A stretch of 21,190 nt of DNA from Leptospiraceae bacterium (GTDB taxonomy: Bacteria > Spirochaetota > Leptospiria > Leptospirales > Leptospiraceae), in assembly GCA_024233875.1 (NCBI GenBank), contig JACKPB010000009.1, positions 1 to 21,190 on the forward strand. The letters run 5' to 3'. This document shows, one piece after another, positions 1 through 21,190 of this stretch; within the stretch, counting starts at the first letter, position 1, and each line of letters opens with the position of its first letter. The notes under the pieces were generated by a model. The model made no database searches, was not told the DNA's origin, and saw only the letters and a program-made list of their open reading frames with translations. A program made the translations under genes and the position numbers.

Positions 1-186
1 ATTTTTACAAACTATCTGAAAGAAGGGATGAAAAAGAAAGAAATTCACAAAATCAAACATCCTGAAGAACTTGCTACTTTTCTTTTCACACTTTATAATG
101 GAATCGGAGTTGTTTCCAAACTCGAAATCACTCCCGATCAATCCAATTTCATGATAGATAAGCTATTAAAAATATTTGAAAATTGA
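1..186 (+). CDS. 3' end of an upstream gene (partial). The C-terminal 61 aa resemble the ligand-binding C-terminal region of a TetR-family regulator.
   Basis: Frame-1 reading is open from position 1 to TGA at 184-186 (…LATFLFTLYNGIGVVSKLEITPDQSNFMIDKLLKIFEN*). The family assignment is only an impression from the helix-rich hydrophobic pattern. Confidence 0.3.
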   Translation: MFTNYLKEGMKKKEIHKIKHPEELATFLFTLYNGIGVVSKLEITPDQSNFMIDKLLKIFEN

Positions 187-243
187 TCTTATTATGGATT
201 GATTTTATCATTTTAAAACACCAGAACAAAATCAGGAGAATAT

Positions 244-972
244 ATGCAGGACAACAATCGAAAGGTAATCGTACTCACGGGGGCAAGCAAAGGAATTGGG
301 AAAGCTATAGCTGAAAAAGAAGGTCAACGTCACCATCTTTCACTCTTCTCCAGAAGTGAATCAGAAATGAAATCGATTCTTCAGTCCCAAGATCCGGCTC
401 TGAAATCAATCTACACAGTAGGGGACATCAAGAAAGAAGAAGACATCCGTCTCTGTGTGGAGAAAACTCTCCAAACCTTTGGAAGAATCGATGTTTTGAT
501 CAATAATGCAGGGATTGGAATCTTCAAGCGGGTCGATCAATTTACCTATGAAGAATTTGACGAGATCCAGAAAGTCAATGTCTACGGATCCTTTCTCTTT
601 ACCAAGTATTCACTTCCGAATATGATCGAAAACAAATCAGGTTACATCATCAACATTTCTTCTGTAGCGGGTTTGAATGGATTCAAAACCGGAACTGCGT
701 ATTCAGCCTCAAAGTTTGCCCTCAACGGATTCACCGAATCCTTACGTGAGGATGTCAAACAGTATGGGATCGGAGTTTGTAGCATTTGTCCCGGAGGGGT
801 CAAAACAGAATTCGGAGGAAAAGGTCTCGAAAAATTTCAGGGAAATGACTTTTTACTCGAACCGGAAGATGTAGCGAGAACCGTTTCCTATCTCATCGAT
901 GAATCAGAAACATCCAATACCAAACTCATAGAACTCAAGCCGAGAAGAAGAAAAGAATACCGGGGTAAGTGA
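244..972 (+). CDS. Short-chain dehydrogenase/reductase (SDR) family oxidoreductase.
   Basis: 242-aa ORF. N-terminal Rossmann motif TGASKGIGKAIA, an NNAGIG motif and a catalytic YSASK (YxxxK) motif. AGGA at 234-237 lies upstream of the ATG. Confidence 0.85.
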   Translation: MQDNNRKVIVLTGASKGIGKAIAEKEGQRHHLSLFSRSESEMKSILQSQDPALKSIYTVGDIKKEEDIRLCVEKTLQTFGRIDVLINNAGIGIFKRVDQFTYEEFDEIQKVNVYGSFLFTKYSLPNMIENKSGYIINISSVAGLNGFKTGTAYSASKFALNGFTESLREDVKQYGIGVCSICPGGVKTEFGGKGLEKFQGNDFLLEPEDVARTVSYLIDESETSNTKLIELKPRRRKEYRGK

Positions 973-982
973 TTCCTAATAC

Positions 983-2356
983 TCAGGGAGAAGATGAATT
1001 GGTCTTGGAAGCGATCAATTCAGCTTCTCTTATTCCTGAGAGATAGGCTCCATGGACATATGAAAAATACTTTTCATGTGTTGCCTCCCCTGCAAAATGA
1101 ATGTTTCCCAGCGGACGGGAGTATTCACGGATGTATGACTTCATATGATTTACAGCATAAGAATAGGAACCTAAAGCAAATTCATCCCTTCCCCATTGGG
1201 TAGAGAGAATCCTCCTGGGTTCCGGAATTTTCTTTTGGAATATGTTTTTTAGCTCCGAAAGAGCCAGACTTTTCATATCGGGATCCATTCCAAATCGATC
1301 TGATCTTTCGCCGGTACCCATAAATCCCAGAACGGGAACCTTAAGATACGAATGAAAATTAAAGATAAGATCATACATCGGATTGGGTTGGGTAAGATCA
1401 GCAAACACTTCCTCATCCGACCAAAACTTATCTTCAAATTCGAGAATGTATTTATTGAAAATACCCATAGGTATTGCATTGATACTTCTAACTTTTTCGG
1501 GAGGTAGGGATGGTGTGAATTGTATGGATTTTTTTTGTAATACACTCACCGGCACTGTTACAATGACAAAATCCCCCCTATGCAAACCTTTGCTTGTTTC
1601 CACTGATATTTCTGAATTTTGATTTCTAATGTGCAATACTTGTTCATCGAGAAGGACAGGAACATCTCTCAGCAATCCTTTTAAGATAGAATCATATCCT
1701 CCGTAGACCAACTCATCCTCACCTTCATAGTTTTCTGTAGTATGAAAAAAGGCATACGCAGAAGTTTCACTGAGGGTGGACGCATTTTCATTTTCCAGTC
1801 CCCTCTCTAAGAACTCAAAAACCTTCCTATCGAGAGGTGGAAGATTCAATCTACTGTATTCTTTTTCCAGATAAGATTTTAATGAAGTAACTGAAGGATT
1901 ATCTTCTGTGAAATATTCAATTTTTTTCAAAATAGATTCAAATTTTTTATGAGCTGAATATAGGTCTAATTTTGAAATCTTTTTAGATTCATAAACCAAC
2001 ATAATATTCTCAAAATCGGTTTCTTTGGTCTTTACAGAATATCTTTCCGCGAGTTCAATGAGAGGATTTCCCAGGGAACCATGAATCCAGGCCGCCCCCA
2101 AATCAATGGGGTACCCACCGGATCGATCTGTAAAAATCCGACCTCCTATCCGATTTCTTGCTTCCAAAACGAGAACCTCATGACCCATTTCCTTCAGGTG
2201 AGAGGCAGCTCCCGCACCAGCCATTCCGGCACCGATGATGATTACCTTTCGTGGATTCTTAGTTGGAATGACTTCTTTTCTTGGAAAAACCGATCTACAG
2301 GAGATCGATAGAAGAGTGAGAGCGCTGAGTTTTAAAAAAGTTCTACGATTCATCAA
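983..2356 (-). CDS. Flavin-containing amine oxidase (monoamine/polyamine oxidase-like), probably Tat-exported.
   Basis: 457-aa ORF. The N-terminus MMNRRTFLKLSALTLLS matches the twin-arginine consensus (RRxFLK). A dinucleotide-binding motif IIIGAGMAGAGAASHL follows, then LEARNRIGGR, typical of FAD amine oxidases. It is convergent with the SDR gene, leaving only a 10-bp gap. Confidence 0.8.
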   Translation of the reverse strand: MMNRRTFLKLSALTLLSISCRSVFPRKEVIPTKNPRKVIIIGAGMAGAGAASHLKEMGHEVLVLEARNRIGGRIFTDRSGGYPIDLGAAWIHGSLGNPLIELAERYSVKTKETDFENIMLVYESKKISKLDLYSAHKKFESILKKIEYFTEDNPSVTSLKSYLEKEYSRLNLPPLDRKVFEFLERGLENENASTLSETSAYAFFHTTENYEGEDELVYGGYDSILKGLLRDVPVLLDEQVLHIRNQNSEISVETSKGLHRGDFVIVTVPVSVLQKKSIQFTPSLPPEKVRSINAIPMGIFNKYILEFEDKFWSDEEVFADLTQPNPMYDLIFNFHSYLKVPVLGFMGTGERSDRFGMDPDMKSLALSELKNIFQKKIPEPRRILSTQWGRDEFALGSYSYAVNHMKSYIREYSRPLGNIHFAGEATHEKYFSYVHGAYLSGIREAELIASKTNSSSP

Positions 2357-2920
2357 CCGGAAATTGTTTTTCTATTTCAAAGATTGTCCAACACAAAATA
2401 TAGTTCATCCTTCATAAATCCTTGCGATTTCCTTCAAAAGGTATCTAGCCATTTCATTGTTGATTGTATGAAGTATACGCAAATCTTTTGAAAATGCCTA
2501 AAGTTTAGCCCTCAGAATAGAGATCCCTACAGGTACCCGAATCGGTGAGTATTTCAAAAAGTCTTTTCATTGGAAATGAATACCTCATTCTTGGATGACT
2601 AAGTACATATACATACGCAATTGAATCAGGTGAATAGCTTGTCCCCTCATTACCTATAGGGGTTTTCTAAAAAATGAGATGCTTAGGTAGGAGCAAATGC
2701 TAGTTCATCAAATGAAAATATCCCCCTCAGACAAAGATCCGAAGAAGAAACAAATCTATGCTTAGAATTTTAGTCACAACACCTAAAGAGTTTAAATATG
2801 TCAAATTATATAGATAAACCAAACCTTATTTTAGAATGATTCAATCTGTAAAAGTTAATTATTTAACTCACCCTAAGCAATTATTTTTCTTTTAAACATT
2901 TTACTTTTTTTAATAGATCT

Positions 2921-2985
2921 ATAAAAATAGGGGTTTGGGGTGCATCCCACCTCTAAAAAGCCCTGCTAAGGGGTTTTTAGAGGTT
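2921..2985 (+). other. Structured intergenic element, copy 1. An A-rich box ATAAAAATAGGGGTTTGGGG is followed by nested hairpins CCTCTAAAAAG-CCCT-GCTA-AGGG-G-TTTTTAGAGG.
   Basis: Inverted repeats read directly from the sequence. The same organisation recurs at 6173-6258. Confidence 0.35.
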
Positions 2986-3065
2986 CCCTATCAAAAAACT
3001 AAAATGATTAACTTTTTGATTTGACCTTTTCATTTTTGAATGAAAATTGGAAAACGAATTCATGG

Positions 3066-3099
3066 AAGCTTCTTACATCAATTTAATAAGAAGCTTTTG
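3066..3099 (+). terminator. Perfect 10-bp inverted repeat AAGCTTCTTA…TAAGAAGCTT with an 11-nt loop, followed by TTTTG. Either an intrinsic-terminator-like hairpin or an operator. It lies about 115 bp upstream of the lipoprotein gene.
   Basis: Read directly from the sequence. Confidence 0.35.
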
Positions 3100-3214
3100 T
3101 ATCAAATGGTGTTCAGAAACCTTACGGTTCCTTAATTAAGTGTTTAGCCACTGAATACTAGATTCATCTGAAAAGGTGCAAACCTTTTCAAAATGAGTAG
3201 GGAAAACAGATTGA

Positions 3215-3715
3215 ATGAAATCTATGGAAAATTTGCTTAATAATTCAACAAAACTTATTTTAATGATTGTACTGATCTCTAGTATCTATGATTGCAGTTC
3301 GAGTTCGGGAGAAAATAATTCAGCCGGGGATCTATTGTTTCTAGTCCAGAGGGAACAAACCGTAACCGCCACCAATAAAGAAAAGCAATCCAGCACGACT
3401 CCAAATGCTACTCCTGCATCCAATTACTTTACCCTTGCGATCTCCAACCAAACCACAAGCTCCGAAGCATGGATCATGTATTCTGACTCTACTTGCACTA
3501 CCCGGATTTATTCTTTCGGAACAGTAGCCTCTTCGAGCATTACTGCCTATATCAAATTTTACAATAGTTCGACTTACTATTTTAAGATTGGAGATTTCTG
3601 TCAGAAGAATAGCTATACCTTCAATATTGGAAGCAATTACCAGTGTTTGAGTGAGACTTCCTCCTGGGGTTGCTCTACTGTAGCAGCTAGTTCTACATCT
3701 ATTCAGGAACAATAA
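3215..3715 (+). CDS. Hypothetical secreted protein or lipoprotein, Ser/Thr-rich.
   Basis: 166-aa ORF. N-terminal signal peptide MKSMENLLNNSTKLILMIVLISSIYDCSSSSG with a Cys after the hydrophobic core, consistent with a loose spirochaete lipobox. AGGGAAAACAGATTGA lies upstream. Confidence 0.5.
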   Translation: MKSMENLLNNSTKLILMIVLISSIYDCSSSSGENNSAGDLLFLVQREQTVTATNKEKQSSTTPNATPASNYFTLAISNQTTSSEAWIMYSDSTCTTRIYSFGTVASSSITAYIKFYNSSTYYFKIGDFCQKNSYTFNIGSNYQCLSETSSWGCSTVAASSTSIQEQ

Positions 3716-3756
3716 ATATGAAATCCCCTGTGGATTTATAAAAGGAACCTATCGAA

Positions 3757-5979
3757 ATGAAACGATTACTTCTCATTACTCTAATAATTTACTTTTTATC
3801 CAATTGCAACCCGGCAGGGGAAACAGCTGACGATACCAAAACAAATTTACTTTTCTTCTTAAATAAAGTCAGCCGAGCGACAGTATCGGGCAAGGCGATG
3901 AAGGGAAGGATCAGCAATGGAAAGGTGAACGTCTATGCGACCTCAACCACAGGAACCTGTGACACAACTACCTCTCTCGGTACAACTACTACAGACCTCG
4001 AAGGCAATTATGAAGTGAATTTCACAAAGACAGGCTATCCGGTTTGTGTGATCGTAACACCCGGTACTGATTCCAAGATGTATGATGAGGCACAGAAGAA
4101 AGACCTCAATTGGACGGGGTCTGCATCGATGACCATCATCATCAACGAACCGAAGACAGCAAGGAAAGGTGTCAACGGGACTCCATTTGCCAGGTTTGCC
4201 GCCGCAAGATTCCAGGAGATAGCAAAATCGAATTCAGGGCGTTCTGCGATTGCGGATCAGGTGACCTATGCCAACAAGACAACAGTTGTCCAATTTGGAT
4301 TGAATCGTTCCTTCATTAGAAGACCCGAAGTGATGTTTGACAAGATCACCAAGATTGATATGGATACGATTCCTGATGTACTCTCAGAGGAAATTGATTT
4401 GGATGATAAGACCAACAATACATCCACATACATGACGGCATTTCTGGGGGGTATCTCAACAAAGGCAAAGGATTACAAGGGGAATGCTGAAGGTTCCGCA
4501 GATTACATTGAATCCTTTTTGGATGCTCTTTCAAAAGATCTGGCGGATGGGAAGGCGGATGGAAAGGATGCAACCGGAACAACAGTAACAGTCTCCGTAG
4601 ACGGAACACCTACAGCAGTTCCGACCATTACAGAAATCAAAGCCGCTGTGCTAACCTATGCCGCATCCAATCCAGGATTGGGGATCACAACAACAGAGAT
4701 TCAGAACACAACAGTTGTAGACGCACCCGTATTTGTACAGTCCACCCCTGTTAGTGTTGGGACTACAACCACAGCTTCAGGAACATTCACAATCGGAGGG
4801 ACCATTTCCGGCCTCACTGCTTCCGGTCTGGTTCTCCAGAACAATGCGGGTGACAATCTAACTGTGGCAAGCGGGGCTACGAGCTTTACTTTTGCGACCG
4901 CTCTAGCAAGTGGTGCGGCTTACTCTGTAACTGTATTGGCTCAGCCTTCCGGACAGACCTGTACCGTATCAGCTGGTTCAGGAACAACTTCAGCGAATGT
5001 AACAAATGTAAGTGTGAGTTGTACTTCCATGAATATAACAGGAGCTGTTACTACTATTGCGGGAACGGTAGGAGTATCAGGTTCTACCGATGGCACAGGA
5101 ACCGGTGCCACATTTAACGGACCTCGTGGTATTGCAACAGATGGGACAAATTTATATATAGCTGACTATGGAGCTGCTATTATAAGAAAGGTGGTTATAT
5201 CTACGGGTGTGGTTACTAAGATTGCGGGAACAGCGGGGTCTACAGGTACAACAGATGGAGCGGGAGCTTCAGCTCTTTTTTGGGGACCGATTAGTCTTGC
5301 TTTTGCGGGATCAAATTTATATATCGCCGAACTAGAGAATGCTAGAATTCGAAAATTGGATACAACTACGAATACAGTATCAACTATAACTACAGCTATA
5401 CTCAAACCGTATGGAATCACTACAGATGGAACTAATCTTTATGTAGCCAGTTATAACACTGAGAATAAAATATATAAGATTCCAATATCTACAGGTGTAC
5501 CGGCTGTACTCGCAGGAAATGGTACTTTAGCATCCACAGATAATGCGACAGGAACATCTGCATCATTTAATGGTCCGGTGGGAATGGCAACTGATGGAAC
5601 GAATGTATACGTATCAGAAGCTGGCTCTGCAATACGAAAAGTCAGTATATCATCTGGCGCTGTAAGTACTATAGCAGGTTTGAACAGCTCTACCGGAACA
5701 ACAGATGCTACAGGAACAAGCGCTAGATTCAATCAACCTATCGGTATGTATTGTTATGGAAACTACCTTTATGTAGCTGATTATGCGAATCATTCTATTC
5801 GGAAAATAGATACCTCTTCATTGGTAGTGACTACAATAGCCGGGTCAAGTGGAACAACCGGAAGTTCCGATGGTACAGGTACTTCGGCAAGATTCAATTA
5901 TCCTTTCGGAATCACGTCTGATGGGACATACCTATATGTAGCGGATTATGTAAATCAAACTATCCGAAGAATACAATAG
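3757..5979 (+). CDS. NHL-repeat (six-bladed beta-propeller) lipoprotein with a Thr/Gly-rich low-complexity linker. Putative surface protein.
   Basis: 740-aa ORF. Signal peptide plus lipobox (MKRLLLITLIIYFLSNC). The C-terminal half carries at least six repeats of the form G.TDGTG..A.FN.P.GI..DGTNLY[IV]ADY.N..IRKI, characteristic of NHL repeats. Confidence 0.8.
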   Translation: MKRLLLITLIIYFLSNCNPAGETADDTKTNLLFFLNKVSRATVSGKAMKGRISNGKVNVYATSTTGTCDTTTSLGTTTTDLEGNYEVNFTKTGYPVCVIVTPGTDSKMYDEAQKKDLNWTGSASMTIIINEPKTARKGVNGTPFARFAAARFQEIAKSNSGRSAIADQVTYANKTTVVQFGLNRSFIRRPEVMFDKITKIDMDTIPDVLSEEIDLDDKTNNTSTYMTAFLGGISTKAKDYKGNAEGSADYIESFLDALSKDLADGKADGKDATGTTVTVSVDGTPTAVPTITEIKAAVLTYAASNPGLGITTTEIQNTTVVDAPVFVQSTPVSVGTTTTASGTFTIGGTISGLTASGLVLQNNAGDNLTVASGATSFTFATALASGAAYSVTVLAQPSGQTCTVSAGSGTTSANVTNVSVSCTSMNITGAVTTIAGTVGVSGSTDGTGTGATFNGPRGIATDGTNLYIADYGAAIIRKVVISTGVVTKIAGTAGSTGTTDGAGASALFWGPISLAFAGSNLYIAELENARIRKLDTTTNTVSTITTAILKPYGITTDGTNLYVASYNTENKIYKIPISTGVPAVLAGNGTLASTDNATGTSASFNGPVGMATDGTNVYVSEAGSAIRKVSISSGAVSTIAGLNSSTGTTDATGTSARFNQPIGMYCYGNYLYVADYANHSIRKIDTSSLVVTTIAGSSGTTGSSDGTGTSARFNYPFGITSDGTYLYVADYVNQTIRRIQ

Positions 5980-6172
5980 GAATTCATTCAATTGGAATTT
6001 GATTCTATAGAAAGTAAATAGAAATGTCTACATTTCTGAAAATGATCAATATGTTATGTAAGGACTGCCCCGCTGCGGATACAATTTGAATTTATTTAAC
6101 TCATCTAACGCAGTATTTTATTTTTTAAATTTTTTTTGTTTAAAATCAAAATCATTTTTTGCTAATAAATCA

Positions 6173-6258
6173 ATAAAAATATGGGTTTGGGCGATAGCCC
6201 AAGCTGCCGGCAGGCTCCCTGCAACCTCACATTTCGCTTCTTTGCGTAATGTGAGTTA
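6173..6258 (+). other. Structured intergenic element, copy 2. An A-rich box CAATAAAAATATGGGTTTGGGC and a hairpin TTGGGC-GATA-GCCCAA, followed by hairpin CTCACATT-(CGC TTCTTT GCG)-T-AATGTGAG.
   Basis: Read directly from the sequence. It parallels the element at 2921-2985 and lies immediately upstream of the repeat array. Confidence 0.35.
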
Positions 6259-7109
6259 TTTAAATAGATCGGTGCTGGTGTCTGACAGTGGGGCAGGACA
6301 AGATTCATTCCGGAAAACATTTTTTCGAAAGGATAATTTTTCCGCATTGTCGTAAACCCAAAATCACCACCAAGGGAAACATCCTTAGTAATTTATTGAG
6401 TTCACATCCATTTTCGAGTGAAAGGATGGAAATTTGCCCTTCGGCTACGCTCAGGGATCGAAAAAGTTTCTCAGCAATACAAATAAAACCTTCTTCAAAA
6501 CCGGGATCTCGATACAATTTTTACAATAACTGTAATACGAATACAAAAGGAGATCCCGACAGATTTTTTCAAAAGGGAAAAAATCACTCGATCACCGAAT
6601 CCTTCGAAAAAAAGAAGAAGCTTCCATCCAAAGTATCCCCCAACCAAAAACCAGCCTTTCAATGATGCCTTTCTCAGAGAATCCAAGGTTGTGCAGCCCA
6701 AACATCTCGGAACAAAAATTTAGAGATGTCGGATCTGTTTCCGACTCTCGTTTTTTGTATCGCCTGCCCGGCTCGAGGGCACAGAAGAATTCTCATTATC
6801 AAGAATATCTTAATACATTAGAGAAAGCTTACGAGCACTTTTGGATAAGCAGCAACCTTGAGATGAAAGAGAAGGTTTAGCATCATTGAAAGTTGAACCT
6901 AAGAAGACCCCGCGTCAGCGGACATCCTTCGAAAAAAAGAAGAAGCTTCCAACCTAAGTATCCCCCAATAAAAAACCAGCCTTTCCATCCTGATTCTACA
7001 GAAATACAGGTTCCACAGCTGAAACTTCTCGGAGCAAAAATTTAGAGATGTCGGGTCTTTTTCCGACTCTCGTTTTTTGCCCGAAAGTTTCAAGCGAAAG
7101 GAACCTTGT

Positions 7110-7292
7110 ATGACGATAGAGCATCAGGAGGGAAAGTTGAAGACAAGAAGACCCCGCGTCAGCGGACATCCTTCGAAAAAAAGAAGAAGCTTCCATCCAA
7201 AGTATCCCCCAACCAAAAACCAGCCTTTCAATGATGCCTTTCTCAGAGAATCCAAGGTTGTGCAGCCCAAACATCTCGGAACAAAAATTTAG
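7110..7292 (+). CDS. Candidate minigene in a 243-bp unit. It would encode a 60-aa highly basic peptide (MTIEHQEGKLKTRRPRVSGHPSKKRRSFHPKYPP…LGTKI).
   Basis: AAGGA sits 7 nt upstream of the ATG (gcgAAAGGAaccttgtATG). The TAG stop at 7290-7292 is immediately followed by the hairpin and T-run. Paralogs recur elsewhere in the array. Translation is unproven. Confidence 0.3.
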   Translation: MTIEHQEGKLKTRRPRVSGHPSKKRRSFHPKYPPTKNQPFNDAFLRESKVVQPKHLGTKI

Positions 7293-9184
7293 AGATGTCG
7301 GATCTGTTTCCGACTCTCGTTTTTTGTATCGCCTGCCCGGCTCGAGGGCACAGAAGAATTCTCATTATCAAGAATATCTTAATACATTAGAGAAAGCTTA
7401 CGAGCACTTTTGGATAAGCAGCAACCTTGAGATGAAAGAGAAGGTTTAGCATCATTGAAAGTTGAAGACAAGAAGACCCCGCGTCAGCGGACATCCTTCG
7501 AAAAAAAGAAGAAGCTTCCATCCAAAGTATCCCCCAACCAAAAACCAGCCTTTCAATGATGCCTTTCTCAGAGAATCCAAGGTTGTGCAGCCCAAACATC
7601 TCGGAACAAAAATTTAGAGATGTCGGATCTGTTTCCGACTCTCGTTTTTTGTATCGCCTGCCCGGCTCGAGGGCACAGAAGAATTCTCATTATCAAGAAT
7701 ATCTTAATACATTAGAGAAAGCTTACGAGCACTTTTGGATAAGCAGCAACCTTGAGATGAAAGAGAAGGTTTAGCATCATTGAAAGTTGAAGACAAGAAG
7801 ACCCCGCGTCAGCGGACATCCTTCGAAAAAAAGAAGAAGCTTCCAACCTAAGTATCCCCCAACCAAAAACCAGCCTTTCAATGATGCCTTTCTCAGAGAA
7901 TCCAAGGTTGTGCAGCCCAAACATCTCAGAACAAAAATTTAGAGATAGCCTGCCCGGCTCGAGGGCAATGAAGAATTTTCCTTTATAATAAGATTTAAAC
8001 TCAATTGCCGAAGAAGCCACCCGTAATACAAATAAAACCGTCTCCAAAACCGGGATCTCGATACAATTTTTACAATAACTGTAATACAAACCTAAAACGG
8101 GATGAAGGTAGATCTTGTCAAAAAGGGAAAAAATCACTCGATCACCGAATCCTTCGAATTGAAGAAGAGGCTTCCAACTAAAGAATCCCCCAATAAAAAA
8201 CCAGCCTTTCAATGATGCCTTTCTCAGAGAATCCAAGGTTGTGCAGCCCAAACATCTCAGAACAAAAATTTAGAGATGTCGGATCTGTTTCCGACTCTCG
8301 TTTTTTGTGGAGAGATTTTGGATAAGCAGCAACCTTGAGATGAAAGAGAAGGTTTAGCATCATTGAAAGTTGAACCTAAGAAGACTCCGCGTCAGCGGAC
8401 ATACTTCGATCAGAAGAAGAGGCTCCATGCAATGGAAAGTTGAAGACAAGAAGACCCCGCGTCAGCGGACATCCTTCGAAAAGAAGAAGAGGCTTCCAAC
8501 CTAAGTATCCCCCAATAAAAAACCAGCCTTTCAATGATGCCTTTCTCAGAGAATCCAAGGTTGTGCAGCCCAAACATCTCGGAACAAAAATTTAGAGATG
8601 TCGGATCTGTTTCCGACTCTCGTTTTTTGTATCGCCTGCCCGGCTCGAGGGCACAGAAGAATTCTCATTATCAAGAATATCTTAATACATTAGAGAAAGC
8701 TTACGAGCACTTTTGGATAAGCAGCAACCTTGAGATGAAAGAGAAGGTTTAGCATCATTGAAAGTTGAAGACAAGAAGACCCCGCGTCAGCGGACATCCT
8801 TCGAAAAAAAGAAGAAGCTTCCAACCTAAGTATCCCCCAATAAAAAACCAGCCTTTCCATCCTGATTCTTAGGAAATACAGGTTCCGAAGCCGAAATCTT
8901 ATGGATCAAAAATTTAGAGATAGCCTGCCCGGCTAGAGGGCACAGGAATATTTTTTACGACAGAAATTTTTAAAACAACTATCAAATTACATACCGACTA
9001 CTTTGAATCTGTTCTCCGACTCTCGTTTTTTGCCCGAAAGTTTCGAGCGAAAGGAACCTTGAATAACGAGAGAGCATCAGGATGGAAAGTTGAACCGAAG
9101 AAGACCCCGCGTCAGCGGTAAAAACAAAAGTCCTTCGATCAGAATAAAATGCTCCCATGCAATGGTGAGCCGAACCCCAACCCT

Positions 9185-9224
9185 AAAAAAAAAAGCCCGC
9201 TATTTTACGATAGCGAGCTTTTTG
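9185..9224. terminator. Bidirectional terminator-like hairpin AAAAAAAAAA-GCCCGCTAT-TTTAC-GATAGCGAGC-TTTTTG, just outside the IS66 end.
   Basis: A 6-7 bp stem flanked by an A-run on one side and a T-run on the other, read directly from the sequence. Confidence 0.4.
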
Positions 9225-9286
9225 TAGTATTGCAAAATATCCCGGCAGTACTTCGACTATCGCTCAGTATAAACGTAAGCGCAAAT

Positions 9287-10915
9287 TTAACCCCATCCAA
9301 GGATGGATTTGAAAAGAGTTTCGGCTTCCTCTGAGGTATTGCAGGTCGGCAATTTTGAGAAGAACTCGATAGCGGCATCCTGAGGATTCAATCCGTTGGC
9401 TTTAAATGTTTGTAATATGGATAGATACATCGCCGAAGCTTCTGCTCCTTCCGGAACGTCCGCAAATAACCAATTCTTCCTACCCAGAACAAATGGACGG
9501 ATGGCATTTTCTACAAGGTTGTTATCAATATAGATTTCACCATTGTCCAAATAGAGTATAATCTTTTTCCATTCTTTCAGAGCATAGTTCACTGCGACTC
9601 TCAGTCCATTGGATTTCTTCGGATTCTGCGATTCCATAAGAATTTGATTGTAAAGATGATCCATTAGAGGCTTGGATTCTCTCTGTCTGATTTTTACAAT
9701 CTCCGCAAAATTTCCATTCCTGTAGTAATCATGATTTCTAATTTTCTTCTCGACGTCATACAATTTCTTAATGGTAAATAAGATCTTTTCTGCTGATTTT
9801 TCATTGGATGCCTTGAACGAATTTTCAAATTTCCGTCTGACATGAGCAAGACATCCGGCAAGCAGGATTTCAGGTGTCTCTTTCAAATGAGCATTGTATG
9901 TCGCCAAACCATCAGCCTGAATGAAGCCTTCATATCCATTCAAGAATTCCTTTAAAAACTCAGCCGATCTCGATGTTCGATATTGATAATAAATGATCGG
10001 TTTGTCCGGTCTTCCTCCACGGAATACCCACATATAGGATACAGAAGTATTCTTCCTATCTTTTTCTTTATGAACCTGATAGTTCGTTTCATCCACTCCG
10101 ATCATCCTTCCGCTCTTCACAAGTTTAGGGAAAAAGGATAATAATTCCAGATACAGCAAATACACTCCGATTACCCAATTACTCATCGTGCTTCTCGGTA
10201 TCTCAATTTTACTCCGGAGCAACATTTCCGACAATCGGTAAAAAGGTATACCATCCAACCACTTGGCAATCAAGAGGAAGACTAGTGTTTCTACCGTCAG
10301 ATTGCTACCGGGGTAGATCTGGGGAGTTTTGTATGGAGCAGTTACAATGATTTTTCCGGCTTCATTTCTTTCATCCCCTTTGCAATGATTGCATGTGTAT
10401 TTAGCCCTTCTGTGCTGTCTTACATAGACCTGAGGAGGAACGATTACAATCTGCTCGGATACTTCCGGTTCTATTTCTGTCAATCTGTGACCGCAATTAC
10501 ATGTCTTTTCTTCTTCAGGAATATCATGTTTTTCTTCCACTCTCTTTAAGTGATCGGGAAGTGCTTTTCGTCCTACTTTCTTTCTTGTATGGGATTTGAC
10601 TTCTACTTCATCCGAATGGGATTCGAAAAGGGTTTTTTCATCATGCAATCCCAATTCTGCTTCGTTAAAGAAGAGATCCTGATAGTAAATAGATGGATCT
10701 ATTTTCTCGGACTTTCTTCCGAATTGCATCCTTCGGAGCTCTTCGAACATATCCTTCAATTTTTCAATAGCTCTATCCCTTTCGGTTATACCATGTTGAA
10801 GGGCATTGATTTTATTTTGTTTTTGAATGATTTCTTTTTTGAATTGGGTTTGGATTTGTAATACAATTTTCTTTAGTTCTTCGGGATCATCGGGGAGATT
10901 TTCAGGAAGTTGCAC
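9287..10915 (-). CDS. tnpC: IS66-family transposase TnpC.
   Basis: 542-aa ORF. N-terminal coiled-coil or leucine-zipper-like region, zinc-finger Cys clusters (CNCGH…, CNHCKGD), then a DDE catalytic region typical of IS66 TnpC. Confidence 0.8.
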   Translation of the reverse strand: MQLPENLPDDPEELKKIVLQIQTQFKKEIIQKQNKINALQHGITERDRAIEKLKDMFEELRRMQFGRKSEKIDPSIYYQDLFFNEAELGLHDEKTLFESHSDEVEVKSHTRKKVGRKALPDHLKRVEEKHDIPEEEKTCNCGHRLTEIEPEVSEQIVIVPPQVYVRQHRRAKYTCNHCKGDERNEAGKIIVTAPYKTPQIYPGSNLTVETLVFLLIAKWLDGIPFYRLSEMLLRSKIEIPRSTMSNWVIGVYLLYLELLSFFPKLVKSGRMIGVDETNYQVHKEKDRKNTSVSYMWVFRGGRPDKPIIYYQYRTSRSAEFLKEFLNGYEGFIQADGLATYNAHLKETPEILLAGCLAHVRRKFENSFKASNEKSAEKILFTIKKLYDVEKKIRNHDYYRNGNFAEIVKIRQRESKPLMDHLYNQILMESQNPKKSNGLRVAVNYALKEWKKIILYLDNGEIYIDNNLVENAIRPFVLGRKNWLFADVPEGAEASAMYLSILQTFKANGLNPQDAAIEFFSKLPTCNTSEEAETLFKSILGWG

Positions 10916-10960
10916 GGTGACAATATGGAATCAATTGTAGTACCGTACAACTACTTTTTT

Positions 10961-11308
10961 TTATTCATTAGGAAAAATTAATTCTCTATGCTCCTTTCTG
11001 AAATCAATTCCTCTCAATAACCAGTTCAATTCTCTTCTGGATATAGTTACTCTATCCATTGATCCGGAGGGCCATGCAAATTGTCCTTTTTCCAATTTCT
11101 TCTGCCAGATGCAGAATCCATTTCCATCCCAGTAGAATATTTTGATCAGTTTTCGGGAATGTCCGCTAAAGAGAAACAAGGAACGACTATATGGATCCAG
11201 ATTCATCTCCTCCTTTATGATTCCATACAATCCATTCCATGACTTTCTCATGTCGGTATAGCCCGTTCTGATGTATACTTTCAATTTCAATGGATCGCGG
11301 AGAATCAT
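10961..11308 (-). CDS. tnpB: IS66 Orf2 (TnpB) accessory protein.
   Basis: 115 aa. The conserved YIRTGYTDMRKSWNGL…FLFSG…K(L)IKI(FY)WDGNGF signature of IS66 TnpB. Overlaps tnpA by 4 nt (ATGA). Confidence 0.8.
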   Translation of the reverse strand: MILRDPLKLKVYIRTGYTDMRKSWNGLYGIIKEEMNLDPYSRSLFLFSGHSRKLIKIFYWDGNGFCIWQKKLEKGQFAWPSGSMDRVTISRRELNWLLRGIDFRKEHRELIFPNE

Positions 11309-11580
11309 TGCGGTTTCCTGATTCGAATAGTAATCCCGGAGTTATTCTCTATTTGAATCGAAACTTCTAAAGGAGATTGAGAAAATTCAGGTTCAGGCTC
11401 TTCTATCTTAACCGGAAGTATTGTTTTTATACGATGATTTACTGTTTCCTTCGCATATTTATATCTCCAATTCGAAAAGGAATCTACAGTTATATCATTC
11501 TCGCGACAATAGGCTCGGATACTTTTACCGCTCTTCTGCCAGTTCTTAACATGCTTTTTCATTATTGTATGTTTATCCAT
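11305..11580 (-). CDS. tnpA: IS66 Orf1 (TnpA), helix-turn-helix protein.
   Basis: 91 aa, first gene of the IS66 operon. Its reading frame overlaps tnpB by 4 nt. Confidence 0.7.
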   Translation of the reverse strand: MDKHTIMKKHVKNWQKSGKSIRAYCRENDITVDSFSNWRYKYAKETVNHRIKTILPVKIEEPEPEFSQSPLEVSIQIENNSGITIRIRKPQ

Positions 11581-11652
11581 AATGGATAGTATAACAGAAA
11601 ATCAGATTTTGAAAACCTGTGGGAGTTTTAGCGCTTACGAAAGGAACCTTGT

Positions 11653-11835
11653 ATGACGATAGAGCATCAGGAGGGAAAGTTGAAGACAAGAAGACCCCGC
11701 GTCAGCGGACATCCTTCGAAAAAAAGAAGAAGCTTCCAACCTAAGTATCCCCCAACCAAAAACCAGCCTTTCAATGATGCCTTTCTCAGAGAATCCAAGG
11801 TTGTGCAGCCCAAACATCTCGGAACAAAAATTTAG
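11653..11835 (+). CDS. Candidate minigene encoding a 60-aa basic peptide, paralog of 7110-7292.
   Basis: AAGGA Shine-Dalgarno sequence, ATG, TAG at 11833-11835, then the hairpin GTCGGATCTGTTTCCGAC and a T-run. Confidence 0.3.
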   Translation: MTIEHQEGKLKTRRPRVSGHPSKKRRSFQPKYPPTKNQPFNDAFLRESKVVQPKHLGTKI

Positions 11836-12221
11836 AGATGTCGGATCTGTTTCCGACTCTCGTTTTTTGTATCGCCTGCCCGGCTCGAGGGCACAGAAGA
11901 ATTCTCATTATCAAGAATATCTTAATACATTAGAGAAAGCTTACGAGCACTTTTGGATAAGCAGCAACCTTGAGATGAAAGAGAAGGTTTAGCATCATTG
12001 AAAGTTGAAGACAAGAAGACCCCGCGTCAGCGGACATCCTTCGAAAAAAAGAAGAAGCTTCCAACCTAAGTATCCCCCAATAAAAAACCAGCCTTTCCAT
12101 CCTGATTCTACAGAAATACAGGTTCCACAGCTGAAACTTCTCGGAGCAAAAATTTAGAGATGTCGGGTCTTTTTCCGACTCTCGTTTTTTGCCCGAAAGT
12201 TTCAAGCGAAAGGAACCTTGT

Positions 12222-12401
12222 ATGACGATAGAACATCAGGATGGAAAGTTGAACCTAAGAAGACTCCGCGTCAGCGGACATCCTTCGAAAAAAAGAAGAA
12301 GCTTCCAACCTAAGTATCCCCCAATAAAAAACCAGCCTTTCCATCCTGACTCAAAGGAAATACAGGTTCCACAGCTGAAACTTCTCGGAGCAAAAATTTA
12401 G
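12222..12401 (+). CDS. Candidate minigene encoding a 59-aa basic peptide, a divergent allele ending …HPDSKEIQVPQLKLLGAKI. A further diverged copy lies at 12466-12627.
   Basis: Same Shine-Dalgarno/ATG/stop/hairpin architecture. The C-terminal half differs from the other copies by substitutions only, so frame and stop position are preserved. Confidence 0.3.
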   Translation: MTIEHQDGKLNLRRLRVSGHPSKKRRSFQPKYPPIKNQPFHPDSKEIQVPQLKLLGAKI

Positions 12402-12657
12402 AGATGTCGGGTCTTTTTCCGACTCTCGTTTTTTGCCCGAAAGTTTCGAGCGAAAGGAACCTTGTATGACGATAGAACATCAGGAGGGAAAGTTGAACCT
12501 AAGAAGACTCCGCGTCAGCGGACATACTTCGATCAGAAGAAGAGGCTCCATGCAATGGAAAGTTGAAGACAAGAAGACCCCGCGTCAGCTGACATCCTTC
12601 GATCAGAAAAAGATACAATGGAATTGATGAATACAACCACAAAAAAAAATTCCCCAC

Positions 12658-12695
12658 TCATGAGTAGTTTAAAGTTGACTTTAAACTACTCATGA
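12658..12695. promoter_or_regulatory. Perfect 18-bp palindrome TCATGAGTAGTTTAAAGT-TG-ACTTTAAACTACTCATGA, 17 bp upstream of the ATPase start. A candidate operator or a strong hairpin.
   Basis: Read directly from the sequence. A partial third copy TTTAAAGTCAA follows at 12700-12710. Confidence 0.5.
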
Positions 12696-12711
12696 ATAAT
12701 TTAAAGTCAAT

Positions 12712-13851
12712 ATGAAAAAACTCAGATATCTTTTCTCTCCAATCCAGGACACTCTCACGAAGAAAATGGTCTTTGTGGGTGGTCCGAGACAGGTAGGAAA
12801 AACAACTCTTGCTCTGCAGTTTCTAAAACCACCAAGTATTCAAAATCCCGCATATCTGAATTGGGATTTCAATTCAGATAAATTGCAAATTTTAAGAGAC
12901 GAGTTTGCCCTTCAAAACAATAAAATTCTAGTTTTCGATGAGTTGCATAAGTACTCAAAGTGGAGAAATTTGATTAAGGGTTTGTATGACAAATATAACG
13001 AGAAAAATCAATTCATAATTACGGGATCAGCAAGACTGGATTATTTTCGAAAAGGAGGTGATTCCCTTTTGGGAAGATACCGATATTTCAGACTCCATCC
13101 TTTTTCCCTGATGGAAATGAATAAAAATCCCAGCAAAACTGATTTAGAAACACTTTTAAAATTTGGAGGTTTTCCCGAGCCCCTACTCTCACAAAATGAG
13201 AAAGAGCACCGGATCTGGAAGAATGACAGAATGATCAAGGTTGCCTCTGAAGACATCCGGGACCTTGAAAATATTAAGGACGTTTCCTCTATGCTACTTC
13301 TTGCAGAACTTCTCCCTTCCAGAGTAGGGTCTCCCCTTTCTTTAAAAAGTTTGTCCGAGGATTTAAACGTATCACAACCTACCGTTGATCGATGGATAGA
13401 AATTTTGTCTACACTATACTATTGCTATGCAATCCTTCCTTTTGGTTCTCCCAAAATAAGAGCGGTGAAAAAATTAAAAAAAGTTTATCTTTGGGACTGG
13501 TCACAGGTAGAAGAATTAGGATTTCGATTTGAAAATCTGGTAGCGGGTCATTTACTTAAGTACTGTAATTTCATATCAGATACCGAAGGCTATCCAATGG
13601 AAGTTCGGTATTTACGCGATACAGATGGAAGAGAAATAGACTTTGTGGTTCTGAAGAATAAAAAACCTATTTTTGCAGTAGAATGCAAAACAGGTGAAAA
13701 ATCTCTAAGTCCGAGTATTTCTTATTTCAAAGAAAGAACAGAAATTCCCGAGTTTTTCCAGGTTCATTTGGGCACAAAAGATTTTGGTTCCAATCAAACA
13801 GGAAGGGTATTGCCATTCCAAAAATTTTGCCGGGAAAAGGTTTTAGTTTGA
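12712..13851 (+). CDS. AAA-family ATPase of the AAA_14/DUF4143-type architecture (orphan 'ATP-binding protein' family).
   Basis: 379 aa. Walker A GGPRQVGKTT, a Walker B-like VFDELHK, then a C-terminal region of the kind seen in DUF4143 proteins. The gene is embedded between blocks of the repeat array. Confidence 0.65.
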   Translation: MKKLRYLFSPIQDTLTKKMVFVGGPRQVGKTTLALQFLKPPSIQNPAYLNWDFNSDKLQILRDEFALQNNKILVFDELHKYSKWRNLIKGLYDKYNEKNQFIITGSARLDYFRKGGDSLLGRYRYFRLHPFSLMEMNKNPSKTDLETLLKFGGFPEPLLSQNEKEHRIWKNDRMIKVASEDIRDLENIKDVSSMLLLAELLPSRVGSPLSLKSLSEDLNVSQPTVDRWIEILSTLYYCYAILPFGSPKIRAVKKLKKVYLWDWSQVEELGFRFENLVAGHLLKYCNFISDTEGYPMEVRYLRDTDGREIDFVVLKNKKPIFAVECKTGEKSLSPSISYFKERTEIPEFFQVHLGTKDFGSNQTGRVLPFQKFCREKVLV

Positions 13852-13859
13852 TATACAAA

Positions 13860-14420
13860 TATAACCTTGTTCTAAACCGGGATCTCGATACAATTTTTAA
13901 CCACCCCCTGCCCCCTCCAAAGGAGAGGAGTCCCTAGATGAAATATTTTATCTATTAAGTATTTTTGCTATCCACAGCAAATTAAATCTTTCAATCAGAA
14001 AAAAGGCTTCCAACCAAAATATCCTCCAATAAATAACCAGCCTTTCCATCCTGACTCAAAGAAAATACAGGTTTCATATCCGAAATCTTATGGATCAAAA
14101 ATTTAGAGATAGCCCGCCCGGCTGGAGGGCACAGGAATATACTATGTGACAGAAATTTTAAAACAACCTACAAGTTATATATCGACTACTTAAGATCTGT
14201 TCTCTGACTCTCGTTTTTTGAATCGCCTGTCCGGCTCGAGGACACGGAAGAATATCCGCCCAATAGAGATTCTTATTTTCGAGAGCAAATTGTATCGACA
14301 ACTTTCGAGCGAAAGGAACCTTGTATTACGATAGAGCCACAGGATGGAAAGTTGTCCTTCGACTACGCTCAGGCGAAATTGACCCATGTCAGAGGTTATA
14401 AAATTCTTCTCCATAACCTG
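13860..14420. repeat. Degenerate distal block of the repeat array (terminal, diverged units).
   Basis: Diverged copies of modules seen at 8840-9040 (…AACCAGCCTTTCCATCCTGACTCAAAG…GATCAAAAATTTAGAGATAGCC…) and of the motif AAACCGGGATCTCGATACAATTTTTA (also at 6501 and 8039). The stretch ends with GGATGGAAAGTTGTCCTTCGACTACGCTCAGG, which mirrors 6425-6460. Confidence 0.75.
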
Positions 14421-14548
14421 GATCTCGATAATATTTTTACAAAAATAAAAAATCTTATTGAATTTATCCTAAACCTGATAACTAATTCAAAAATTGAAAT
14501 GAGATTTTATGTTCCTATGAACTTGTTCATCAAAAGACCGGAAGATAA

Positions 14549-14974
14549 GTGCGAACGGAATTGAGGATAACTGACTTATTCATGAGATTTAATCTTACTA
14601 ATCATCTATTTTTATTTCCAATCCTGACTTTATTTTTTAATTGCTCGGGATTGAACTTGAGGACTTATCCCATTCCTATAGCTCCCGATACCAATCCGGT
14701 TCCCAATTATTCAGGACTAAGCGTAGTACGATATGGAGGTTTTCTCTGGCATCAAATGGAAACTCCGGTAGGACTCACTCCGGGTGTCAAATTGAGCAAA
14801 CGGGGAGAATCTTGCTCCCATTCAATTTTATTCTTATTCGCCTGGGGTGACTCTTCTATTGAAATGGCAAAAATCAATGGAAGTGTAGTTCAGATCGGTT
14901 TGATGGAATACATTAATTCTGCTATCCTGGGTGGGATTTATCACAAACACTGCTTGGTTCTACTAGGTCAATGA
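14549..14974 (+). CDS. TRL-like small lipoprotein, paralog 1. The true start is probably the ATG at 14582 (MRFNLTNHLFLFPILTLFFNCSG).
   Basis: Signal peptide plus lipobox. The conserved C-terminal pattern G(E/K)(S/A)C…S.L…FxxG(D/S)xS……A………I.(I/L)……S.LG..Y…HC.V..G is shared with the next two ORFs. Confidence 0.6.
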   Translation: MRTELRITDLFMRFNLTNHLFLFPILTLFFNCSGLNLRTYPIPIAPDTNPVPNYSGLSVVRYGGFLWHQMETPVGLTPGVKLSKRGESCSHSILFLFAWGDSSIEMAKINGSVVQIGLMEYINSAILGGIYHKHCLVLLGQ

Positions 14975-14975
14975 T

Positions 14976-15290
14976 ATGCAAATTAGGATCACTTTTTTTC
15001 TAATCTTTTTTCTAAATAGCTGCGCTACCGGACCCGTTGGAGGATTTCTATTTACAAAAAATAAGTTTTCGGGAGAAATCAACCCAGATCGAACGATTCC
15101 GGATACTGTTCAGGCTAAAGGTTGCCAGCATTCTTTCCTTATGTTATTCAGTTTTGGATCAGCTTCTGCCGGTGAAACCGCTTATCGAAATTCTATCATT
15201 CGAATCGCATATGTTGACCATTCCACTTTGAGTATATTAGGTTTGGTATATACACAGTATTGTACACATGTCCACGGAGCATCCTTTTGA
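14976..15290 (+). CDS. TRL-like small lipoprotein, paralog 2.
   Basis: 104 aa. Signal peptide with a Cys (FFLIFFLNSCA) and the same C-terminal pattern (…GLVYTQYCTHVHG). Confidence 0.6.
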   Translation: MQIRITFFLIFFLNSCATGPVGGFLFTKNKFSGEINPDRTIPDTVQAKGCQHSFLMLFSFGSASAGETAYRNSIIRIAYVDHSTLSILGLVYTQYCTHVHGASF

Positions 15291-15613
15291 CTTTTTTGTT
15301 TCAGATCATTTTGTTAGTCTTAATGGGATGTACTACAACAATATCTCCCGGATTTATTTACAATCAAACAGAAGAACATGTGTATGACAGAAGCAGGGGA
15401 AGTCAACTCGGATCAGGTAGGATTTTAAAGATTGGAGAAGATTGCGTTTACGGAAGTATTCTCGGAATAAGTGGTTTGGTATCCGATAGTGCCTCAGTTG
15501 AAATTGCCAGTTACAATGCAGGTATCACAAAAATCGGATCGATAGATTATAAATCCATTAGTATCCTCGGTCATATATTTTTTCGACATTGTGTCGTAGT
15601 TTTTGGAGAATGA
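15260..15613 (+). CDS. TRL-like small lipoprotein, paralog 3. Its start overlaps the previous ORF by 31 nt.
   Basis: 117 aa. LMGCT lipobox and the same C-terminal pattern (…ILGHIFFRHCVVVFGE). Confidence 0.55.
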   Translation: MYTCPRSILLTFLFQIILLVLMGCTTTISPGFIYNQTEEHVYDRSRGSQLGSGRILKIGEDCVYGSILGISGLVSDSASVEIASYNAGITKIGSIDYKSISILGHIFFRHCVVVFGE

Positions 15614-15621
15614 GGTATTCC

Positions 15622-16833
15622 ATGAGAATTCAATATCTATTTAAATTATCTATTTTATTCATTTTATTCTTAAACCCCAGCATGTTACTTTTTAGTGATA
15701 CAATTTATCTCAAATCCGGAAAGGTTATCGAAGGGAAAATAGTATCACAAAACTCTCAAAAAGTAGATTTAGAAAAAGAGAATGGAAAGAAGACAAGTCT
15801 ATCTAAAAAATCCATTCTCAGAATTGTTTATAAAGATCCTGAAACATCCGATCCGGATCTAAAAAAAGAGAACACTTCCCAAAAAAAGAAAATAGCAAAG
15901 AAGGAAACTGAATTCAAATCAAAGAAAACTGCATCTACAGAGAAAAAATCACAAAATGAAATCACCAACTCTCCGGAGCTTGCGGGAATAGAACAAAAAT
16001 TGGATAAAATGATTCAACAGAAAGAAATCGACCTGGAGCTACGAAAAGAAGAACTTTCCATTAAAAAATCCGAAAATGATCGATTTGATACACTACTAAA
16101 AAGAGAAGAAGAAATTCTCTCTGAAGAGAAAGCACTCCTAAAAGAGAATCGATACATCCTTCAGGAAGAATTAGAAAAAGAAAGAAAGGAGCGAGCACTT
16201 CTTGAAAAAAGAGTTACCGAATTAGAATTAAAAAATCGCAGACTGGAAATGTTTTTAAGTATGGATGAGGGTGAAGTCGCTTACTACTCCCAAAAGAGAG
16301 ACTCGATGGACATTGTAAAAAGATCTATGATTTTTCCGGGATGGGGTCAGAGATATGCGAAAGATGAATTCTCCGGAAATGCCTTTTCGGTTACTTTCCT
16401 TACAACATTCAGTCTGGGGTTATTGTCATATACCAGCGGAAAGTATTCCGAATCAAATATTAGAGAAGAGACGAGTACGACACTCTCTCAAAATGCATTT
16501 CTTCTTTCACAGGTCTCCAGTACAAATTCTTCCTTATCAGGATACGCTCTCTATTCTAGTTACCAAAAAGGAGAATCCAAATTAGATGACCCATTATTGA
16601 GACAACAATTTGGCAAGACTCTCCTCATCACTTCTATTCTCGTTTATGGTGCTAATTTACTTCATGCTTATTATTTAGGAAATGATTGGGCTAAGATTAC
16701 TCCGAAAAACTACCCGGGTGCTCCTGCTTCAGGCTGGTATTGGGACTTAAATCCGGAATCCAACCCAAATCATACAAATGCATCAGAAAGTCGTGGGGTG
16801 AAAACGGAGTTAGGATACGGGTTCCTATTTTAA
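15622..16833 (+). CDS. Secreted coiled-coil protein with a C-terminal PGWGQ-motif membrane-associated domain, possibly DUF5683-like. The start is taken at M12 of the ORF.
   Basis: GAGGT lies 9 nt upstream of the ATG at 15622. A signal-peptide-like N-terminus is followed by a long K/E-rich heptad-like region (ELRKEELSIKKSENDRFDTLLKREEEILSEEKALLKE…) and then MIFPGWGQRYAKDEFSGNAFSVTFL… plus hydrophobic stretches. Confidence 0.6.
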   Translation: MRIQYLFKLSILFILFLNPSMLLFSDTIYLKSGKVIEGKIVSQNSQKVDLEKENGKKTSLSKKSILRIVYKDPETSDPDLKKENTSQKKKIAKKETEFKSKKTASTEKKSQNEITNSPELAGIEQKLDKMIQQKEIDLELRKEELSIKKSENDRFDTLLKREEEILSEEKALLKENRYILQEELEKERKERALLEKRVTELELKNRRLEMFLSMDEGEVAYYSQKRDSMDIVKRSMIFPGWGQRYAKDEFSGNAFSVTFLTTFSLGLLSYTSGKYSESNIREETSTTLSQNAFLLSQVSSTNSSLSGYALYSSYQKGESKLDDPLLRQQFGKTLLITSILVYGANLLHAYYLGNDWAKITPKNYPGAPASGWYWDLNPESNPNHTNASESRGVKTELGYGFLF

Positions 16834-16886
16834 ATCACATTATTATATAGGAAAATATTCCAAAAGAATTGTTTTGATTGATGAAT

Positions 16887-18143
16887 TCATATATCTCTAA
16901 CCAATCGAATAAAATTATATATACGTATCACATCCCCCTGAGGACCGAAACCTCTCGGAAATTTAGAAGGATCTCCCTGTTTCGGATCACTTCTCTGTGC
17001 TCCGGCACCATGAACGTCCATTAAATGAACTGGAGCAAAAGGAATAGGAGGCCCCATATATCCTAAAGCTTCACCGAAAGAAATGTATACTGCCGATCCG
17101 GCACCCAACTGACCGACATGGGTAGTGGAAGTCCAGAAGAAGGGGTAATTCTTTAATCCCTTTTCCAAAGATAATTTTGTAATATTAAAAATTGGATCGA
17201 TTGCAGCCGAATCGGTACTCTGTGGAGATCTACTGTAGTCCACAATGCTATGCAGTTCTTTGGCATTTGGCAATCTCCAATCCGAATAACCTAAGTAGTT
17301 CTCCTTATTCTTCTTCTGTACCCATTCTAGAGCTGATTCCCAATTCATTCCGGTTCCACTGTCATTTTTATCCCACATCAAACCAGTAGACAAATCACTT
17401 ATTGTCCCATTTTTATTATCCTGAAAATGATTTAGCCCGTAATCCTCACTTCCCCTAACATATCTTACAGTAAACTTTTTTCCTTTTCCGGAACGCGGAT
17501 CTATGATCGGATACCCCTTTATCCTACCATCTGCCACATTGAGTCCAAAAACTGTATCCTGTCCCCCCATTGTCTTACCATGATATACAGAAGAGGACAA
17601 TAGCTGAGTGTCTATAGGTCTTTCACCATTCGATCCATATTTAAATGCAAATATAGAATCCAGAAAAGGTTTAGAATTTGGTGGAACTTCTGACATATTT
17701 CGAGAACTTGCATCGATACCATTGAAGAGTACAAGAGAATAAAGTTCTTTTATCCTTGGAAGTCTCCAGTCTGTTTTCCCACCCAATGAAAAAGTTCTCA
17801 ATCTTTCGATCGCTTCTGCATAACTCAGGACTTCAAAAGATTTTTGCCAGATCAGTCCTGTATTCTTGTCCAGAACCATTCCTTCTCCAAGGATTTCATA
17901 CGATGGTGGATTTTTGAGAAAATGAGCGTCCTGACCGTAGTATGCTTCTCCCTTTTGAGGTTTGGATATTTTGGTAAAATTATCATAGAAATCAACCTGA
18001 CCGGTATCTACTATAGGATAATTTCCTTTCTTGTCTGTTCTTTGGTTTTCAACAGGAAATTTTTGGGATTTTGGTAGGTCTCTATTCGGACCGCAGAATA
18101 AGATAAAAAACAATCCAAATACAATAATATATTTATAGACCAA
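16887..18143 (-). CDS. DUF1566 / Lcl C-terminal-domain lipoprotein (member of a Leptospira paralogous family).
   Basis: 418 aa. Signal peptide plus Cys (FFILFCG). Two copies of the DUF1566 hallmark (GKTDWRLPRIKELYSLV and GYSDWRLPNAKELHSIVDY). Confidence 0.7.
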   Translation of the reverse strand: MVYKYIIVFGLFFILFCGPNRDLPKSQKFPVENQRTDKKGNYPIVDTGQVDFYDNFTKISKPQKGEAYYGQDAHFLKNPPSYEILGEGMVLDKNTGLIWQKSFEVLSYAEAIERLRTFSLGGKTDWRLPRIKELYSLVLFNGIDASSRNMSEVPPNSKPFLDSIFAFKYGSNGERPIDTQLLSSSVYHGKTMGGQDTVFGLNVADGRIKGYPIIDPRSGKGKKFTVRYVRGSEDYGLNHFQDNKNGTISDLSTGLMWDKNDSGTGMNWESALEWVQKKNKENYLGYSDWRLPNAKELHSIVDYSRSPQSTDSAAIDPIFNITKLSLEKGLKNYPFFWTSTTHVGQLGAGSAVYISFGEALGYMGPPIPFAPVHLMDVHGAGAQRSDPKQGDPSKFPRGFGPQGDVIRIYNFIRLVRDI

Positions 18144-18150
18144 TCTTTCA

Positions 18151-18906
18151 TTAACCTCTTTTGTGTTCGGGATTTACTTTATGATACAAGTGAAATGCGG
18201 CGATGGAGCCCAAGACAGGAGCGAGAAAATAACCGATGATCGGGATAAAATTGAATAGCATTTGACTGAACCCCAATCCTATGATCTCCATTTTTCGGGT
18301 CTTGAGAACTGAAGACTTAGCACCATAACTCGGAAAACGGGTTTCCAGAACAGGATCATAGCTACTTCTCCCCAAAATGTATGCCTGCGAACTTAAGAAT
18401 AGTATTGGTTGAAGGGGCCCGAGAAAAAAACCCAGGAAGAAAAAAAATATAGAATAAACAAGATAGATAATCGTAGCCCGAATCCCTTCGAGAAACAATT
18501 TGATTTCTTTGGTTAAAGAAAAAGCTTCTGGTTCCGCCGGAATCAATTTGTCTTCCAGTTTTTGAATCAATATACTGATAAATGGTTGAACTAAGATGGA
18601 AAGGAGAAATCGATAGAAGAGATAAGATACCAGAGCATACAGAATAAGTACTACAATGTATAGAAACACTCCGAAACTTTTAGCAAACTTCAACCAGAAC
18701 CCATCACTAAAATTGCTCTCTATATTGGATGAATAGAGAGTATCCAAATAAGGGAGTCCTTGAAATATAGCAAAATATCCAATCAACCCAATCAGTGAAC
18801 CACTCATGAGCGATGGAATTATAAGATATTTAAAATATTCAAATTTTTTAATATAATAAAATCCAATTTTTATTGATTTGAACCCATTCCAAAATTGTAT
18901 CATCAC
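18151..18906 (-). CDS. Polytopic membrane protein, EI24/CysZ-family-like.
   Basis: 251 aa with about 5-6 hydrophobic segments and a size typical of CysZ. Separated by 7-8 bp from its neighbours on both sides. The family call is tentative. Confidence 0.45.
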   Translation of the reverse strand: MMIQFWNGFKSIKIGFYYIKKFEYFKYLIIPSLMSGSLIGLIGYFAIFQGLPYLDTLYSSNIESNFSDGFWLKFAKSFGVFLYIVVLILYALVSYLFYRFLLSILVQPFISILIQKLEDKLIPAEPEAFSLTKEIKLFLEGIRATIIYLVYSIFFFFLGFFLGPLQPILFLSSQAYILGRSSYDPVLETRFPSYGAKSSVLKTRKMEIIGLGFSQMLFNFIPIIGYFLAPVLGSIAAFHLYHKVNPEHKRG

Positions 18907-18914
18907 ACAAGATC

Positions 18915-20096
18915 TTATTTTTTTGATTTGTTCAATGAAGAATCGATATCCTTAATGATATCATCAATATGCTCCAATCCTACTGAGATTCGAATCAACC
19001 CGGGTTCAATCCCAACAAGTTTTCGCTCTTCATCACTCAATTTCGAATGTGTGGTTGATGCGGGATGAGTTGCTATGGATCTTGTATCACCGAGGTTGGC
19101 TGAATGAGATAGCATTTCCAGTCCGTTCAAAAAATCTCTTCCCCTTTCGATTCCCCCTTTTACCTGAAACGAAACGATTCCTCCACCCAACTTCATTTGC
19201 TTTCTGGCGATTTCATATTGAGGATGGGATGGTAAAAATGGATACTTTACAGACTCTACTTCCGAATGGTTTTCCAGATAGGTTGCCAATTTGTAAGCAT
19301 TCTCGGAGTGCTTTTCCATACGGATCGCCAGAGTTTCCAAACTCTTGGAAAGAACCCAGGCATTGAAAGGTGAGAGTGCGGGTCCTGTATGACGCGCAAA
19401 GAAACGAATGTCTTTGATCAGCTCTTTCTTCCCAACGACCACACCTCCGATGGTTCTACCCTGCCCATCCAAATACTTTGTAGCCGAATGAATACTCAAA
19501 TGAGCTCCATACTTTCCCGGATTTTGGATGTAAGGTGTTGAAAAACAATTGTCTACTGCCAGAATCAGTTTGTGCTTTTCGGACAACTTGCCCAACCACT
19601 CCAGATCAATAATGTCCAGAGCGGGATTGGATGGTGTCTCTACAAATATCATTTTTGTAGTACGCTTTATTGCAGACGCCCATTTTTCCGGTTTTTGAAT
19701 GTCCACATAAGTAAAGTCAATGTTCCATTTTGGAAAGATCTGAGTCAGAATTTGATGTGTTGATCCGAATACAGAACGTGATACAAGAATATGATCCCCC
19801 GACTTCAAAAGTCCGGCCAGGGTAGAGAAAACAGCAGACATTCCGGAAGCCGTAGAAATACCATCTTCCATATCTTCCATGCGACAGATCTTTTCGACAA
19901 ACTCAGAACTATTTGGATTCGAAAACCGGGTGTAGATATTCCCGGGTTCTTCATCAGCAAAAAGAGCCCTCGCCTGTTCTGCTGATTCAAAAACAAAACT
20001 GGAAGTTGCAAAAATAGGAGTAGAATGCTCTCTCTCTTTCCCTCTTTCTGTTTGAATTCGTATCGCTAGGGTTTCAAAATTTTCATGTTCATTCAT
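18915..20096 (-). CDS. PLP-dependent Cys/Met-metabolism enzyme, O-succinyl/O-acetylhomoserine sulfhydrylase-like (MetZ/MetY).
   Basis: The PLP-lysine motif SATKYLDGQGRTIGGVVVG plus FATSSF and Y.RFSNPN N-terminal motifs. The start is chosen at MNEHENF (ATG 20094-20096), 1 nt after the rhodanese stop, rather than at the extended ORF start at 20150. Confidence 0.8.
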   Translation of the reverse strand: MNEHENFETLAIRIQTERGKEREHSTPIFATSSFVFESAEQARALFADEEPGNIYTRFSNPNSSEFVEKICRMEDMEDGISTASGMSAVFSTLAGLLKSGDHILVSRSVFGSTHQILTQIFPKWNIDFTYVDIQKPEKWASAIKRTTKMIFVETPSNPALDIIDLEWLGKLSEKHKLILAVDNCFSTPYIQNPGKYGAHLSIHSATKYLDGQGRTIGGVVVGKKELIKDIRFFARHTGPALSPFNAWVLSKSLETLAIRMEKHSENAYKLATYLENHSEVESVKYPFLPSHPQYEIARKQMKLGGGIVSFQVKGGIERGRDFLNGLEMLSHSANLGDTRSIATHPASTTHSKLSDEERKLVGIEPGLIRISVGLEHIDDIIKDIDSSLNKSKK

Positions 20097-20097
20097 C

Positions 20098-20451
20098 TCA
20101 ATACCTGGGAAGGGATGGATCGATTTTCTCAGCCCATTCCAAAATCCCACCTACGACATTGTATAGATTTTCCCATCCAAATTCTTTTTGTAGAGCCAGA
20201 ACTATGTCTTCACTTCGCTTGCCACTTCTGCAAAGAACAGCTATGGTTTCCTTCTTGGAATCAATTTCCTGATACCTTTTTAAGACTTCGCCCTTGGGTA
20301 TCAATTTTCCTCCAATATTCACCATATCGAATTCATTCTTTTCGCGTACATCGATCAATTCTATCGATTGATTTGAATCCAGTTTAGTTTTCAGTTCCTG
20401 AACTGTGAGTTCTTTTACAATTTTTGGATTAAATGTCATTTTATTTCCCAT
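20098..20451 (-). CDS. Single-domain rhodanese-like sulfurtransferase.
   Basis: 117 aa. Active-site loop CRSGKRS, with the surrounding IDVRE…GG…W pattern of rhodanese domains. Confidence 0.8.
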   Translation of the reverse strand: MGNKMTFNPKIVKELTVQELKTKLDSNQSIELIDVREKNEFDMVNIGGKLIPKGEVLKRYQEIDSKKETIAVLCRSGKRSEDIVLALQKEFGWENLYNVVGGILEWAEKIDPSLPRY

Positions 20452-20731
20452 GCAAAATCATTCTTATTCTGATTTAGTCATTTATAAAAATACTTTATGA
20501 ATAAACTCGAATCTAAATGAATCCAAGACCTTTTTCTGAGATTTTTAACAATTCCAAACTCTGGGAAGACTCTGTCAACCGTTTGATCGTTGGAAAAGTA
20601 TTGAAATCGAGAGGAAATCCCCAAAAATTCTACGCATTTCCTTATGAATTTCCTGAATCTAGATAAATTCCAGAAAAATTAGTTGATTCTATCTCTCTCA
20701 ATAGTAAATTGTCGTCAGTTTGAAGGTGGGT

Positions 20732-21190
20732 ATGACTGATACTTCCATAAAAGAGATAATCAATCATGATTTGTTAGAAAATTCTAACACTCATGAATAC
20801 AAACAGGGTGATGTGATTATTTCCGAAGGCGATGCCTCCAATGAAACTATGTACTTTATCGTACACGGAACTCTTTCAGTGTACAAAGAAAGAAATAAAG
20901 TCTTGGAAGAAATCAATCAACTCAGTGCCGGTGAGTTTTTCGGTGAGATTGCTTTGGTATCCGACCAACAGAGAACTGCTTCCATCTTAGTCAAATCCGA
21001 TTCAGCCAAACTCATCCTCTTTAGCAAAAGTAAGTTCGTTAAGCAAACACGTTCCAATCCTGCTCTTATGTTTACGATTCTAAGAGCGGCAGTTGCCAGA
21101 GTCTTCAAAGCAGAGACTTCTTTTGAGCAACTCCTCAAAGCCTTCTATAATTTCCGCCCGGAGATCATAAGCAAACTCAACCAAAATAAA
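20732..21190 (+). CDS. Cyclic-nucleotide-binding domain protein (partial; continues beyond the window).
   Basis: AAGGTGG Shine-Dalgarno sequence before the ATG at 20732. The cNMP-binding signature GEFFGEIAL…RTAS is present. No stop codon occurs before position 21190. Confidence 0.7.
   Translation, partial: MTDTSIKEIINHDLLENSNTHEYKQGDVIISEGDASNETMYFIVHGTLSVYKERNKVLEEINQLSAGEFFGEIALVSDQQRTASILVKSDSAKLILFSKSKFVKQTRSNPALMFTILRAAVARVFKAETSFEQLLKAFYNFRPEIISKLNQNK

Follow-up and report, generated by a model that had tools for sequence, protein, structure and literature searches.

Tandem array in a Leptospiraceae genome reads as a probable family of modular, terminator-tipped palindromic repeats

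The features of MITE-type palindromic intergenic repeats, among them ERIC, Chunjie, Correia, and RUP, have been reviewed (PMC3184786). NIME arrays of Neisseria also contain IS elements and are stated not to have been observed outside that genus (PMC1797815). Large pneumococcal BOX elements create ORFs that are annotated and possibly transcribed, and the SPRITE repeat resembles a Rho-independent terminator and lies near the 3′ ends of genes (PMC3049150). Here, we analyzed a window of 21,190 nucleotides of Leptospiraceae DNA (the whole stretch under study) holding an array that can be set beside each of these systems. Tandem sibling sRNA genes offer a further comparison: LhrC1-4 of Listeria are multicopy genes arranged head to tail in units of ~100–300 bp, each with a Rho-independent terminator and C-rich single-stranded motifs. 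Our analysis indicates that the array is probably a lineage-specific family of repeats that are modular, palindromic, and non-coding, tipped by terminators and amplified in tandem by recombination within a module that we call A. The family would be new and MITE/ERIC/NIME-like; the kind of element is already known from other bacteria.

It is useful to contrast the array with these systems. Like MITE-type repeats, its units measure 100–250 bp, have terminal inverted repeats, lack a transposase, can create spurious ORFs, form a very stable predicted long stem-loop (here −70 to −86 kcal/mol), and lie in intergenic locations downstream of genes. Unlike them, they show no target-site duplication or cognate IS, are palindromic over their full length with an intrinsic terminator at the tip, and form head-to-tail tandem modules separated by a constant spacer of 88–98 nt. 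With NIMEs, the array shares its long intergenic extent, units bounded by short inverted repeats, mixed unit families, inserted IS elements, strain-variable copy number, and a proposed role as recombination substrate. However, it is without the defining dRS3 sequence (ATTCCCN8GGGAAT), its inverted repeats enclose a full-length palindrome with a terminator, and its intervening module is constant, whereas those of NIMEs are diverse. BOX elements are likewise modular (boxA-boxB(n)-boxC), vary in module number, and form a stem-loop from their outer modules. The likeness to BOX and SPRITE is one of described build, with no sequence relationship expected; here, the units are longer, and one element combines a terminator-like tip with a modular tandem array. 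The array resembles LhrC in its head-to-tail units, each ended by a predicted Rho-independent terminator, and in its C-rich motifs predicted to be single-stranded. It differs in that a promoter-like site is predicted in some units only and the terminator sits inside a two-strand palindrome of 150–230 nt.

The mosaic tandem array announced in a preliminary description is real, and direct repeats fill positions 6476–14445. Its unit sizes also hold (TRF periods 325 and 244, scores 2031 and 991), and a repeat search returned 11 families. A module BLAST map counts 16 modules of A type and 12 of B type, every one on the + strand. However, the 8 kb is not one continuous run: it is split into three blocks (Table 1) by an IS66 element and by the gene of a 379-aa ATPase. 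In agreement with the preliminary description, the array itself is neither an IS nor a CRISPR array nor a simple satellite.

Table 1. Features of the window, with positions counted from its first nucleotide
Feature	Positions	Strand	Basis or verdict	Parts and further copies
Module C3, alternative upstream module	6476–6598	+	module BLAST map; start of block 1	8025–8148; partial at 13853–13899 (directly after the ATPase stop codon) and 14398–14445
Array block 1	6599–9183 (whole block from 6476 with C3)	+	BLAST map, alignment, arm table	A′(37–98), BC1, A, BC2, A, BC1, A, BC1, A; truncated B1 with hairpin (7880–7998), C3 (8025), A′, BC1 with internal deletion (8206–8369); A-short (8365–8434), A, BC1, A, long BC2′ (8853–9089, start codon ATA), degenerate A (9085–9183)
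60-codon "minigene" ORF	7110–7292	+	judged not a gene	C2 ATG, A, B1
Sister ORFs	11653–11835 (60 aa), 12222–12401 (59 aa), 12466–12627 (aberrant C-terminus)	+	judged not genes	
Module A reference copy, 98 nt	7132–7229	+		other full copies begin at 6888, 7457, 7782, 8435, 8760, 11675, 12000, 12244
72-codon ORF through terminator hairpin and C1	7231–7449	+	judged not a gene	identical copies at 6662, 7556, 8534, 11774
BC1 reference palindrome with arms, 237 nt	7550–7786	+	fold, arm analysis	B1; terminator 7622–7651; small hairpin UGCCC[GGCUCGA]GGGCA 7659–7675; C1 with promoter-like TTGAGA-17-CATCAT at 7752–7780; outer arms CTTTCAATGATGC / GCATCATTGAAAG
Strong terminator, 14-bp stem	9190–9223	−	terminator scan; L008	
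IS66-family insertion sequence	9275–11638	−	Pfam, ends; separates blocks 1 and 2	tnpC 9287–10915, tnpB 10961–11308, orf1 11305–11580; ends GTAAGCGC/GCGCTTAC
Array block 2	11639–12620	+	module map, arm table	C2 (partial), A, BC1, A, BC2, A, BC2, A-short (12488–12557), A-partial (12558–12620)
BC2 reference palindrome with arms, 156 nt	12093–12248	+	fold, arm analysis	B2; terminator 12162–12191; C2 holding "SD-ATG" (ATG 12222); outer arms CTTTCCATCCTGA / TCAGGATGGAAAG
AAA_14/DUF4143 ATPase gene, 379 aa	12712–13851	+	Pfam; between blocks 2 and 3	18-bp perfect inverted repeat upstream (12658–12695)
Array block 3, degenerate	13853–14445	+	module map, alignment, arm table	C3 part, A′(13986–14046), long BC2″ (14042–14351, start codon ATT; hairpin variants UGUCC/GGACA), A*-like piece with CTTCGACTACGCTCAGG, C3-like end

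Each repeat unit consists of the constant 98-nt module A followed by BC1 (227 nt, type 1) or BC2 (146 nt, type 2). Module A is C/A-rich and mostly unstructured and holds a mini-hairpin (CCGC-GTCA-GCGG); its two ends, GAAAG/CTTTC, form the innermost 5 nt of the inverted repeat, 13 nt long, that bounds BC. A third upstream module, C3, joins A at A position 37 and contains a separate hairpin of 8 bp (GGGATCTC..GAGATCCC). After B1 comes C1 in every case, and after B2 comes C2, whereas C-A-B combinations are frequently hybrid. The five 72-codon ORFs match byte for byte, and the proposal of recent amplification stands. Hybrid units and byte-identical copies would both arise if recombination occurred within A, the sole long stretch common to the two unit types; we infer that the array grew by unequal homologous recombination there.

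The BC modules are long imperfect palindromes of ~60–80 base pairs with an intrinsic terminator at the tip, and each would fold, as RNA or single-stranded DNA, into a hairpin of that size. The fold reaches −85.2 kcal/mol for BC1 (shuffles −53.3 ± 4.8, z = −6.7) and −79 kcal/mol for BC2 (shuffles −34.4 ± 4.0, z = −11.2; 61 pairs, one of them G.U). Among 18 distinct module variants from the window and other contigs, 15 are regular (156–237 nt; z −3.9 to −13.9), with 29–34 of the first 40 nt pairing with the last 60; the other three, which are longer and either composite or degenerate (L007, window 14042, L016:377), give less orderly folds. The terminator hairpin of the preliminary description forms the predicted tip of this larger palindrome. 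It reads GTCGG(A/G)-N6-TCCGAC followed by TCTCGTTTTTTG in nine units and is canonical, with a 10-bp stem, an A-tract before, and a U-tract after; the scan returned 33 terminator-like sites, compared with 8.4 ± 3.0 for shuffled sequence. Each unit would stop + strand transcription.

Compensatory changes are seen in two hairpins, both of them conserved. In the 13-nt arms, 5 nt are shared between types and 8 are type-specific; five of the latter differ between type 1 and type 2, and all five covary. The terminator stem is paired in 98.7% of cells, and three pairs are changed on both sides, all in one sequence (L011a); none of 500 shuffles did as well. The small hairpin 3′ of the terminator shows C.G to U.A in four of nine variants, plus two U.G pairs. 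However, BC folds equally well on both strands and G.U pairs are rare (0–2 of ~60 pairs in BC2), so compensatory changes are no proof of function. A DNA-level palindrome or arm-to-arm templated repair would fit the covariation as well as selection on RNA.

These structures bear on the possibility of an array of paralogous small-RNA genes, in which each C1-preceded unit would produce a ~190-nt RNA (A and B) from its own promoter, TTGAGA-17-CATCAT. In such an RNA, the 5′ half would be single-stranded and C-rich (GCUUCCA, UCCCCCAA, CCUUUC), followed by a variable segment, a 3′ stem-loop, and a Rho-independent terminator. It would work in trans, with purine-rich ribosome-binding sites as one possible target, in the manner of multicopy sibling sRNAs such as LhrC. 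Indeed, all six C1 copies carry the promoter-like site, and TTG, the 17-nt spacing, and CATCAT persist in the diverged C1 of L007 and L011. The core that is invariant in all contexts comprises A(37–98), B, and the conserved terminator, with conserved unpaired C-rich blocks and a variable block, and the compensatory and G.U changes in the terminator fit the + strand. The C-rich motifs and the site in C1 would suit an sRNA gene no less than a repeat. Nevertheless, the promoter scores only 9/12, the scan as a whole is at chance level (18 sites against 15.9 ± 4.3), CATCAT lies in an inverted-repeat arm and would be conserved anyway, and units preceded by C2 or C3 have no comparable promoter. The array units have no Rfam match, and a Watson–Crick palindrome spanning all of BC, equally stable on both strands, is not something an sRNA needs. 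We therefore consider small-RNA genes rather unlikely.

The array had been described foremost as a set of complete small-protein genes under constraint. AAGGA does stand 7 nt before an ATG, but in only 3 of ~12 units rather than in each. These three ORFs of 59–60 codons (Table 1) are the only intact ones. The SD-ATG resides in module C2, whereas C1- and C3-preceded units have an in-frame TGA directly upstream (CAT CAT TGA AAG). Start codons are dead in the C2 copies near 9063 (ATA) and 14327 (ATT) and in L016, and in-frame stops interrupt the copies at 8146–8307 and 8760–8917 and in L012. The B1 and B2 "alleles" do differ by substitutions, as stated, but not by these only, since there is also a 3-nt indel. 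Coding constraint is not apparent: pN/pS is 0.9–1.0 in the proposed frame and does not set it apart from the others (ORF frame 0.90; remaining frames 1.17 and 0.46), and B1 and B2 compare at 0.16/0.17, with 7/10/8 differences by codon position.

Genes for a very basic peptide of 59–60 aa, or a toxin–antitoxin-like set, would account for the three intact ORFs with their stops just 5′ of the terminator, the indel of one codon's length, the frame open in most A-B copies, and the NCBI annotation as hypothetical proteins. Yet the start is missing from most units, the diverged L007 copy has its frame closed, and searches of protein libraries of 5.8 billion and 1.84 billion sequences matched only the same organism. 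Shuffling a unit yields an ATG-initiated ORF of at least 59 codons in 9% of cases on one strand and in 20% on either, so this ORF is not beyond chance. No minus-strand promoter-like site was found inside the units, and none of the array ORFs, including the 72-codon one, has a Pfam match. Variants of the latter differ mostly at the amino-acid level. We regard genes of this kind as highly improbable. One arm of a ~60-pair hairpin contains the SD-ATG segment and the opposite arm the 60-codon ORF's 3′ half, which argues that the ORFs are by-products of the palindrome and of A-rich, T-poor composition. By-products of a non-coding repeat are thus the most likely identity of the "minigenes." A type I toxin was also considered and is unlikely, since the peptide is basic and hydrophilic (pI ~11, GRAVY −1.0 to −1.35) and has no hydrophobic stretch.

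Module variants are found in four or more genomic contexts, in metagenomes that include the source organism or close relatives; the comparative material consists of short metagenome contigs, all of that origin. Variants and further contexts come from L007, L011, L017, and L018, and C3 recurs in L010, L011, L012, L017, and L019. Scans of 185,579 species genomes and a metagenome collection, using patterns blind to diverged copies, gave chance matches only. Copies in several contexts are also what MITEs would leave, that is, BC modules mobilized in trans as non-autonomous transposons and piled up or amplified at this locus. Terminal inverted repeats, a length of 146–227 bp, no transposase, and a long stem-loop are classic features (PMC3184786), and IS66 copies or remnants accompany the family in the window and in L007. 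By contrast, no copy is flanked by a target-site duplication (flanks ..CCAGC / TTGAA..), no empty site or matching transposase was found for the family, the IS66 ends are unlike the BC arms, and the palindrome spans the full module rather than its termini alone. Moreover, every BC has A modules on either side, suggesting A plus BC as the unit of copying. BC modules as MITEs are thus unlikely. For a non-coding repeat family amplified by recombination within A, either a MITE-like transposase in trans or recombination may have carried units between loci. In the window (an NHL gene and the ATPase gene), L007, and L011, the units follow genes of the same orientation, on the downstream side. They might mark 3′ ends, terminate transcription, or insulate neighboring genes, and might also be substrates for recombination, as is thought for ERIC, SPRITE, BOX, and NIME.

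Finally, the tandem copies or the IS66 join could have been made by the assembler. Within the array, short-read assemblies of the same organism are indeed collapsed or broken (L004, L005, L006, L008), the IS66 insertion lacks its 8-bp target duplication, and L008 has no IS66 at this site, running on into rRNA-like sequence instead. However, a real repeat would itself break contigs, every type of module and junction turns up again in independent assemblies, drawn from more than 10 samples, and L004 reproduces the right IS66-array junction. An artifact is therefore very unlikely. In the IS-free strain, the strong minus-strand terminator, which is outside the repeat family, lies between the array and the rRNA-like sequence. 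The ATPase gene between blocks 2 and 3 matches the PADLOC candidate PDC-S01 (E = 3.6e-47).

Our analysis best supports reading the array as a non-coding, lineage-specific family of palindromic repeats. Tandem Repeats Finder returns a 325-bp period at 7132–8857 (5.3 copies) and a 244-bp period at 12000–12547, in agreement with the unit sizes given in the preliminary description, and the 11 direct-repeat families all lie between 6476 and 14445. The repeats were split into modules, which were then placed back on the window by BLAST; every module is carried on the plus strand. Several other features that had been described also hold: the terminator-like hairpins (nine intact copies), the AAGGA placed 7 nt before an ATG, and five byte-identical copies of a 72-codon ORF in the ~325-bp units. 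The terminator scan yielded 33 sites in total, against 8.4 ± 3.0 in shuffles. Ordinary genes flank the array, encoding SDR, amine oxidase and NHL-repeat proteins upstream and three TRL-like proteins, an Lcl_C protein, CysZ and a PLP enzyme downstream.

Modules of the array and the order of its blocks and interruptions (window coordinates)
Feature	Position	Length	Sequence, composition or setting
Module A		98 nt	GAAAGTTGAAGAC...CCAGCCTTTC
Modules B1, B2		97 and 94 nt	85% alike; both end GTCGG(A/G)-N6-TCCGAC TCTCGTTTTTTG
Module C1		130 nt	after B1 in every case
Module C2		52 nt	after B2 in every case; contains AAGGAACCTTGTATG
Module C3		123 nt	joins A at position 37
Block 1	6476–9183		C3, A', B1C1, A, B2C2, A, B1C1, A, B1C1, A, truncated B1, C3, A', deleted B1C1, A-short, A, B1C1, A, long B2'C2, degenerate A
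Minus-strand terminator	9190–9223		between block 1 and IS66 element
IS66 element	9275–11638		between blocks 1 and 2
Block 2	11639–12620		partial C2, A, B1C1, A, B2C2, A, B2C2, A-short, partial A
Inverted repeat	12658–12695	18 bp	perfect, TCATGAGTAGTTTAAAGT / ACTTTAAACTACTCATGA; 17 nt before ATPase gene start
AAA_14/DUF4143 ATPase gene	12712–13851		between blocks 2 and 3
Block 3	13853–14445		same modules, degenerate set

The reading of every ~243-bp unit as a minigene, complete with ribosome-binding site, start, 60 codons, stop and terminator, did not stand, since only three of the ~12 units hold an intact ORF. The Shine–Dalgarno/ATG segment sits in C2, so a full 59–60-codon ORF occurs only where C2 precedes A–B, namely at 7110, 11653 and 12222, and in aberrant form at 12466. 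Where C1 comes before a unit, TGA stands in frame immediately upstream, and the ATG homologous to that of C2 is followed four codons later by a TAG. The ATG is lost (ATA or ATT) in three C2 variants, near 9063, near 14327 and in L016, one of the comparison contigs (L001–L019) from other assemblies and metagenomes. In-frame stops occur in three copies (8146–8307, 8760–8917 and contig L012), and the diverged copy on contig L007 has a closed frame and no Shine–Dalgarno/ATG. The suspected coding constraint is likewise missing from the substitutions. B1- and B2-type ORFs differ with pS = 0.17 and pN = 0.16, spread evenly over the codon positions (7/10/8). Across a set of nine B1-type variants drawn from several contigs, the proposed frame has a pN/pS of 0.90 versus 1.17 and 0.46 for the other two, so that there is no synonymous excess: the ratio stands at 0.9–1.0 and other frames are similar. 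An ATG-initiated ORF of at least 59 codons arises on one strand in 9% of shuffled units.

Conservation of the peptide was not found either. A word-indexed search of 5.8 billion proteins returned only three proteins, all encoded on a single MAG contig (Leptospiraceae bacterium H7A24_13385, 13400 and 13405), and a complete HMMER scan of 1.84 billion representatives returned only the same MAG's own protein and one weak low-complexity match (P0004, E = 4e-4); neither search found homologues in other organisms. Neither the 60-codon nor the 72-codon ORF contains a Pfam domain. GenBank lists the ORFs as hypothetical proteins (H7A24_13370, 13385, 13400 and 13405); the proteins of this MAG include MCP5512868–75, with locus tags H7A24_133xx. 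A family of small protein-coding genes thus fails on start codon and ribosome-binding site, on upkeep of the frame, on purifying selection, and on homologues or a domain. The earlier suggestion of a toxin/antitoxin-like set also falls, on the defining features of both relevant types. The peptide, MTIEHQEGKLK..., is very basic and hydrophilic (pI 10.8–11.1, GRAVY −1.0 to −1.35, best 19-aa Kyte–Doolittle window −0.3), unlike the hydrophobic, membrane-active toxin of a type I system, and the units contain no minus-strand promoter-like site for the antisense RNA of such a system. A type III system, which combines repeats, a terminator and a protein gene, was suggested by a strong hairpin and a pair of 70-nt A-short units ahead of the ATPase gene. 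However, the unit size is wrong, and the ATPase is not a ToxN-like nuclease.

What gives the units their gene-like appearance is a palindrome. A perfect 13-nt inverted repeat (GCATCATTGAAAG / CTTTCAATGATGC) encloses A in C1-A-B1 units, and C2-A-B2 units have a counterpart (TCAGGATGGAAAG / CTTTCCATCCTGA). Of eight type-specific arm positions, five differ between the types and all five covary. In a table of every arm in the window and 15 other contigs, the arm that opens B always finds its match where the following C ends, whereas mismatches are common in the pair around A, in the hybrids C1-A-B2 and C2-A-B1. A helix enclosing A (end of C with start of B) was therefore rejected as the selected RNA unit: it is broken in five of the eight full units of the window and in several full units of other contigs, whereas B-to-C pairing is never broken. 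Folding of the BC module as a whole explains this rule. With its arms, BC2 (B2 plus C2, 156 nt) folds into a nearly unbroken hairpin with 61 pairs and an energy of −79 kcal/mol, compared with −34.4 ± 4.0 for shuffles (z = −11), and BC1 (B1 plus C1, 237 nt) forms a like hairpin with an extra branch (z = −6.7). Among 18 distinct BC variants, the 15 regular ones (156–237 nt) have z scores from −3.9 to −13.9; the remaining three, longer composite or degenerate forms (L007, window 14042 and L016:377), fold less tidily. The 13-nt arms extend into an imperfect hairpin of ~30–70 bp. Its tip is the terminator, the next layer consists of the A-tract and U-tract, and the arm formed by the Shine–Dalgarno/ATG segment GGAACCUUGUAUGACGAUAGAAC faces CUACAGAAAUACAGGUUCC, a sequence within the 3' half of the ORF. 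Thus, the gene-like layout exists because of the palindrome. The main practical value of the array is as an example of repeats that pass for complete genes, a cautionary case for annotation in which a palindromic repeat mimics ribosome-binding site, ATG, 60 codons, stop and terminator.

Two hairpins at the tip are conserved in structure. In 15 distinct sequences, 98.7% of the cells of the 10-bp terminator stem are paired, three pairs are changed on both sides (all in the copy L011a), and several further substitutions give G·U pairs; none of 500 shuffles reaches this pairing and covariation. Directly after the terminator lies a 5-bp hairpin, UGCCC[GGCUNGA]GGGCA, which replaces the terminator in the long forms. 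It shows a C·G to U·A exchange in four of nine variants and two U·G pairs. Both strands of BC fold equally well and G·U pairs are rare, and a strand call from G·U pairs across the palindrome was accordingly uninformative. Arm-to-arm templated repair of quasi-palindromes could also yield the same apparently compensatory pattern without selection. Given equal folding of the strands and the possibility of such repair, both the strand and the function assigned to the units are putative.

It is useful to contrast the array with known repeat systems. MITEs have terminal inverted repeats, a short core and no transposase gene, and are flanked by a target-site duplication (PMC3184786). The BC modules share with them the terminal inverted repeats, the size (146–227 nt), the stem-loop and the lack of an ORF with a Pfam match, but not the duplication: every copy has ..AACCAGC as its left flank and TTGAAGAC.. 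as its right flank, with no direct repeat. No empty site was found in the contigs examined, and the ends (GTAAGCGC) of IS66, the sole IS present, do not match the BC arms as those of a cognate IS would. NIMEs are repeat units flanked by the dRS3 inverted repeat ATTCCCN8GGGAAT (PMC1797815). A regular-expression search of both strands of 6401–14450 gave no dRS3 match; what is shared is architecture only, namely several repeat families bounded by short inverted repeats, IS insertions and strain variation. REP/BIME elements are short GC-rich palindromes (20–40 nt) in alternating orientation with a RAYT transposase, whereas here the plus strand carries every module and each of the nine GC-rich GCCYGYCYGGCW hairpins, and no Y1/RAYT-like gene is present in the window. 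A CRISPR array, with identical repeats of 23–47 nt and unique spacers, was rejected on unit size (244 and 325 nt) and on the repetition of all parts. An integron cassette or attC array was rejected as well: neither strand has a RYYYAAC ... GTTRRRY core pair at 40–130 nt spacing, and the window encodes no tyrosine recombinase and no integrase, IntI of integrons included. A diversity-generating retroelement does not fit differences between B1 and B2 and among variants that are not adenine-specific, nor a window lacking a reverse transcriptase. The combination of a full-length palindrome, a terminator at its tip and constant-module spacing in tandem arrays is structurally unusual and marks a new family, in a spirochaete lineage where no such repeat family is described.

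The family extends beyond the window. The same organism was located in other metagenome assemblies through exact-protein look-ups (99.4–100% identity), the samples that contain it including SRR12358675/6, ERZ273093xx and ERZ28655xxx, and contigs L004, L005, L006, L008 and L009 break or collapse within the array. The NHL neighbor, used as a synteny anchor, led to L007, L008 and L009, along with thousands of unspecific matches from NHL repeats. L007 carries an NHL paralogue or orthologue (78% identical) and, 3' of a DUF3782/PDDEXK_10 gene, a single diverged module copy (71–90% identity) that keeps the terminator (GUCGG/CUGAC, one G·U pair), the U-tract and the small hairpin. A search with the 72-aa ORF gave a cluster of ten variants, whose contigs (L010–L019) hold units at 90–98% identity and new contexts. 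The core common to all contexts is A(37–98), B and the terminator; four modules can precede it (C1, C2, C3 and a 57- to 62-nt D repeat), and copies occur in at least four contexts (the window, L007, L011 and L018). The ~57- to 62-nt module contains CCTTCGACTACGCTCAGG(G)ATCG or the related CGTCGAGATCCTCGGATGACA. It is tandemly duplicated at L011 744–855 and L017 1–110, leaves single remnants at the edges of the array blocks (6423–6455, 9251–9267 and 14352–14372), and in L007 has its motif fused to the A hairpin motif, where CTGACGC ... GCGTCAG forms a 7-bp stem. Pattern scans of genome, metagenome and viral contig collections, which required exact matching, gave chance matches only; L001–L003 match the pattern and nothing beyond, and L003 has 68% GC. 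The later variants CCATCCTTTC imply that the first scan pattern would miss diverged copies. No match was obtained by blastn against plasmids and phages, and a tRNA/tmRNA scan found nothing.

It is possible to see the units as an sRNA array. A promoter-like TTGAGA-17-CATCAT in module C1 is preserved in part in L007 and L011, unpaired C-rich motifs are conserved within the core, and a predicted Rho-independent terminator, a feature of sRNA genes, is present. However, the promoter evidence is weak, the C1 site overlaps an inverted-repeat arm, C2 and C3 have nothing comparable, and the family is absent from Rfam 15 (no match in the window at gathering score, and chance-level matches only in a sensitive scan). 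We consider it unlikely that the uncultured lineage expresses a multicopy family of ~160- to 190-nt sRNAs as a self-pairing or RNase III-processed array. The conserved core of such sRNAs would consist of A(37–98), B and the terminator; they would contain C-rich motifs left unpaired as well as a hypervariable segment, and would differ in their 5' module. Because of the BC palindrome, the 3' region of each transcript would be complementary to the 5' region of the one that follows. An sRNA array of this kind would have no described counterpart.

Returning to the non-coding palindromic repeat family, we propose that its units act in transcription termination and 3'-end formation. In the contexts seen, they lie 3' of a co-oriented gene (the NHL gene, the ATPase gene, the L007 gene and an L011 ORF), and a strain lacking the IS has block 1 with the NHL gene on one side and a convergent rRNA-like region on the other. 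These positions, 3' of co-oriented genes or between convergent regions, make this the most likely action. If transcribed, the array would either stack terminators between convergent genes or supply structured RNAs. The arrays would also serve as recombination substrates. Comparable functions have been suggested for ERIC, SPRITE, BOX and NIME repeats (PMC3184786, PMC3049150, PMC1797815). Module A is the sole long segment common to both unit types, and recombination within it accounts for the hybrids and the identical copies; amplification would then have proceeded by unequal recombination in this module. Arrays of this type are rearrangement hot spots and break short-read assemblies, and here they show IS66-associated junction polymorphism adjoining rRNA-like sequence.

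The IS66-family element is complete, with three ORFs on the minus strand and ends GTAAGCGC/GCGCTTAC. The 8-bp target duplication expected of IS66 is absent (left flank GTATAAAC, right flank GAAAGGAA), and in contig L008, from another sample, the NHL gene is followed by a collapsed block 1, the minus-strand terminator and then, with no IS66, the 3' end of a 23S rRNA gene. Together these point to a rearrangement, to a difference between strains or to a join made during assembly; the right IS66 junction of the window is reproduced in L004. The 23S rRNA 3' end of L008 is on the minus strand within 4460–5424 and scores 191.8 bits in Rfam over 649 nt, so it contains ~270 nt of insertions. The same interval has a weak 5S-like stretch (17.6 bits, below threshold), and both regions hold small palindromic inserts, GGATCGC...GCGATCC. 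This rRNA-like region may be an rRNA pseudogene, contain intervening sequences or belong to a chimeric contig. A remnant of the IS66 left end at L007 2062–2196 (79% identical to window 9264–9403, opposite orientation) lies ~220 nt from the diverged repeat copy, making IS66 and the repeat family neighbors at two separate loci.

PDC-S01, a candidate defence family of PADLOC, is matched by the AAA_14/DUF4143 ATPase with E = 3.6e-47, and the short-read contigs carrying the ATPase gene, L005 and L006, end at repeats on both sides. Directly 3' of the array, at 14549–15613, are three consecutive small TRL-like (PF13146) genes, followed by a 414-aa protein without a family and, on the other strand, the Lcl_C-domain protein. 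Further upstream, an intergenic stretch of ~850 bp (2357–3214) with no ORF of at least 50 aa separates the amine oxidase gene from a 166-aa ORF of unknown family. Just 5' of the array, 6186–6255 contains a 12-nt inverted repeat (CTCACATTTCGC / GCGTAATGTGAG) and a GC-rich palindrome, GCTGCCGGCAGC inside GATAGCCCAAGCTGCCGGCAGGCTCCC, which resembles, reversed, the GCCTGCCCGGCT hairpin of module C1.

Follow-up and report, generated by a model that had tools for sequence, protein, structure and literature searches.

The window that we analyzed, a 21,190-nt stretch of DNA from a Leptospiraceae bacterium, contains a non-coding repeat array, and within that array lies a gene encoding an ATPase. Specifically, an intact open reading frame on the + strand (12712-13851) encodes 379 amino acids plus a stop codon, and its product combines an AAA+ ATPase, a winged helix, and a PD-(D/E)xK nuclease domain. 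Upstream of the ATG, and reaching into the gene, is a palindromic element composed of several related arms. The features of the locus are collected in Table 1.

Table 1. Features of the ATPase locus, in window coordinates
Feature	Position	Strand	Remarks
Left-flank array units	11997-12633	+	244-bp units plus a short unit
Non-array insert, ~1.22 kb	12634-13852	+	21-nt linker with A9 run, operator-promoter (putative), and gene
Arm 1, distal, TCATGAGTAGTTTAAAGT	12658-12675	+	Left half of the perfect 18-bp inverted repeat
Putative -35, TTGACT	12675-12680	+	Unchanged across five close orthologs, even in the TTG outside the palindrome
Arm 2, ACTTTAAACTACTCATGA on the + strand	12678-12695	-	Right half of the 18-bp repeat; left half of the core palindrome
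Core 30-bp palindrome, ACTTTAAACTACTCA then TGAATAATTTAAAGT	12678-12707		Centre TCATGA; 13 of 15 positions symmetric; putative operator
Arm 3, proximal, TCATGAATAATTTAAAGT	12690-12707	+	Oriented like arm 1, from which it differs at 2 positions
Putative -10, TAATTT	12697-12702	+	16-nt spacer; 9 nt to ATG; read from sequence
Arm 4, weak, ATATGAAAAAACTCAGAT	12710-12727	-	Overlaps start codon and codons 2-5
Walker A, GGPRQVGKTT	12778-12807	+	Residues 23-32 of the 379-aa protein
Walker B, DELHK			Residues 76-80
Winged helix-turn-helix	13282-13491	+	Residues ~191-260; putative recognition helix SQPTVDRWIEIL
PD-(D/E)xK nuclease core	13597-13707	+	Residues 296-332; D310 ... E324-C-K326
D9 array-boundary repeat	13853-13899	+	Abuts the stop codon directly
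Right-flank array units	13900-14440	+	Extend as far as the array's right end

A sequence-only reading of this DNA, made before our analysis, had assigned the 379-residue product to the AAA-family ATPases with DUF4143-type architecture. HMM searches bear this out, with two Pfam profiles scoring far above their gathering thresholds: AAA_14 matches residues 17-136 (3.3e-25, 89.0 bits, cut-off 27) and, C-terminal to it, DUF4143 matches residues 180-327 (2.8e-25, 89.3 bits, cut-off 28.1). The protein is a member of the AAA_14/DUF4143 (COG1373) family. In an alignment of 83 homologs (A2), residues G23, G24, R26, K30, T31, D76, and E77 are invariant, and the Walker A and B motifs (GPRQVGKTT and D76-E77) are kept in homologs with as little as 44% identity. 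D310, E324, and K326 are likewise invariant in that alignment and down to that level of identity. The region that carries them gives weak matches to Pfam HSDR_N and to PADLOC Csx1 and CARF_PDDEXK, and a published listing of the PD-(D/E)XK superfamily includes DUF4143 (PMC3424549). Judged from these sequence features, the C-terminal domain is a PD-(D/E)xK core with D...E-x-K as its predicted catalytic residues. By profile, the protein also matches the PADLOC phage-defense candidate PDC-S01: models PDLC04790 and PDLC04789 score 3.6e-47 and 2.3e-42, respectively, and four models fall below 1e-27. A PDB sequence search with the ATPase returned nothing meaningful, and NCBIfam holds no model for it. 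NCBI places the start of the gene at M19.

The perfect 18-bp inverted repeat previously noticed upstream of the ATG is present. Its halves, at 12658-12675 and 12678-12695, are separated by 2 nt, and 16 nt lie between its right arm and the ATG. A half-site-like sequence reported at 12700 (TTTAAAGTCAA, 12700-12710) belongs to a third arm, which overlaps arm 2 via a common TCATGA. The fourth arm derives from an inverted pair with 32-nt arms that are 78% complementary. Together, these sequences form a 32-bp tandem unit present in 2.2 copies, with three to four arms of 15-18 bp in alternating orientation. Three arm matches with at most three mismatches were found when 0.03 were expected, and thus the repetition is not due to chance. 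The predicted hairpin has a folding energy of -15.3 kcal/mol (z = -5.6), a value equalled by none of 200 shuffled sequences. The 18-bp repeat is therefore real, but it represents the junction between the distal arm and the left arm of the core; the conserved core lies one arm downstream.

The core palindrome extends from TTGACT to 4 nt before the ATG, and the putative -10 hexamer lies inside it. TAATTT agrees with the consensus at only three of six positions, and for that reason our promoter scan left it unflagged. The scan did assign TTGACT as the -35 hexamer in two orthologs from Bdellovibrionaceae, L033 (TTGACT-16-TACAAT) and L034 (TTGACT-18-TAAAAT), each with a score of 10/12, and it called TTGCAA-16-CATAAT in homolog locus L045. 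Among 27 homolog loci, 16 possess a TAnnnT hexamer ending 6-10 nt before the start, compared with 1-11 in the other bins (mean ~4), and a Shine-Dalgarno-like motif occurs in only one. The start region of the window gene has no Shine-Dalgarno motif. Given this absence, and given a -10 hexamer that ends 9 nt before the ATG, the ATPase mRNA is probably leaderless. This layout is not universal, since in L034 the arms lie ~100 nt upstream of a leader that carries a Shine-Dalgarno motif. From the overlap of the inverted repeat with the putative -35/-10 region and the gene start, we infer a promoter-operator layout.

The palindrome could instead function in RNA. The notion is that transcription arriving from upstream, for example by read-through from the array, would generate a leader hairpin that masks the start and controls translation or stability. 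The strength of the predicted fold, the end of the right core arm 4 nt before the ATG, and the missing Shine-Dalgarno motif all fit this scheme. The pattern of change among relatives does not: differences between arms are uncompensated, with the window and orthologs L013, L028, and L030 each altered in one arm only, and homologs with 44-61% identity carry direct repeats that are unable to fold. Likewise, TTGACT is invariant and accompanied by -10-like hexamers at 16-18 nt, including the two that score 10/12, and the array units upstream carry their own terminator-like hairpins. We consider RNA-level control quite improbable.

Because a genome scan and a metagenome scan yielded only 8 and 11 relatives, respectively, ortholog contexts were gathered protein by protein; the resulting sample is small and partly non-independent. 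The orthologs that carry the element have 71-79% identity, and they come from Leptospiraceae and Bdellovibrionaceae, where they reside in unrelated contexts. In a base-by-base comparison of five orthologs, identity is 83% from -41 to -1 and 85% from +1 to +21, versus 69% over the remainder of the coding region, 43% at third codon positions, 33% from -100 to -42, and 27% after the stop codon. By this measure, the upstream element is under purifying selection. The sequence-only reading had made its case depend on the palindrome being present and conserved upstream of orthologs, and we find it there at fixed offsets. Specifically, arms at -51, -34, and -19 are fixed in the window and L028, those at -34 and -19 are shared with L013, L030, and L032, and the -19 arm is present in all close orthologs. 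The core palindrome is a perfect 30 bp in L032 and carries one to three changes in L013, L028, and L030. The two Bdellovibrionaceae metagenome-assembled genomes, L033 and L034 (73% and 72% amino-acid identity), possess four arms each. L034 contains the exact 18-bp repeat of the window, and arm 1 has a perfect copy in L034 and a near-perfect one in L033. Arm 4, weak in the window, is stronger in L001 (ATGAAACTACTCAGAT), L033, and L034. In L001 and L012 (85% identity), an 8-bp insertion between arms leaves the palindrome not intact, and in L026 (78% identity) the element is lost; thus, it is dispensable in some lineages.

Outside its position at ATPase promoters, the arm has almost no counterparts. 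In the DNA that we fetched, the exact core TACTCATGAGTA occurs only there, and across 282 kb the arm has 12 matches elsewhere, 10 with three mismatches and two with two. Viral contigs gave no match to the arm pattern or to the array motif. On this sequence evidence, a module consisting of a putative promoter and a putative binding site travels with the ATPase gene between Spirochaetota and Bdellovibrionota.

More distant homologs provide a hint about which protein recognizes the arms. At 57-61% identity, TACTC-NN-GAGTA cores are kept, often within tandem 34-38-bp units (L002, L015, and L016). Different repeats appear in clades with 44-49% and ~25% identity; plasmids from five phyla, for instance, have CCTTGCAA...TTGCAAGG-ATG. 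In parallel, the putative recognition helix begins with residues that vary by clade, in contrast to Walker A, Walker B, and the D-E-K triad, which are invariant. This correspondence between helix and repeat comes from about 10 clades compared by eye. We infer from the clade-specific repeats and the clade-specific recognition helices that the protein may regulate its own gene through its winged helix. The operator could alternatively be bound by a different protein, either a host regulator or one encoded elsewhere, and helix-turn-helix genes do occur near L028 (HTH_3 and HTH_36) and L034 (HTH_19). Nevertheless, none of the ortholog contexts that we examined shares a conserved neighboring regulator gene, the element moves with the ATPase gene between Spirochaetota and Bdellovibrionota into unrelated neighborhoods, and repeat sequences differ from one ATPase clade to another. 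A separate binder is, in our estimation, improbable.

The array in which the gene resides continues on both sides, as the sequence-only reading had stated. On the left, repeat families D3, D4, and D8 extend to ~12633, where array homology ends; it resumes 1 nt after the stop codon, at 13853, with D9, followed by D5 (13988-14170), D7, D8 (14300-14354), and D11. Within the window, the insert matches other sequence only through D9 copies and through the element's own arms. D9 copies begin at 6477, 8026, 13853, and 14393 (the last, 14393-14439, is degenerate), and no ortholog locus from another organism contains D9. The ATPase has as its neighbors in the window array repeats, an IS66 element, an NHL-repeat gene, and TRL genes, with no adjoining defense or toxin-antitoxin locus. 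The array contains no remnants of further ATPase copies. In L013, one decayed 3' fragment of the ATPase is present. No target-site duplications were seen flanking the insert, and no empty site was found. At the DNA level, neither the array units nor the gene matched plasmids. Rfam searches of the window and L013 gave only sub-threshold chance matches, no tRNA genes were found, and Pfam matched none of eight array ORFs, including a 72-aa "minigene."

The suggestion that the ATPase gene might be a cargo insertion in this array holds. Arrays occur in only 2 of 10 close-ortholog contexts, and by blastn the window array shows no similarity to the L013 array or to any other locus; the gene is therefore cargo. 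The IS66 element in the same array indicates that the array tolerates insertions. Recurrent association with repeats is thus not the rule, but neither is the window the sole case: ortholog L013 (79% identity) is likewise flanked by structured repeats, in a cassette-like array where toxin-antitoxin genes abound. An array setting is incidental and does not characterize the family.

These same facts weigh on two other ideas that the sequence-only reading had entertained, namely, that the hairpin insulates the gene from array read-through, as an insulator or terminator, or that the ATPase is functionally linked to the repeats, which it would maintain or act upon. Array units do border the gene on both sides, its ortholog L013 shares that setting, and on the minus strand the hairpin is followed by T9, as in a terminator. 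The + strand has no T-run after the hairpin, and no intrinsic terminator was called there: the stem has 5 GC pairs among 20 and is followed by ATAATTTAAAG, so only the minus strand qualifies. Furthermore, the A9/T9 run is not conserved, falling in the -100 to -42 interval that is 33% identical, and distant clades possess direct repeats and no hairpin. Concerning a link to the array, the array contains zero copies of the arm, the two arrays share no detectable similarity, and 8 of 10 close-ortholog contexts are free of repeats. An insulating hairpin or a repeat-directed ATPase is therefore highly improbable.

The array setting also resembles that of an integron cassette, in that the window gene occupies a repeat-bounded slot and the neighboring slots of L013 hold toxin-antitoxin modules. 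Unlike integron cassettes, most ATPase orthologs lie outside arrays. At the unit boundaries, we found no RYYYAAC/GTTRRRY pair and no conserved attC-like fold. A complementary ACAAC...GTTGT pair occurs only in the last unit (14297-14357), the other units have direct GAAAGTT repeats, and the folds are not significant. No integron integrase domain was detected among the ORFs scanned in the 21-kb window. Neither the boundary motifs nor the folds lend clear support to an attC-like reading of the array.

We favor, as the probable explanation, a self-contained gene module carried as cargo in a non-coding array, in which the palindrome is the gene's own promoter-operator and the ATPase represses itself by way of its winged helix. 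In this scenario, the ATPase would bind the arms as a dimer or higher oligomer, and the arm-bound protein would occlude RNA polymerase. The consequence of occlusion would be that a potentially toxic nuclease limits its own abundance and stays scarce. The proposal keeps, in altered form, the suggestion of the sequence-only reading that the palindrome is an operator for a dimeric repressor: the palindrome becomes one part of an element that overlaps the putative promoter and is found conserved in more than one phylum.

The proposed arrangement has a counterpart in the C proteins of restriction-modification systems. In the C.PvuII, C.AhdI, and C.Esp1396I operators, palindromic boxes arranged in pairs overlap a promoter, and the gene behind that promoter either encodes a potentially toxic nuclease or lies ahead of one. 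C-protein dimers bind the adjacent palindromes cooperatively, and the pvuIIC transcript is leaderless. The window differs in having no separate small helix-turn-helix regulator, the candidate binder being the 379-aa ATPase-nuclease itself, and in having no methyltransferase partner. Moreover, its arms, at 15-18 bp, are longer, and they recur with 32-bp phasing.

A second resemblance is to archaeal proteins. The archaeal ATPases SSO1545 (PDB 2fna) and PABY2304 (PDB 2qen), together with Orc1/Cdc6, have an AAA+ core followed by a winged helix-turn-helix, as does the window protein, and Orc1/Cdc6 genes likewise adjoin their own repeated binding sites. The archaeal AAA+/winged-helix ATPases differ in sequence (13-18% identity), and the window protein has an additional PD-(D/E)xK domain. 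Compared with Orc1/Cdc6, the window exhibits no sign of a replicon or origin, and its repeats coincide with the putative promoter. By analogy with ORB elements for Orc1/Cdc6 and with MuB and TnsC filaments, the arms could be the working DNA target of the protein, that is, an assembly platform for an AAA+/STAND-like oligomer, with autoregulation as a by-product. Such a platform might serve in sensing, in anchoring the nuclease on "self" DNA, or in nuclease-driven spread of the gene-plus-site unit. Consistent with this possibility, arms recur every 32 bp, approximately three helical turns, up to four times, and in very different contexts and phyla conservation begins near -51, ends at the stop codon, and takes in almost no flanking DNA. 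PDC genes, moreover, are a class of candidates defined only by their embedding in other loci (bioRxiv 10.1101/2024.01.29.577857). Against it, the arms are invariably placed over the -35/-10 region and the start codon, as an operator requires; they are absent from the 3' end of the gene and elsewhere; there is neither a target-site duplication nor an empty site; and intact orthologs L026 and L001 lack arms. We rate a working target as unlikely, although less so than the other alternatives to the self-repressing module.

PDC-S01 is reported to be the fourth most common "defense" type across prokaryotes (PMC12988326), and its described architecture is an ATPase fused to a PD-(D/E)xK domain (PMC12988326; PMC3424549). 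The window protein resembles the class in its strong HMM match and in being encoded by a single-gene module whose surroundings vary and are often of toxin-antitoxin or defense type; the L013 and L034 orthologs, for example, reside among toxin-antitoxin and AbiE-type genes. It differs in lying inside a non-coding repeat array rather than beside defense genes. One family representative did not protect against T4, T5, or T7 (bioRxiv 10.1101/2024.09.26.614923). In our searches of the literature on DUF4143, COG1373, AAA_14, and PDC-S01, we found no functional or regulatory study, and a conserved promoter-operator of AAA_14/DUF4143 genes goes unmentioned in the literature searched.

We speculate, with little confidence, that PDC-S01-type ATPase-nucleases in general are sequence-specific DNA-binding machines, each with a leaderless promoter of its own that contains the cognate site. 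The AAA+ protein would then use the phased multi-arm element as an oligomerization platform, specificity would co-evolve with the recognition helix, and the ~1.2-kb unit would move between phyla autonomously, perhaps by means of its nuclease, and settle in permissive loci, repeat arrays and defense operons among them. Autonomous spread of a gene-plus-site unit, if it occurs, would account for the frequency with which family members turn up "embedded."

For the window, the outcome is a deflationary one: embedding in the array is incidental. For the family, the point of interest is a cis element of ~60 bp that is more conserved than the coding sequence it accompanies and that is replaced by different repeats in distant clades. 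As a practical matter, the element could aid in correcting start-codon calls, such as the M19 call here. If the element is indeed the protein's own binding site, each member of the family would come with its DNA recognition sequence attached, and that attached site would provide a direct experimental handle on PDC-S01.

The ATPase gene lodged in the repeat array is intact and unremarkable: it belongs to an ATPase-nuclease family that is very common but uncharacterised. Pfam bears out the AAA-family/DUF4143 assignment made in the sequence-only reading (AAA_14, 3.3e-25; DUF4143, 2.8e-25). A structure model (AlphaFold2, 83-sequence alignment) is confident, with pLDDT 88.9 and pTM 0.90, and includes a winged helix; STAND and NLR NTPases, TnsC and MuB are listed alongside it. 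DUF4143 appears in a listing of the PD-(D/E)xK superfamily (PMC3424549), and the signature residues D310, E324 and K326 are invariant in homolog alignments. PADLOC assigns the protein to PDC-S01 (3.6e-47). Members of this very abundant class (PMC12988326) count as "phage defence candidates" because they are occasionally found embedded in BREX, DISARM or type I restriction-modification loci (bioRxiv 10.1101/2024.01.29.577857). One representative of the unvalidated class gave no protection against T4, T5 or T7 (bioRxiv 10.1101/2024.09.26.614923). We found no description of PDC-S01 mechanism or regulation in the searchable literature. Homologs with 66-79% amino acid identity (P0003-P0120) come from MAGs of Leptospiraceae as well as Bdellovibrionota/Oligoflexia, and many sit on contigs scarcely longer than the gene, which points to a recent transfer between phyla or to flanks rich in repeats.

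Upstream of the gene, the perfect 18-bp inverted repeat and the third half-site near 12700 described earlier are both real. By chance, 0.03 half-site matches are expected in the window, and Tandem Repeats Finder reports a 32-bp unit in 2.2 copies. The perfect repeat forms where the distal arm meets the left one; in the window, the canonical core palindrome is 12678-12707, whose right arm carries two mismatches.

Features of the ATPase gene, its upstream element and the surrounding array (window coordinates unless stated)
Feature	Position	Strand	Remarks
ATPase ORF	12712-13851	+	379 aa, intact
Winged helix	residues ~191-260		ATPase, AlphaFold2 model; includes LSEDLNVSQPTVDRWIEIL
Perfect 18-bp inverted repeat	12658-12675 / 12678-12695		2-nt gap
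Third half-site copy	12690-12707		2 mismatches
Fourth arm	over first codons of ATPase gene		weaker
Putative -35, TTGACT	12675-12680	+	invariant in orthologs, including TTG outside palindrome
Putative -10, TAATTT	16 nt downstream of TTGACT, 9 nt before ATG	+	
Array	~6470-14440		mosaic of 325-bp and 244-bp units
D9 repeat, ATACAAATA..GGGATCTCGATACAATTTTTA	6477; 8026; ATPase 3' junction; 14393		left end; internal; junction; right end, degenerate
IS66 element	9277-11638		interrupts array
IS66 tnpA	9287-10915	-	542 aa
IS66 tnpB	10961-11308	-	
IS66 91-aa orf	11305-11580	-	
L013 array	3280-9260 of Ga0310140_0005675 (JGI 3300035703)		cassette-like, holds 79% ortholog

The palindrome is kept upstream of orthologs. 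Loci were gathered through protein look-ups, and the neighbourhoods of orthologs with 71-79% amino acid identity are mutually unrelated: one lies in a toxin-antitoxin-rich array (L013), one follows HTH genes (L028), one is flanked by a tail-fibre-like gene and hutU (L030), and two sit amid housekeeping genes (L032, L035). All five share TTGACTTTAAACTACTCATGAGTAGTTTAAAGT-N4-ATG; in L032 it forms a perfect palindrome of 30 bp, with TCATGA at its centre. Arms stand at -34 and -19 from the ATG in 5/5 window-type loci (the window, L013, L028, L030 and L032), with an additional arm at -51 in the window and L028. Two loci from Bdellovibrionaceae MAGs (L033, L034) have four arms each, and L034 holds an exact copy of the window's 18-bp inverted repeat, though its 2-nt spacer differs. 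The element is broken in L001/L012 and lost in L026, all close orthologs. Mean pairwise nucleotide identity (ungapped, five orthologs from a small, partly non-independent sample) is 83% at -41..-1 versus 33% at -100..-42 and 69% in the rest of the coding sequence; it is 85% at +1..+21, 43% at third codon positions and 27% after the stop codon. Thus, on this comparison, the non-coding element is under stronger constraint than protein-coding DNA, and is part of the gene, not of the array.

The element also resembles a promoter. The window's TAATTT reads TAGTTT in most orthologs, and a promoter scan left the window site uncalled because its -10 matches consensus at only 3/6 positions. The same scan called TTGACT-16-TACAAT in L033, ending 7 nt before the ATG, and TTGACT-18-TAAAAT in L034. 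Among 27 homolog loci, 16 have a TAnnnT hexamer ending 6-10 nt before the start codon (other 5-nt bins, 1-11 loci, mean ~4), and only 1 has a Shine-Dalgarno-like motif. Such a motif is absent before the window ATG; the L034 leader carries one. Therefore, from hexamer position and Shine-Dalgarno scarcity, we infer a leaderless or near-leaderless mRNA as the best reading. The NCBI protein (P0002; region 12712-12768) begins at M19 (361 aa, MVFVGGPRQ...). This public start call is probably wrong, since the 18 residues upstream of M19 are kept in homologs and the putative promoter-operator directly abuts the ATG at 12712, not M19.

Could the palindrome instead be a hairpin shielding the gene from array read-through, as had been suggested? 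Its folding is strong (z -5.6, equalled by 0/200 shuffles), and, read on the minus strand, the perfect palindrome and the GGGGAATTTTTTTTT that comes after it (12641-12698; 20-pair stem, 5 GC pairs) satisfy terminator-like criteria. We reject the insulator because no T-run follows the hairpin on the + strand. The minus-strand call needs the T9/A9 run beside the palindrome, a run that orthologs do not keep, and the site has no minus-strand gene upstream. A hairpin as working form, RNA or DNA, is likewise disfavoured: direct repeats, found in some homologs, cannot form one, and where the arms of orthologs differ, no compensating changes go with the difference. These two observations favour a protein-DNA site. 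The arms are phased at 32 bp, or about three helical turns, a spacing that suggests cooperative binding to a single face of the helix.

Since no gene is conserved next to the ATPase across contexts, the likeliest candidate binder of the arms is the ATPase's own winged helix. The earlier proposal of an operator for a dimeric repressor thus survives in modified form, as a conserved promoter-overlapping element to which the ATPase itself would bind, repressing its own transcription. Homologs with 57-61% identity keep a TACTC-NN-GAGTA core, often in two tandem 34-38-bp units with TTGACT in each (L002, L015, L016/17). In clades at 44-49% identity the repeats, direct or inverted, are quite different (L004/18, L005, L006/19-22, L007, L023). 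The putative recognition helix starts with different residues from clade to clade (SQP, SHE, DHK, HHQ, NFR, AHK, AYN), while the ATPase and nuclease motifs are unchanged. Plasmid homologs at ~25% identity, from Alpha- and Gammaproteobacteria, Bacteroidota, Deinococcota and Acidobacteriota, share the layout CCTTGCAA-N16/17-(C/T)ATAAT-like-N-TTGCAAGG-ATG. Across these five phyla the compact promoter is nearly identical and its right arm abuts the start codon (L040-L049; hosts Granulicella, Meiothermus, Thioflavicoccus, Rhizobium, Shinella, Thiothrix, Neorhizobium, Phaeobacter and Runella).

Array sequence does flank the ATPase on both sides: homology ends at ~12633 and restarts with D9 one base past the stop codon. 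The array looks non-coding, contrary to its description as minigenes; eight of its ORFs, including a four-copy 72-aa ORF, gave zero Pfam matches. Its units may be small transcription units, since each bears a + strand terminator-like hairpin (GTCGG..CCGAC then TCTCGTTTTTTG). The IS66 ends, GTAAGCGC, lie at ~9277 and ~11638 and lack a target-site duplication (flanking 8 bp GTATAAAC vs GAAAGGAA), which suggests later rearrangement or deletion beside the element. The layout needs caution, since it may vary in the population or owe something to assembly: another assembly from this organism (L009) is 99.4% identical downstream yet has the units in a different order, and two Logan contigs terminate in or beside the repeats that flank the ATPase on its two sides (L009 1-1228, L010 and L011 compared with window 11498-12711). 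At 3086-3198 (+), immediately before an unannotated 166-aa ORF (3215-3715) and an NHL-repeat gene, a sub-threshold Rfam RAGATH-23 match (28.1 bits, gathering score 92.6; E 0.078) is probably chance.

The proposed functional link between ATPase and array is not supported. Co-occurrence with arrays is found in 2/10 distinct close-ortholog contexts, the window and L013, and the other 8 have none; blastn detects no sequence shared by the two arrays, and the window array contains no arm-like sites and no ATPase remnants. As the same array also hosts IS66, the gene is cargo in an insertion-tolerant region, the alternative offered earlier. In L013, the modules PIN/VapB, HEPN/NTase, ATPase, PIN/VapB and YafQ/Phd are set apart by composite repeats. 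A structured hairpin element of ~190 nt (z -5.1) is present in every repeat, with neither a canonical attC core nor an Rfam match, and a second ATPase copy persists as a decayed 3' fragment at 8734-8835. Window 7961-8001, a truncated unit before the internal D9, resembles L013 4931-4976, a repeat end plus ATPase promoter start (TTTCCTTTATAAT ... TTTAAACT; local alignment score 16, reached by 1/300 shuffles). The likeness could reflect an earlier ATPase cassette scar, distant array kinship or chance.

The worthwhile part is the putative multi-arm promoter-operator, conserved and travelling with its gene, of which we found no description in the searchable literature. Should this element prove to be what the protein itself binds, the PDC-S01 family would gain a direct experimental entry point.
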